A stretch of 55,758 nucleotides of DNA. It comes from a virus (taxonomy: Duplodnaviria > Caudoviricetes). Below are positions 1 through 55,758 of the stretch, piece by piece. The notes beneath the pieces were generated by a model, which was not told where the DNA came from, searched no databases, and saw nothing but the letters and a program-made list of their open reading frames with translations. Position 1 is the stretch's first letter, and the number at the start of each line of letters is the position of its first letter. Position numbers and translations under genes: made by a program. The stretch spans positions 1 through 55,758 of IMG/VR virus record IMGVR_UViG_3300042922_000297. One strand, given 5' to 3'.

Positions 1-127
1 GGCACATCAACGGCACCGTCCCCGGCCGCGGCGCGTGGGATTGCTTCTGCGGGATGGTCGTCAACGTGGCCGAGGACGACGTGCTGGCCCATGTGGCTGC
101 TGCTGTGGTTGACGCCCTAGGAGGACT
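1..127. repeat. Terminal direct repeat copy 1 (circular assembly overlap)
   Basis: Bases 1-127 are identical to 55632-55758. Confidence 0.97.
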
Positions 128-299
128 CACACGCGAGACCCGGTTCGAGTACACGCACCTCGGTACCGGCAAGTCGATGATCCTCGAATCCACCGATGTG
201 CAGGTCGCGCGGAAGATCGCCGGGACAACGCATGAGCTGACCGAGGTGTCGCGTTGGGTGTCGGGTTGGGTTCGGGAACCAGCCGAGGAGGGGCAATGA
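1..299 (+). CDS. 3' part of hypothetical gene spanning the circular junction (starts ATG 55559)
   Basis: Frame MSGGGAVLVVADTLRNH...WDCFCGMVVNVAEDD from 55559 continues into ORF 54..299. Confidence 0.8.
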   Translation, partial: HINGTVPGRGAWDCFCGMVVNVAEDDVLAHVAAAVVDALGGLTRETRFEYTHLGTGKSMILESTDVQVARKIAGTTHELTEVSRWVSGWVREPAEEGQ

Positions 300-484
300 C
301 CTCGCAGCGGGTTTGGTACGTGATCTGCGACCACTGCGGATACACCACCGATGACCTGACCGGAGCGGGATCGGCAGGTCAAGCGCGAAGGCAACTCAAG
401 GAACAGGGCTGGACACGCCCGCGCGCACATCCCGACACCGTCATGCGCATCGACTGGTGCCCTACATGCAGCAGGGAGGCGTGA
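296..484 (+). CDS. Small Zn-ribbon-like protein
   Basis: ATGA overlap; CDHC...CPTC. Confidence 0.75.
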   Translation: MTSQRVWYVICDHCGYTTDDLTGAGSAGQARRQLKEQGWTRPRAHPDTVMRIDWCPTCSREA

Positions 485-735
485 TGCCTGGTTACGCGGT
501 GGGTCCGCCCGCTAAGCCTGTGGGTCCGATTGTGGATGTGTATGCGGATGGGGCGTTGGAGCGTGCGTGCGGGAACTGCGGCGCTGAGGTCAACAGCTGG
601 TGTGTGCGCCTGGATGGCTCGTTTAAGCCTGTGCCGTGCTGTGCCCGCCTCAGGGGTGGTAACGCGGCAGACGAGCCGACAGGGGCTCAGCGGGGCGCTG
701 AGGGCCAGGAATCACCATCAGGAGACAACGCATGA
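484..735 (+). CDS. Phage zinc-finger protein
   Basis: CGNC..WC..PCCAR; coupled to neighbours. Confidence 0.7.
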   Translation: MPGYAVGPPAKPVGPIVDVYADGALERACGNCGAEVNSWCVRLDGSFKPVPCCARLRGGNAADEPTGAQRGAEGQESPSGDNA

Positions 736-986
736 GCCTGTATCTCGACCTCCAAGTCAACAACGACCCCATCACGTCTATCGGCATCACCCGCATCTCA
801 TCGGTCGGCACACAACCCGACTCGGTCAACACCTACCGGTGGGTGCACTACCACGACCAAGGGCAGCGGTCTGAGGGCGAACTCCAACACCGGTACGGCG
901 ACGGAGCCATAGCCCTCGCACGAGACGTACTCGCCGCCATCGCGGCTGGGGGCTCAACAGCGACGCAAGGAGAAACAACCCCATGA
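732..986 (+). CDS. Hypothetical protein
   Basis: ATGA overlap, GGAG RBS. Confidence 0.75.
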   Translation: MSLYLDLQVNNDPITSIGITRISSVGTQPDSVNTYRWVHYHDQGQRSEGELQHRYGDGAIALARDVLAAIAAGGSTATQGETTP

Positions 987-1186
987 CTGACCGACCGTTC
1001 GCAGCGCAAGCGCGACAGATGTGCCCCGAATCCGACGAACACCACGACGGGGTGTGGTTCTGCCAGACGTGCCGGGCGCTGGAGTCGCGGCTCACACCGA
1101 TCACGGAAGTCCTGAAGGACGTACTCGCTGATGCGGATCTGACGATCGCCAACCCGTTCGCCGCTGTTGAGGGGAACCACCCATGA
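983..1186 (+). CDS. Hypothetical protein
   Basis: ATGA overlap, AGGAG RBS, CxxC. Confidence 0.7.
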   Translation: MTDRPFAAQARQMCPESDEHHDGVWFCQTCRALESRLTPITEVLKDVLADADLTIANPFAAVEGNHP

Positions 1187-1569
1187 CCGCCGACCTGGAC
1201 GCCATCGCCGAAGACATCGCAATGGCCAAGCGATCCGCCGAGATAGCCCGACATGTGGCGCTCGATCACGGACCCGAACTCATCTCCGAGATCAAGGGCC
1301 TACGCGCCGAAGTCGGTCTATTGCGCGGCGGCTGCAACGTCCGACCCATGACCGAAGTCGAATCCAACCTGATGACACAGGTACTCGCCCTACGTCGCGA
1401 AAACGCCCGCCTACGCGCACAAGAGCAACGGGTGCGAGACATCTGCACCGAACCCGATCACAAAAAGTGGATGCGGGAGCTGTCACGCGGCTTCGACGGC
1501 AAACCGATATGCGCGCACACCGTTCCAGTGGACGCCGTGTTGGCCGTCCTTAACGCAGAGGAGTCTTGA
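1183..1569 (+). CDS. Hypothetical coiled-coil protein
   Basis: ATGA overlap. Confidence 0.7.
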   Translation: MTADLDAIAEDIAMAKRSAEIARHVALDHGPELISEIKGLRAEVGLLRGGCNVRPMTEVESNLMTQVLALRRENARLRAQEQRVRDICTEPDHKKWMRELSRGFDGKPICAHTVPVDAVLAVLNAEES

Positions 1570-1591
1570 TGTGCGCTGATGTGTTGGTGTT

Positions 1592-1873
1592 GTGGAGGTT
1601 GCGTCGCAGGGGGCACCGGTCAAGCTGGCGGGTACGACGATGAACGGGCCGGCAGATCGGCGTGCAGTCCGCCGAATGGTCGCTGTGACCTTGCTGATGA
1701 AAAGAGAGCACCAGATTGCGGGGTTCGCCGTGGCTAGGGACTTCGCTCGGCAAGTCGGGCTGCCTGATATGTACGTCGACAACGTTGAGGTTCAGTTCCG
1801 GCTTGATGGTGCGCCTCTGAAATGGCCTGGCCGAGTTGATGCCTTCCATCTGGTCGATAGGGAACTGGGATGA
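1592..1873 (+). CDS. Hypothetical protein (start uncertain)
   Basis: Fills gap on the coding strand. Confidence 0.45.
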   Translation: MEVASQGAPVKLAGTTMNGPADRRAVRRMVAVTLLMKREHQIAGFAVARDFARQVGLPDMYVDNVEVQFRLDGAPLKWPGRVDAFHLVDRELG

Positions 1874-2036
1874 GGTGCGTGTGTGGGCATGTGCATACCG
1901 ACGGATGCCCATGCGGCTGCTCGTACGTCGAGGTCGATCTTGGGCGGGATGACACCCTCAGCGGCCCCACCAACGCCCGATACCAGCCCTACACCGGGGT
2001 TTACCGCGGCCCGTACCAACTAGACCAGGAGACCCC

Positions 2037-2249
2037 ATGAAGCGAGCGGCGAGATACGAAACCCTGGTTTACCCATCAAACCGACACTCGGGATACGGCG
2101 TCCCCGTCACGGTCTACGCCGACAACGTCAGCGCGGCCAAGCAGAGGGCGGTTCAAATCGGTTGGGGTGGACATCCGCCCGACGCGCGGGTCGCCATCCA
2201 GTCCGTCCACGACACCGAACCCACCCCGGACCCCGGGGAGACCGCATGA
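2037..2249 (+). CDS. Hypothetical protein
   Basis: AGGAG RBS before ATG. Confidence 0.7.
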   Translation: MKRAARYETLVYPSNRHSGYGVPVTVYADNVSAAKQRAVQIGWGGHPPDARVAIQSVHDTEPTPDPGETA

Positions 2250-2536
2250 GCGGCTGGGATGTCGAAACGTGGAAAGCGGCATGGGGTGACAACCTGGCCA
2301 TGATATGCCGCGACGACGAGATCGCCATGCCCACACCACCCGAAGGCTTGAGTTGGCTGGTCGTCCGCGAAGTGACCGGCACCCACCCGACGTACTGCGT
2401 GTTCCTCATGGAAATCGGTGCCGTCGACACCCAGATCCTGCACCGAGGCCGCATCGACAAGACGCTCTACGGAGAGCGCGGAGTCCAAGGTTTAGCCGCA
2501 GACATGCTCGACCGAGTCAAGCGGGCCACCTCATGA
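2246..2536 (+). CDS. Hypothetical protein
   Basis: ATGA overlap, GGGGAG RBS. Confidence 0.7.
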   Translation: MSGWDVETWKAAWGDNLAMICRDDEIAMPTPPEGLSWLVVREVTGTHPTYCVFLMEIGAVDTQILHRGRIDKTLYGERGVQGLAADMLDRVKRATS

Positions 2537-2754
2537 CCGACCCGCGTGCCCTCATCAACCAACTCGTCGCTATCCGCCTGTCCCGCAACCTTCCCCAACG
2601 CGCCATAGCCAAACGCATGGGCATCAGCCGCCCCGCCATCAGCCGCCTCGAAAACGACCACACCCGCGACCCCAAACTCTCCACCCTGCTCCGCTACGCC
2701 GACGCGTTGGGTGTACACATCACCATCCACAACCCAGGGTCGAATAATGGCTGA
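2533..2754 (+). CDS. XRE-family helix-turn-helix protein
   Basis: QRAIAKRMGISRPAISRLEN...PKLSTLLRYADALG. Confidence 0.9.
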   Translation: MTDPRALINQLVAIRLSRNLPQRAIAKRMGISRPAISRLENDHTRDPKLSTLLRYADALGVHITIHNPGSNNG

Positions 2755-2826
2755 TATTGGGGTGTTGCGGACACCAAAAACGTTGCGCGACAAGGTAAAA
2801 TGCCGTAAATCAAAGGAGGACCACTC

Positions 2827-3711
2827 ATGACCGCAGCGCCCATCGAAGTCGACGAAGACGGCGACCTCATCGCCGCCATGAACGACCTCACCGCAGCAGT
2901 AGGCCGCATGGTCTCCCCACAAATCAGCTTCGTGGACTCACAAATCCGCCGAGCCCCAAGCCTCTACATGCAACTGTTCGACGCCGTCTCAGGGGAACAA
3001 GCACAGTCCGGGTCGGGCACAGGCTCCAAATCCCGGCCCCCGTTCTGGACTGACGCGTTCGACCTCAAAAACAAGATCGACATCCGCCTAGAGTTCGAGC
3101 AGATCGCATTCCAGGGTGTCCCGGCATCAGTCGGCAGGATGCGGGAACTGTTGCGGCGGGAGTGGCGGCCGCAAGACGTCCGCAAGATCGGCCAGCTCAC
3201 CGACGCCCTCCAAGAGTGGGCCGACGCCATCGTCAACACACTCTCCCCGCCACGCAAATGGTCCGTACCCAACCCATGCCCCAACTGCGGGAAAGCCGTC
3301 GTCTACCGCCCCGACTCCGGCGGGCAGATGAACCGCCAACCAGCACTGCAATTCACCACCGACGGATGCACCTGCGCCAACTGCAAATACGTGTGGGGTG
3401 TCGAACGATTCCAGATCCTTGCCGCGGCCTTGCGTCAAGACCAAGAGAAAGCGGTAACTGGTGTGACTGTCGGCGAACTAATCGAGAAACTCTCCAGTAT
3501 GGACCCGGAAACACTGGTGGTGACGGATGACACGTCGTGCTTCCACTACATCACCGACTACACGGTGAGGCGAGTCCAGGCTGAGGTGGTTGACCCCACC
3601 AACAGCCTCGGCCCACTGCTGCAACGCTTCCACCCCAAATCTAAAGGCGAACCCGTCGAAGTTGTTGTCCTGTCCAAATGGAACCAAGGCGAACAGGCCA
3701 TCGACCTGTGA
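2827..3711 (+). CDS. Conserved right-end protein with C4 Zn ribbon plus C-terminal extension; possible late regulator
   Basis: AAAGGAGG RBS, upstream TAAAAT; CPNC...CANC; position ahead of HNH/terminase. Confidence 0.75.
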   Translation: MTAAPIEVDEDGDLIAAMNDLTAAVGRMVSPQISFVDSQIRRAPSLYMQLFDAVSGEQAQSGSGTGSKSRPPFWTDAFDLKNKIDIRLEFEQIAFQGVPASVGRMRELLRREWRPQDVRKIGQLTDALQEWADAIVNTLSPPRKWSVPNPCPNCGKAVVYRPDSGGQMNRQPALQFTTDGCTCANCKYVWGVERFQILAAALRQDQEKAVTGVTVGELIEKLSSMDPETLVVTDDTSCFHYITDYTVRRVQAEVVDPTNSLGPLLQRFHPKSKGEPVEVVVLSKWNQGEQAIDL

Positions 3712-4004
3712 TCTGCGCCCGCTGCCACAAACTTATTGAGAGTGAGCATTTGTACCTCCAGGTGAAGCGGCGACTGAGCTTGCCAGAAGAGGGCCGCGGA
3801 ATGGACCCCATCGTGGATGTCCACCTCGACTGCCCCGCGGATATGCCACCCATCCCAGCAGACTTCCTCGACATGATCGGCTGCAGCTGCGGACACGCCG
3901 CCTCCCAACACCAGTACGCGATCGAAGGCGACGCGATCGTCCAACTGTCAGCGCACACGTTCTGCTCCCAATGCACCTGCCACGGATTCAACACAACATG
4001 CTGA
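3708..4004 (+). CDS. Cys/His-rich hypothetical protein
   Basis: GTGA overlap; CARC, CSCGH, CSQCTC. Confidence 0.6.
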   Translation: MICARCHKLIESEHLYLQVKRRLSLPEEGRGMDPIVDVHLDCPADMPPIPADFLDMIGCSCGHAASQHQYAIEGDAIVQLSAHTFCSQCTCHGFNTTC

Positions 4005-4291
4005 CACCAAGGCGCGGAAACAAGCCATGCGTATGCGGAGCGATCCACCCATGCTGCCGATACCTCGTTGACGGTGCCTGCCCCCACCGCACACCAGGTG
4101 ACCACCACCACGCGCCACAAACGAATAGCGACGTTAAGTGCTCGCACTGCCCGCACCCAAGAAGCGCCCACGACGGCGAGGGCTGCTCGGCAACGGTCAC
4201 GGTCAATGCCTGGAAATACGAATGCGTCTGCGGATTGCTGCGAGCGCGCACTGACGACAACGGAAACTACGTCGACCCTTACTCCGATTGA
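3998..4291 (+). CDS. Cys/His-rich hypothetical protein
   Basis: Multiple Cys/His motifs, overlaps upstream gene. Confidence 0.55.
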   Translation: MLTPRRGNKPCVCGAIHPCCRYLVDGACPHRTPGDHHHAPQTNSDVKCSHCPHPRSAHDGEGCSATVTVNAWKYECVCGLLRARTDDNGNYVDPYSD

Positions 4292-4432
4292 TTCGGCACA
4301 AGACACGCAGATGCTGAAACAGCCTGACTGCTTGCTATCCAGGCAAAACGTGCAACAATCAGAAGCGCGCGGCTGGAGTGTGTCTGAAACACGGATTCTC
4401 TAGCCGCATTCTTCGTATACACGGAGGCCACG

Positions 4433-4630
4433 ATGTCACCTACACCCGCGAAAAACGTCATGCTGACCCGCCTCGAAGCGCGGGTACTACGCATGTCCGA
4501 CCTGTTGAAACGCGCACGTGTGGATGGTGACCCGTTGTTCGTTGAGATGGCTGAGCGGGATTTGAACGCCCTGCTCGACCAGTTACCGCGCACCTCCAAA
4601 CAGCCCGAACAGCCCCTGGAGAACGCATGA
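4433..4630 (+). CDS. Hypothetical protein
   Basis: GGAGG RBS. Confidence 0.75.
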   Translation: MSPTPAKNVMLTRLEARVLRMSDLLKRARVDGDPLFVEMAERDLNALLDQLPRTSKQPEQPLENA

Positions 4631-4785
4631 AGGTCAACGTGACATGCCCCGCTTGCGATGAGCCGGTCGAGTGCGAAATCGCGCTCACTGTCGGTGAAGC
4701 CAAGGCCGGCGAGAACTACGTCAATGTGGACGCTGAGATCGTGTCCGGCCCGGATGAGCACTTCGCGGATCGGCACGCGGCATGA
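4627..4785 (+). CDS. Small CxxC protein (52 aa, not in ORF track)
   Basis: MKVNVTCPACDEPVEC...; ATGA overlaps at both ends. Confidence 0.65.
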   Translation: MKVNVTCPACDEPVECEIALTVGEAKAGENYVNVDAEIVSGPDEHFADRHAA

Positions 4786-5117
4786 ACGACTTCGATGCCG
4801 CTATTGACTGGCTCGTCCAGTCCGGCCGCGCCAAGTCCAAAGGCGACGCACGCCGACGTCTCATGGAAGGCGCAACGCAGGTCACTCCCGATGAATTCGG
4901 CATCTCTAAGGGCCTAGACCTGAACATGTCTACGTGGCTGGGGAATCTTGCCCGTGGTCTTGCTGGCGCATCACCGGCCATCGACGGCCTTGCTAAAGCA
5001 CGCCGAGACCAGGGCCGCGCCATCCAGTTCGTAGGCCAGAACGCAGGAATCGCCTACGACGCCACGATGGAGCAACTGAGGCCACGTCCTTGGTGGAAGC
5101 GGATCTTCGGTGCCTGA
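4782..5117 (+). CDS. Hypothetical protein
   Basis: ATGA overlap; ends RPWWKRIFGA. Confidence 0.7.
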   Translation: MNDFDAAIDWLVQSGRAKSKGDARRRLMEGATQVTPDEFGISKGLDLNMSTWLGNLARGLAGASPAIDGLAKARRDQGRAIQFVGQNAGIAYDATMEQLRPRPWWKRIFGA

Positions 5118-5204
5118 CATCCCCGAGTGGCTTGAAGGCAGCTTCCAGGCGCCCACTCTCGGTGTGAATTTCGAACTGCCCTACGCCCTCATGCTGGACG
5201 ACGA

Positions 5205-5603
5205 ATGAACCAGGCCGCAGTCACCCTCCTCGCCAACGCACTCGAATCCGGCGCCCTCGAACACCCCGGCGACGACAACACCCCACCACGCCCCATCATC
5301 CTGTCAGGCTTCCGCAACACGGGCATGGACGACCAACAAGCCAAAGACTTCAAAGGCGCAGCAGCGCAGCTGCAAGCCGAAGCCATCGTCCACCTCTTCG
5401 AACAAGCCGGCATCGACCTCACCCTCACCCGGGCTGAGGTGCAACAACTCCGCGCGCAAGCAGCCGAAGTGCCCGACGGCCGGCGCATCATCCACGTTCA
5501 CCCCGACAACGAGCAAAACCCCGCCGTTCTCCAACTCACTGTCACCAAAGACAGCGACCACGTCACCATCCCCAGCCGAGCACTGAAAGCCCTAACCACA
5601 TGA
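5205..5603 (+). CDS. Hypothetical protein
   Basis: Coupled chain of genes upstream of HNH. Confidence 0.75.
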   Translation: MNQAAVTLLANALESGALEHPGDDNTPPRPIILSGFRNTGMDDQQAKDFKGAAAQLQAEAIVHLFEQAGIDLTLTRAEVQQLRAQAAEVPDGRRIIHVHPDNEQNPAVLQLTVTKDSDHVTIPSRALKALTT

Positions 5604-5881
5604 GCCGCATCCAAATCACCGCCGACGGACAAACACTCATGGACGCCACAGTCGGCGTACGCAAAGGCGAACTACCCTCCCTCGACGAACTCAAGACCTC
5701 ACTGAGCAACGCAGCCGGCGGCACCATGAAACCCTGGACGGTCTGCGCCCTCCAAGCCCTCGCACTGTCCTTGCAGCCCATGCTCGTAGGCAACACCATG
5801 GGCGACACCACGATCACCATCACCACACGCGAGCAGGGATGGACACTGGATGTGGACAGTGCCATCCAAGGGCACCACTAA
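5600..5881 (+). CDS. Hypothetical protein
   Basis: ATGA overlap. Confidence 0.7.
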   Translation: MSRIQITADGQTLMDATVGVRKGELPSLDELKTSLSNAAGGTMKPWTVCALQALALSLQPMLVGNTMGDTTITITTREQGWTLDVDSAIQGHH

Positions 5882-6146
5882 CCAACGCGGCTACGGAAGC
5901 ACCCATCAACGCGAACGGCGCGAATGGGAACCACACGTACAAGCCGGCCGAGTCAACTGCCGACGATGCAACACACCCATCAAACCCGGACAACCCTGGG
6001 ACCTCGGACACCAACAAGACCGAACAGCACCCAGACACCCCGAACACCAAGGCCGAGAATGCCCAGCCGGCGGCAACCGATCAACCGCCCAATCACGGGC
6101 AAGGCCAGCAGAACCACACCCCGGACTCAATAACCGCAGGCCATAG
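5859..6146 (+). CDS. Packaging-associated HNH endonuclease (HK97 gp74-like position)
   Basis: RGYG..H, CRRC, WDLGH...PEH...C..NR; directly upstream of terS. Confidence 0.8.
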   Translation: MPSKGTTNQRGYGSTHQRERREWEPHVQAGRVNCRRCNTPIKPGQPWDLGHQQDRTAPRHPEHQGRECPAGGNRSTAQSRARPAEPHPGLNNRRP

Positions 6147-6169
6147 GCATAAAGGTCGAATCAAACACC

Positions 6170-6250
6170 CCGGCCACCACCCCTCCCCCCGACCCCAAAA
6201 CACTGACCCCGGCTCCCGCTTCTCGGTTGTTGTACGGGTCTGGTGATCGC
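6170..6250. other. Probable cos / physical genome end region
   Basis: Intergenic between HNH and terS; CCCTCCCCCCGA at 6181-6192; abrupt C/A-rich to G/T-rich switch. Confidence 0.6.
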
Positions 6251-6302
6251 AGTATCCCCACACGTATCTTCTGGAAGCCGTCAGGGCTGAAAGGACGCCG
6301 AC

Positions 6303-6773
6303 ATGGCTGGTAGAGGTCCGCAACCGAAGGATTCGGCGAAGCGGGTTCGACGGAATTCTGATTCTGCTGGTTTGCGTGTGTATACCGCGGAGCCGGTGGT
6401 TCAGCCGGAGTTGCCTGAGTTTGATATTCAGGTCGAGGCGGATGGTGAGTTGTTCGCTCAGCGTTTTGTGTGGCCGGAGGCTACGCGGCGTTGGTGGGCG
6501 GTGTGGGGTGATGAGCCGATGGCTCGGGATTTCACGGCGACTGACTGGGATTTCTTGTTGGATACGGCGTTGCTTCACGCGAAGGTGTGGGGTTTCGGTG
6601 ATTTGAAGTTGTTGCCTGAGTTGCGGTTGCGGGTGGCGAAGATGGGTGCCACGTCGGAGGATCGGGCTCGACTGCGTATCACGTATGCGGCGGCAGATGA
6701 GGCTGATGAGCGCCGGTCGGGGTCTGGGACTTCGTCGTCGCGATCTCGTCGGGGTCCACTAAAGGCGGTGTAG
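6303..6773 (+). CDS. terS: Terminase small subunit
   Basis: MAGRGPQPK..., ELRLRVAKMGAT.EDRARLRI; precedes terL. Confidence 0.9.
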   Translation: MAGRGPQPKDSAKRVRRNSDSAGLRVYTAEPVVQPELPEFDIQVEADGELFAQRFVWPEATRRWWAVWGDEPMARDFTATDWDFLLDTALLHAKVWGFGDLKLLPELRLRVAKMGATSEDRARLRITYAAADEADERRSGSGTSSSRSRRGPLKAV

Positions 6774-6776
6774 TCG

Positions 6777-8501
6777 GTGCCTTGGAAGCCCTCCGAAGAG
6801 GGGGAGGTTCCGACTCTCGGTTGGTACGTGCTGGACTGGATCACTGAGTATCTGGCGCGGCCGGCAGTCGGGGAGTATGAGCCGTTCGTCGCTTACCGCG
6901 AGCAGGAGGATTTCATCCTGCGCTGGTACCAGATCGACCCTTTGACAGGGCGATTCACTTACGGCCGTGGCCTACTCGGGAGGCCGCGTGGGTGGGGGAA
7001 ATCCCCGCTATTGGGTGGCCTCTGCATTGTTGAGGGCTTGGCCGATGTGTTGTTCGACGGATGGGATGCTGACGGGCAGCCGGTTGGTCGCCCGTGGAGC
7101 ACAGTGCTGACTCCGTTGGTGCATGTATCTGCGGTGTCTGAGGATCAGACGAACAACACGTGGCAGCCGATGTTGGAGATGTTGGCCGGCCCGGTGGTTG
7201 ATGCCTATCCGGGTGTCGAGCCGTTTGACACAGTGGTGAATCTGCCGCGAGGGAAGATCGAGAAGCGCACCAGTTCGGGCCGCACCGTGAAGGGCGCCCC
7301 GACTACGTTCGCGGTTCTGGATCAGACCGAGGAGTGGGTGCCGTCGAACGGCGGTCCTGCTTTGGCGCAGAAGATTCGGACGAACACTGCGAAGAATGGT
7401 GGGCGGACGATTGAGTCGCCGAACGCTTTTATTCCTGGTGAGAATTCGGTGGCTGAGAAGTCCGCGGAGACTGCTGCGGCGGCGCGTGAGGGACGCACGA
7501 AACTGGAACAGCCGATCTTGTGGGATCACCGGGAAGCTCCCGCTGAAACCGAGATGGCCGACCGCGAGTCTCTGGTTGCCGGGCTACGGGTCTCCTATGG
7601 AGATTCATCCGGGCACCCTGATGGGTGCGTTTTGCACGATCCGCCGTGCCCTCCTGGTCACGTCGATTTAGAGGCTCAGATAGCTGTCATCTGGGACCCG
7701 GCAACGGATATTCAGACGGCGCGCAGTGACTATCTGAACCAGATCACGCACGCATCGGACTCTTGGGTGTCGTCGCCTGAGTGGGGTGCGTGCTTCGCCG
7801 GCAGCCTGTTGAAGGCTGATGACTTTGTTCCATTGGCGGACAAGGATGTGATCGTCCTCGGTTTCGATGGGTCGATGGGCCGCAAGAAGGGCAAGCCGGA
7901 CGCCACCGCGTTGATTGGGTGTCGGGTTCGTGACGGTCACCTGTTTGAGATCGGTGAGCGGTCGGTGTGGGAAGCGCCGGGAAATGAGATGTCGCCGCGG
8001 GACCGATTCAAGACGGGGAATGAGTCGTCGTGGACTCCGCCGGTCGCTGAAGTTGATGCGGTAATTCGTATGGCGTTCAAGCGGTACACGGTGGTTGGGT
8101 TCTATGCGGACCCGTCTGGGTGGACTGAACACATCGCTAAGTGGGAGGCGGCTTTCGGGGCCAAGCTGAACCCGAAGGTGAAGGCGTCAGGGTCTTCCAA
8201 GATCGCGGCTTGGCCTCGCGGTAAAGACACCAACGCGGTCGAAGCAGTGAAGGCGCTACACGTCGCGATCGAGAACGGCGAGTGCAGCCATGACGGATCG
8301 TCGGCACTCACAAGGCATGTTCTGAACGCTCGGCGGCGCGCGGTCGGCAAGGGGTATCTCCTGTACAAGGCGTACCCCGAGTCGCCAGACAAGATCGACG
8401 CCGCCTACGCGGCGGTGATGGCGTGGAAAGCGCGCCTGGACGCGGTTTCGGCAGGTCTAGGACGGCGACATAAGCGACAACTCATAGGCCAAATCAGATA
8501 G
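6777..8501 (+). CDS. terL: Terminase large subunit
   Basis: Walker A RPRGWGKS, Walker B-like VLDQTE, nuclease LGFDGS and KIDAAYA. Confidence 0.97.
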   Translation: MPWKPSEEGEVPTLGWYVLDWITEYLARPAVGEYEPFVAYREQEDFILRWYQIDPLTGRFTYGRGLLGRPRGWGKSPLLGGLCIVEGLADVLFDGWDADGQPVGRPWSTVLTPLVHVSAVSEDQTNNTWQPMLEMLAGPVVDAYPGVEPFDTVVNLPRGKIEKRTSSGRTVKGAPTTFAVLDQTEEWVPSNGGPALAQKIRTNTAKNGGRTIESPNAFIPGENSVAEKSAETAAAAREGRTKLEQPILWDHREAPAETEMADRESLVAGLRVSYGDSSGHPDGCVLHDPPCPPGHVDLEAQIAVIWDPATDIQTARSDYLNQITHASDSWVSSPEWGACFAGSLLKADDFVPLADKDVIVLGFDGSMGRKKGKPDATALIGCRVRDGHLFEIGERSVWEAPGNEMSPRDRFKTGNESSWTPPVAEVDAVIRMAFKRYTVVGFYADPSGWTEHIAKWEAAFGAKLNPKVKASGSSKIAAWPRGKDTNAVEAVKALHVAIENGECSHDGSSALTRHVLNARRRAVGKGYLLYKAYPESPDKIDAAYAAVMAWKARLDAVSAGLGRRHKRQLIGQIR

Positions 8502-8514
8502 AAGGGGCCACATT

Positions 8515-9918
8515 TTGATGACTCCTTCGGAGTGGTTCGACCTACTGCAATCAAAGTTCACCGAAACCACCCGACCTCGTTGGCAGGACGGCCGGACGCG
8601 GTCTGACCTCGCGGCGTGTAGCAGGGAGTTGCAGCCCCGGTTCCGGCTGCTGGATACGTTGTGGTCGTACTACGTGGGTGATCCTCCGCTTCCGGAGGTG
8701 GCTGACGAGTACAAGGATGTCTTCCGGGATGTGATGCGGAAGGCGCGCTCCAACTATGCCCCGATGAGTGTTGCGGCGATGTTGGACCGCATGGAACTCC
8801 AGGCGATCTCGACGGTCATCGACAAGGATTTGAATGGCGACGACCTAGCCACCCAGATCATGGACGAGTCCGGGTTCGGCGCGGTGTTCAAGGATCTCCT
8901 GGGGTACCTGTTCGCGATGGGTGAGTCCTACGGGATGGTCGTTCCGGGGGATCCGACACCGACCATTCATGCGATCGACCCGCGGCGCTGTGTGGGTATC
9001 CCGGACAGTCAGAACCCGGTGCGCCTCGCGGCGGCGCTGGTGAAGGGTTATGACTCCATCACCAAGGAGCAGGTGGCTCACCTTTTCCTTCCGGGGGAGA
9101 AGTGGAAGCTGACTCACGATGGCACGTCGTGGCGCAGGATCCCCGATAGTCCCGAAGCGATTAATGGTTTGGATGCGCTCGGCGGGATTCCTGTGGTGCG
9201 ATTCGAGAATGCGTTCGGTCTAGGTGAGTACGAGCCTCACATCGACCTGCTGGACCGGATCAACGACACCACCCTCCAGCGGATCGTGGGATTCTGGTAT
9301 CAGGCGCTGCGGCAGCGCGCCCTACAGGGTGATCCTGATGATGGTGAAGACGAGTACGGCGAAGATAGCGCTGAGTCCAGCACTGACACCCTGGAAGGGT
9401 TGCGGTCCAGGCTGAAAGCCGGACCCGGTTCGATGTGGATGATTCCCGCAGACTTCAAGATCTGGGAGTCCCAGCAGTCCGATTTCGGGCCGTTCATCAA
9501 CGCCAAGCGCGATGATGTGAAGGAGTTCGCGGCGGTCACTTCGACTCCGCTGCACCTGATCACACCGGATGCGGCGAACGGTTCCGCCGAGGGCGCCGGC
9601 CTGATGCGGGAATCGGCTACGGCGAAGGTCCGTGACCGTCGCGCACGGATTACCCCGTCCCTGAAGCTGCTGTGGCGTATCGCGTTCGCGATGGCTGGCG
9701 ACGCTGACCGCGGCAAGGTCATGCAGATGCACTGGGGTCCGATCGAGTTCCGCACCCTCGCGGAGATGGCGTCGGCCGCCTCGCAGGCAACAGGGACTTT
9801 GTCGGTGGAGAAGATCGGCCAGAAGATCTGGCAGATGTCTCCCACGGAGATCGACGAGAACATCGCGCAGCTCCGGTTGCCGGCTAGCAAGTTCGACGCC
9901 ACCCCGTCGAACGACTAA
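8515..9918 (+). CDS. Portal protein (SPP1 gp6-like)
   Basis: Follows terL; GIPVVRFEN..GLGEYEPHIDLLDRIN. Confidence 0.93.
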   Translation: MMTPSEWFDLLQSKFTETTRPRWQDGRTRSDLAACSRELQPRFRLLDTLWSYYVGDPPLPEVADEYKDVFRDVMRKARSNYAPMSVAAMLDRMELQAISTVIDKDLNGDDLATQIMDESGFGAVFKDLLGYLFAMGESYGMVVPGDPTPTIHAIDPRRCVGIPDSQNPVRLAAALVKGYDSITKEQVAHLFLPGEKWKLTHDGTSWRRIPDSPEAINGLDALGGIPVVRFENAFGLGEYEPHIDLLDRINDTTLQRIVGFWYQALRQRALQGDPDDGEDEYGEDSAESSTDTLEGLRSRLKAGPGSMWMIPADFKIWESQQSDFGPFINAKRDDVKEFAAVTSTPLHLITPDAANGSAEGAGLMRESATAKVRDRRARITPSLKLLWRIAFAMAGDADRGKVMQMHWGPIEFRTLAEMASAASQATGTLSVEKIGQKIWQMSPTEIDENIAQLRLPASKFDATPSND

Positions 9919-9981
9919 GACTTCCACCCATTTTGGTGGTTGACCCGTCATGGGTTCTTTCATCCCGACAGGGGAGTAGCA

Positions 9982-10677
9982 GTGTCTGATCTTCCTATTC
10001 ACCCGCGCACCGGACTCCGTGCAATCGGCATTGGCAAACGTGGACCAATCTGGCCGATCGCCGGGGGATCTCAGCCAGTCGGAGAACCCCCGCTGGATCC
10101 ACCAGCGGATGATCCCAATCCGCCGGCTACCGAGGCTCCCGACAGGGGATTCCCGGAGAACACTCCGATCGTCGAGATGTCAGCGGAGGAACGCGCCAAC
10201 TACTTCAAGTTCCATGACCGCCGGAAAAGCGACACGCTGAAGGCGTATCAGGGGATAACTCCGGAGCAGGCTTTGGAGTGGAAGCAGCAGGCCGAAGCCG
10301 CAGCCAGGGAGCAGCAAACTCCGAGCGAGCGCGCCCTTGAGGACGCTCGGTCAGAAGCTGCCGCCGCAGCCCTGAATCAGGCCGCGACCGAATGGGCACC
10401 GCTACTGGCCGCCGAGATTGTCGGCCAGTTCGTACCGGAGGAAGATAAGCGTTCCGCTGTCCTCGCCGGGATCAATCCGATGACGTTCGTCAAAGACGGC
10501 AAGTTCGACAAAGACGGACTCATCGGTCATCTGACCGGTCTCGCAACCGCTTTCGGCGGTGCGAGTCAGGAACATCAACCCAGACAGTGGGGCCAATCAG
10601 GAGATCGCCCGCCGGCACCGTCGGCGAGTGAAGCAGGGTTGGCCGAGGCAAGACGCCGCGGCTTCATCAAAGACTAG
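9982..10677 (+). CDS. Capsid scaffolding protein
   Basis: GGGGAG RBS plus GTG; helical acidic protein between portal and capsid genes. Confidence 0.85.
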   Translation: MSDLPIHPRTGLRAIGIGKRGPIWPIAGGSQPVGEPPLDPPADDPNPPATEAPDRGFPENTPIVEMSAEERANYFKFHDRRKSDTLKAYQGITPEQALEWKQQAEAAAREQQTPSERALEDARSEAAAAALNQAATEWAPLLAAEIVGQFVPEEDKRSAVLAGINPMTFVKDGKFDKDGLIGHLTGLATAFGGASQEHQPRQWGQSGDRPPAPSASEAGLAEARRRGFIKD

Positions 10678-10687
10678 GAGTTAACCG

Positions 10688-11077
10688 ATGTCATCTGACA
10701 TTTCTGTTCACTCCAGCACATACCAGGTCGAAGACCGGTCGTGGCTCGTGGGAACTCACGGCGTGGACATGACTCCTGGTATCACGCTGGACATCTCGAA
10801 GTTCACCGTCGTCAACGGCTACATCAAGTCGGGGCAGCACCTCGGCAAGATCACCGCCACTGGCCTGTACGGACCGTACGACAACACCCTGTCCAATGGT
10901 CAGGAAGTCTGCGCGGGGCTGCTGTTCAGCTCTGTCCGGGCAGTCGATTCGAATGGCACCGCCCTGGTCAAGGTTGGCGGCGCCCGCTTCATCCATGGAC
11001 TGGTCAATACCGCGAAGCTGCCGGCAACGGTGGACGCCAACGGTAAGGCCGATCTGCCCCTCATCGTGTGGCTGTGA
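10688..11077 (+). CDS. Head decoration protein (lambda gpD-like)
   Basis: GYIKSG..LGKITATGLYGPYD...AGLL. Confidence 0.85.
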   Translation: MSSDISVHSSTYQVEDRSWLVGTHGVDMTPGITLDISKFTVVNGYIKSGQHLGKITATGLYGPYDNTLSNGQEVCAGLLFSSVRAVDSNGTALVKVGGARFIHGLVNTAKLPATVDANGKADLPLIVWL

Positions 11078-11091
11078 GAGAGGACTAAACC

Positions 11092-12132
11092 ATGGCTATC
11101 GTCTTCGACGGTCCGATCTCCCCGGACGCGCTCACCACTTTCATTCGCAACGTGCCGGTTCAGGCCGAACTGGCACTGTCGGCGCTGTTCCCGACCCGCT
11201 ATTTCCAGAGCAACCGCATCGACTGGGCCGAGTTCGTGAAGACGAACCGGACCGCGTCGTACCGGTCGTTCGACGGCACCATTCACGTGTCCAGCCGTGA
11301 CGCCGGGTCGGGCAAGTATGTCGAGCTGATCCCGTTCTCCGACTCGCTGAGTCAGGGCGAGTACGAGCGGATTCAGGTTGAGATCGCCCGCCTGGGCGGC
11401 ACCAATAAGGCTGCCCAGGTCGCCGCCGCGTACAACGATGCGGAACGACTCAAGGGCACCATGGACAACCGCGTCGAACTTGCGTGGGGCGATGTCCTGA
11501 CCGACGGCAAGCTGACCATCAACGAGGGTGGCTTCAACGGTGAAGCCGACTACGGTGTGCCGGCCAACCAGATCGCCGCACCCGCGGGCGCCCTGTGGTC
11601 GGATCTCACCACGTCGGTGCCGCTGACCGACCTCGACGCATGGCAGGAAATCCGTATCGCCAACGGCTACGGCCGCGCGGGGAAGATGATCCTGTCCCGC
11701 GTGGTGCAGGGTTACCTGCGCCGCAACAAGCAGGTCATCGACGCCGTGTACGGGTCGACGGTCGGCAAGACCAGCGTGTCGGTGGCAGAGCTGAACACTC
11801 TGCTGGCGTCGGAGGATCTGCCCACCATCGAGCGGACCTACGACACCTCCCTGAACGTCGAGGGATCCAACACCCGCGTCCTCGCCTCGGACAAGGTCAT
11901 CCTCCTCCCGGACGATGTCGGCTCGCTCGGCTTCATGGCGTACGGCCTGTCGGCCACCGCACTGGAGTTGGCGAAGTCCAACCTGGCCGAACTGACCTTC
12001 GATGACGCTGCGGGCATCGTCGGTGTCGTGGAGAAGGTCGGCCCTCCTTACCGTGAGTTCACCTTCGTTGATGCGGTCGGCATGCCGATCCTGTCCAACG
12101 CGGGCCTGCTCAGCGTGGGGGATGTTGCCTGA
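11092..12132 (+). CDS. Major capsid protein (lambda gpE-like)
   Basis: 346 aa after decoration protein; RVELAWGDVLTDGK. Confidence 0.93.
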   Translation: MAIVFDGPISPDALTTFIRNVPVQAELALSALFPTRYFQSNRIDWAEFVKTNRTASYRSFDGTIHVSSRDAGSGKYVELIPFSDSLSQGEYERIQVEIARLGGTNKAAQVAAAYNDAERLKGTMDNRVELAWGDVLTDGKLTINEGGFNGEADYGVPANQIAAPAGALWSDLTTSVPLTDLDAWQEIRIANGYGRAGKMILSRVVQGYLRRNKQVIDAVYGSTVGKTSVSVAELNTLLASEDLPTIERTYDTSLNVEGSNTRVLASDKVILLPDDVGSLGFMAYGLSATALELAKSNLAELTFDDAAGIVGVVEKVGPPYREFTFVDAVGMPILSNAGLLSVGDVA

Positions 12133-12446
12133 TGTCGTCGCTGACTGCTTACGTGGCGGTGTTCGACGAGAACGGCATCGTGCATTCGTTCGGTCCCGGT
12201 AGCGATGTGCCGCCGTGGGCGAAGCGTCTGATCACCAACCCGAAGGTTTGGGATGGCGGTCTTGCTGCGGACGAGGATCCCGAAGACGGGGATTCTCCGT
12301 CTGGCCCGCCGCCCAAGGCGGGCAAGGGTTCCGGCGAGTCGGCGTGGCGCAGCTATGCCGAGGATAAGGGTGTCGATGTGTCTGGCGCTGAAGGGCGCGA
12401 CGACATCATCGACCTTCTTGACAAGGCTGGTGTCGCGGTCGAATGA
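12132..12446 (+). CDS. Head-region protein
   Basis: Coupled to capsid gene; PPKAGKGS..AW.YA...RDDII motif. Confidence 0.8.
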   Translation: MSSLTAYVAVFDENGIVHSFGPGSDVPPWAKRLITNPKVWDGGLAADEDPEDGDSPSGPPPKAGKGSGESAWRSYAEDKGVDVSGAEGRDDIIDLLDKAGVAVE

Positions 12447-12895
12447 CCACGCCTGATCCGCCCGAGGGGAAGTTCGTCACTGTGGACGAGGCTGAGGCCC
12501 GTTACGAGGGCGACTTCCCTTCGGAGCGGCGTCAGTGGCTGATGTGGCGTCTCTTCGACGTCGAGAACGCCCTGATGGGATTGGTGCCGTCCCTGCGCAA
12601 GCCGCTGGAAGACATCATCGCGGACTCCACCGCGGCCGGCGATCCCGGCCGCGTGGACCGCGTAAAATCCCTTGTCGCCGATAAGGCGTTGCAGATGTAC
12701 CGCAACCCCTTCGGTGGATCCCTTTCCCAGCACATGCAGACCGTCGATGACGTGCAGGAGTCTCGAACGTTCCGGGGTACTTCTACTGCTGCGATCGTGT
12801 TCAGTGACGACGAGTTGAATCAGGTGCGGCTGCGGACACGGAAGCGGTCGAAACTCGGCAGCATTCCGATTGATCCGTGGCGCATCACATGCTGA
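12443..12895 (+). CDS. Head-to-tail adaptor
   Basis: Synteny; RNP.G motif. Confidence 0.8.
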   Translation: MTTPDPPEGKFVTVDEAEARYEGDFPSERRQWLMWRLFDVENALMGLVPSLRKPLEDIIADSTAAGDPGRVDRVKSLVADKALQMYRNPFGGSLSQHMQTVDDVQESRTFRGTSTAAIVFSDDELNQVRLRTRKRSKLGSIPIDPWRITC

Positions 12896-13242
12896 ACATC
12901 CCCGCCGAATTCGGTAAGCAGACGCTCACGTTCGTGGCGTTTACTGCGGGTACCCGCGGATCGTTGGGGACGTACGTACCGGGCGAGGTGCCGACTGTTG
13001 TTCCAGGGTGCCGACATCGGCCGTTGTCGGCGAAGGAAACCGCTGAGTACGACCTGAATGTGTCGACAATGGTGTTCAAGACGACGGCCCCGCCTGTTGC
13101 GGGTGTACTGAACGCACAGCCTGATGGCGAGATCCGCGAGGGTAGCGAGGTTTACAAAATCATCGGCGGTCCTCAGCATCACCGAGACATGGCGGGCAAT
13201 CCGTTCAAGGTGACGATTCTGTCGCAGAAGCAGACGAGCTAG
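12889..13242 (+). CDS. Head-to-tail stopper
   Basis: Synteny; VPGCRHRPLS..E, Y.IIGG. Confidence 0.8.
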   Translation: MLNIPAEFGKQTLTFVAFTAGTRGSLGTYVPGEVPTVVPGCRHRPLSAKETAEYDLNVSTMVFKTTAPPVAGVLNAQPDGEIREGSEVYKIIGGPQHHRDMAGNPFKVTILSQKQTS

Positions 13243-13248
13243 GAGCAC

Positions 13249-13497
13249 ATGGTGGCGAAGTATCGGATTGTGAAGCCGTGCGCGTATGCGTTGGACGGCA
13301 AGGGTGTTCAGCATCGTCAGGCTGGTGCGGTGGTGGAGTTGTCGGGTGTACTCGCTGCGAAGTTGGGCGACGTGTTGGAGAAGGTCGAGTCCGAGAAGCT
13401 GAAGAATCCGGTGGCTGTCGACAAAGCCATCGCTGATGCGGCTCTGGATGTTGCATTGCTGAAGCCTCTTCTGAAGCCGGAAGGCGATGGCAAGTAG
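13249..13497 (+). CDS. Hypothetical head-tail region protein
   Basis: AGGAG RBS. Confidence 0.7.
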   Translation: MVAKYRIVKPCAYALDGKGVQHRQAGAVVELSGVLAAKLGDVLEKVESEKLKNPVAVDKAIADAALDVALLKPLLKPEGDGK

Positions 13498-13861
13498 CAG
13501 TTCTCGCGAGATCCAACGCGAGATTGAGGCGCAGATCCGCAAGGACGCCGAGTTGCGCTTGAAGACCAAGGAAGCCGCCGAGGGCATCCGTGATGAAGTC
13601 CGCGCGGAAACCCCGGTTGATACAGGCCGGGCGGCGGCTTCGGTGCAGGTAGAGAAGCGTAAGGATCGTGGCGGCCTGCCAACCTGGTGGGTTGGCTCAA
13701 GGTTGTGGTACTTCCACTTCCTGGAGAACGGCACCGGACCCGACCCTGCTGACAGTAAGTCGCGGTTCGGCCCTGATACACCCACCAAGGAATATGCGCC
13801 GTTCGCGAAGGTGGCGCACCGTCACGGGGGCACGAAGGATGGCATCGAGGTCGACGGGTGA
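13487..13861 (+). CDS. HK97 gp10-family neck protein
   Basis: TPVDTG...S, Y.HFLE.GT. Confidence 0.85.
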   Translation: MASSSSREIQREIEAQIRKDAELRLKTKEAAEGIRDEVRAETPVDTGRAAASVQVEKRKDRGGLPTWWVGSRLWYFHFLENGTGPDPADSKSRFGPDTPTKEYAPFAKVAHRHGGTKDGIEVDG

Positions 13862-14280
13862 GCGCATCCGATGAAGCGCCCGATGATGTCGAAGAGGCGT
13901 TGACCGCCTACCTGACCGGGTTACGGACCACGGCGATCTCGCGGCGACCGAGAGACCCGCTGCCGTTCAATCTGATCCGCAATATCGGTGGTGGGGAAGA
14001 CCCGGAGTTGGGTTTCTCTGATCCACTCGTCTCGGTGCGGACGTTGTGCGACAAGAAACTTGGCGAAGACGTCGCCGCCGGGCACTGCGCCGAAACACAT
14101 AAGTGGATGATCAACCTGGCACGCGTCCAGGAGGACATCGCCATCAGCGGTGGCCGGATCGTCAACTTCGACTACGTCACCGTCGTTGAGATGCCGCACT
14201 GGATCGAATTCCCCGATGACCAGGTGCTGTGCAAGTTGGGCCGATACGGAATCGGCCTGTCCTACGTCAAACAGCCCTAA
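13858..14280 (+). CDS. Tail terminator
   Basis: Immediately upstream of major tail gene. Confidence 0.8.
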   Translation: MSASDEAPDDVEEALTAYLTGLRTTAISRRPRDPLPFNLIRNIGGGEDPELGFSDPLVSVRTLCDKKLGEDVAAGHCAETHKWMINLARVQEDIAISGGRIVNFDYVTVVEMPHWIEFPDDQVLCKLGRYGIGLSYVKQP

Positions 14281-14392
14281 CACAGCCGAACCCTAATACC
14301 CGCCGCAACACCGTGTTGTGGCGTGCGGCCTGATGCCGCAATTAGCCGGAACTCCCCTCCGGTAGTTCACCATCCGATAAGGAGAAAGCACA

Positions 14393-15454
14393 ATGGCTCA
14401 ACCGGCTACCGGCGTCAGTCTCACCAATTCGGCCCTGGCCCGCTTCAACGCTCTGCGTGTCCGTCGCGGCGGCAAGTGGTCGCTTCTGGTCCGCGACTAT
14501 GACGGCCTGCGCACCAACATCAGCCCCGGCGGCGACTTCGTGTCCCCGATGGCAGCGGACGGCCTGTGGCGTGACGACCTGCTCGCGGTGAAGACCGTGA
14601 ACGGCAAGCAGGTGTACAACCAGACCGCCAACGAGGGCTTCCACAAGATCGGCTGCTCCAGCCCGGATGGTTTCGTGCAGGAGCACGACATCAACGTGGA
14701 CGCCCTGGAGATTCTGCAGTCCATCGACCCGGCCCGCGTCGACCTCACCAGCCGTGAGAAGCGGGTGGTGTTCACCGGTTTCGAGAACAACCGGGTGCTG
14801 CACCGCCTGCTGAACGATCTGCCGCTCACCAACATCCTGCACCCCTCACGGGCCGGCGCGACGTATGTGGTGGAGGAGAACGACGAGATTGACTTCATCG
14901 AGCGTCAGTTCATCCTGATCCACGAGGACAAGGCAGCCGGGCAGGTGGAGCGCACCGCGTTCGGCCTGTCGCGTGCGGTGCGGTCGAATATCGGGAACCT
15001 GGTCGGCACCAAGACCGATCCGACGTCGGCCGAGTTGTCGTTCACCCGCCTGATCGACCCGCACTTCATCGGGACGAAGCAGCAGCCGCTGATCTCCTGC
15101 ATGTGGGTGTCCGGTGAGGCGTGGGAAGAGTACGACACTCCCGCCTTGACGTTCGTTCCTCCCGGCCCCGTCGGTACCGCCCTGACGGCGACCACCGCGG
15201 AACTGGTGTTCGACGAGCCGATCGGCGGCGTCGGTACCTACGCGTACACGGTGGCGAAGTCGGCGTCCGCGCTGATGACCACGCCGAGCGCGGCGACCGT
15301 CGGTTCGACCACCGTCGAGGACGGTGTGGTGACCCTCGGCCTGACCGGGCTGACCGGTTCGTCCACCTCGTACTTCCAGGTGACCACCGAGGACGACGAA
15401 GAGGACACCGCAGTGTCGGGAGTCTCGAACGCGGTGGTTCAGCCGGCCCCGTAG
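14393..15454 (+). CDS. Major tail protein with C-terminal Fn3/Ig-like extension
   Basis: AAGGAG RBS; synteny; C-terminal TGLTGSSTSYFQVT. Confidence 0.88.
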   Translation: MAQPATGVSLTNSALARFNALRVRRGGKWSLLVRDYDGLRTNISPGGDFVSPMAADGLWRDDLLAVKTVNGKQVYNQTANEGFHKIGCSSPDGFVQEHDINVDALEILQSIDPARVDLTSREKRVVFTGFENNRVLHRLLNDLPLTNILHPSRAGATYVVEENDEIDFIERQFILIHEDKAAGQVERTAFGLSRAVRSNIGNLVGTKTDPTSAELSFTRLIDPHFIGTKQQPLISCMWVSGEAWEEYDTPALTFVPPGPVGTALTATTAELVFDEPIGGVGTYAYTVAKSASALMTTPSAATVGSTTVEDGVVTLGLTGLTGSSTSYFQVTTEDDEEDTAVSGVSNAVVQPAP

Positions 15455-15461
15455 TGAATGT

Positions 15462-15512
15462 CCCCTGGGTGGTCGTTCCTCGGCTGGCACCCACCCAGGG
15501 GGCTTCACCCTT
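15462..15512 (+). terminator. Hairpin after major tail gene (terminator/attenuator)
   Basis: 11-bp stem CCCCTGGGTGG/CCACCCAGGGG. Confidence 0.55.
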
Positions 15513-15548
15513 TGTCAGCCGAGTACAGCCGAGAAGAAAGCCGAAATC

Positions 15549-16061
15549 ATGAGTGAAGCCGAAGCGCAGGAACAGGCCAACGAGTACAACGGGTTCGCCC
15601 GCACCGGGGAGATCACCGGCGAGAACGGCGAGAAGTTCACCGTCAAGAACCCCATGTTCTTCAACGCCAAACAGCATGTGGCGTACGAGAAGTTGCATCA
15701 CCGCATGAACAAATGTGACCGCTGGCCCGACAGCGAGAAGCCCGAGCAGCGGATGTCCACCCACCAGCCGGACGGGACCAAGGTGGAGACGTTCGTGGGG
15801 GCGTACACGCAGCGCGGCGACTACATCGAGCCCTACCAGGAGGACGGCGTGCTGGTGGATCCGCCGTACGCGATCCAGGTGGCGCAGATCGTCCTGGGTG
15901 ACGAGTACCACAAGTTTGAGGATGCGGGCGGGTCTCCGTGGGAACTGGTGGAGAAGCTGGCCGAACTGCGTCGCGGTGTGCAGAAGCGGGTTGATGCGGA
16001 CCCCAAAAGTGATGCACGCGATGGCGTTCTGGCAGCGGTTCCCGCGCCAGATAGCAAGTGA
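15549..16061 (+). CDS. Tail assembly chaperone (G-like)
   Basis: Between major tail and tape measure genes. Confidence 0.88.
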   Translation: MSEAEAQEQANEYNGFARTGEITGENGEKFTVKNPMFFNAKQHVAYEKLHHRMNKCDRWPDSEKPEQRMSTHQPDGTKVETFVGAYTQRGDYIEPYQEDGVLVDPPYAIQVAQIVLGDEYHKFEDAGGSPWELVEKLAELRRGVQKRVDADPKSDARDGVLAAVPAPDSK

Positions 16062-16443
16062 CCTAAGACGGTTCTTTCCCGGCTGCCACATCAAGGATTG
16101 GCATCAAGGCCGGATGTCCAGCTACGAGCTGCTGGAACTTTTCGGGGTCACCGTCACTGATGATCCCGAGGCTGAAACCCGAACCCTCACCATTGACTTC
16201 GCCCCGGAGGACGGGGCGGTGTCGGGGGTGATGCGTGACGGTGAGCGTCCGGAGTGGAAGCAGGCCATCAACCAGATCGCGAACATTTCCGCGTTGTTCA
16301 GGTCGGCTAAGTTCCCGAACGCCGAGCACGAACAGTATGGCGAGCGAATGTTCTTGCCTGCCGCGAAGATCCGTCAGTTCATTGAAGATCAGGAACTCAT
16401 CGCCGCCGGTGATTCTCTGATCATGTTCCCAGGGGAGGGGTAG
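16006..16443 (+). CDS. Tail assembly chaperone extension (T-like), reached by frameshift or own start
   Basis: Overlapping +1 frame at GAC CCC AAA AGT; W.RFPRQIASDL.RF...I.DWH. Confidence 0.8.
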   Translation, partial: KVMHAMAFWQRFPRQIASDLRRFFPGCHIKDWHQGRMSSYELLELFGVTVTDDPEAETRTLTIDFAPEDGAVSGVMRDGERPEWKQAINQIANISALFRSAKFPNAEHEQYGERMFLPAAKIRQFIEDQELIAAGDSLIMFPGEG

Positions 16444-16445
16444 TC

Positions 16446-19400
16446 ATCGCCATTCACTTGGACGTCTACACCCGCCTCAAGGACGGGGATATTCGCCGCG
16501 ACGCGCAGAAAATCGAGCAGGTCTTCGATAAGGCTGGGGATCGTGCTGGCCGGGCGTTCGGCGAGAATCTGTCTGCAGGGATTGAGCGGTCGGCGCCGAA
16601 GGTTGAGCGCAACGCGGCGCGGATGGAGAAGGCGACCAGCAAGGTCGCGGACGCTATCAGCCGTACCCGTGTCGAGCAGGCGAAATACGATGAGGTGGCG
16701 AAGAAGTCCGACGCGACTGACCGGCAGAAGATTGAGCGGTCGGAGGCGTTGGCGAAGGCGAAACGCGCTGAGGCGTCGGCTATTCGGGAAGCATCCCGGG
16801 TTCATCAGGACAGTAGCCGCGAGATCCTGAACATTTCGCGGGCTGGCAGTGAAGCTACGGGCACGCTGGCGCAGATGGGCACTGTGGTGGGCTCCCTCGG
16901 TCGTGTCGCTGGGCCTGCCGGTATCGGGGTGTTGGCGGGTTCGATCGGCGCGTTGGCGGGTGTGGCTGCCGCGGCGTCCGGTGTGATTGGTGCGCTTCCG
17001 GGTGTGATCGGTGGTGCGGCTGCGGCGTTCGGGACGTTGAAGATCGCGACGCTCGGTTTCGGCGAAGCGATGGAGAACCTCCGCGACACCGAGAAGTTCA
17101 ACGAGGCGATCCGCCAGTTGTCGCCAAACGCGCGTGAAGCGGCGTTGTCGATCCGCAGCTTGATGCCGGCGTTCGACAATTTGAAGAACGCCACCCAGGA
17201 CGCCCTGTTCGCGAATGTCGGCCCGCAGATCGAGGCGCTGTCAGCGCAGTTCCTTCCCGCGTTGCAGCGGATGACGACGGGCATCTCTAGCGCGTTCAAC
17301 AGCATGTTCATGGGCATCACGAACCAGTTGATGACCCCGGAGATGACGAAGGTCATCGAGAACATCACCGGCAATATCACTGCGGCGTTCCAGAATCTCG
17401 CCCCGGCGGCAACGTCGATGACGAACGCCTTCGCCCAGTTGACCAGTGTGGGATCGAACTTCCTGCCCGGGCTTGCTACGGCCGCCGCGTCTGCTGCGGA
17501 GTCGTTCTCCAAGTTCATCACGGAGGCGGCGAATTCGGGTCAGTTGCAGCAGTGGATTCAGACCGGCATGGACATGATGAAGCAGCTCGGGGCTGCGACG
17601 TTGAACGTGCTGGAGGCGTTCGTCGCGATGGCCCCGGTGGGTGAGCGGATCATGCCTGCGATTGTCAATGCCACTGAGGTTTTGGTGGATTTGATGCCGG
17701 TCCTGAATTCGTTGATTGTGCCGATTTCGCCGTTGTTGACGGGGTGGGCTCCGGCTATCGAGGGTGCTTCGGGTGCTGTTTCTGGGCTGATGGCGGTGAT
17801 GTCGCCGTTGTTGGCTACGGTGACGGCGATTGCCGATGCGTGGGCGTATATCCGTGGCGAGTCCCGTACCGGTGGCGGGGGTGGTCGGACGCTGCGCGCC
17901 CCGGGTGGCGGTGCGGGCGTTCCTGGTAGTCTGCCGGGCGGTATTGGTGGCATTGGCGGCGGCGCGGGGATGCCGCAGGGTGTTGGCGGTACCGGTGGCC
18001 GGGGTATCGGTGAAATCTCGCCGTGGTCAGGCAATCCGATCAACAACGGTCGCGGCGGCGCAGGCGCTGGCGCGGGTGGGCTTCCTGAAGCCCCTGTGTT
18101 GCCGTTGGGGCCGATGGCGAACCCGAATCAGTCTGCCACCCTGTTTTCGGCTGAGCAGTCCGTGTTGGATGCGCGGCACAGCGTTGAGGAGAAACGCGCC
18201 CGCCTGAATCAGTTGGAGGGGTCGGCTGCGGCTTCGGCGAATGACATTCAGGACGCCCGCAACGACGTGTTACGCGCGGAGCAGTCCGAACTTGAAGCGC
18301 AGATGCGGCTGAATGAGGCCCGCAAGACTGCGGCTGAGCGCGGCATGAAGCAGTTGGACGGCTTGTCGTCGGACCTTGGGCAGATCGGCGCCCAACTGGA
18401 CGCTGACTTCGGTATCTCCAAGGGCCTTGGTGGTATCGCGGAAAACATCACGAAGTTCGTCGCGAATCTTGCCGCGGCGCCACTATTGGGCCAGTTGGGT
18501 GCAATCTCGGCGGCAAACCCCTCCAAGGGTGGTCACGGCATCATGGGAATGCTGGCCGCCCAGGGGGCGTTCGGCCCGAACCATACCGGCATCCAACAGC
18601 AGTCCTACGCATACCAGGCGTCGGCTATGGGTCCGATGCCCGTGGGTGCCAGTGGTGGCGCGTACCCCGGTGACGCTGCACTGCTGTCGAACGTGCCAGT
18701 CGGCCGCTACACCCAATCTGAGCGCGGCGACCTCACCCAAGGGTTGGCCGACTGCTCCAGCGCCATCGAGGATCTGGTCAATCTCATGGACGGCCGCCCC
18801 ACGAGCGGGGCGTCGATGTACACCGGCAACGCTGCGGAGTTCTTGCAGTCCCGAGGGTTCCAGCCCGGCATGGGCGGGCTGGGTGATATGCGGGTCGGAT
18901 ACAACTCCGGTCACATGCAAGCCACGTTGCCCGGAGGGACACCATTCAACTGGGGTTCCAACGCTTCAGCAGCGAACCGTGGGATCGGCGGGACAGGCGC
19001 GGACGATCCCTCGTTCACCGACCACTGGTACCGGCCCGCGGCGTTCACGGGTGCAGAAAACACGGGCGCTGTCGGCCCGCCAACCCCGTACAACGCCAAC
19101 TACCCCACGGGTGGCGGCAACTTCAACCCGAACATGCAGATCGACACCAGCCGCGCATCTGTCGCGCCACCGTTCAACCCCAACGCCATCACCCCGTGGT
19201 CGCTAGGCCAGAACACAGTCGGCGACAACGGACTAGCACCAGGAGAAGGCGTACCCGGACAGGGCGGCCCACTGGCAGCTATGGCCCCCACCCGCATCGG
19301 CGGTGTCGAACCAAACCGAGGCACCGGGGGCGGCGGTATCGGAATGGCATCCGGCGGGCTGCTTGACATGGGCATGCAGGCCGGCGGCATGGCCTTAGAT

Positions 19401-19808
19401 GTCATGGCCCCCGGCGCTGGGCAAGCCGCGCAGATGGGCATGAAACTCGCCAACCGAGCTATCGAGTTCGGCGGACAGGCCGCCGGTATCGGCGCACAAG
19501 GCCTGATTGACACGTTCCTGCCCATCGGCGGATCACAGTTGGCGTCCAACAACTGGCTGACGAAGATCGCTGGCGGCCTTGCAGGCGCAGGAGCGGCCAT
19601 CCCCAACGTCGCCGGGCAGTCCAGCCAGCCCACCCCTGAACAACTCGCAGGGCAGCCCTCAGCGCCGCAACAGAGCGGCGTCGGTGGGCAGGCGGCGCAG
19701 ATCAGCCACCAGACCACCATCAACGCCGGCAAGGACCGATCCGGGGCAGGAATCGCCCGCGACTTCGAGTACCACACCAGCGCCGCATCACGCGGGCCAG
19801 GAATGTGA
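16446..19808 (+). CDS. Tape measure protein (probable ATC start; TTG 16458 alternative)
   Basis: Longest ORF, Ala/Gly-rich helical; DCSS...GH cysteine-peptidase-like segment. Confidence 0.93.
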   Translation: MAIHLDVYTRLKDGDIRRDAQKIEQVFDKAGDRAGRAFGENLSAGIERSAPKVERNAARMEKATSKVADAISRTRVEQAKYDEVAKKSDATDRQKIERSEALAKAKRAEASAIREASRVHQDSSREILNISRAGSEATGTLAQMGTVVGSLGRVAGPAGIGVLAGSIGALAGVAAAASGVIGALPGVIGGAAAAFGTLKIATLGFGEAMENLRDTEKFNEAIRQLSPNAREAALSIRSLMPAFDNLKNATQDALFANVGPQIEALSAQFLPALQRMTTGISSAFNSMFMGITNQLMTPEMTKVIENITGNITAAFQNLAPAATSMTNAFAQLTSVGSNFLPGLATAAASAAESFSKFITEAANSGQLQQWIQTGMDMMKQLGAATLNVLEAFVAMAPVGERIMPAIVNATEVLVDLMPVLNSLIVPISPLLTGWAPAIEGASGAVSGLMAVMSPLLATVTAIADAWAYIRGESRTGGGGGRTLRAPGGGAGVPGSLPGGIGGIGGGAGMPQGVGGTGGRGIGEISPWSGNPINNGRGGAGAGAGGLPEAPVLPLGPMANPNQSATLFSAEQSVLDARHSVEEKRARLNQLEGSAAASANDIQDARNDVLRAEQSELEAQMRLNEARKTAAERGMKQLDGLSSDLGQIGAQLDADFGISKGLGGIAENITKFVANLAAAPLLGQLGAISAANPSKGGHGIMGMLAAQGAFGPNHTGIQQQSYAYQASAMGPMPVGASGGAYPGDAALLSNVPVGRYTQSERGDLTQGLADCSSAIEDLVNLMDGRPTSGASMYTGNAAEFLQSRGFQPGMGGLGDMRVGYNSGHMQATLPGGTPFNWGSNASAANRGIGGTGADDPSFTDHWYRPAAFTGAENTGAVGPPTPYNANYPTGGGNFNPNMQIDTSRASVAPPFNPNAITPWSLGQNTVGDNGLAPGEGVPGQGGPLAAMAPTRIGGVEPNRGTGGGGIGMASGGLLDMGMQAGGMALDVMAPGAGQAAQMGMKLANRAIEFGGQAAGIGAQGLIDTFLPIGGSQLASNNWLTKIAGGLAGAGAAIPNVAGQSSQPTPEQLAGQPSAPQQSGVGGQAAQISHQTTINAGKDRSGAGIARDFEYHTSAASRGPGM

Positions 19809-19818
19809 GGACTGACCT

Positions 19819-22206
19819 GTGACGCTGCCGTGGACACTGCCCCAAGAACTAGAGGGCGGCACCTACGTGCCGGGCAAGAAACGCTACCCAGCAGGGGAAA
19901 TCACCGCCGCCGGCTGGTGGCACCTGGTCAACGGCACCCGCCCCTTCATGCAACTGAAGGCGTACGACTCGTCGATCACGTTCATGCTGACCGGCGGACT
20001 CGCACCACCGTTCCACGATCCGACCACCCCGGAATGCGTTGAACTCAAATCGTTGAAGGGTTTGATCCCGCCGTGGCGACACATCATGCAGAAGGGCGCC
20101 ACACAGGACGGCTCCACCCACGTCGACGCCATCTACGACCCCACCGAGGTCGAGCTGGTCGTTGAGTGTGTCGGTAAGGGGTGGCGCGGTAAAGCGCAGG
20201 TGGTCCGTGACCTGCTCGCGTCGATCGACGCCAACAAGCAGTCCGAGGTCGGGTTCTTCGACCGGGACGCCGGCTACTGGTGGTCGATGCTGCGCTGGTA
20301 CCAGGGCGCGCCCCCGGACGCCCTGAATCTGGTGAACAACGGGCAACCCTTGTCGCTGCGGCTTCTGGCTGATGATGCGTTGTGGCGCACCTACGACCAC
20401 ACGGCCATGTTCGGGTTCTCCTACGCCGACATGATCGACGAGTTCAGCATCGACTACGACGGTGATCTCGGCCCGAACTGGCCGCAGTACTACACCGGTT
20501 CGGGTGCTGGGTTCAGTTATGTCGGTGGTGGCGCGGCGAAGTGGCAGGACGACCCGGACCGCATGTTCTTCACCGGTTCTCGCCGCGTGGTGGCAGGCCC
20601 GTTCCGCAGCTTCTACGCCGCCGCCGATGACGTGGATGTGTCGTTTCAGGTTAATAACACCCCCGAGTTCACCGTGGGTACGGGTGCCGCGAATGATGCG
20701 TGGGCTCGGATGGGACGCGATGTGGATGGAAACTGGGATGGCTCCGGTGTGCGAGCCCGCATCGGCTGGGGTTTCGTCCGCCTGTCGGTGTTCAAGGACT
20801 TCGCCGAGGTGTGGCATTACCAGTCGATTGTGGCGATTCCCCCGCTTGCTGGTGAGGAGTTCATTCTCCGCTGTATCGGACGCACATACTCGCTGATCCG
20901 GTCATCGAGCGGCGGTACGTACACGATGCTGACGCGCACCGAAACCGGCAGCAACCTGTCGTTCATGGATTCCGATCACCGAGGTATCGGGTTCGGTATG
21001 CAGGCTGGGGGCGCGTTGATCACGCAGGCCACCCCGGCGCAGGTGCGTCAGGTCGTTGTGGATGGCGCGGTCATCGACTCGTTCAATGTGACCACCAGTA
21101 ACGATCTGGGTGGGGACTGGCCGCTGCGCTACTCGGGCGTGAACGACGCCTACGTGCGCGCGGTCAGTGGGTCGGCGGTGTGGATCGACAACGCCGGCAC
21201 CAACACCCAAGAGGTTGTGAACGGACCGTACAAGGACTTCCACACGGTGACCGACTATCAGGTCGCGTCGATGGTGTTCGGGTCCATGCAGGAATGGTCG
21301 TTGCCCGCGGGCGCTGCCAACGATGTGTGGGTGCGGATGGGCCGCAACGTAGACGGTTCGTGGGACGGCAACGGTGTGCGGCTGCGGTTGGAGAACAACA
21401 TTCTGAAGTTGTCGCGCTGCAACAACTTCGTTCACACCATGATGAGGCAGCAGGTGGTGTTGGTGCCGCCGCTGATCGGGGAGAAGTTCACTCTGGCCGC
21501 CGGTGTGGAGGGCAACCCGAGGTTGTTCAAGGTGTACCGCAATGGCGTGGAGGCGATGGCGTTCAAGGAACGCGATACGGCCTCGCTGATGGGCGTTAAC
21601 TACCGCGGCGTCGGGTTCGGTATGCAGGCGGGGGCGGCGTTGATCACCCAAGCCACCCCGGGCGCGATGCGCCGCATCGAAGCCGGGGATAACTCGACTG
21701 TGTCTCAGTCGGGCTGGCTGGAACGCGTGAATGTCGGCGATCAGCCGATGTATGACGACTACACCCTGTTCGGTCCGGGCACCTTCAAGATTTGGGACGG
21801 GCCCGGGAGTGACGAGTTCGTGGAGTTCGGGCCGCTGCTGGACAACCAAACGGTGTTCCTGCGGACTGATCCGCGGTCGAATACCACTCTGGTACAGGAC
21901 ATGACGACAGTCCCGCCAACACCGCAGCAGTTGTCAGGATTTCAGCAGGCCATCCGAAAACTGGTCAGCTTCTTCTCATCCAAGAATGCCTTCACCGACC
22001 ATTTCACGTCGATGTTCGGGATCGCTTCACCGCAGGGCAATTTCTACAAGTACCTGAATGGCCGGTTCTCTGATAATTCGGCGATTCCGCCGAAGTCGCC
22101 CGGTGCTGCGGCGAAGCCGTACTACGTGAAGGTGGAGATCGACGACGGCAACGCCGACTCGAAGATTATCTGCTCGGGCACTCCGAAGCGGCGGTACCCA
22201 CTCTAG
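19819..22206 (+). CDS. Minor tail protein (Dit-like) with duplicated lectin-like insertion
   Basis: First gene after tape measure; internal repeat. Confidence 0.85.
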   Translation: MTLPWTLPQELEGGTYVPGKKRYPAGEITAAGWWHLVNGTRPFMQLKAYDSSITFMLTGGLAPPFHDPTTPECVELKSLKGLIPPWRHIMQKGATQDGSTHVDAIYDPTEVELVVECVGKGWRGKAQVVRDLLASIDANKQSEVGFFDRDAGYWWSMLRWYQGAPPDALNLVNNGQPLSLRLLADDALWRTYDHTAMFGFSYADMIDEFSIDYDGDLGPNWPQYYTGSGAGFSYVGGGAAKWQDDPDRMFFTGSRRVVAGPFRSFYAAADDVDVSFQVNNTPEFTVGTGAANDAWARMGRDVDGNWDGSGVRARIGWGFVRLSVFKDFAEVWHYQSIVAIPPLAGEEFILRCIGRTYSLIRSSSGGTYTMLTRTETGSNLSFMDSDHRGIGFGMQAGGALITQATPAQVRQVVVDGAVIDSFNVTTSNDLGGDWPLRYSGVNDAYVRAVSGSAVWIDNAGTNTQEVVNGPYKDFHTVTDYQVASMVFGSMQEWSLPAGAANDVWVRMGRNVDGSWDGNGVRLRLENNILKLSRCNNFVHTMMRQQVVLVPPLIGEKFTLAAGVEGNPRLFKVYRNGVEAMAFKERDTASLMGVNYRGVGFGMQAGAALITQATPGAMRRIEAGDNSTVSQSGWLERVNVGDQPMYDDYTLFGPGTFKIWDGPGSDEFVEFGPLLDNQTVFLRTDPRSNTTLVQDMTTVPPTPQQLSGFQQAIRKLVSFFSSKNAFTDHFTSMFGIASPQGNFYKYLNGRFSDNSAIPPKSPGAAAKPYYVKVEIDDGNADSKIICSGTPKRRYPL

Positions 22207-22267
22207 TGGCCGAGCTTGTCAGCCTGGGTGACCCCCAGGCCGATCAGTCATGCCTAGGGGAGGTCTT

Positions 22268-23989
22268 GTGATCTCCAAGATGACGATGGCGCAGCAGCAG
22301 GCGGAGTGGACGCGCGCCATTCAGTCGGGTAATCCGGCGTTCATCGCGAAGAAGGCCCGCGAACTGACCGAAGCAAGGTCGAAGGTAGACACCGACTTCC
22401 GGTTCACGGTGTACGACAAATTGTGGACCCCGATCGCCGGCATCGGCTCGGATCTCATGGAGGCGTCGGGCGCGGATCCACGCAACGACACCCCCACCGG
22501 CCGACTCGTCCTCAAGGGCAACAGTCAGCTGATCCCGATGTTCATGGACTGCCGCAAAACGATGGTGGGCTGCACTGTCGAGACCGCAGGCCTGCGGTAT
22601 GCGTTCTACACGAAGTCGCACTCGTATGAGTACAACGAGGGCGAGTGGACGGGAACTGTTGAACTCAAGGGCATTTGGGACATACTCAACTACTACGTGA
22701 TTTGGCCTTCATGGTGGCTTCCGTTGGCTGCCCAGCCGTTCTCGCACGCGATCTTCATTTGGGCGATGCGGACTGCCATCGAGAACATGGTGGCCGAGTG
22801 CTCTTTCCGTATCCAGATGGGCTGGATGGAGTTCATCAACAACGGCCTGTCCTTGAACTTTGATGTGCGGACGTGGTTCGGTGCAGTGCTACAGGGTTTG
22901 AAGCAGCACGGCATGTCTCCGGCGACTTTCGGGAAGATGCTGTCGACGCCGACGTTCGTGTCGCGCACCAACCCGTTCACTGATGGTTCGCCGTTTATGG
23001 CCCGGACTGTGCGGATGGAGACCGTGGGAGCGGTCATCAAGGATGTGACGCGCCCGTATGGCGTGGACACGGCGATGGACTTGTGGCTTCCGGGGGACGA
23101 TCAGCCGGACAAGTATTCGCGGTTGTCGGTGCCGACGTATGTGTTTAAAACGCATGACCGGTCGCAGATTACGGGTCCGACGAAGACGGTTCTGGATTCG
23201 GTGTTGCGGACGGTCATCGATTTGGGCGGGTCGCTTGGCGGTATTTTCAAGCCGATAGCCCGTCAGGTGCCTGGTATGTCGGGGACGTTCTACAGCCCCG
23301 CTTTGGGTGTGGATTTTGAGCAACCCTACGCCTACCTGGTGGCACCGGAGCCGGGCGAGGACTCGAACATCATGTCGGCGAAGATTGTTGACCACACCCC
23401 CGAGGGTTGGCAGCACATCATTGGAGGTCGTTCCCCGAAGTGGTTGAACGACTTGATGAATGCTACTTTCGCGTGGCTGATCGATTCGCTGATGATCGTC
23501 ATCGGGTTCACGGGAATCCCCTCGGACCTGCTGGCGGGGTTTCTCAATAATTCGTTCCTCGCATTCCAGCTCGTCCAGCACTATGACCGACGCGATGAGG
23601 TAGGCCCCTACCATCCCGCGATCGAACGATTCCACGCCACCGCGTCGGCTCCGTACAACATCGAGACGACGTTTGCGTTCATCAACGCGCTGTTTGACTC
23701 GGCGGGCTACACGACGGCCCAGGTGGTGTTCCGCAACGGCGACCAGTACGCGTTGGGACGAGACATCTTCCGTGGCGGTTTGATGAGCCTGGTCTACATG
23801 TCCCGTTCGCGGATGGTCACCGATTACGTCGAGAACGTGATGTGGCGTATCTCCCCGGATGAGCGGGTCGTGATGGTTCAGCTCGGCGATGGCCGCCGGG
23901 ACGAAGCGCCCCTCGCTAAGCATCAACGTCTGATCACAGGAATGTTCGAAGCGTTGAACGTGGTCACGCTAGCTCCCCAAAACGGTTAG
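22268..23989 (+). CDS. Minor tail / baseplate hub protein (Gp37-like)
   Basis: Synteny; FTVYDKLW, FIWAMRTAIE. Confidence 0.85.
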   Translation: MISKMTMAQQQAEWTRAIQSGNPAFIAKKARELTEARSKVDTDFRFTVYDKLWTPIAGIGSDLMEASGADPRNDTPTGRLVLKGNSQLIPMFMDCRKTMVGCTVETAGLRYAFYTKSHSYEYNEGEWTGTVELKGIWDILNYYVIWPSWWLPLAAQPFSHAIFIWAMRTAIENMVAECSFRIQMGWMEFINNGLSLNFDVRTWFGAVLQGLKQHGMSPATFGKMLSTPTFVSRTNPFTDGSPFMARTVRMETVGAVIKDVTRPYGVDTAMDLWLPGDDQPDKYSRLSVPTYVFKTHDRSQITGPTKTVLDSVLRTVIDLGGSLGGIFKPIARQVPGMSGTFYSPALGVDFEQPYAYLVAPEPGEDSNIMSAKIVDHTPEGWQHIIGGRSPKWLNDLMNATFAWLIDSLMIVIGFTGIPSDLLAGFLNNSFLAFQLVQHYDRRDEVGPYHPAIERFHATASAPYNIETTFAFINALFDSAGYTTAQVVFRNGDQYALGRDIFRGGLMSLVYMSRSRMVTDYVENVMWRISPDERVVMVQLGDGRRDEAPLAKHQRLITGMFEALNVVTLAPQNG

Positions 23990-24001
23990 GAGACAACAAC
24001 T

Positions 24002-24832
24002 ATGGCCTGGCCTATCGTTGACTGGAATGGTGTGCCGCACTATCAGGCGCAGGGTGATTTCTTGGTGCCAGTCGACCCGGATACGGGTGCGGCGATCATC
24101 ATGCTCAAGCAGGACGGTGGGGTCGGGGCGGGGTTCGCTGCCATCGAGCAGGGTCCCCCCGGTATGCACGCAGAGTTGCAGGAGGCGATCAATCTTACGC
24201 CTTTGGCGCATGATGATCCGTCTCCCGCGTCGGCCAGTTGGACGACGATCGCGCCTGCCGGTACATCGACACCGGCGACGTACCGGTTGAACCTGGCGAT
24301 CCATGAGGGCGAGCCCGGCGAGGACGGCGATACGGTTCTGGACCCGGCCGATTATGGCGGCGGCGTTCCCGGCCAGATCCTTCAGGTCAACGGCGACAGC
24401 GACGGATTCGAGTTGGTCGCGCAGAAGGTCACGGAGTTCTTCTTTCCCGCGACGGTGGTGAACACGCCATCTGGGAACGTGAATTACACGTTGGCGGGGG
24501 TGAACATTCCGGCCCGGCCGTATCCGCGGCGTGTCATTGCGCACGGCGGCACGGTGGTGACGGGTGAGGGTTCGGATGTGCGGGTCGACCTGCTGGCGCG
24601 TCTAGATGGGGAGACTGGCGGCAACATTGTTGCTCAGTGTCCGGGTATCGCGCAGACGGATCGGTTGACGTTGTGGCCGGGGAAGGCTGCGGGTCAGGCT
24701 GATTCGTATGATCAGATCGCGGCCAATGCGACGGGGACGGTCCACTTCCGTTGCGAGCGCCGCGCTGGCACCACGACGTACACGACGACGAACTCGTTCA
24801 CTCGGTTCATGGTTGAGGTCATCGCGCTGTGA
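24002..24832 (+). CDS. Minor tail protein
   Basis: AGGAG RBS; collagen-like GPPG and GEPGEDG. Confidence 0.82.
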   Translation: MAWPIVDWNGVPHYQAQGDFLVPVDPDTGAAIIMLKQDGGVGAGFAAIEQGPPGMHAELQEAINLTPLAHDDPSPASASWTTIAPAGTSTPATYRLNLAIHEGEPGEDGDTVLDPADYGGGVPGQILQVNGDSDGFELVAQKVTEFFFPATVVNTPSGNVNYTLAGVNIPARPYPRRVIAHGGTVVTGEGSDVRVDLLARLDGETGGNIVAQCPGIAQTDRLTLWPGKAAGQADSYDQIAANATGTVHFRCERRAGTTTYTTTNSFTRFMVEVIAL

Positions 24833-26502
24833 CCAATCCGCTCATTGATCCTGAGTGGTCGTCGGAGATTCCGTCTGCCCCGGTGCATAAGGGTCAGTCT
24901 CAGGGTGGGTTGACTCGTCCGTTTTCGGCTCAGCAGTTGGTTGAGTTCGGGATTGAGTTGATTGAGCAGTTTTTGCGGCGTGTGGTTAATGCGGTTGTGG
25001 GGTTTTTCATTCCGGGTGGTGGTCCGGCGTTTGATCAGTTGGCTGATTGGGCTGGCGGGATTAATGATGGGTTGCAGAACTTCGCTTCGTTGGTGACGGG
25101 TATCGATTTCAATCAGACGCCTGCGCAGGTGTGGCACGACATCATGCAGGTGTTCCTTAAGCCGTTGAATGTGTTCGCGGAGTTGATCGGCGGGTTCATT
25201 TCGTCGTTGCAGATACCAACCCTTGACCCGACGAAGATCCTGAATCTGCCTGGTCTGTTTTCGGATTTCGGGAACACGATCGAGGGGTTCTTTCAGGCGT
25301 TGACGGGTCAGTCTGGTGCGACGTCGTATGTGGATCCTGTTGAGGCGTTGACGTATTTGGCTGATCAGGTGTCGGGGTCTGCGCAGGCTATCGCGGAGTT
25401 GCAGGCCGCGAATGCGGGTTCGGAGAATAGTGGCCTGTCTGGTGGCGACAACTTTCAGACGCCGTACACGGGGAGTCTTGGCCCGGGTTGGAGTCTGACT
25501 TCGACTAACGGGATCACGTCGTATGTGGATACGTCGACTGGTAAGGCGGAGTGGCACAACAGCGGTAATGCGACGCCGACTGTGACAGCGCGCAGGATCA
25601 ATCCTGCCGATGCGAAGACGTTGACGGAGTTCCAGAAGATCACGGTGACGTTGACGACGCCTACGGGTCAGACGTTCGGGCGGATTCGGTTGCAGGGGCG
25701 GACTTCTGATGATGGCCTGCACTATGTGGTGGCTTATGCGTCGCCGGGTGGTGTCGCGATTGCGTATGCGGCTGGTGGCGCTGAGGTGGTCCTGGATTCA
25801 GGGCCGTTGCCGGGCGGGCAGAAACTGACAAACGGCACCGTGATCTCATTTGAGCCCGGCACGGCCGAGGGCCAGAACGAGTACGACGTCAAACTGAATG
25901 GCGTTAATGCCCAGTCGTATACAGACACTGGCAACTTGATCACCACTTCAGTGAACTACGCCGCTCGGGGCCTAGCTGAAGCGCCGAAAGGTTGGGCTAT
26001 CGGTTGGGCGGCGGCCCTGGAGTTGGGGCAGTGGCGACGCCCGCCGTCCCTGTCTGGTTGCACTATCGCTGACAACATTCCCGCCGAGATCAAGGGTCAC
26101 GGTTTCCGGGTGTATCGGGAATCGACCACCGGTGAGGAACTGACACTGGATGAGATCCTGTGCCCGCATTACGACGAAATCGACTACATCACTCCGGGTT
26201 CGGCGTGGTCGTCGGCGGGCTATGTCGTACCCAAGGCTGGTATGTGGTCGTTCTCGCACAGGTTCATCCGGACGGCGGCGAACTGGACGTATGTGGTGGT
26301 CGGGCTGCATGTCAACGGGGCTATCAGAGCTGCCGGGGGGATTCACTCGGGCGTCAACATCGCCCAGGACACGTTCCTGATGTACTGCGAGGAAGGCGAC
26401 GTCGTTGACCTGCGCATCAACCAAAAGAGCGGCACTGTCGCGATGGTTGGCTCCTCCACTGGTGCTGATTCCTACTTTGCGGGGGCGCTGATGTCGTCAT
26501 GA
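24829..26502 (+). CDS. Minor tail protein with lectin-like and C1q-like C-terminal domains
   Basis: Synteny; YVVPKAGMWSF...EGDVVDL...SYFAG. Confidence 0.8.
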   Translation: MTNPLIDPEWSSEIPSAPVHKGQSQGGLTRPFSAQQLVEFGIELIEQFLRRVVNAVVGFFIPGGGPAFDQLADWAGGINDGLQNFASLVTGIDFNQTPAQVWHDIMQVFLKPLNVFAELIGGFISSLQIPTLDPTKILNLPGLFSDFGNTIEGFFQALTGQSGATSYVDPVEALTYLADQVSGSAQAIAELQAANAGSENSGLSGGDNFQTPYTGSLGPGWSLTSTNGITSYVDTSTGKAEWHNSGNATPTVTARRINPADAKTLTEFQKITVTLTTPTGQTFGRIRLQGRTSDDGLHYVVAYASPGGVAIAYAAGGAEVVLDSGPLPGGQKLTNGTVISFEPGTAEGQNEYDVKLNGVNAQSYTDTGNLITTSVNYAARGLAEAPKGWAIGWAAALELGQWRRPPSLSGCTIADNIPAEIKGHGFRVYRESTTGEELTLDEILCPHYDEIDYITPGSAWSSAGYVVPKAGMWSFSHRFIRTAANWTYVVVGLHVNGAIRAAGGIHSGVNIAQDTFLMYCEEGDVVDLRINQKSGTVAMVGSSTGADSYFAGALMSS

Positions 26503-26696
26503 CGATTCCCGAAGTGCGTCAAGACCAACGCGAAGGCTCACCAACGTTCGGTGCGAGCGCACACAAACTACCCGAAACCTCACCGCACTACCTCGCAGGC
26601 CGCCACGAATGGGGCTACATGACCAGCGACAACGGCGGCGGATTCGCCTCCGACGCACAAGTGGCGGACTGGACCATCATGACCGGGGAGGAATAA
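26499..26696 (+). CDS. Small tail-region protein
   Basis: ATGA overlap; GG.ASDAQVADW. Confidence 0.7.
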   Translation: MTIPEVRQDQREGSPTFGASAHKLPETSPHYLAGRHEWGYMTSDNGGGFASDAQVADWTIMTGEE

Positions 26697-26699
26697 GAC

Positions 26700-27995
26700 G
26701 TGCCACTCAAAGATGACTGGGCGGTAGGACAAAAAGTCCAACCCGGCGACCTGAACGCCATCGCCACACAAGTCAACGCCAACACCGAAGCCATCGAAAG
26801 CCTCCCCGGCGGCGGCGGATCAGGCGACATGCTCGCATCCGTCTACGACCCCACCAACGTCGCAGGCGACGCGTTCGACCAGGACAACATGGTCAACGGG
26901 ACAGCAAACAAAAATTTCTCGGCGGGTGAACAAACCAAACTAGCCGGGATTGAAAACCTCGCCGACGTCACAGACGCCGCCAACGTTGCTGCAGCCGGCG
27001 CGCAGATGACCTCCGGGAAGAACGCCAACAACGGCTACGCAGGCCTCGACAGCTCGGGGCTAGTTCCGGCCTCCCTGCTGCCCTCCTACGTCGATGACGT
27101 CATCGAGGCCGCCAACTTCGCCGCCCTCACAGGTGGTGTCGCAGGCAAAATCTATGTGACTCTGGACAACAACAAGACCTACCGCTGGTCGGGATCAGCG
27201 TTCGTCGAGATCAGCCCCTCTCCGGGTTCAACAGACTCGGTGACTGAGGGTTCCACCAACCTGTACTACACACAGGCCCGCGCCGACGCCCGCGTTGTTG
27301 CGGGAATCACCGGCAAGGCCGACAAAGCCACGACCATCTCAGCGGGCACCGGCCTGACTGGTGGTGGCGATCTGTCGACCAACCGGACACTGGCCGTCTC
27401 GTACGGCACCGCAGCCGGTACGGCGGCGCAGGGCAACGACGCCCGCCTCTCCGACGAACGGGTACCCACCAACAACTCAGTCACCAACGCCAAAATGGCC
27501 GACGACGCCATCGGCATCGACGAACTGTCAGCAACAGGCACCCCCAGCAGCAACACCTACCTGCGCGGCGACAACACATGGTCGGCACCCTCCATAGGCG
27601 GACTCACAGCTCAAGCGGCATACACCGCCACCGCAGAAACCATTGCATCCGGTGGGGCGTACGCAGACCTGACCACCACCACGGATCAGGTCACCATCGA
27701 CGTGGGACCTGCCGGTGTCGCGGTCGTCTCTATCGGGGCGTGGTTCGGGGCGAGCGCCGCGAACGCTCAGGCGTACATATCATTTGCCGTGTCAGGTGCT
27801 AACACATCTGTGGCTGCCGACTCGAAATGTGTGTACGTGCGCGCCGTCGCCGGGTCATCGGTGATCGGCGGCACCGAGTCCTCGTTCACCCTCACCGGGC
27901 TCACCCCCGGATCCACGACGTTCAAGATGAAGTACAAGGCAGCGGGCGGTACCGGTACGTACGAGCACCGCCGCATCTCAGTCCTGACCTTCTAA
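26700..27995 (+). CDS. Tail fibre / minor tail protein 1
   Basis: Gly/Thr/Ala-rich; AGTGLTGGGDLS.NRTL, GTAAQGNDARLS fibre motifs. Confidence 0.85.
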   Translation: MPLKDDWAVGQKVQPGDLNAIATQVNANTEAIESLPGGGGSGDMLASVYDPTNVAGDAFDQDNMVNGTANKNFSAGEQTKLAGIENLADVTDAANVAAAGAQMTSGKNANNGYAGLDSSGLVPASLLPSYVDDVIEAANFAALTGGVAGKIYVTLDNNKTYRWSGSAFVEISPSPGSTDSVTEGSTNLYYTQARADARVVAGITGKADKATTISAGTGLTGGGDLSTNRTLAVSYGTAAGTAAQGNDARLSDERVPTNNSVTNAKMADDAIGIDELSATGTPSSNTYLRGDNTWSAPSIGGLTAQAAYTATAETIASGGAYADLTTTTDQVTIDVGPAGVAVVSIGAWFGASAANAQAYISFAVSGANTSVAADSKCVYVRAVAGSSVIGGTESSFTLTGLTPGSTTFKMKYKAAGGTGTYEHRRISVLTF

Positions 27996-28009
27996 CGCTA
28001 GGAACTGAT

Positions 28010-29701
28010 GTGGCTGAACTGAAGCAGGATTGGCGACTCGGGCAGAAAGTACAGCCCGGGGATATGAACGCCGTCGCAGCGCAACTGAACGCCAACACGC
28101 AGGCCATCGAGGACGGCATCCCGACGTCCGTGGATTCCGCGTCTATAACCGATGCGGGTGAAGCCGGCAAGGTGTTAGTGCAGGCCGACACCGCGGATGA
28201 CGTACTCGACATCCTCGATGCCACCACCACCGGCCGTGACATCCTCACCGGCACACCCGAAGAAGCTGTTACGGCGCTCGGGGCCACTGAAACTGGCGCG
28301 GCGGTCCTCACCGGGGATGCGGCGGAGGGCCGCGCGGCGCTGAATGCGGTAGCGAAACTCCCAGCGGGGCACTACACGCCGACAGGGAAACCCAACGGCA
28401 CTGTCACAGCACTGGATAGCGGCCAGACAGTGGCGACGTTCGGCGATTCACCAGGTGTGGTGTCATCGGGGGTGTTGGTCACCACGGCTACCGGCTCGCC
28501 GCCACACGGCACCTACTACCAAGCCGACATGGGCGCGACAGTGCGCCGTATCGGTTGTGAGGTGAAGTGGCCGGCCAACGCGGTCGGAGCGCTGGCATTC
28601 GTGCTGCCAGTATCAGCGTGGGGTCCACCTGGTGGGCATCCGTCGGGGGATAACTCTGCGGGCGCGAACGCCGGGGTCCACCTCACCCTGTACGGCAACG
28701 GCATTTGGGATTGCGGCAACTGGAACGCCCTAGCCGGGACCGTCACAAGCTATGCGAGTAGCACCACACACGGCCGGTACGGCACCGTGTGGGACGGCGA
28801 GTTCCATGATGTCGAAATTTGGGTTGATCCCGACGCGGAGAAGATGACCGTCCGTTTCCCGGATGGTTCTTTCACGACGATCGAGAACGCCGCTGTTGGT
28901 GATGTGACGTCGTGGGTGATCTGGGAGCAGTTCGAGTCGAATACCGCGGATGTTCCGTGTGTGCTGCGGAATTTGTGGGCGGATACCGAGGCCCGGCGGG
29001 CAGATTCATTCGCTGTCACGAGGGTGGATATCGCTGAGGCTGTGGCCGCGATCCGCAAGGGGTACGACCTTGAGTATGTGACCACGTCCGGTGGCACAAA
29101 GACGATGACGGCGGCATCTCCTCAGATCCAAGTTCCTTTTGGTACCGCTGCCCACACGATTGTCCTTCCCGGGGATGTCAAAAAGGGCTACGGGGTCATA
29201 GTTTCTAACACGTCAACCGGCGTGGTGACGGTTAACTCGTCCGACGGAACGTTCGTCACGGCAATAGCTTCCAATGGTGAGGGCGTTTTCACGGCGTACG
29301 CGGACAATCCCGTTTTGGGGTCGAACTGGAAAGCCTCGCTTACTGCAACTACAAATGGTGTGCAGACGTTGACTCAAACGCGCCTAGATCCGCGGGTGAC
29401 ATCCACAACGTCCGCGTCGTCGTTGACCCCGTCCTACTCGTCCAAGGATCTGTACGTGTACACGGCGTTGGCGGCGAACCTCACCTTGAACGCACCGTCG
29501 GGCACTACGAACGGTGGGCGGCTGCGGCTCCGGATCAAGGACGACGGTGTGTCACGAACCCTGACGTGGAACGCGATCTACCGGGGCATCGGTGTCACAT
29601 TGCCTGCTGCGACGACGGCGGGGAAGTGGATGTACGTCGACATGAATTACAACCCCACGGATACCCGTTGGGATGTGACCGACGTGAAGATCGAGGCTTA
29701 G
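28010..29701 (+). CDS. Tail fibre / receptor-binding protein 2 with central lectin-like domain
   Basis: N-terminus paralogous to fibre 1; GTG after AGGA. Confidence 0.82.
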   Translation: MAELKQDWRLGQKVQPGDMNAVAAQLNANTQAIEDGIPTSVDSASITDAGEAGKVLVQADTADDVLDILDATTTGRDILTGTPEEAVTALGATETGAAVLTGDAAEGRAALNAVAKLPAGHYTPTGKPNGTVTALDSGQTVATFGDSPGVVSSGVLVTTATGSPPHGTYYQADMGATVRRIGCEVKWPANAVGALAFVLPVSAWGPPGGHPSGDNSAGANAGVHLTLYGNGIWDCGNWNALAGTVTSYASSTTHGRYGTVWDGEFHDVEIWVDPDAEKMTVRFPDGSFTTIENAAVGDVTSWVIWEQFESNTADVPCVLRNLWADTEARRADSFAVTRVDIAEAVAAIRKGYDLEYVTTSGGTKTMTAASPQIQVPFGTAAHTIVLPGDVKKGYGVIVSNTSTGVVTVNSSDGTFVTAIASNGEGVFTAYADNPVLGSNWKASLTATTNGVQTLTQTRLDPRVTSTTSASSLTPSYSSKDLYVYTALAANLTLNAPSGTTNGGRLRLRIKDDGVSRTLTWNAIYRGIGVTLPAATTAGKWMYVDMNYNPTDTRWDVTDVKIEA

Positions 29702-30441
29702 CCGACCGGTTGGAGTGGTTGGCCGTCTTCAACAGCCCAGACGGTGTCGAAGTCGAATGTTGTTGATGCTGGTGGGGGTTTGATGTATTCCTCCCAGAAT
29801 GCGCGGTCGCCTAGGAGGCCGGTGGTGTCGACGGGGTGTGTGGATTCGTGGCCGGGCACAGTGACGGTGACTGTGTCGTCGGTCGCGGCGATGGCGAATG
29901 TGTAGTCCCGGCCGATCGTGAGCGGTGGGCTGAACACACCTTTCGCGACTGGCTCGAACGGGCCGCCCCGTCGCACCGTCAGTTCCCAGGTGGAGCGGTT
30001 GGCGGCGAAGTGCACCATATCCATCACCAGCCGATCGTCAGGTGTGATGGCCATCGCCAGGGTGGTGTCAGCATTGCCGTCGCGGATCTGCCGCCATTGT
30101 CCGGTTGTTCCCACGCTGCGGACGGTGCCGCGGAACTGGCGGGCCGCGTACACGGTGTCGTTCCCGGCGTAGGTGAACGCACCGTCTCGGATGAGTCCGT
30201 CGGTGGCTGCGGGCATCGGGAAGCGGTCTACGTACCCGGCGCGCATATCCCAACCGTCGCCCAGTCCCGCGGTGGTGTCGGGCCGGTTGAAGGTGTCGAA
30301 CCACGACGTCTGGACTGGTGGTGCTTGGGCTGTGGTGGTCGTCGTTCCGGTGGTGTCGGTGATCTTCGACTCGTACGGCGGTGGTTCCTTCGTGCAGCCG
30401 ACCAGCATCAGGGCCGTAATCAGCGTCCACGCAATTTTCAC
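29698..30441 (-). CDS. Lipoprotein with lectin-like (ConA-type) domain
   Basis: MKIAWTLITALMLVG-C lipobox, Thr/Pro linker, FDTFNRPD..GLG.GW; TACGGT -10 six nt upstream. Confidence 0.85.
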   Translation of the reverse strand: MKIAWTLITALMLVGCTKEPPPYESKITDTTGTTTTTAQAPPVQTSWFDTFNRPDTTAGLGDGWDMRAGYVDRFPMPAATDGLIRDGAFTYAGNDTVYAARQFRGTVRSVGTTGQWRQIRDGNADTTLAMAITPDDRLVMDMVHFAANRSTWELTVRRGGPFEPVAKGVFSPPLTIGRDYTFAIAATDDTVTVTVPGHESTHPVDTTGLLGDRAFWEEYIKPPPASTTFDFDTVWAVEDGQPLQPVG

Positions 30442-30493
30442 CCGTCCACCGTAAAGCCCCACCCCCCGCACTGCTGCCTGAATGGAGGTTTCG

Positions 30494-31369
30494 ATGCTCG
30501 GAACCAACCAGTCCGACCTGTGCCAACTCGCCCCGGCGGATTTGGATCGTGTGTGCGCAGATATCGCGGCCTATGGGTTTGAGTCGGTGCGGTTCGCGGT
30601 GGATTGGGGGTGGCTGTCCAATCTGTGGGGGAGTGTGAATTACGGGCCGGTGGAGCGGGTCGCGAAGACTCTCGCGAAGCACAAGCTCATCCCGTTGCCG
30701 GCGGTGGGGATTCATTACCCGTGGAAACACTCACCGGAAGCCTTCGGGGCGTTCACTAAGAGGGTCGTCAGCATCTTCGGGCCGTTGCCCGCGTATGAGG
30801 TGTGGAACGAACCCAACCTTCCCGGGTTTGGTATCGGCACCCCCGCACAGTTCCTCACCTACCTGCGGGCCGCCGCACCTGTCATCCGGGCTGCCGGGTC
30901 CGCTGTGATCCACGGCGGGCTCGCCGCGTTCCCCGACCGTCGTGGCTGGTGGACACGGGACTACAGCCCCACCACCTGGCTAGGGGCACTGTATGCGGCG
31001 GGTGAGCGCAACGACTACGACCTGTTCGGCTACCACCCCTACAGCTTCGACACCGTCCAGAAGTGGTGTGATCCTGCTGGCCGCCCGTTCGGTATCGACC
31101 AAATCACACAGCTGGATGCGGCCCGCACACGCCGTGGCGACACCCGCCCCTACGCGTTCACTGAAATCGGGTACGACACCAACAAAGTCGATGCCGTCAC
31201 CGCAGCCCGCTACCTGTCCGCTCAGATGCCCGCCATGCGTGAACGGTCCAATCACAACTGGCTGTTCTGCTGGCGCGACACGGTTGGCGATGGCGGCAAA
31301 TACGGACTCGTCCACGCCAACAATGCGCCCAAACTCCCGCTGTACAACGCCGTCAGAGGCTTGCTGTGA
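30494..31369 (+). CDS. Clan GH-A glycoside hydrolase (GH5/GH39-like)
   Basis: GGAGG RBS; WNEPN acid/base, YHPY, FTEIG nucleophile. Confidence 0.88.
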   Translation: MLGTNQSDLCQLAPADLDRVCADIAAYGFESVRFAVDWGWLSNLWGSVNYGPVERVAKTLAKHKLIPLPAVGIHYPWKHSPEAFGAFTKRVVSIFGPLPAYEVWNEPNLPGFGIGTPAQFLTYLRAAAPVIRAAGSAVIHGGLAAFPDRRGWWTRDYSPTTWLGALYAAGERNDYDLFGYHPYSFDTVQKWCDPAGRPFGIDQITQLDAARTRRGDTRPYAFTEIGYDTNKVDAVTAARYLSAQMPAMRERSNHNWLFCWRDTVGDGGKYGLVHANNAPKLPLYNAVRGLL

Positions 31370-31518
31370 AGCTCGACCTGTACGGCACCGACCAACCAGG
31401 CTTCCGCAAACCCCGCGCCGGCCGCTGCCACCTATGCGGCCGGCCATGCCTCGAACACCCCGCGATCCGCCACCGCTTCTGGGCGCTCGTTGCCCTGCTC
31501 GTTTCATTTAAGCGGTAA
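31366..31518 (+). CDS. Small hypothetical protein (50 aa)
   Basis: GTGA overlap; CHLC, hydrophobic C-terminus. Confidence 0.5.
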   Translation: MKLDLYGTDQPGFRKPRAGRCHLCGRPCLEHPAIRHRFWALVALLVSFKR

Positions 31519-31622
31519 CTCCTCACACGGCTGCATATAGCCGTTGACCTGCGCTGACTCATTTCAGATGTATCTGCGCCTTTCCTTAACGGGCCGCGTT
31601 TCTGCGCCCGTGCTTTAAGCCA

Positions 31623-31662
31623 GCAGCCGGCCCCGCACACCCCCCGAGGCGGGGTCGGCTGC
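31623..31662 (+). promoter_or_regulatory. Strong hairpin in lysis-cassette leader
   Basis: 14-bp stem GCAGCCGGCCCCGC/GCGGGGTCGGCTGC. Confidence 0.55.
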
Positions 31663-31685
31663 CCACGCCCCGAACGGAGACCACC

Positions 31686-31988
31686 ATGGGATTCCTCGAC
31701 ACCATCGTTGATGCCGTCTGGAAACGGCTGAAGCCAGAGATCGACGAAATGCAGGCCACCGCGAAAACCGAACTGGACGAGTGGCAGGTCATCGCCGAAC
31801 AACAGTTGGATGAGTGGCGCACCGAAGCCATGGCCATGCTCAAAGAAGCCCTCCCCGAGATGGCCGGTGCCATCGCTGAGCAGGCAGTCAAGACAGTCTT
31901 CGAACACACGCAGGTCGATGAAGCCGCCGACGCCGTGTCCGGTGTCATCACCGACATCGTCGGACGCCTCGGATTCGGCCTCCGATGA
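31686..31988 (+). CDS. Helical protein upstream of lysin A (Ms6 Gp1-like position)
   Basis: GGAG RBS; coupled to lysA. Confidence 0.75.
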   Translation: MGFLDTIVDAVWKRLKPEIDEMQATAKTELDEWQVIAEQQLDEWRTEAMAMLKEALPEMAGAIAEQAVKTVFEHTQVDEAADAVSGVITDIVGRLGFGLR

Positions 31989-33184
31989 CCTACGGCCTAC
32001 CGACCGGGACGCGCATCACATACGGCGCCAAGGGTTTCCCGCAGTGGGTGTACGACCTCGGCAAGGCGTTCAACCTCAAAGCCTCCACCTATCCGGGGCA
32101 TCAGGAAACGAACCACGCCGAACCCGGCTTCGTCGCCAACCCGCAGAAACTCAACCGCGGCATCGACTGGGCTGGCTCCGTCGCCGATATGCAGCGGTTC
32201 GCCGACTACCTCATGGGCATCAAATCATCCCTGGAGCAGGTCATCTGGGAGAACCCGACCAACGGGCGGCGGGCCGGTGTCGCGGGCGGCAAAGACGTCA
32301 CCGCGTCCGCTTACTACGCCTACGACGGTGGCTACAACGGCCACCGAGACCACGTACACACACGCCAATCAGCACCCATACCCCTCCCGTCAGGAGCACC
32401 CGTGGCCGACAACAAACCCGCGTTCAACGAGTTCCCGATCTGGTCGAAGAACAACAGCGCCCGCGCATCCAAGGTCGACGCCTTTCTTCTGCACACACAG
32501 GAAGGTGGCGGCGGAAACGCAGCCGCGGAGAACCTCGCCAAGTGGTTCCAGAACGCCAACAACGTCTCCTACCACTACACCATCAGCCAGGCCGCTGACG
32601 GCGGAGTGACCGTAGTCGATTGCGTCGACACCGACCGGGCATCCTGGTCCGTGCTGTCCGCGAACGGGCGATCCATCAACCTGTGCTTCGCCGGCTCCCG
32701 CGCAGCGTGGACCCGGGTGGACTGGCTGAAGCAAGCCAAAGCGATCGACGTGGCCGCCTACCTCGCGGTGCAGGACGCCAGGAAGTACGGCTTCCCGACC
32801 ACGGTTATCGCACCGCCGTACACAGGACGCCTTCCTGGTATCTCGGATCACCGCTACGTGACCAAGGTGCTCGGCGACGGCACCCACACCGATGTCGGCG
32901 ACGGCTTCCCCTGGGACGTGTTCTCCGCGGCGGTGGCTAAGTACAGCGGCAAGCAAGCACCTCCCGTGCCACCTCCCCCCGGCACCACACCCACTCCCGT
33001 GCCGCCCCTGTCCGACAGTCAACTGTTGCAGCAGATCGCCAACGATGTCGCCTGGCTCCGTCAACAGCATGACGTTGGCCTCGACGCGTGGGGCGAAGAC
33101 GGCGACCTCGGCCGCAACGCCAAAGGTCAGCGCCGCACCCTCCGCGCCGGGCTGGCCGCACTCATCCGCAAGGTTGGTGCCTGA
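31985..33184 (+). CDS. lysA: Lysin A (N-terminal peptidase-like domain, Amidase_2, C-terminal binding domain)
   Basis: GH...GIDW...HRDHVH; LHTQEG, SYHY, HTDVGDGFPWD. Confidence 0.93.
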   Translation: MTYGLPTGTRITYGAKGFPQWVYDLGKAFNLKASTYPGHQETNHAEPGFVANPQKLNRGIDWAGSVADMQRFADYLMGIKSSLEQVIWENPTNGRRAGVAGGKDVTASAYYAYDGGYNGHRDHVHTRQSAPIPLPSGAPVADNKPAFNEFPIWSKNNSARASKVDAFLLHTQEGGGGNAAAENLAKWFQNANNVSYHYTISQAADGGVTVVDCVDTDRASWSVLSANGRSINLCFAGSRAAWTRVDWLKQAKAIDVAAYLAVQDARKYGFPTTVIAPPYTGRLPGISDHRYVTKVLGDGTHTDVGDGFPWDVFSAAVAKYSGKQAPPVPPPPGTTPTPVPPLSDSQLLQQIANDVAWLRQQHDVGLDAWGEDGDLGRNAKGQRRTLRAGLAALIRKVGA

Positions 33185-34194
33185 TGGCTTGGGCGCCGCC
33201 GTCGAAGCCGGGTGACACTCACCCGTCTGTAGCGGAGGCGAAGAAGAAGCTGCGGGTCTACAGCTACGGCAAAACCCTCGGCGATTCCGACGTCTACAGC
33301 GTCGAATTCGGTGTCGCGCTCACCCAGTTCAAAGTCAACCGCAACGACCAGATCATGCGCGGCTCCGTCCGAGACATGCCCGGCATGCCCCTCAACACCG
33401 AACTGGACTGGGCCACAAAGAAGAACCTGCGGATCCTGCCCGAGCAGAACATTCCGCCCGCCGTGTCCCGGAAAGTCGTCGTCACCATCAACGGGCACAT
33501 GGGCGGCCTGTTCGACGGGCCCGCTTACTTCACCGCCCGCGTGTTGGAGGAACAGGGCCGCGTTCGTGTGCAGCCCGTCGGCTACAACAACACGAAGAAG
33601 CCGTTCGATAACGCCAGCGGTGTCCGCGAGATGGACCGAATCGTCAACGATCCCATCATCCTGCCGCAAGGCACCGACTGGGCCATCCTCTCCCATTCTC
33701 AAGGGTCGGTGGTGGAGTGCGACTTCTACGAGCAGCGCATCGAACCCAACCGCGACCGCTGGCCCTACAGCCACTACAAGGGTGGTGTCCGATTCGGAAA
33801 CCCCCGCCGGCCCATGAACACAGTCGCCCCCTGGATCCTGGACCCGCCACCACAAGGCACCGAAGGCCTCGACCCGAACTGCCTCAAACAGGCGACACCC
33901 GGCGTCATGGAATGCAGCAGGGACGGCGACCTCTACGCCAACAAGAAACCAGGACTCGCCGCCGACTACAAAGAAGCCGTCTACATGGCCGTCTGCCGCG
34001 GCAAATTCATGGGAGCCAACACGCTCGCCGCCGAACTGGGGGAACTCGCAACCCGATTCAGCAACCCCATGGAGATATTCGCGCTGTTCCAGGCCATCAT
34101 CTCCGGCGTCTCTGGGCTCATCACATTGCGTGAACACGGCGAGTTTGACCTTCGCCCCTGTATCGATCACACCGCTCGAATCCTCGGCGTCTGA
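33184..34194 (+). CDS. lysB: Lysin B (mycolylarabinogalactan esterase, cutinase-like)
   Basis: SHSQG nucleophile elbow, FGNPRR, GDLYA. Confidence 0.9.
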   Translation: MAWAPPSKPGDTHPSVAEAKKKLRVYSYGKTLGDSDVYSVEFGVALTQFKVNRNDQIMRGSVRDMPGMPLNTELDWATKKNLRILPEQNIPPAVSRKVVVTINGHMGGLFDGPAYFTARVLEEQGRVRVQPVGYNNTKKPFDNASGVREMDRIVNDPIILPQGTDWAILSHSQGSVVECDFYEQRIEPNRDRWPYSHYKGGVRFGNPRRPMNTVAPWILDPPPQGTEGLDPNCLKQATPGVMECSRDGDLYANKKPGLAADYKEAVYMAVCRGKFMGANTLAAELGELATRFSNPMEIFALFQAIISGVSGLITLREHGEFDLRPCIDHTARILGV

Positions 34195-34205
34195 AAGGCC
34201 CTGAC

Positions 34206-34442
34206 ATGTGGACTAAGCAGTTTTGGCAGGACGCGATCGAGAGGGCTACGAAGACGTTCGCCCAAACCCTGGCAGCGGTCCTCGGGGCTGGCGCGGTGGA
34301 TGTGCTGGCCGTCGACTGGAAATCCGCTTTGGCTGTCGCTGCTGGCGCCGGGCTGGTGTCGGTGCTGACCTCGCTCGGGTCCGAACCGTTCGGGCGCGGC
34401 GGCACAGCATCCCTGACCAAGGCTGTTGAGCCTGCGCCGTGA
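34206..34442 (+). CDS. Holin (r1t type)
   Basis: FWQDAIERATKTFAQ; two hydrophobic segments. Confidence 0.92.
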   Translation: MWTKQFWQDAIERATKTFAQTLAAVLGAGAVDVLAVDWKSALAVAAGAGLVSVLTSLGSEPFGRGGTASLTKAVEPAP

Positions 34443-34924
34443 TGGTCCGGCGGATCAGATGGATCGGGCACCGGGTAGCGAACCGGTTCTTCGCCATCCT
34501 CGACTCCGAGGGTGTCGCGTTCTTCCAAACCCTCGTCTACACCCACCTCGCCGTCGGTGGCGCGTACGGACTGCTCGTCGCCCGCGGCGTCCCCGACACA
34601 GTCGGTGACGCACTAGGCAACTCCGGTGACACCGCCTGGCTGATGCTGTGCATGGGTGCCACGATCTGCATTGCTGGGAAGGTGATGTCGTGGTCGCACC
34701 GCCGCTACTGGGTGCGCACCGCCGGCCTCTACCTCCAGTTTGCGGGGGATCTGTGCGCGTTCGGGTCGTTCACCGGGTACGTGCTGTCGACGTGGCAGGA
34801 AAGCAACTGGGGGCAACCGTTGGTGGCGGTGTGGGTGTTCGCGGCCCTGGCCGATTGCGCGTTCTTTCTGTGCTGGCGTGACCTGCGCCGGATCCGTGAA
34901 GCTGAGAGGGCGGGGAAGTCGTGA
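34439..34924 (+). CDS. Multi-pass membrane protein in lysis cassette
   Basis: About four hydrophobic segments. Confidence 0.8.
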   Translation: MMVRRIRWIGHRVANRFFAILDSEGVAFFQTLVYTHLAVGGAYGLLVARGVPDTVGDALGNSGDTAWLMLCMGATICIAGKVMSWSHRRYWVRTAGLYLQFAGDLCAFGSFTGYVLSTWQESNWGQPLVAVWVFAALADCAFFLCWRDLRRIREAERAGKS

Positions 34925-35232
34925 ATGCTGCGCTGGCGACGGTGATCGCTTCGGCTTTGGGCGCTATCGGCCTGATTATCGGGGCAGTGTTGTCGTCGTA
35001 CCTCAACCGGCACAAGGATGATGCTGCGGTCGCCGATCAGGTGTCGAAAGCGTGGACACCGTTGGTGTCTGAGCTGCGGACTGAGGTTGCGGAGACGAAG
35101 AGGGAGTGTGTGGATTGCCGTAAGGAGTTGGGGCAGGTGAAGCGGGCGTTGCGTACGGCTATCAGTGCGTGGCATTCGAAGGATCCTGACTTGATTGACG
35201 CGGCGATCGAAGCGGCGCGGGACCTGTTGTGA
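34921..35232 (+). CDS. Single-pass membrane protein with coiled coil (lysis accessory)
   Basis: N-terminal TM segment; GTGA overlap. Confidence 0.8.
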   Translation: MNAALATVIASALGAIGLIIGAVLSSYLNRHKDDAAVADQVSKAWTPLVSELRTEVAETKRECVDCRKELGQVKRALRTAISAWHSKDPDLIDAAIEAARDLL

Positions 35233-35337
35233 TGGTTGCGGGCGCGGCGATACTCGCCTACGCCATCACACGGTAGTAAACTGGCCGGGTGCCCAGGTGG
35301 GGCGCGGAACCGTATCCCTCCACCGAAAGGCAATCCC

Positions 35338-35604
35338 ATGCAACGCATCACCATCGGCCGCTACAAGCCCACTCCCGGCGGTCCGTTCACCGACCTCCCC
35401 TTTCCGGTCGAAAACGAGGGCACGGTTTACTCCACGACTGACGTTTCGGCGTACTTCGACGGCTGGGTTGAAGGCGTCCGTGATGACGGGTCCACGTGGA
35501 TCATGTGGCTCGACTCCAAGGGAAACCCGACCGTGTTCTACGCCAACCGGGATGAAGACGGCGGCGTGGACGATGCCAGTCGAATCGATCTGTCACTAGA
35601 CTGA
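35338..35604 (+). CDS. Hypothetical protein
   Basis: GAAAGG RBS. Confidence 0.7.
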   Translation: MQRITIGRYKPTPGGPFTDLPFPVENEGTVYSTTDVSAYFDGWVEGVRDDGSTWIMWLDSKGNPTVFYANRDEDGGVDDASRIDLSLD

Positions 35605-35691
35605 TTCCCATCGATCTACCCCTAAGACGGGTAACCGCGTAAGCGGTCCAGCACGGCAGCTCTGCTGGGCTCCATGAACCTGCCACCTATC

Positions 35692-35727
35692 GCCGCCCCT
35701 GACTTCGGCTGGGGGCGGCCTTCCTTC
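35692..35727 (+). terminator. Intrinsic terminator-like hairpin
   Basis: GCCGCCCC/GGGGCGGC stem, cTTCGg loop, pyrimidine tail. Confidence 0.7.
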
Positions 35728-35782
35728 GTTGTGTGTGCGTGCCTTCGCAACTGATTGCGGTGTGGTGCGCGATGATATTGAC

Positions 35783-36040
35783 GTGAAGGTCACTCTGCGC
35801 ACCGGGGATCGCGCCATACTGATCGGTGCCGCAGCGATCATCTGGTACGAACGAGCTGTCGCCGACGACGCCGACCTCATCTCCTCCCGCGTGTCCGCAT
35901 ACCGGCAACACCTCCCCGGCCGCTTAGTGACTGACGCCGTGATCCTCGCAACCGCACTCCACCTCGCCGAAGCGCTGTCGCCTGAGTGGGATCTGTACCA
36001 CGTCGCCATGCGCTGGTTGCGCCGGCAAGTCGCCGAGTAA
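35783..36040 (+). CDS. Small membrane-associated phage protein
   Basis: AAAIIWYE...LIS..V.AY...TALHL. Confidence 0.7.
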   Translation: MKVTLRTGDRAILIGAAAIIWYERAVADDADLISSRVSAYRQHLPGRLVTDAVILATALHLAEALSPEWDLYHVAMRWLRRQVAE

Positions 36041-36046
36041 ACGGTA

Positions 36047-36074
36047 TTGACAACTGAATGGTAAGCGGTATCGT
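36047..36074 (+). promoter_or_regulatory. SigA-type promoter, leaderless
   Basis: TTGACA-N16-TATCGT, 7 nt before ATG 36082. Confidence 0.75.
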
Positions 36075-36081
36075 TAACGCC

Positions 36082-36264
36082 ATGACAGCCTCCCGACGAA
36101 CTCGCATCACGCTTCAGAACGTCTACGACTGCACGTGCGTATACAGTTGTCGCGATCATCCCGCAACGATGTGCGGATTGTCCGGCGAGTGGCACGTGCA
36201 TCCCCGCGTGAACGGCGACTTCGGCCCATGCCCCATCCACCCCGACGCCCCCGGCGACCTGTGA
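36082..36264 (+). CDS. Small Cys/His-rich protein
   Basis: CTC..C..H...C...WHVH...CPIH. Confidence 0.7.
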   Translation: MTASRRTRITLQNVYDCTCVYSCRDHPATMCGLSGEWHVHPRVNGDFGPCPIHPDAPGDL

Positions 36265-36446
36265 GCCCCGGCGGTCGCCCCGAAATCGGGCCACCCATCA
36301 ACATCCGCCTCGGTGACGACCTCCTCGCCCTCGTAGACGACTACGCCGCGCACAACAGCCAGACCCGCGCACAAGCCATCCGGTTCCTACTCACCGCGGC
36401 CTTGTCCGAACGCCACGGCAGCGCTCCGTCCGGACAGACTCGATGA
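36261..36446 (+). CDS. Ribbon-helix-helix DNA-binding protein
   Basis: GRPEIG..INIRL.DDLLA.VD.YA....TRAQAIR.LL. Confidence 0.85.
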   Translation: MSPGGRPEIGPPINIRLGDDLLALVDDYAAHNSQTRAQAIRFLLTAALSERHGSAPSGQTR

Positions 36447-36499
36447 CCGCCATGCGCTACATACGCCGCAACGTCGGCGGGCAGGAATAGACTAGGCAG

Positions 36500-36958
36500 A
36501 TGGCCAAGGGCATCGAGGGCACAGCTTTCCCGCTTGACCTCATGCCGAACTGGCGGCTCCCAAGCCAACTTGGATTCGGCCCAGGAATGCAGCCCGACCC
36601 CTACGCGCTCGGCGATCTGTGGGTTCGGCGGCACAGAGAAGGCCCCAACGTCGAGTACATCACCGTAAACGACGACGCCAGCCCCCAGGTACTTATCGGT
36701 GATGAATTACTCCGGGACATCCAGTTCGACATCCGCCGGTACAACACCAGCGCCTGGGTGACCCTTGAGAACCTTTGGGACCACACTCCGTCCGACTGCC
36801 CGACATGCACGTGGGCCAAGGACCACCTGAGTGATCGGCCCAGCCACTGTTTCTCGGGAATGCTGATGCTGATCAATGCCCGGAACCGGCAGCTGATCTA
36901 CCGCATCGGCCAGTACCGCCCTCAAAGCAGAACGTGGGAAGCGACGTGGCCCGACTAG
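36500..36958 (+). CDS. Hypothetical protein
   Basis: TAGACT -10 just upstream (leaderless). Confidence 0.7.
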   Translation: MAKGIEGTAFPLDLMPNWRLPSQLGFGPGMQPDPYALGDLWVRRHREGPNVEYITVNDDASPQVLIGDELLRDIQFDIRRYNTSAWVTLENLWDHTPSDCPTCTWAKDHLSDRPSHCFSGMLMLINARNRQLIYRIGQYRPQSRTWEATWPD

Positions 36959-37093
36959 CGCCGCCGTCTCCATAGCCACACGCCGAGCGCCACTAGCACT
37001 GCCACGCCCACTGGTCCTACCGGCGACTTAACCATCCACCGTTGATACCCCACAGACAGCCGGTGTAACCCGTGTAGTCGTCCACCTGTGACC

Positions 37094-37133
37094 GCCCCGC
37101 TAGATCCCCGTGATCTGGCGGGGCTGCTTTTTT
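37094..37133 (+). terminator. Intrinsic terminator
   Basis: GCCCCGCTAGATC/GATCTGGCGGGGC stem followed by T run. Confidence 0.85.
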
Positions 37134-37139
37134 GTGCGT

Positions 37140-37290
37140 GGTGTATGCACACCGGAGGGGTTGTGGAGTAGGCTAGGTGTATGAACACCAGAGCCGCGTC
37201 ACATGACACCACGTGCGGCGTGGGGAGCAGTGGAAGTTGTTTCGTCCCGTGGTGCACCTGCCATTGCCACGACGCGGGTGTTGTGACACC
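37140..37290. promoter_or_regulatory. Three palindromic operators GGTGT-N4-ACACC
   Basis: 37140-37153, 37176-37189, 37277-37290. Confidence 0.75.
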
Positions 37291-37465
37291 TACACTGCGG
37301 TCTATGCCGAATCGGCCCCGCACACCCATCCGAGGCATCCGCGTTCCGGACGAGTTATGGGCCGCAGCGCAGCAGGTCGCAGCGGACAAAGGGGAGACCG
37401 TTTCCGATGAGGTGCGGCGGTCCCTTGAGCGGTACGTCAAGAAAGTGCGGAGGGGGAAGGCATGA
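37181..37465 (+). CDS. Ribbon-helix-helix protein (long form from 37181, short form from ATG 37304)
   Basis: TPIRGIRVPDELWAAA...ETVSDEVRRSLERY. Confidence 0.82.
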   Translation: MNTRAASHDTTCGVGSSGSCFVPWCTCHCHDAGVVTPTLRSMPNRPRTPIRGIRVPDELWAAAQQVAADKGETVSDEVRRSLERYVKKVRRGKA

Positions 37466-37656
37466 ACGCCAAACTGGACGACTGGTTGCAGGATGGCCCC
37501 GCGTTGGTTCACAAGGGCGGGGCGTGGCGCATCGAGCCGGGGTGGACGGGCATCGGCGCTGAACTGTTCCAACGCACACCAACGGGCGGGTGGACGGTTC
37601 TGTTGGTGTTCGATTCCGCGGCCGAAGCTGAGGCTTACGTGGAGCGGGTGCGGTAG
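37462..37656 (+). CDS. Hypothetical protein
   Basis: ATGA overlap. Confidence 0.65.
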   Translation: MNAKLDDWLQDGPALVHKGGAWRIEPGWTGIGAELFQRTPTGGWTVLLVFDSAAEAEAYVERVR

Positions 37657-37920
37657 CCGTGAGTTTCACGTCCCGCTTAGGCGGTGCCGCGCTCACTCAA
37701 TGTGGTTACTTGTCGCAGATCGCGTCCATGCCCGATGCCACGGAGATAGCCACCGACGGACCGCTACGAAGCCTGCGCGCTGATCGCTTAATCTGGGACG
37801 CAGGCCGATTGCGCGATGACCAGCGATCCTGTGGACGTGCCGCCTGATCCCGCGACGTCCTGTACGGGCCACCACTCACCACCCACTGCACCGTACGAAC
37901 CGGACCCGACGAACGCTAAG

Positions 37921-38235
37921 TCAGTGCCGCCGGCCGCGCAACGTGTGCTGAATCGCGAACGCCGTCCAGATGACAGTCCACATCCCACCCCACAGGAACC
38001 ACAGCACACCCATCCCGACCGCGATACTGCCCGACTCCTCATCGGCCTGCGCGACCAACGGAATGCCGAACAGCAGCGTCCCGAGTAACGAGAACACCGC
38101 GAGCAGCCCAAACCCGTAATGGATGGTGAACCGGCGCTCGGCAGGTGCTGCGGGTGGTGGCAGGGCGAGCCACTGCTGGCCGTCCCAGTAGCGCTGCGCG
38201 CCGGACGGGTCGGGATACCAGCCGGGCGCAGTCAC
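37921..38235 (-). CDS. DUF2510-family membrane protein
   Basis: APGWYPDPSG..RYWDGQQW plus two TM segments. Confidence 0.88.
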   Translation of the reverse strand: MTAPGWYPDPSGAQRYWDGQQWLALPPPAAPAERRFTIHYGFGLLAVFSLLGTLLFGIPLVAQADEESGSIAVGMGVLWFLWGGMWTVIWTAFAIQHTLRGRRH

Positions 38236-38420
38236 GCCAGCACCGCCGTTTCTGTCATGGATGGATCGTAATTGTCGATCATGACATTCACCGCCTGATT
38301 CCCTATCTGCCGTGTTGTCGGCAACAACATGGCGTTGCGTTGGTGCTGGTGGGTCCGGGTGGCTCGTTGTTTTTCCCGGTTACGTATCCGCAGGTGGTGA
38401 TACAAAAGACCAGGTGGGCA

Positions 38421-38447
38421 AGGGGTTCGAATCCCCTTAGCTCCACC
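38421..38447 (+). other. attP core (3' end of a tRNA-Ala)
   Basis: AGGGGTTCGAATCCCCTTAGCTCCACC: T-arm plus acceptor 3' strand, next to integrase. Confidence 0.85.
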
Positions 38448-38511
38448 GTTGACCTGCTAAAACAGGGGTCCAAATACGAAACAACGGCACAAAACAACAT
38501 ATGCTGTTGGG

Positions 38512-39678
38512 ATGGCGTCCATTCGTGAGGTCCCAAGGAACGACGGCACCACCGCACACACCGTCCTCTACCGCCTCGATGGCAGGCAGAGAACGCTCGT
38601 CTTCGACGACCCGAAGGCCGCCGAAGTCTTCAGGGACACCATCAACGTCCACGGCCCGAAACGTGCGATGGAGATGCACAACATCGACCCTGAGCCACGC
38701 CGGCGCAACAAAGTCCATGTGATGACCGTCGCCGAATGGGTCCGCCACCACATCGACCACCTCACCGGCGTCGAACAGACCACCATCGACAAATACGACG
38801 ACTACCTGAAGAACGACATCGAACCCCACCTCGGCCACATCCCACTCAAGGAACTATCGAGCGACGACCTCGCTCGATGGGTCAAACACATGGAAACCCA
38901 CGGCGGGCGCAAGGGCACCGGGCACGCCCCGAAGACCCTCGCCAACAAATACGGGTTCCTCTCCGGTGCGCTGAATGCCGCCGTGACACGCAAACCGAAA
39001 CCGTTGATCGAGTCCAACCCGGCGGCAGGCCGCAAACTCTCCAGGGCCGAAGCGCCCGACTCCGAAGATGACGAAGACATCCGAATCCTCACCCACGACG
39101 AGTTCGACGTCCTACTCGATGCTGTCACCGACTACTGGAAGCTGCTGATCGAGTTCATGGTCACCACCGGCCTACGGTGGGGGGAGGCCGCCGCCCTGGA
39201 GCCTAAGCACGTGAACCTCGCGGACGGGACGATCAAGATCCGGCAGGCGTGGAAGTATTCGCGCACGAACGGCTACTACCTCGGTCCTCCGAAGACGAAG
39301 CGGTCCCGTCGGACGGTGGACGTTCCCACGGAGATGCTGGATCGCCTGGACCTGTCGGACGAGTTCGTGTTCATGAACACCACCGGGGGCCCTGTCCGGT
39401 ATCACGGGTTCAAGCGCAGGGTGTGGGATGCCGCGGTGAAGAAGTCCGGCCTGGACCCGCGCCCCACTCCGCACGATCTGCGGCACACGTACGCGTCGTG
39501 GCAGCTCATCGGTGGTACTCCTATCACGGTGGTGTCGAGGCAGCTCGGTCACGAGAGCATTCAGGTCACGGTCGACATCTACGGCGACGTGGACAGGGCG
39601 TCGGCGAAGGTGGCATCGGAGTACATGTCCCGGACGCTGGCTGCGCGGAAGCAGCCAAACCCTAAACCTCAACTCTAG
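38512..39678 (+). CDS. int: Tyrosine integrase
   Basis: TGLRWGE, PKT, HDLRH, LGH...Y. Confidence 0.97.
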   Translation: MASIREVPRNDGTTAHTVLYRLDGRQRTLVFDDPKAAEVFRDTINVHGPKRAMEMHNIDPEPRRRNKVHVMTVAEWVRHHIDHLTGVEQTTIDKYDDYLKNDIEPHLGHIPLKELSSDDLARWVKHMETHGGRKGTGHAPKTLANKYGFLSGALNAAVTRKPKPLIESNPAAGRKLSRAEAPDSEDDEDIRILTHDEFDVLLDAVTDYWKLLIEFMVTTGLRWGEAAALEPKHVNLADGTIKIRQAWKYSRTNGYYLGPPKTKRSRRTVDVPTEMLDRLDLSDEFVFMNTTGGPVRYHGFKRRVWDAAVKKSGLDPRPTPHDLRHTYASWQLIGGTPITVVSRQLGHESIQVTVDIYGDVDRASAKVASEYMSRTLAARKQPNPKPQL

Positions 39679-39777
39679 CTTGGGAACCCGCGTTGTCGGT
39701 TCACTGGAATTTGCCCGGCGCGTCATTTAGAGTTCACCCTATTCGGGCCGGGGGCAGTCCGACGGAAGGCTCAACCG

Positions 39778-40053
39778 ATGTTGGAAAACGAAAACGGCCG
39801 CGCCCCCGGTATGTTCGGAAGCCAGATCGACAAGGCGCTCGCCCTAATGCCTGACGCCGACGGCGAAGCCAACCTAGATGAGCACGTTCGCTGGGAACTG
39901 CACGCAGTCCTAAGCCGATTGTGCCTAACCGACTTCACCACCAGAGAGGTCATGGCCCTCCTTGCCGTCCTTTGTCCCATCCACTCGCGTGTGATCCGGC
40001 AGCATAACGGCCCCGAGATTATCGGGCCGGTTATCCAGCTGGTCCGCACGTAA
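39778..40053 (+). CDS. Hypothetical protein overlapping repressor 3' end in antisense
   Basis: GGAAGG RBS; helical protein-like sequence. Confidence 0.55.
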   Translation: MLENENGRAPGMFGSQIDKALALMPDADGEANLDEHVRWELHAVLSRLCLTDFTTREVMALLAVLCPIHSRVIRQHNGPEIIGPVIQLVRT

Positions 40054-40455
40054 CCGAGCCTCCTGGGCTTCCGCTTCAGCCGATGCTCCCGCCGCCGCGG
40101 CCGAATCACGCAGGTGGCGCAGCAGTGCCAGCACAGATTCTTTGTCTCGGTTGGAGAGTGTGGTGTCGAGCTTGACCGCTTGCTCGGGGGTGGGCAGCTC
40201 ATGCTGGGGAAGATGGACCCCCATGCTTTCGATGGCGGCGACAGCAACCTGGGACGGTGCGACCCGTAGGCCGGCTGCGAGGGCGAGGATGACTTCGCCC
40301 TTGATGGACACCACCGGATTGCGGAATCGCGAGATGTTGGATTTCGATAGGACATGGCCCTTCTCCTTTGCGTTACGCACCAGGTCGGGGTCGGACCAGT
40401 CGTTGGCGTCTTTGACGCCGTCGATCAGCCGTGCGAGCTGGTGGGCTGTTGCCAT
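39925..40455 (-). CDS. Immunity repressor
   Basis: Leftward HTH gene next to int, divergent from Cro-like gene; LSKSNISRFR...ILALAAGL. Confidence 0.85.
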   Translation of the reverse strand: MATAHQLARLIDGVKDANDWSDPDLVRNAKEKGHVLSKSNISRFRNPVVSIKGEVILALAAGLRVAPSQVAVAAIESMGVHLPQHELPTPEQAVKLDTTLSNRDKESVLALLRHLRDSAAAAGASAEAEAQEARLRADQLDNRPDNLGAVMLPDHTRVDGTKDGKEGHDLSGGEVG

Positions 40456-40710
40456 GTCGTAGACGCTCCCGCTTCCTGTCCGTGGCGTCCACTGGGGTGG
40501 GCACCGAAACTCTCCAGATGTTGGGCACTAGAAGTATCGAAAGATTCTTCTGGATAGTCGCAGGTGGGCGGCTATCTCGCAAAATACATCGGTGTAGTTA
40601 CTTGCGCCGTGGGCACCGGACCTGTATCAATGGACAGGAAAGCTGGACACCATGGACAGGAGGATGTAATGTCGACCACGTCGCAGTTATCACTACTCGG
40701 GGAGGTGTAT

Positions 40711-40971
40711 ATGGAACTCCGGGATCGCAAGAAGCTTGCTCGGTTGATGATCGTGCAGGAGGAAACGCACCGATCACTGGCGCGGGCCGCAGGGTGGAAG
40801 TCCCATTCGTATCTCGGCCGGCTGCTGCGGGGCGAGGTCAAGACGCTGGACACTGACGCGGCGTTGCGCATCGCGCACAAACTGCGCGTACCTGTCGATG
40901 ATCTCTTTTTGATCCGAGTGGACAGCATTGATGTCCAGCGCGAACCGAAAAATAAGTCGTCCGCCGCATAA
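40711..40971 (+). CDS. Cro-like HTH protein (alternative start 40669)
   Basis: RSLARAAGWKSHSYLGRLLRG; GGAGG RBS. Confidence 0.85.
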   Translation: MELRDRKKLARLMIVQEETHRSLARAAGWKSHSYLGRLLRGEVKTLDTDAALRIAHKLRVPVDDLFLIRVDSIDVQREPKNKSSAA

Positions 40972-41029
40972 CAAAAGGCCGCCACCCGCGGTAACGGGTG
41001 ACGGCCACGACCAGAGAACAGGAGTCTCC

Positions 41030-41800
41030 GTGTCAGACATACAGCATATCGGCGATCAGTCGCCATTCGACACCATCAGGCGCGTCCGCCCCGATGGAAC
41101 CGAGTATTGGACCGCCCGCGATCTCTGCCAGGTCGTCGAATACGAGACGTGGCGCAACTTCGCCGCCGCTGTGGAGCGCGCCAAAATCGCCCTGAAGAAC
41201 AGCGGCGAGGACGTGACCAGCCACGTTGTTGACGCCGGCACTCTGGTTCAGCGGCCGCAAGGGGGATCGGTCCCGCGCGAGGACTACGAACTGTCCCGGC
41301 ATGGCGCCTACATCACGCTGATGAATGGCGACCCGAGTAAGCCGCGGATCGCAGAAGCTCACAACTACTTCGCCCGCCGCACTCGTCAGGCCGAAGTGGT
41401 CCAGATGGCCATCACCGCCGAGGATCGAGCGATCAAGAGGTTGGCCGTGCTTCAGGCGGCTAAGGGGCTGATTGATTCCAGGCACCTTGAGGCGAAGGCG
41501 CGCTGCCAGCTCGCGATCGGGCTTGGGGAAGCCCCCGAGTTGGACGTGTCGTGCCGCCCGCTGTACTCGCAGACATACCTGGAAGAGCGTGGACTGTCCC
41601 GGAAGCAGATCAAGGCGCTGTCCGGGATGTTCGGGAAGCGGCTGAAGGCGGCGTTCCTGGAGCAGCACGGCACCGCGCCGAAGCAGTATCCACTGGAGAC
41701 CGGTTCCGGTCAGATCCGAAACGTGAACGCCTACACCGAGGCTGATCGGTCCTTGATGGATGCGGTTTGGGATCGGTTCTACGCGGGGGTTGCAGTATGA
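41030..41800 (+). CDS. Antirepressor (Bro-N/DinD-like N-terminus)
   Basis: SPFDTIR...EYWTARDL...WRNF...DYELSR.GAY...NGDP.K. Confidence 0.85.
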   Translation: MSDIQHIGDQSPFDTIRRVRPDGTEYWTARDLCQVVEYETWRNFAAAVERAKIALKNSGEDVTSHVVDAGTLVQRPQGGSVPREDYELSRHGAYITLMNGDPSKPRIAEAHNYFARRTRQAEVVQMAITAEDRAIKRLAVLQAAKGLIDSRHLEAKARCQLAIGLGEAPELDVSCRPLYSQTYLEERGLSRKQIKALSGMFGKRLKAAFLEQHGTAPKQYPLETGSGQIRNVNAYTEADRSLMDAVWDRFYAGVAV

Positions 41801-42078
41801 GCGCCCATTCGTTGCAGTCTCTGGTCGACGAAGGCTATGCCCCGTCTGTTCGGTGGCTGGCCGAGGGCATTAAGCGCGGCGACGTACCGGGCCACCGCAT
41901 CGGCCGGTACTGGAAGAACTGGATGCTGACCGATGACGACCTGGAACAGTTCCTCACGGGCACACAAACCGCACCGGTCACACCGGAAGCCGCTGATGTG
42001 GAACAGGTTTCGGAGCCTGATCTGATCATGGCGGGCTTATCGTCTCGGACCGCCCGCCGACTGAGGAGGGCGTCGTGA
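41797..42078 (+). CDS. Excisionase-like HTH protein
   Basis: RWL...IKRG.VPG.RIGR..W.LT.DDLE. Confidence 0.65.
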   Translation: MSAHSLQSLVDEGYAPSVRWLAEGIKRGDVPGHRIGRYWKNWMLTDDDLEQFLTGTQTAPVTPEAADVEQVSEPDLIMAGLSSRTARRLRRAS

Positions 42079-42197
42079 GTTTCCTTGCCGGGCTGCCTCT
42101 GGACGATCAGTTGCGTGTGTTTTACGTGTTGGCGGGGGTGTTTGTGTTGTTGGTGTGTGTGGGGATGGGCGAGGACTCGTACGGGACCGGGTCATGA
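42075..42197 (+). CDS. Small membrane protein (40 aa)
   Basis: Overlapping start/stop at both ends; one TM segment. Confidence 0.55.
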   Translation: MSFLAGLPLDDQLRVFYVLAGVFVLLVCVGMGEDSYGTGS

Positions 42198-42493
42198 GCG
42201 CCGAACTTAGGGACGCCATAACCCCTGTCTTAGCCAGGATTTGGACGTACTCCCTTTTTGATCCCGAGCGTGACACGGCGCTGATCCTTGCCGCAATCCA
42301 GGACGCTGACCTGTTCTGGGATCGCGTGGAAGACGCGGTCGAGACGGCGGTATGGGGTCATGAACGCCAGGACGGCGACGGGTCTTGCCGGTGTGGCGCG
42401 GTCAACAACATGGACGGTGATGTCTTGCCGAGCCACCGTGTTGGGGCTGTGACCGAAGCAATTCAGAAGGCATTCTTCGGGGAGCCGTCGTGA
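42194..42493 (+). CDS. Hypothetical protein
   Basis: ATGA overlap; CRCG...H. Confidence 0.65.
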   Translation: MSAELRDAITPVLARIWTYSLFDPERDTALILAAIQDADLFWDRVEDAVETAVWGHERQDGDGSCRCGAVNNMDGDVLPSHRVGAVTEAIQKAFFGEPS

Positions 42494-42801
42494 CTGTTGA
42501 GTCTGACATTGCTTCCCTGGGCGAGCTTTTGGCGTCGACTAAGCGGGCGTTCGAGGATGAGCAGCGGGCGCATGGGGACACCATCTCGGACCTTGGCTGG
42601 GCGTTGGAGCGCGCGGATCGGTTAGAGGTCCGTGTGCAGGAGTTGGAGGCGGAGGTTGCGGCGTCGACTGCGGTGGATTTGTTGGGGCGGTATCGGAGGG
42701 CGTGTATCGAGAACGCTGCCCTGACACGCAGGGTGGCTGAGTTGGAGTCGCGTGCGGCTACTGCTGGTGCGGCTGCGGAAGCACTGAAAGGCAACCGATG
42801 A
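42490..42801 (+). CDS. Coiled-coil hypothetical protein
   Basis: GTGA overlap. Confidence 0.7.
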   Translation: MTVESDIASLGELLASTKRAFEDEQRAHGDTISDLGWALERADRLEVRVQELEAEVAASTAVDLLGRYRRACIENAALTRRVAELESRAATAGAAAEALKGNR

Positions 42802-43019
42802 ACACGCGTGTGGTTCCTCAGCATCCGGTGATCGTGGACGACGCGGCCCTGGATTCCCTGCCGGTGGGCTCGATCATCCGTGACGCGGAGGGCAACGCCG
42901 TCCAGTGTGAGAAGCGTGTGGGTGCTTGGTTTTATCCGCGGGAGCGGTATCAGTTCACGTCGGATGACATTCCATTGCCGGCGCACCTGTTGTGGAACCC
43001 GGATTGGGGAATCGAATGA
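42798..43019 (+). CDS. Hypothetical protein
   Basis: LDSLPVGSIIRD...LPAHLLW.P. Confidence 0.75.
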   Translation: MNTRVVPQHPVIVDDAALDSLPVGSIIRDAEGNAVQCEKRVGAWFYPRERYQFTSDDIPLPAHLLWNPDWGIE

Positions 43020-43213
43020 GCGTCATCGATTGGATCTTGTTGGTCGGGGTGGTGTGGGTGTTGGTGTCGGTGGCTTTCATGGCGGGTTCGGCGTGGGGCT
43101 CGACTGCGACGGCTAGCCGGTTCATCGAGGACCAGGATCACGGCCGGTTCGAGCGTGATGAGCGGGTGCGGGATGCGGCGGAGATGGCGCTAGACGGGAT
43201 CGACTGGCCATGA
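43016..43213 (+). CDS. Small membrane protein
   Basis: N-terminal TM segment. Confidence 0.65.
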   Translation: MSVIDWILLVGVVWVLVSVAFMAGSAWGSTATASRFIEDQDHGRFERDERVRDAAEMALDGIDWP

Positions 43214-43395
43214 AGTACAGGTTTTGGCAGAGACGTTTTCGCGCGGCATTCGTAAGCGGCTTGTTGGGCGCAAAGTCCGGCTACATGGTCCTGGATAGGG
43301 ACGATCCGGTTGCGTTCTATGACGACGTACACGATGCCCGTGATGCGGCCCGTGATGCGAACCGGCGCGGGTACCTGAAGGGGCATGCGCTGTGA
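43210..43395 (+). CDS. Hypothetical protein
   Basis: ATGA overlap. Confidence 0.6.
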   Translation: MKYRFWQRRFRAAFVSGLLGAKSGYMVLDRDDPVAFYDDVHDARDAARDANRRGYLKGHAL

Positions 43396-43474
43396 ACGCG
43401 GTTGCGTTGGTGATCGTCGTGGGCTTGTCGTTGTTGGCGGGCTGGCTACTACTCGGAGAACGGAAGACAGAACG

Positions 43475-43870
43475 ATGAGCATTGCCGAGGCAATCGCGCT
43501 GACAGGTATGGCGCACATGGTGGGCGACTATCTGATTCAGTCGCATTGGATGGCGAACGCCAAGACTAAGCAGTGGTGGCCCGCGATCCTGCATGGGGTT
43601 ACGTACACGCTGCCGTTCATTCTGATCACCCAGTCTTGGTTGGCGTTGCTTGTGATTGGTGGGACGCACATCCTGATCGATCATTATCGGCTGGCCCGGT
43701 ATGTGGTGTGGTTCCGAAATCAGTTGGCGCCGCGTGGTTGGCGCCCGTCGCTGAGTGAGCCGACAGGAACGCCGCCGGAAGCGCCGGTGTGGTTATCGAC
43801 GTGGCTGCTGTTCATCGCCGACAACATCCTGCATGTGGCCATCAACGTCGCTGCGGTGGTGTGGCTATGA
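43475..43870 (+). CDS. DUF3307-family membrane protein
   Basis: AHMVGDYLIQSHWMA..K, HG..Y, TH.LID, DN..H. Confidence 0.85.
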   Translation: MSIAEAIALTGMAHMVGDYLIQSHWMANAKTKQWWPAILHGVTYTLPFILITQSWLALLVIGGTHILIDHYRLARYVVWFRNQLAPRGWRPSLSEPTGTPPEAPVWLSTWLLFIADNILHVAINVAAVVWL

Positions 43871-43958
43871 GGACTGCGGGTGGTTGGGGTGATTGTGGGT
43901 GGGGTGACGGCATGTTCCCGGACAGGTACGGACACACCGACACCGAGGAGGCCGGCGA

Positions 43959-44303
43959 ATGAGCGGCAAGGATGGACGTCGATGCGTCTATGTCGCCGGG
44001 CCGATGACCGGGCTGCCCGAGTTCAACTTCCCGGCATTCAAAGCGGCCGCCGAAGAGTTGCGCGCCGAAGGTTTGGAAGTTCGCTCACCAACCGAAATCT
44101 CCGACGATGCGGCGCCAGACTCGTACACAAGCGCCAAGCCATATGCGTACTACCTACGCCTTAGCCTGCGGATGCTCTTGGAGTGTGACGCTGTTGTGCT
44201 TCTGCCGGGCTGGGATGGATCACGTGGGGCTTGCCTTGAGAAGGCAATAGCCGAACACCTTGGCATGAGCATCAGTGAATGGCCCGCGGGCGGTGTCGCG
44301 TGA
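43959..44303 (+). CDS. DUF4406 / nucleoside 2-deoxyribosyltransferase-like protein
   Basis: VYVAGPMTGLPEFNFPAF...CDAVVLLPGW.GSRGA.LE. Confidence 0.88.
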   Translation: MSGKDGRRCVYVAGPMTGLPEFNFPAFKAAAEELRAEGLEVRSPTEISDDAAPDSYTSAKPYAYYLRLSLRMLLECDAVVLLPGWDGSRGACLEKAIAEHLGMSISEWPAGGVA

Positions 44304-44809
44304 GCGCGGGGGTTGGTATTGGGGGTCATCAATCCGCCCGTATGGCAACGGATGTGTGGCTGACTCCGCGTTACATTTTGGATGCACTGGGCAGGTTCGA
44401 TTTAGATCCGTGCTCGGCGCCCGATCCACAGTTGTGGCCAACCGCCAGAGAGCACATCACTCTGCCACGTGACGGGCTATCTGAGCCGTGGCGTGGACGG
44501 GTATGGGTCAACCCGCCATACAACCAGCACGCCTATAAGTGGCTGGAGCGGCTGGCGCTACACGGAACGGGGACGGCCCTGGTGTTCGCCCGCACTGAGA
44601 CAGCTGGGTTTGTGGATCACGTGTGGAATGCCGCTGACGCCATCATGTTCCTGCATGGGCGTCTGCATTTCCATCACGCGGGTGGTGAGCGCGCGCGAAT
44701 GAATGCGGGCGCGCCGTCTTGCCTCGTTGCTTATGGGTGGCGAGACGCGGCCAGGCTGTGCAACTCGGGTCTGTCCGGGACGTTCTTATCTGATTGGAGG
44801 ACGTCGTGA
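44300..44809 (+). CDS. Phage N6-adenine DNA methyltransferase (Dam-type)
   Basis: WLTP, FDLDPC, DGL..PW, NPPY, ARTET. Confidence 0.92.
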   Translation: MSAGVGIGGHQSARMATDVWLTPRYILDALGRFDLDPCSAPDPQLWPTAREHITLPRDGLSEPWRGRVWVNPPYNQHAYKWLERLALHGTGTALVFARTETAGFVDHVWNAADAIMFLHGRLHFHHAGGERARMNAGAPSCLVAYGWRDAARLCNSGLSGTFLSDWRTS

Positions 44810-45579
44810 GGTCGTTGTCGGATGCTGTGGTGTTGCTTGCTGCTGATGGTTTGGTGGCTGCCGGTCGGGTGTTGGGTGGGTTGCGGCGTAGGTGTGACAC
44901 GGAGCGGCGAGCGGATGCGCTGGCTGTGGCGGAGGAGTCACGGGAATGCTGGGAACCCAACGAACTATGTGCCAGCTCCGAAGTCGGGGCTAAAGCGCCG
45001 AAATGGGTCCGCGACTCACTCGACATGAACCGCCACAGCCTCGCCGCCATCGACGAGTTGACCGGCACTCGCTGGTGCTACGCGCATAAAAGCTTGTCTC
45101 GGGACTGCCTGCACGAACCAACATTTTGTCGTTTGCGGTATTACCCCGGCGACCGGGCTCCGGGCATGTGTGATCTGGAGGAGAAGCCGTGTGATCCGGT
45201 GTGCCCGTCGTGCGTGAAGGACTGGGCCGCCCAGCGTTCGGCGGCGGTGACCGTTCCCGCCGCCGACAACACCCCCGACTGCGGATGCGGCTCGGGTGAA
45301 AGATGCCCGGACCCCATCACATGCCCTGACGCGGTAGTAGCAGCGATGGCCGAGGACACCGCAGCAGCAGACGGCACCCAATTGTTCGACTCCATCGTCG
45401 CGCTCTGGGACTACCACACCCTTAGACACGACTGGTCCGATATCGGCTGGTGGGGTTGCGACGGATGCAACTGGACGGGCGTGGGGGAGCGCCAACACCT
45501 GCTGCAACGCCTCGCCCTAATCGCCGACATGAAAGCCGCCACCACACGAGTGCAGCAGCGATTAGGAGGCGCTTCATGA
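44806..45579 (+). CDS. Cys-rich mosaic hypothetical protein
   Basis: GTGA overlap; several Cys clusters. Confidence 0.65.
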   Translation: MRSLSDAVVLLAADGLVAAGRVLGGLRRRCDTERRADALAVAEESRECWEPNELCASSEVGAKAPKWVRDSLDMNRHSLAAIDELTGTRWCYAHKSLSRDCLHEPTFCRLRYYPGDRAPGMCDLEEKPCDPVCPSCVKDWAAQRSAAVTVPAADNTPDCGCGSGERCPDPITCPDAVVAAMAEDTAAADGTQLFDSIVALWDYHTLRHDWSDIGWWGCDGCNWTGVGERQHLLQRLALIADMKAATTRVQQRLGGAS

Positions 45580-45791
45580 TTCCCAACGGCCATGCGGAGC
45601 GCGGGAATTGGTTCCGCCAGTTAGCCCACGTGATCCATCTAGGCCGCTGCACTGAGTTCCCCTATGGGCGGTGCACACGACATGAAGAAGCCGAGTACTT
45701 CACACCCAAAGACAACGACATCGCGTCGGTCGTCATCAAGTGGCTGGAGTTCGACGCACGAGTACAGGAACAGCTAGGCGGCACAGCATGA
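45576..45791 (+). CDS. Hypothetical protein
   Basis: AGGAGG RBS. Confidence 0.65.
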   Translation: MIPNGHAERGNWFRQLAHVIHLGRCTEFPYGRCTRHEEAEYFTPKDNDIASVVIKWLEFDARVQEQLGGTA

Positions 45792-46087
45792 AGTACCCAA
45801 CTGACATCGTGAACGACGACGGGTGGGGACGAATCCACAAGGGGCATGGCCTAGATCGCGGCGAGTTACACCGCGACCTTGAACACCATGCCGGTAACCC
45901 ACAACGTCCTGGCGAGACACTGAAGGTCGAAGAGGTCTACTTCCGATACGTGCCGCGCGTGAAGTGGTGCGCGAACTTCGGTTGGCCGTGCGACAACGAG
46001 GGTGAATGGCATAGCCACTGGGAGGCTGTGCGCCCCAATCCTGAATGCGCCTTCACGGTCGTCAACTGGTCCCGAGAAGCGACATGA
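45788..46087 (+). CDS. Hypothetical protein
   Basis: ATGA overlap. Confidence 0.7.
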   Translation: MKYPTDIVNDDGWGRIHKGHGLDRGELHRDLEHHAGNPQRPGETLKVEEVYFRYVPRVKWCANFGWPCDNEGEWHSHWEAVRPNPECAFTVVNWSREAT

Positions 46088-46287
46088 GCGCGACGTTCAA
46101 CGCCAAGTACGGAGGCCGTTGCGGTGGGTGTGACGGCGGGATCAAGGTCGACGATCTAGTCACCTACCGGGATGACGAACTGGTCCACGTCGACTGTGAA
46201 GCCTCCGAGGTTGACCCGCTGAAGCCCGGACGCAACGAACGGCAGTGCGGTTCCTGCTTCACGTTCCATGCAGGCGAGTGCCTGTGA
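46084..46287 (+). CDS. Small Zn-binding protein
   Basis: F.AKY.G.C..C...H..C; C..CF..HAGEC. Confidence 0.75.
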   Translation: MSATFNAKYGGRCGGCDGGIKVDDLVTYRDDELVHVDCEASEVDPLKPGRNERQCGSCFTFHAGECL

Positions 46288-46408
46288 ACCACCAGATGTA
46301 AGGGCGGTCCCGGAGTTGTGACCTCCGGGACCGCGACACCCCAGGAAACACCCACTAGAGAGGAATCCCTGAAATGCCAAACCAGATTCTAGCCAGGAGG
46401 TCGAGCAC

Positions 46409-46747
46409 ATGCTGATCTCCGCGTTCCCCCAGTGGTGGCGAGCCAAGTTTTGCAGCCTCCGCACCGTCCAATCCCTGCCTCAGTTGCCGTTGATGGACGG
46501 CGACATCGCAGACCTCCAGCAGAAGGCCGACCAGCTCATGCAGGTGGCCGAGGACGCGGTCCACAGCCTTGACACGTGGGTGTGGTCGCACGAGTTGTTC
46601 GCCGCGATGCATCGCATCACTGAGTTGCGGTTGATGTGCAACGTGGAGATGTCGGCGGAGTTTGAGCCGGTGGAGGCGTTGTTCGTTCCGAAGTTCGGCG
46701 AGGACTTCCAGCAGATGTGGGACGCAGCAGGCCAGGTGGCGTCATGA
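46409..46747 (+). CDS. Hypothetical protein
   Basis: AGGAGG RBS. Confidence 0.7.
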   Translation: MLISAFPQWWRAKFCSLRTVQSLPQLPLMDGDIADLQQKADQLMQVAEDAVHSLDTWVWSHELFAAMHRITELRLMCNVEMSAEFEPVEALFVPKFGEDFQQMWDAAGQVAS

Positions 46748-46920
46748 CCGCGCACCCGTTGCGGTTGATGCGTCAGTACCGCAGGTCGCGAACCAGGCTT
46801 GGCAGGGCGTGGGATCGGGCGAGGTTTTGGGTGCGCGAACAGCTCATCCCGATCAGCCTGCTTGTGGGCACACTCGCCATCCCCGCCACCGCCGTGATGG
46901 TTCAGGCGGTCGGATCATGA
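46744..46920 (+). CDS. Small membrane protein
   Basis: C-terminal TM segment. Confidence 0.6.
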   Translation: MTAHPLRLMRQYRRSRTRLGRAWDRARFWVREQLIPISLLVGTLAIPATAVMVQAVGS

Positions 46921-47225
46921 GCGGCGAGTTCCCCACGCTGGCCGATGTGGTAACTGCCACGCTGAATGAATGCGGCATTGACGATGCGGACATGGTCGAG
47001 ACGCCAGACATCATTCGTGCGTGGCGTGAGGCCCGCACGGTCCGCACCGTAGAAGACCTGGATCATGTTCCAGCCCGCGCGATCGTCCGATCCGAGGCTG
47101 GCACCATCGCGTGCCGGTTCGACGGACGCAACGGTGTGGTGTTCGGCGACGACCGCCCGTTCCCGTGGCACAAACTCGCTCTCCCCGCGCTGCTGCTGTG
47201 GCACCCCGACTGGAGTCAGTCATGA
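46917..47225 (+). CDS. Hypothetical protein, paralog of 42798..43019
   Basis: LDHVPARAIVRS...LPALLLWHPDW. Confidence 0.72.
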   Translation: MSGEFPTLADVVTATLNECGIDDADMVETPDIIRAWREARTVRTVEDLDHVPARAIVRSEAGTIACRFDGRNGVVFGDDRPFPWHKLALPALLLWHPDWSQS

Positions 47226-47491
47226 CGAACATCTTCCAAACCCCGAACCTGCTCCGAATCAGCGGCGACGTAACACTCCTCGCACACTTCGGGAACCTGC
47301 TCGCAGTCACCCCATACAGGATGCCCGGATCCGATCCCTACGATCACGTCACTGTCGCATTCCGCGGACTGCACCTGGAGTTCACCGCGCAAGACGCACG
47401 CCTGCTATCCGCCGGCCTTTTCACTGCTGCACGAAAAGTCAGGGACATGCCCGACTACAGCGGCATCGCCCACCTGGAGGGGCAGTCATGA
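47222..47491 (+). CDS. Hypothetical protein
   Basis: ATGA overlap. Confidence 0.65.
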   Translation: MTNIFQTPNLLRISGDVTLLAHFGNLLAVTPYRMPGSDPYDHVTVAFRGLHLEFTAQDARLLSAGLFTAARKVRDMPDYSGIAHLEGQS

Positions 47492-47838
47492 TCGGGCCGC
47501 GCATCCAAACCCACCACCGGCTCCGAATCGCCCGACTCGAAGCCAAACTCACCCAACGCGCCCTCGCCGAATACATCGGCACCAACATCCGCAACATCGA
47601 AAACTGGGAACAAGGACGCAACCACATCCCCGGCTACGCACTCACCAAACTCGCCCGCATCTGCGGCGTCGACCCCGACTGGATCCTCGACGGCGGAGCA
47701 TCATTCATCGAATTCCGCGACATCTGCCCCGTCTGCAAACAAGACACACCCATCATCGGCCTCGACCGCACATACGCAGTCCACGGCGACAAAGCTGGCA
47801 ACGAGTGCCCTATGGGCGCAAGGCGGGTCGCAGCATGA
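47488..47838 (+). CDS. XRE HTH protein with C-terminal Zn finger
   Basis: RLRIARL...TQRALAE.IG..I.NWEQG; CPVC...H...C. Confidence 0.85.
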   Translation: MIGPRIQTHHRLRIARLEAKLTQRALAEYIGTNIRNIENWEQGRNHIPGYALTKLARICGVDPDWILDGGASFIEFRDICPVCKQDTPIIGLDRTYAVHGDKAGNECPMGARRVAA

Positions 47839-48188
47839 TGACCACCGCATGGAAAACCCAAGGCCTGTGCTTCGGGCACCCCGACCCCGATCTGTGGTTC
47901 CCCGCCGACGCGCGCCGACGCGGCACCTTCGAAGCGGCCCTAGCTGTCTGCGCTCAATGCCCGGTAATCGATAAATGTTGGGAGTACGCCGAGGAGACTG
48001 GCGTGACCCACGGAGTGTGGGCCGGCGTTAACCGGAGCAAGCCGGCCAAAACAACCGACCACCCCCCGCAGCACGGCACAGAAGCGCGCGCCCGCAGGCA
48101 CAGGAGGGCCGGGGAAGATCCATGCCCCGCCTGCCTAGAAGGGGAGCGGTCAGCTCGCCGCCTCCGCGAAACCCGGAGGCCGGCATGA
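47835..48188 (+). CDS. whiB: WhiB-family protein 1 with C-terminal HGT..H..C..C extension
   Basis: C...DPDLWFP...C.QCPV...C...GVWAG. Confidence 0.88.
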   Translation: MMTTAWKTQGLCFGHPDPDLWFPADARRRGTFEAALAVCAQCPVIDKCWEYAEETGVTHGVWAGVNRSKPAKTTDHPPQHGTEARARRHRRAGEDPCPACLEGERSARRLRETRRPA

Positions 48189-48442
48189 GCATCATCGGAG
48201 ACCTGGAGGGTCTGATCAACCGCGAACCCTGGACCGACGGTGCGCTCTGCACGCAGGTCGACAGCGGCGATCTGTTTTTCCCTGAGAAGGGCGGCTCCAC
48301 CGTCGAAGCGAAACGCATCTGCAATCGCTGCGATGTCACCGCAGAGTGCCTCGCGTATGCGTTGAAAAACAAGATAGCCAGAGGTATTTGGGGGGCGAAG
48401 TCGGAACGGGAACGCCGCGACATGCTCAAGAGGTCGGCGTGA
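48185..48442 (+). CDS. whiB: WhiB-family protein 2 (WhiB2-like)
   Basis: ALCTQVD..FFPEKGGST.EAK.IC..C.V..ECL.YAL...GIWG..SERER. Confidence 0.93.
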   Translation: MSIIGDLEGLINREPWTDGALCTQVDSGDLFFPEKGGSTVEAKRICNRCDVTAECLAYALKNKIARGIWGAKSERERRDMLKRSA

Positions 48443-48663
48443 TGCCCGGCCGGTTGGATACCGCCATCGCGGAACTGAAATGCGGTCTAGCCGCCATCGA
48501 CGACGCCCGCTGCCTCCTGCACGAGTTGGGTTGGGAAACCCCCGCAGACGTGCGCTCGCAGCTGGTGTTCCAGCAGCAACACCACAACGCCAACAAACTC
48601 ATCCAGCGGGGAGACGCCATGCTCGGCGCCCTCACCAGACAACAAGACAAGGAACCAACATGA
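48442..48663 (+). CDS. Hypothetical protein
   Basis: Coupled start. Confidence 0.6.
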   Translation: MPGRLDTAIAELKCGLAAIDDARCLLHELGWETPADVRSQLVFQQQHHNANKLIQRGDAMLGALTRQQDKEPT

Positions 48664-48923
48664 AACGACCTATCTACGTGAGTCAGCGGGAAAACCTCGA
48701 GGGTGACTTTTGGTACACGGTGCGCGGGGGTAACGCCGAGAACGTCCTGACGTCGAAGATGTACAAGCAGCGGTGGCGTGCGGTGCGTGCTGCCCGCGCT
48801 TTCATCGAGTCGGTTGAGCCTGCCCCGGTGTCGTTCTCGTGGTGGTCCGGACCGACTGATGCGGCAGTGAAGTCCGGGACCGCCCGCGGCGCGATCCACC
48901 ATCACACGGAGCGTCTCCGATGA
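48660..48923 (+). CDS. Hypothetical protein
   Basis: AAGGA RBS; FWY.V.G.N.E....S.MY. Confidence 0.7.
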   Translation: MKRPIYVSQRENLEGDFWYTVRGGNAENVLTSKMYKQRWRAVRAARAFIESVEPAPVSFSWWSGPTDAAVKSGTARGAIHHHTERLR

Positions 48924-49087
48924 TCGTGGAGTGGTGCAGGTCTAAGCATCTCGCCAACTCTGGTGGTAGATGCCAACTCGAAGCCGGCCATGACGGTCCG
49001 CATGAGCGGACGATTCGGGGGGTTCGTTACGAGTGGACCGACGAGTCCGAAGCCGCCCACAAGAAGACGTGGAGGCCCGCGTCATGA
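48920..49087 (+). CDS. Small protein with C.L..GH.G.H motif
   Basis: ATGA overlaps at both ends. Confidence 0.6.
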   Translation: MIVEWCRSKHLANSGGRCQLEAGHDGPHERTIRGVRYEWTDESEAAHKKTWRPAS

Positions 49088-49563
49088 GCCAAGACCCAGC
49101 AGCCCAACTGATCCTCTCCAAGTGGATCACCGACCGGGCGAAGGAATGGGAGGCAGAGGCCAAGCAGCAGTTGGGGTTGTTGCCGGGGGAGCGTAAGGCC
49201 GCTGTGGTGAATGGTCAGGTGTTGGGGCATGTGTCGATGGTGAAGGGACGCAGCGCCGGGTCTGTCGCCAACGCTGAAGCCCTGTTGGCGTATGTGAAGG
49301 CCCACCACCCCACCGAGGTCGAGGAAGTCAGGGAGGAGCGGATCCGGCCGGCGTTCCTCAAAGCGCTGTTGGATGACGCGGCGAAGAAAGGCGCGTTCGT
49401 CGACACGGATGGTGTGGTGATCGACGGCCTGATCGACGTCCGGCAGGGCGACCCGTATCCGTCCCGGAAACTCGCGGAGGACGCCGACATCCTCATCGCC
49501 GGACTCATGCCCAAGGGCGCGTTGGGTGTGTCCGGTCTGCGCGAATTGGAGGCCGGGGAATGA
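49084..49563 (+). CDS. Hypothetical protein in recombination region
   Basis: GGAGG RBS; near the ATPase. Confidence 0.75.
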   Translation: MSQDPAAQLILSKWITDRAKEWEAEAKQQLGLLPGERKAAVVNGQVLGHVSMVKGRSAGSVANAEALLAYVKAHHPTEVEEVREERIRPAFLKALLDDAAKKGAFVDTDGVVIDGLIDVRQGDPYPSRKLAEDADILIAGLMPKGALGVSGLRELEAGE

Positions 49564-49775
49564 GCAGCTACCTGACGTCCTACAGCCGACTACTCGATGG
49601 ATTCGTCAGCAACACGGTGCAACGCATGACATCCGATCCCGCAGAGGTCGCCGACCGCGTTGACGCAATCTTCGGGTCACTGGCGCATCAACGTCTGGAC
49701 GAGATCCAACTGACAGCCCTCTTGTCTATCGCTGTGGATCGGCTCGCCACAAGCAAGATCGGAGCACCCGAATGA
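49560..49775 (+). CDS. Hypothetical protein
   Basis: ATGA overlap. Confidence 0.65.
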   Translation: MSSYLTSYSRLLDGFVSNTVQRMTSDPAEVADRVDAIFGSLAHQRLDEIQLTALLSIAVDRLATSKIGAPE

Positions 49776-50749
49776 GCCCCCGCTTGAGGAAGCCGAACGG
49801 TATCCCGAACTGGCCCATGATCCTCCTCGAAGGCCCCGACAGTGTGGGGAAGTCCTACCAGTCAGCCCAATTCACCGGCAGCTCGAAGACCGGGCAGGCG
49901 TACTGGCTGGATGTGGGTGAAGGCGCGGCGGACGAGTACATCAACGTTCCCGGCGCTGACTACATGATCGTCGATCACGACGGGTCGTGGCAGGACATCA
50001 TCGCCCAAATCCACGAGATCACCGAAGCCGAGCAGGACTCGAAGAAGCCGGCGGTGCTGGTGGTGGATTCGGCGTCGAACGTGTGGGACATGCTCAAAGC
50101 CTGGGTCAATTCACGTGCACGGAACTCGAAGAACGGGAAACGGACTCTCGCCGCTGATCCTGATGCGGAAATCAAGCCGTCCCCGAATCTGTGGAACGAC
50201 GCCAACGACAGGCACGCCGCCTTCGTCACCGCCCTGTCCCGTTTTCCGGGCATCGTCGTCCTCACTGCACGGGGGAAAGAGACGATGGCTGTGGATGGTG
50301 AGGGTCGGCCGATTCAGGGGCAGCGGGACTACTCCGTGGAGGCCAACAAGTCGTTGCCGTTCAAGGTCAACGCCCACGTCCGACTGTCTCGGGAGGATCC
50401 CCCGGTGGTGGTGTCGTTCCGGTCGGCAACCAACGGTTTAAGGCCGGGCGTGGATAAACCGCAGAGGTACCCCGAGTTCACCCTTGAGCACCTGGTGTTC
50501 GAGGTGATGGGTCTAGAGAAGGCCCAGACGCGGGATGTCACGGAGTTGGTGACGGACGAGAAGGCGTTGGCCGATTCTGCCCGCCTGGAGCTGCGCCAGT
50601 GGTGCGAGGCGAACGGCCTGGACCTGAAGGCGGTGGCTGACCGCTTCTACGAGTCTCAGGAGGAAACCCTTGGGGCGACGGGTGATGCGTCGGCGGTGCG
50701 GAACCTGTTGCAGTCGTTGCAGGACGAACATGCAAAGGCGGCGTCATGA
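49772..50749 (+). CDS. AAA/RecA-fold ATPase (Sak4-like recombinase)
   Basis: Walker A GPDSVGKS, Walker B LVVDS. Confidence 0.85.
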   Translation: MSPRLRKPNGIPNWPMILLEGPDSVGKSYQSAQFTGSSKTGQAYWLDVGEGAADEYINVPGADYMIVDHDGSWQDIIAQIHEITEAEQDSKKPAVLVVDSASNVWDMLKAWVNSRARNSKNGKRTLAADPDAEIKPSPNLWNDANDRHAAFVTALSRFPGIVVLTARGKETMAVDGEGRPIQGQRDYSVEANKSLPFKVNAHVRLSREDPPVVVSFRSATNGLRPGVDKPQRYPEFTLEHLVFEVMGLEKAQTRDVTELVTDEKALADSARLELRQWCEANGLDLKAVADRFYESQEETLGATGDASAVRNLLQSLQDEHAKAAS

Positions 50750-50916
50750 GGTTCGAAGTTTCGTGCCCTGCCTGCCCCACCCACATCAACCCGTCCGTGT
50801 TCCCTGACCGTGACGGCGCTGAAGCGTATGTGCGTCGCCATCACATCGTGGGGGATAAGCACAGGGCCGTGGTGGAGCCGGTGTTCGAGACACCGTTTGA
50901 AGGGCTGGTGTGCTGA
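50746..50916 (+). CDS. Small CxxC/His protein
   Basis: Coupled at both ends; CPAC...H...H. Confidence 0.6.
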   Translation: MRFEVSCPACPTHINPSVFPDRDGAEAYVRRHHIVGDKHRAVVEPVFETPFEGLVC

Positions 50917-51098
50917 TGAGCGCCACTGCGTGCAAGAACTGCGGTCTGTCAATCACTCTGGTGCCCTACGCGCTGGGTCCGAAGTGGATGCACAATCCTC
51001 CCGGCTACACGGGTCACAAGATGGGCGGCGGTGCGTACAACGTGTACGAGCACTGCCGCGGGATGGTCGCTGAACCACCTGTTGGAGGTGTGCTGTGA
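50916..51098 (+). CDS. Small Zn-binding protein
   Basis: CKNCG...W.H...C...AEP. Confidence 0.65.
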   Translation: MSATACKNCGLSITLVPYALGPKWMHNPPGYTGHKMGGGAYNVYEHCRGMVAEPPVGGVL

Positions 51099-51283
51099 TG
51101 GCCGGATCTGTCCATGTCGGCGGCAACGGCTCTTGGATGCCGCTGAGGCTCGTCCGAGAGTTCGTTGAGGCCACGAAGGATTGGCCTGACGATAACTGGG
51201 TTCAGGCTGGAGTGGTCGGCCTGGAGCAGCGGATGTCGATTGAGTACACCACCCTTCAAGGCTTGAGGGCGGTGCGGAAATGA
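51095..51283 (+). CDS. Hypothetical protein
   Basis: GGAGG RBS. Confidence 0.6.
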   Translation: MMAGSVHVGGNGSWMPLRLVREFVEATKDWPDDNWVQAGVVGLEQRMSIEYTTLQGLRAVRK

Positions 51284-51666
51284 GCCGGCCGCAGGGGTTC
51301 ACCCCCGCCACCCGCGCCCTGATCGCCGACCGGGCATCCGACTACAACGGCTGGCCTGTCTGTGAGGTGATGGCGGTCTGTCAAGGCGTCGCAGCTGAGG
51401 CGGTGCATCACAGGAGGCCCAGAGCAGCCGGCGGTAGCAAGCGCCCGGACACGAACAAGGCGGCGAACGGGATCGCCACCTGTAATGCCGACCATGAGTG
51501 GATTGAGTCGCACCGCGAGGAGGCGTTGCTTAACGGCTGGTTGGTGCTGCAATGCGAAGCCCCCGCCACCATCCCCGCCCTCCGGCGCGGTGTCTGGGTG
51601 CTGTTGGACAACGACGGCGGCTGGGTGCGGTGTGCGGCTCCGGGCGTACAGGGAGAAGCATCATGA
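51280..51666 (+). CDS. HNH endonuclease
   Basis: CE...C...HHRRPR..GG...N...C..DH. Confidence 0.88.
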   Translation: MSRPQGFTPATRALIADRASDYNGWPVCEVMAVCQGVAAEAVHHRRPRAAGGSKRPDTNKAANGIATCNADHEWIESHREEALLNGWLVLQCEAPATIPALRRGVWVLLDNDGGWVRCAAPGVQGEAS

Positions 51667-52452
51667 AAACGTTCTATCTGGGGGCTCATCACCCGAACTG
51701 GCTCGCTAAGGCCGGGGTGCCCCTGTTCATCTCCCATAGGAGGCTACAGGGCTACAAAACGCTCCCCAAGGCCATTGAGCATTGGGCGTTGGATTCCGGT
51801 GGTTTCTCCGAGATTTCGCAGTTCGGGAAGTGGACCACCACACCAGAGCAGTACGTGCAGGCCGTTAAACGCTACGACCAGGAGATCGGGCATCTGGGTT
51901 GGGCGGCGCCGCAGGACTGGATGTGCGAACCAGACATGCTCACCAAAACTGGGCTCACAGTCCGGGAACACCAGCAGCGTACAGTCCGCAACTTCCTCCA
52001 GCTGCAACAACTCTGGGGGGACGACAGCCCGTTCATGCCGGTCCTGCAAGGCTGGACAGTCGACGACTACCTCCACTGTATGGAGTTGTACAACATCGCC
52101 GGTATCGATTTGGAATCTTTCCCGTTGGTGGGTGTCGGCTCGGTGTGTAGGAGGCAAGCGACCGGGGAGATCGGGATGATCTTTCAATCCATCCTCAAGC
52201 ACCAAGACCTGCTGATTCACGGGTTCGGGGTCAAACTCCGCGGCCTCCAAGACTATGGGCACCTACTCAACTCGGCCGACTCCATGGCCTGGTCCTACTG
52301 GGCACGAAGAGACCCCCCCCATGCCGGGCTGCACCGAACACAAGTCGTGTTCAAACTGCATCAAGTACGCGATGTGGTGGCGCGCGAAGGTCGACCGCAT
52401 CCAATACCGCCACCAACTGTCCTTTGACTATGACGAAGCGGTCGTCGCGTGA
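51663..52452 (+). CDS. TGT-fold / DpdA-like transglycosylase, frameshifted at C8 tract (in-frame stop 52427; C-terminus in +1 frame to 52452)
   Basis: LDSGGF, APQDWMCEP, PVLQG, VGVGSVCRR, HGFGVK, SADSMAW. Confidence 0.8.
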
Positions 52453-52586
52453 TCGCCCTGGTCTGTGACGGCCAGACCATCGCCCGGTTCGATAGCTACC
52501 CGGAAGCAGCAGCACACCGGTTGGAGGTGTGCCCGTCGTGGGGTTTGGTGCGGGGCGGGTACCGGATCGTGGGGGTCACCGGGTGA
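52449..52586 (+). CDS. Small hypothetical protein
   Basis: GTGA overlaps at both ends. Confidence 0.5.
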   Translation: MIALVCDGQTIARFDSYPEAAAHRLEVCPSWGLVRGGYRIVGVTG

Positions 52587-52732
52587 GCGCGTGCGAGTGG
52601 TGCGGGGGGATCGACGGCCACGAGAACGGCTGCCGGTTAGGTCTGGGCCCGGACGAGATCGCCGAACGTCAGCCGTGCTGTCCGTGCGGTTTGAAGACGC
52701 GTCCCGGTAGCTGCGGGTGGTGCGAGGAATGA
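52583..52732 (+). CDS. Small Cys-rich protein
   Basis: CEWC..H..C; CCPC; C..C. Confidence 0.5.
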   Translation: MSACEWCGGIDGHENGCRLGLGPDEIAERQPCCPCGLKTRPGSCGWCEE

Positions 52733-52874
52733 CCGAAAAACGTTGCGGGAACAGCGCATACATGAACAACAACGGTGGGATTCAAGGTATGCTAGAGGGG
52801 CAAAAAGTAAGGCCCCGGCGACAGCTTGCGACTGCCCCGGGGGATGACCGAATCTCAAGCAAGGAGATCCGATA

Positions 52875-53117
52875 GTGATAGATGATAGCGCGCCACCCGA
52901 CAGGGTTCGAGAGCAGATAGAGGCCGACGCCAGAACCGTCGCCTATCTGGACGCCGAGCAGAACGCACGGGTCATTGCCAGGGTTCGGGAACTCGCCTGG
53001 AAATGGGATTCAGCGACCAGTCTGACGACCGGACAACCGAACACCGTGGCCAAGGCATTCGCTTCGGAACTGTTCTGCGCCCTCGCCATCCACAAGACCG
53101 ACAGCGGTGACGCCTGA
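52875..53117 (+). CDS. Hypothetical protein
   Basis: AAGGAG RBS. Confidence 0.65.
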   Translation: MIDDSAPPDRVREQIEADARTVAYLDAEQNARVIARVRELAWKWDSATSLTTGQPNTVAKAFASELFCALAIHKTDSGDA

Positions 53118-53482
53118 TGCCCGACTCGATCCCCGCGTTCAAGGTCGGCGACAAAGTGCTGCTCGTCAAACGCACCCACCGCCGCTACGAACCCGAAGCC
53201 GAAATCGAAACCACCGTCACCAAAGTCGGCCGCAAGTACTTCACCGTCGAACACGGACTCCACTACCAAAAGTTCCACCTCGACAGCGGCTTCGAGGTAT
53301 CCAACTACTCGGCGTCCTGCTACGTCACCACACCCGAACGACAAGCCGAAAAGGCCCTTGTGAGCTACCTGGTCGACGCACTGCGCAAGCAGGGTGTCAC
53401 CTTTGATGGACATCACCGGAACTTCACATCCAAATCGCTGAAGGCGATCCTCGGCGCGGTACTCGCAGAGGGCGGTGCCTGA
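53117..53482 (+). CDS. Hypothetical beta-barrel-like protein
   Basis: FKVGDKV...VTKVGRKY. Confidence 0.75.
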   Translation: MPDSIPAFKVGDKVLLVKRTHRRYEPEAEIETTVTKVGRKYFTVEHGLHYQKFHLDSGFEVSNYSASCYVTTPERQAEKALVSYLVDALRKQGVTFDGHHRNFTSKSLKAILGAVLAEGGA

Positions 53483-54528
53483 TGGCAAGGGATCACACGA
53501 GAGTGAACCTCGACATCTGGGGTGACGACGACTTTCGCGACCTACCCGTCGACTCCCAAAACCTCTACTGGACGCTCTGGACATCACCCGACAGGACATA
53601 CTGCGGCGCCCATGAGTGGAGGCCAGGGAAGCTCTCTCAGTGCGCCGAGGACTGGACGCTGCCAAGGCTTCTCACCGCCGCCACCGTCCTATCTGAGCGT
53701 CTGTTCGTGTTGTTCGACGACGTGACCGAGGAGTGCCTAATCCGGTCATGGATCAAGCACGACGGGCTGTGGCGAACCCCGAACTTGGCAGTGACGATCG
53801 CCAACGCGAGGGCCGCTATGGGGTCGAAAACGTTGCGCGGTGTCGTCGTTCATGAGGTCAAAAAGCTGGTGCGGGCCGAGCCGGAATTGAACGGTTGGAA
53901 GCGCGATGAGGTCGTGAAGATGCTCTCCCAGAGGGACGTTGACCCGGCCGACATACCCCCGTACAACCCCGGACCTAATGGGGGCATTAACCCCAGCTCT
54001 AACCCCACGGTTAACCCCACCGCTAACCCTTACGACCGGAACGGCGTTAACCCCCCGCCTAACCCCCCCTCTACTACAGCTACCTCTACACCTACAGCTA
54101 CAGCTACAAACCCCCCCGCTCACGTCGACTACGAACCGGAACCACCCCAGCGGTACAGCGGGAGACGAACGGGGGCAGAACTCGCACTGGCACGCTTCTC
54201 GATGATCCCAAGCCATCACTCACAGATCGCCCGCGACATCGTCCGCCAGTACAGCGACAGCCTGGATACGCCTATCGACGCTAAGACGGCCCGTGAGATC
54301 GCACAGGCCGTCGATGGCGGGATTCAGGCCGGCCAGTCGCCCGAGGCGATCTCGGCAGGCATCGAGGACTGGGCCAAGTCGGATTCGTTCTCACCCACCC
54401 AGATCGCGAAGTACATCACCAAGGCCGCCGCCCGAAGGCGCAACAACGGCGTCGGGAAACCCACACTCAAAGCCGTCCAGAACGGCCAACTCGCAGAAGA
54501 ACTCATCGCCGAAATGGATGACCAATGA
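53482..54528 (+). CDS. Replication initiator protein (lambda O-like organisation)
   Basis: IWGDDDF..L....Q.LY..L N-terminus; central iteron region. Confidence 0.8.
   Translation: MARDHTRVNLDIWGDDDFRDLPVDSQNLYWTLWTSPDRTYCGAHEWRPGKLSQCAEDWTLPRLLTAATVLSERLFVLFDDVTEECLIRSWIKHDGLWRTPNLAVTIANARAAMGSKTLRGVVVHEVKKLVRAEPELNGWKRDEVVKMLSQRDVDPADIPPYNPGPNGGINPSSNPTVNPTANPYDRNGVNPPPNPPSTTATSTPTATATNPPAHVDYEPEPPQRYSGRRTGAELALARFSMIPSHHSQIARDIVRQYSDSLDTPIDAKTAREIAQAVDGGIQAGQSPEAISAGIEDWAKSDSFSPTQIAKYITKAAARRRNNGVGKPTLKAVQNGQLAEELIAEMDDQ
53964..54110. repeat. Iteron-like repeats, probable replication origin
   Basis: TAACCC(C) at 53988, 54000, 54012, 54024, 54048, 54060; then CTACAG/CTACAC hexamers. Confidence 0.75.
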
Positions 54529-55055
54529 ACCTCAACGCCACACCCGACACCTTGCGGGCAATCGCAAAAGCCCTCCAACGAGCCGGATTCCTCGACGACC
54601 GCATCGGGCAACCCGACAAAGCCCGCATCGCAGCATGGGCCGAACAAATCCAGCCCTACCGTTTCACCGACGGCGACATGCTCGACGGCGTGTCCCGGTA
54701 CTACTCCGGGCCTGTCGATCGGGCGATCGGGATCGGTGACTTGATCCACCACTCGAAGCAGGCCCGCGTGGATCGGACGGCGAGCGAGACCCGGGAGCAG
54801 CGTGAGGCCCGGCAGGAAGCGTTGTCGGCGAAGGCGGCTGAGGACATTGAGGCGTTGGCTGAGCGCAAGGGCTTGAGACTGGGCGCGGACCGGGTGTTTC
54901 TGCGTGGCGGCCCGGATACTGCGAAATCGGTTGTGTGCCCGTGGTGCAAGGCCCGCCCCGGACAGCCGTGCGTCGAACCATCGTCTGGGAAGCCGTTGAC
55001 TCACACCCCGTATCACCCGGGGCGTGTTGATGCATGGGGAGGGAAAACCGCATGA
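54525..55055 (+). CDS. Replication accessory protein (helicase loader-like) with C-terminal Zn finger
   Basis: Follows initiator; D.R......AW; CPWC.A.PG.PC...H..R. Confidence 0.7.
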   Translation: MNLNATPDTLRAIAKALQRAGFLDDRIGQPDKARIAAWAEQIQPYRFTDGDMLDGVSRYYSGPVDRAIGIGDLIHHSKQARVDRTASETREQREARQEALSAKAAEDIEALAERKGLRLGADRVFLRGGPDTAKSVVCPWCKARPGQPCVEPSSGKPLTHTPYHPGRVDAWGGKTA

Positions 55056-55216
55056 GCGACACCCGCTGCAAGCACTGCAACCGCCGCATCATCCGAATCG
55101 GCCTGACGGAGTGGGGTCACGTACCGACGACGCCACGCGAATCACTATCCCGTCAATGCCGACCACCCGCCGCCCGCCGAACCGCCAACCCCGCCGGGGG
55201 GTCTCGTCATGCCTGA
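55052..55216 (+). CDS. Small Zn-binding protein
   Basis: CKHC..I...W.H...C. Confidence 0.6.
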   Translation: MSDTRCKHCNRRIIRIGLTEWGHVPTTPRESLSRQCRPPAARRTANPAGGSRHA

Positions 55217-55562
55217 CCTGAAAACGGTACTCACCGAAGCGTTGCGTGAGCATGACATCGGCTATCAACGCTGCAAGTGCGGATGGTTTACGGAGCACGG
55301 TGTTGTTGCGGACGCCGTTGCCGCCCATCTTGCGGATGTCCTGCTGTCCCTTCCGGGTGTGGCGGTAACCCAACTCCCCGAACCCATCGGCACAAACGGC
55401 AACGACAACCGCGTCTGGGAAAACGGGCCGAACTACATCGAGCAAGAGTTCGAGGGCGACGTGATCATCAACGACCGCCTGGGAATCGACGCCGAGCACC
55501 TCCGCGCAACTGCCGCAATCCTGCTCGCTGCGGTTGTTCTCTCTGAGGGGGAAACCCGATGA
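55209..55562 (+). CDS. Hypothetical protein
   Basis: H...CKCG...H.A. Confidence 0.7.
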   Translation: MPDLKTVLTEALREHDIGYQRCKCGWFTEHGVVADAVAAHLADVLLSLPGVAVTQLPEPIGTNGNDNRVWENGPNYIEQEFEGDVIINDRLGIDAEHLRATAAILLAAVVLSEGETR

Positions 55563-55758
55563 GCGGCGGCGGTGCGGTGTTGGTTGTTGCCGACACACTC
55601 CGCAACCACATGCCCGTGTTCGACGAGAACGGGCACATCAACGGCACCGTCCCCGGCCGCGGCGCGTGGGATTGCTTCTGCGGGATGGTCGTCAACGTGG
55701 CCGAGGACGACGTGCTGGCCCATGTGGCTGCTGCTGTGGTTGACGCCCTAGGAGGACT
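55559..55758 (+). CDS. 5' part of junction-spanning gene
   Basis: ATGA overlap; frame continues into 128..299. Confidence 0.8.
   Translation, partial: MSGGGAVLVVADTLRNHMPVFDENGHINGTVPGRGAWDCFCGMVVNVAEDDVLAHVAAAVVDALGG
55632..55758. repeat. Terminal direct repeat copy 2 (circular assembly overlap)
   Basis: Identical to 1-127. Confidence 0.97.

What the first reader, a model, noticed from the sequence alone, without database searches (positions are those of the whole stretch)
28490..30453. Antisense lipoprotein that mirrors the adjacent tail fibre's lectin-like domain: candidate receptor-masking exclusion system
Seen: the only reverse-strand gene in the structural arm converges on fibre 2 with a 4-bp overlap, and has a lipobox (LVG-C), a Thr/Pro linker and its own leaderless -10 (TACGGT, 30448-30453). 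By eye its domain is collinear with the fibre's central domain (about 28490-28990): Y..GATVRRIG...W vs Y..RGTVRSVG...W; LAFVL vs LAMAI; VHLT..W vs VHFA..W; MTVRFPDG vs VTVTVPGH; VIWEQF vs AFWEEY; LWA vs VWA. Established: lipoprotein superinfection exclusion exists (T5 Llp, Cor), but those proteins are not homologs of the phage's own receptor-binding domain. Inference: the prophage displays a membrane-anchored copy of its receptor-binding fold that occupies or sequesters the glycan receptor, a cognate fibre/decoy pair I do not know to be described.
Basis: partly seen in the sequence, partly recalled or inferred. Interest (0 to 1): 0.88.

Follow-up and report, generated by a model that had tools for sequence, protein, structure and literature searches.

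The report
Phage lipoprotein related to its tail fibre
A temperate mycobacterial phage carries, backwards beside its last tail-fibre gene, a real gene for a membrane-anchored sugar-recognition protein that is a distant relative of a domain in that fibre, and both have cousins in bacterial surface-polysaccharide gene clusters, which hints at which surface sugar the phage uses.

Summary
A 247-aa reverse-strand gene (29698-30441) is real: 69 homologs, dN/dS 0.14-0.16, and AF2 pLDDT 91.8. It has a lipobox Cys conserved in at least 90% of 40 homologs, a Thr/Pro linker, a 4-bp convergent overlap with fibre 2, and a TACGGT-N6-GTG layout kept in 3 of 3 phage loci.

Its ConA-like domain is a true but remote relative of the fibre's central domain. 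hhalign scores 48 against 14.5±2.4 for 60 shuffles. Bridging sequences exist, and both models hit the same legume lectins. Another lectin-like tail domain in this phage, DUF7257, does not match.

"Mirror" overstates it. Aligned columns are 17% identical, and the lipoprotein profile gives its neighbour 3.7 bits but other tail proteins 107-128 bits. The five fibre/lipoprotein pairs show no co-variation.

Chromosomal relatives of both branches sit in Wzy-type polysaccharide loci without phage genes. Best reading (0.5): an independently transcribed envelope lipoprotein that binds or processes a host surface polysaccharide, giving lysogenic conversion or exclusion. The gene layout resembles the T5 RBP-llp module. 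The specific decoy idea is neither shown nor excluded (about 0.15-0.2).

Expression and function are untested. The scan noted the same arrangement in another genome (e1-6281833).

The parts
29698..30441 (-). Lipoprotein gene (247 aa, GTG start 30441, stop TAA 29700-29698)
   Evidence: ORF and translation. 69 homologs. GC3 0.77 and dN/dS 0.14-0.16. AF2 pLDDT 91.8.
30394..30441 (-). Signal peptide with lipobox L-V-G-C (residues 1-16)
   Evidence: Read from the sequence. Cys16 is at least 90% conserved in 40 homologs. The model shows a helix at residues 2-14. Lipidation itself is not shown.
30310..30393 (-). Thr/Pro-rich linker (residues 17-44)
   Evidence: Read from the sequence. pLDDT is 66-71 with no secondary structure. 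Length and sequence vary among homologs.
29701..30309 (-). ConA-like beta-sandwich domain (residues 45-247)
   Evidence: pLDDT is 87-98. Foldseek PDB hits are legume lectins, GH16 glucanases, PL7 lyases and CBM66, with TM 0.4-0.6. BFVD hits are actinophage minor tail proteins.
30448..30453 (-). -10-like hexamer TACGGT, 6 nt upstream of the GTG start (candidate leaderless promoter)
   Evidence: Read from the sequence. The layout is conserved in L002 (TACGCT-N6-GTG) and L015 (TACGGT-N7-GTG). The two-hexamer sigma-70 scan found no site. There are no transcript data.
28010..29701 (+). Fibre 2 gene (563 aa from GTG 28010)
   Evidence: Translation. The N-terminal ~35 aa resemble those of the preceding fibre gene. 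The C-terminus hits phrog_3030 and phage tail-fibre C-termini. AF2 model.
28352..29044 (+). Fibre 2 central ConA-like domain (residues 115-345). Residues 151-330 align with lipoprotein residues 79-242.
   Evidence: 12 homologs. hhalign. pLDDT about 80-88. Foldseek returns the same legume lectins as for the lipoprotein.
29698..29701 (.). 4-bp convergent overlap of the two stop codons, with no terminator-like site
   Evidence: Sequence. Terminator scan found 0 sites. L015 has the same 4-bp overlap and L002 an 11-bp overlap.
30494..31369 (+). Divergent neighbour: clan GH-A-like gene. The likely start is ATG 30494, 5 nt after GGAGG 30484-30488. It is not part of the conserved module.
   Evidence: Sequence. 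Weak GH39/GH5 Pfam hits below the cut-off. No match in relatives L002 and L015.

Best explanation
The gene encodes an exported, lipid-anchored envelope protein. Its ConA-like domain recognises, by binding or possibly cleaving, a host cell-envelope polysaccharide of the kind made by Wzy-type loci. It is transcribed on its own, antisense to the late operon, probably from a leaderless promoter and probably in the lysogen. Anchored at the outer face of the plasma membrane on a ~30-residue linker, it would meet the polysaccharide where it is polymerised or exported. It would then change what is displayed on the surface, which is lysogenic conversion. The likely pay-off is reduced adsorption of phages carrying fibre-2-type fibres: superinfection exclusion, or protection of progeny from cell debris. 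The gene layout is like the T5 RBP + llp module.

Shown: the gene is real; lipoprotein signal features; the fold; remote homology to the fibre's central domain; linkage to the fibre gene in other phages; chromosomal relatives in polysaccharide loci.

Inferred: glycan as the ligand; periplasmic site of action; expression in the lysogen; exclusion as the outcome.
For: The gene and its product:
- The gene is real and under purifying selection.
- Signal peptide plus lipobox, with the Cys kept in at least 90% of 40 homologs.
- Confident ConA-like model whose nearest solved structures are carbohydrate binders or glycanases.

Relationship to the fibre:
- Homology to fibre 2's central domain: hhalign score 46.5-48 and prob 78-90%, against shuffles of 14.5±2.4.
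- Seven listed proteins are hit by both profiles. P0188, for example, has A1 E 6.9e-10 library-wide and A2 E 4.7e-19 in a database of 147.
- Three chromosomal places are hit by both profiles.
- The top BFVD structural neighbour of the lipoprotein, the GretelLyn 'lipase', belongs to the family that the fibre domain hits by tblastn.

Linkage and layout:
- The lipoprotein is convergent on a fibre-2-type gene in 3 of 3 phage loci read (window, L002, L015), while the other flank differs.
- Three more pairs share a contig length.
- The -10-like hexamer layout is conserved in 3 of 3 loci.
- The phage has a tyrosine integrase.

Chromosomal relatives:
- Two of the 3 chromosomal lipoprotein-type loci whose neighbourhood I read, G001 and G349, lie among UDP-glucose dehydrogenase, glycosyltransferases, Wzz/Wzy-like proteins, GDP-mannose dehydratase and sugar transferases.
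- Fibre-type chromosomal relatives have a hexapeptide-transferase-like neighbour in 5 of 8 genomes and a Wzy_C-like neighbour in 4 of 8.
- One of these (G359) is fused through a membrane segment to the transferase.

Conserved site and precedent:
- A polar set is conserved across 125 remote relatives: D49 in 88 of 92, R53 in 87 of 92, H144 in 112 of 118, E217 in 90 of 104.
- Precedent for an RBP gene with an adjacent exclusion-lipoprotein gene: PMC9586334 and PMC4728585, passages read.
Against: - No direct evidence of expression, lipidation, glycan binding or exclusion.
- The two-hexamer promoter scan found nothing.
- The third chromosomal lipoprotein-type locus read (G096) is not in an obvious polysaccharide locus, and the fourth (G293) sits on a contig too short to judge.
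- No hit in PADLOC, Pfam, NCBIfam or PHROGs gives a function.
- The fold cannot separate a lectin from a glycanase or lyase. No GH16 ExDxxE motif is present in the sequence.
- The chromosomal homologs show the family has a cellular role, so the phage copy may serve host physiology rather than exclusion.
- Linkage with the fibre could reflect plain adjacency in a mosaic block.
Confidence: 0.5

Rival explanations
1. One reading: the lipoprotein is a membrane-anchored counterpart of the fibre's receptor-binding fold. It occupies or sequesters the same glycan receptor, so the two form a cognate fibre/decoy pair.
For: - The two domains are homologous, and within this phage they are each other's nearest relatives. 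The fibre 2 frame is the best non-self hit of the lipoprotein profile among 549 six-frame ORFs.
- The DUF7257 control fails.
- The genes stay together in 3 of 3 phage loci read.
- Both branches have relatives in host polysaccharide loci, so both may recognise such a polymer.
Against: - Aligned columns are only 17% identical.
- The lipoprotein profile scores the neighbouring fibre at 3.7 bits, against 107-128 bits for P0110 and P0116-P0118.
- The five pairs do not co-vary. Fibre/lipoprotein identities are 56/90, 50/82, 93/80, 59/66 and 55/87%.
- Lipoprotein orthologs exist in a genome with no fibre match.
- The fibre's tip is the C-terminal domain, which is replaced in L002 while the lipoprotein stays 90% identical.
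- A plasma-membrane anchor is far from the cell surface (inference).
Confidence: 0.15
2. A host-fitness moron. The phage copy does in the lysogen what its chromosomal relatives do, helping to assemble, trim or retain an exopolysaccharide (capsule or biofilm trait), with no role in phage exclusion.
For: Orthologs of 51-54% identity lie inside polysaccharide-synthesis loci without phage genes. The slot between tail and lysis genes holds unrelated reverse-strand genes in the relative Cornie.
Against: The gene is kept next to the same fibre type in mosaic phage genomes whose other flanks differ. That pattern is easier to explain by a fibre-related function.
Confidence: 0.2
3. A lytic-cycle accessory: a glycan-degrading or glycan-binding factor that works with the neighbouring GH-A-like enzyme and the lysins during release.
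For: It lies between the tail and lysis genes, divergent from a GH-like gene. The fold is shared with GH16 and PL7 enzymes.
Against: - It is on the opposite strand to the late and lysis genes.
- The GH-like gene has no match in L002 or L015, where the lipoprotein is kept.
- There is no GH16 motif.
Confidence: 0.1
4. It is not a functional gene: a chance antisense ORF in GC-rich DNA, or a decaying remnant.
For: High-GC phage DNA gives many long spurious ORFs on both strands.
Against: - 69 homologs.
- GC3 0.77 and dN/dS 0.14-0.16.
- A confident fold.
- A conserved lipobox.
Confidence: 0.02

Closest known systems
T5-family host-recognition module: RBP gene (oad/hrs) with the adjacent receptor-blocking lipoprotein gene llp (PMC9586334 and PMC4728585, passages read)
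   Same: A lipoprotein gene lies directly beside the gene of a host-recognition protein, and the two are inherited as a block. As reported for DT57C versus BF23, the lipoprotein here is more conserved than the recognition protein.
   Different: - Llp is described there as a small lipoprotein that binds a protein receptor (FhuA or BtuB) and is unrelated to the RBP.
- This protein has 247 aa, a lectin-like fold and homology to a domain of the fibre.
- The host has no Gram-negative outer-membrane transporter of that type.
- No sequence relation was found: the lipoprotein matched 0 PHROG families.
- Function here is untested.
Lysogenic-conversion genes that alter surface glycans (gtrABC, Oac and the like; recalled, not looked up)
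   Same: An accessory gene of a temperate phage, oriented apart from the late operon, is expected to change a surface polysaccharide and so the phage's own receptor.
   Different: Those are glycosyl- or acyl-transferases acting from the membrane. This one is a soluble lectin/glucanase-fold domain on a lipid anchor, with no transferase features.
ConA-like lectin/glucanase superfamily (legume lectins, GH16, PL7, CBM66, YesU-type)
   Same: The beta-sandwich fold, with Foldseek E 1e-6 to 1e-5 and TM 0.4-0.6. The same lectins are hit by the fibre model.
   Different: There is no sequence-level match to any solved structure or Pfam family. There is no GH16 catalytic motif. The family has its own conserved D/R/H/E set.
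Lectin-like modules of actinobacteriophage minor tail proteins, including DUF7257
   Same: The same fold class in BFVD neighbours. Seven of the 10 long relatives scanned carry tail-category PHROG matches.
   Different: Here the module stands alone on a lipoprotein signal peptide. DUF7257 itself is not detectably related by profile comparison (prob 7.9%).

Membership tests
Bacterial lipoproteins (Lgt/LspA substrates) | N-terminal signal peptide: a basic residue, then a hydrophobic stretch | tested here: met
   The N-terminus is V/M-K-IAWTLITALML. The model shows a helix at residues 2-14.
Bacterial lipoproteins (Lgt/LspA substrates) | Lipobox [LVI][ASTVI][GAS]C (pattern recalled) with a conserved Cys | tested here: met
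   L-V-G-C16. The Cys is at least 90% conserved in 40 homologs.
Bacterial lipoproteins (Lgt/LspA substrates) | Actual acylation and signal-peptide cleavage | not testable with these tools
   This needs labelling or mass spectrometry.
ConA-like lectin/glucanase fold | Two-sheet jelly-roll beta-sandwich | tested here: met
   pLDDT 91.8 and all-beta. 335 PDB matches at E<=1e-3, led by legume lectins, GH16 and PL7.
ConA-like lectin/glucanase fold | Carbohydrate binding or cleavage | not testable with these tools
   Only inferred, from structural neighbours and from the genomic context of relatives.
GH16 glucanases | Catalytic ExDxxE strand motif (motif recalled) | tested here: not met
   No E-x-D-x-x-E is present in the 247-aa sequence (read).
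Same domain family as fibre 2 central domain | Profile-profile similarity above controls, over most of the domain | tested here: met
   Score 48.0 over 147 columns, against shuffles with max 20.9. The DUF7257 control scores 26.3 over 27 columns.
Same domain family as fibre 2 central domain | Intermediate sequences matched by both profiles | tested here: met
   P0188, P0207, P0198, P0224, P0218, P0216 and P0220. Places in G313, G230 and G029.
Same domain family as fibre 2 central domain | Close (copy-like) relationship to the neighbouring fibre | tested here: not met
   BLASTP finds nothing. The lipoprotein profile scores the fibre at 3.7 bits. Aligned columns are 17% identical.
Llp/Cor-type superinfection-exclusion lipoproteins | Lipoprotein gene adjacent to the receptor-binding protein gene | tested here: met
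   Convergent with a 4-bp overlap. The same arrangement is present in L002 and L015.
Llp/Cor-type superinfection-exclusion lipoproteins | Sequence relationship to Llp or Cor | tested here: not met
   0 PHROG families, 0 PADLOC models and no named Pfam family. I made no direct comparison with Llp or Cor sequences.
Llp/Cor-type superinfection-exclusion lipoproteins | Blocks the receptor and lowers adsorption or plating | not testable with these tools
   This needs expression and plating assays.
Prophage-expressed morons | Own promoter and transcription in the lysogen | tested here: inconclusive
   A conserved TACGNT-N6/7-GTG layout, but no two-hexamer promoter and no transcript data.

The most novel reading that the evidence does not exclude
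Fibre and lipoprotein are a functional pair built from one host-derived glycan-recognition domain family. The fibre's central domain docks the virion on a Wzy-type surface polysaccharide. The lipoprotein, made in the lysogen, captures or alters that same polymer at the periplasmic face, so that phages with this fibre type can no longer adsorb. Both domains would descend from proteins of the host's own polysaccharide loci. That would be a receptor-directed exclusion system in which the blocker is kin to the phage's own adhesin, and it would point to the still largely unknown receptors of mycobacteriophages.
Probability: 0.2. Interest if true: 0.8.

Novelty: new variant of a known kind. Interest (0 to 1): 0.55.

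Why it matters
Few receptor candidates are known for mycobacteriophages (PMC9934374, passage read).

- **A lead to the receptor.** A fibre domain and a phage lipoprotein both have relatives inside host Wzy-type polysaccharide loci. That gives a concrete, testable guess at the receptor class.
- **A candidate conversion or exclusion gene.** It lies in a recurrent slot between the tail and lysis genes.
- **An unnamed domain family.** It has 214 representative clusters at E<=1e-3, with a conserved D/R/H/E site. It is found in tail fibres, in lipoproteins and in one protein that also carries an autotransporter beta-domain.

If the exclusion reading holds, it would extend the T5 'RBP + blocking lipoprotein' logic to glycan receptors in mycolic-acid bacteria.

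Tried and rejected
Searches that found nothing useful:
- Megablast of 27800-31400 and tblastn of the lipoprotein against 50,697 phage records gave no match. The tool warns that near relatives of the window may be left out.
- Profile searches of both families against PDB sequences found nothing useful.
- Pfam on all 40 lipoprotein homologs gave only noise. That includes 4 of 40 weak LysC (Rz1-like) hits at E>=0.077 on the lipobox region, so I dropped a spanin reading.
- PADLOC and NCBIfam gave no hits.
- ESM Atlas returned only ConA-like leads, with no named close family: 3keto-disac_hyd on 24% of one cluster, PelX_N and DUF6645.
- IMG/VR and metagenome scans gave only 1 and 2 related loci. The genome-contig scan gave 1.

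Other steps:
- RNA evidence: no RNA holder was listed among the 4 runs found.
- The tandem lectin-like domains noted by the scan in the first minor tail protein are not matched by either profile (E 6.9 for the lipoprotein profile).
- Literature searches (listings and abstract starts only) showed no paper describing a lectin-like phage lipoprotein related to its own fibre. This is a limited search of open-access text. Supplements were closed and not seen.

Recalled, not from any call:
- The mycobacterial -10 consensus TANNNT and leaderless starts.
- The identity of PDB 6o38 as a phage fibre-chaperone complex.
- gtr and Oac conversion genes.
- The periplasmic location of Wzy polymerisation and of mycobacterial lipoprotein anchors.
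Full report
**What the window is.** The window is a complete virus record of 55,758 bp with direct terminal repeats. Its large terminase is 91% identical to that of Mycobacterium phage Cornie. It has a tyrosine integrase at 38512-39678 and an amidase-type lysin at 31985-33184, so it is a temperate mycobacteriophage-like siphovirus. The tail genes run on the plus strand. The last are a DUF7257-bearing fibre at 24829-26502, fibre 1 at 26700-27995 and fibre 2. From the alignment of its N-terminus with fibre 1, I start fibre 2 at GTG 28010, giving 563 aa.

**The observation.**
- The minus-strand gene ends at TAA 29700-29698, and fibre 2 ends at TAG 29699-29701, a 4-bp overlap.
- From GTG 30441 the product is 247 aa. 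It begins VKIAWTLITALMLVGC and continues with a Thr/Pro-rich linker.
- TACGGT lies at 30453-30448, six bases before the GTG.
- The gene is not an artefact of GC-rich DNA. It has 69 homologs at E<=1e-3 among 1011 candidates. I aligned 40 of them, and Cys16 is at least 90% conserved.
- Third-position GC is 0.77, against 0.59 for the overlapping plus-strand ORF. dN/dS against two phage orthologs is 0.14-0.16.
- AlphaFold2 on the 40-row alignment gives pLDDT 91.8. The model has an N-terminal helix, a low-confidence linker and an all-beta domain from residue ~45.

**Is the similarity to the fibre real?** BLASTP of the two proteins finds nothing, and the lipoprotein profile scores the fibre at only 3.7 bits. 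Profile against profile is different.
- The 12-row fibre alignment against the 40-row lipoprotein alignment gives probability 78.5%, E 1.7e-5 and 153 columns.
- With the fibre cut to residues 115-345 the score is 48.0 (probability 89.6%). Sixty column shuffles give 14.5±2.4 (max 20.9) and the reversed control gives 13.0.
- As a specificity control I built an 18-row alignment of the DUF7257 domain of the other fibre. It scores 26.3 over 27 columns against the lipoprotein (probability 7.9%) and 20.9 against the fibre-2 domain.
- Independent support comes from bridging sequences. A full HMMER search of 1.84 billion representatives with the lipoprotein profile found 214 proteins at E<=1e-3, of which 150 were listed. 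Among the 147 listed that I scanned, the fibre profile hits P0188, P0207, P0198, P0224, P0218, P0216 and P0220 at 5e-19 to 3e-15, in that small database.
- Three chromosomal places in the 401 genomes searched are matched by both profiles.
- Structure agrees. The fibre model is weaker overall (pLDDT 68.9), but its central domain is at about 80-88. After one hit to its C-terminal part, its Foldseek list is headed by the same legume lectins as the lipoprotein's: 2gme, 2gn3, 1q8q, 2bqp and others.
- The lipoprotein's best viral structural neighbour is the GretelLyn 'lipase'. That protein family is what the fibre domain hits by tblastn at 28.9% identity.

So the two domains are homologous, and within this genome they are each other's nearest kin.

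**How close are they?** Not close.
- Aligned columns are 17% identical.
- The lipoprotein profile scores many other multi-domain proteins far higher than its neighbour: P0110 at 127.6 bits, P0116 at 116.9, P0117 at 111.4 and P0118 at 107.6.
- Of 10 such long proteins scanned, 7 carry tail-category PHROG matches. Two have Mtd_N, one has the S74 chaperone domain and one is an autotransporter.
- A crude lipobox pattern is met by 24 of 84 representatives of at most 330 aa and by 2 of 66 longer ones.

The family is therefore a widespread module with no match in Pfam or NCBIfam, used both on tail fibres and on lipid anchors. 'Mirror' or 'copy' overstates the relation.

- In all three (window, L002 from a 63-kb viral record, L015 from a 57-kb metagenome contig) the lipoprotein converges on a fibre-2-type gene, with overlaps of 4, 11 and 4 bp. 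The genes on the other side differ.
- Three further fibre/lipoprotein homolog pairs share a longest-contig length: 10559, 12336 and 62130. That they share a contig is my inference.
- The short divergent region upstream of the lipoprotein is conserved. It includes TACG[G/C]T 6-7 nt before the GTG, and the ribosome-binding site of whatever gene diverges from it.
- This fits a leaderless mycobacterial promoter (consensus recalled). However, the generic two-hexamer scan found no promoter, and it found no terminator between the convergent genes.
- Late transcription towards the lysis genes would therefore run antisense through the lipoprotein gene (inference).
- The five pairs do not co-vary. Fibre-domain/lipoprotein-domain identities to the window are 56/90, 50/82, 93/80, 59/66 and 55/87%.
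- In L002 the fibre's C-terminal domain is replaced, while the lipoprotein stays 90% identical.
- In the relative Cornie the same slot holds two unrelated reverse-strand genes.

**Context in bacteria.** In 401 genomes of the family of G001, the lipoprotein profile matched 7 at E<=1e-5. Four matches are strong: G001, G349 (two tandem copies, one with two stops), G096 and G293.
- G001 has no fibre match. There the gene lies among UDP-glucose dehydrogenase, glycosyltransferases, a Wzz-type chain-length protein, a weak Wzy hit, GDP-mannose dehydratase and an epimerase.
- The G349 locus has glycosyltransferases, methyltransferases, a hexapeptide transferase and two sugar transferases.
- G096 is not obviously such a locus. 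G293 is on a short contig.
- The fibre profile matched 8 of the same 401 genomes. One match (G313) is itself a lipoprotein, with lipobox LGSAC, lying between a hexapeptide-transferase-like gene and a Wzy_C protein.
- In G359 the domain is fused through a membrane segment to that transferase, next to a Wzy_C protein.
- By tblastn, 5 of the 8 have the transferase neighbour and 4 of the 8 have the Wzy-like neighbour within the ~3.5 kb fetched.

Both branches of the family thus have cellular members tied to Wzy-type polysaccharide loci.

**What it most likely does.** The fold, the export signal and these contexts point to an envelope protein that recognises a polysaccharide. I cannot tell binding from cleavage.
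- Structural neighbours include lectins, GH16 and PL7 enzymes.
- There is no GH16 motif.
- A polar set is conserved across 125 remote relatives: D49, R53, H144 and E217. The His and Glu are also invariant in the fibre family. A shared site is likely, but its chemistry is unknown.
- A lipid anchor on the plasma membrane with a ~30-residue linker places the domain in the periplasm, where Wzy-type polymers are assembled (recalled). I therefore favour interception or alteration of the polymer there over masking at the cell surface.

The outcome I consider most likely is altered display of the glycan that fibre-2-type fibres use: lysogenic conversion with exclusion. In gene layout this parallels the T5-family RBP + llp module (passages in PMC9586334 and PMC4728585). 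There too the lipoprotein can be nearly identical while the RBP diverges. None of this is shown.

**Verdict.**
- The thing is a new variant of a known kind, an accessory lipoprotein beside a host-recognition gene, built from an undescribed lectin-like domain family.
- The scan had noted the same arrangement in another genome (e1-6281833). It had also noted other reverse-strand exported proteins in the same slot of other actinophages. Those are unchecked notes.

Noticed in passing
window 30482-31369: The divergent GH-A-like gene probably starts at ATG 30494, 5 nt after GGAGG at 30484-30488, not at ATG 30482. That leaves a 52-bp divergent spacer. Its Pfam hits (GH39, GH5) are below the cut-off. 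It has no match in the related loci L002 and L015.
   Followed up: partly
window 26700-26810 and 28010-28120: Fibre 1 and fibre 2 share an N-terminal ~35-aa motif (DW..GQKVQPGD.NA.A.Q.NANT.AIE). This suggests both dock on the same baseplate site.
   Followed up: no
L018 (G359:C1) 1498-3006, minus strand: A chromosomal protein fuses a hexapeptide-transferase-like part, a membrane segment and a fibre-2-type ConA-like domain. It lies next to a Wzy_C protein. In G313 the same three parts are separate genes, and the domain is a lipoprotein.
   Followed up: partly
L012/L006 (G349:C5:153321-154839): Two tandem copies of the lipoprotein-type gene lie in a polysaccharide locus. One is interrupted by a TGA and a TAA.
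   Followed up: no
L003 8899-9687: The chromosomal lipoprotein homolog in G001 is also on the strand opposite to both its polysaccharide-synthesis neighbours.
   Followed up: no
lipoprotein residues 49, 53, 144, 217 (window about 30297-29791, minus strand): D, R, H and E are conserved in 86-96% of 125 remote relatives. The His and Glu are invariant in the fibre family too. This is a candidate ligand, metal or catalytic site of an unnamed domain family.
   Followed up: partly
L017 (phage Cornie) 13039-13697: The slot between the last tail gene and the lysis cassette holds two reverse-strand genes, annotated as an endonuclease and a DNA-binding protein, in the closest isolated relative. The slot is therefore a variable accessory-gene site.
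   Followed up: no
window 31686-31988; L015 6173-6463: A small conserved gene beginning MGFLDTI... sits directly before lysin A in both phages, although their lysin A genes gave no BLASTP match at 1e-5.
   Followed up: no
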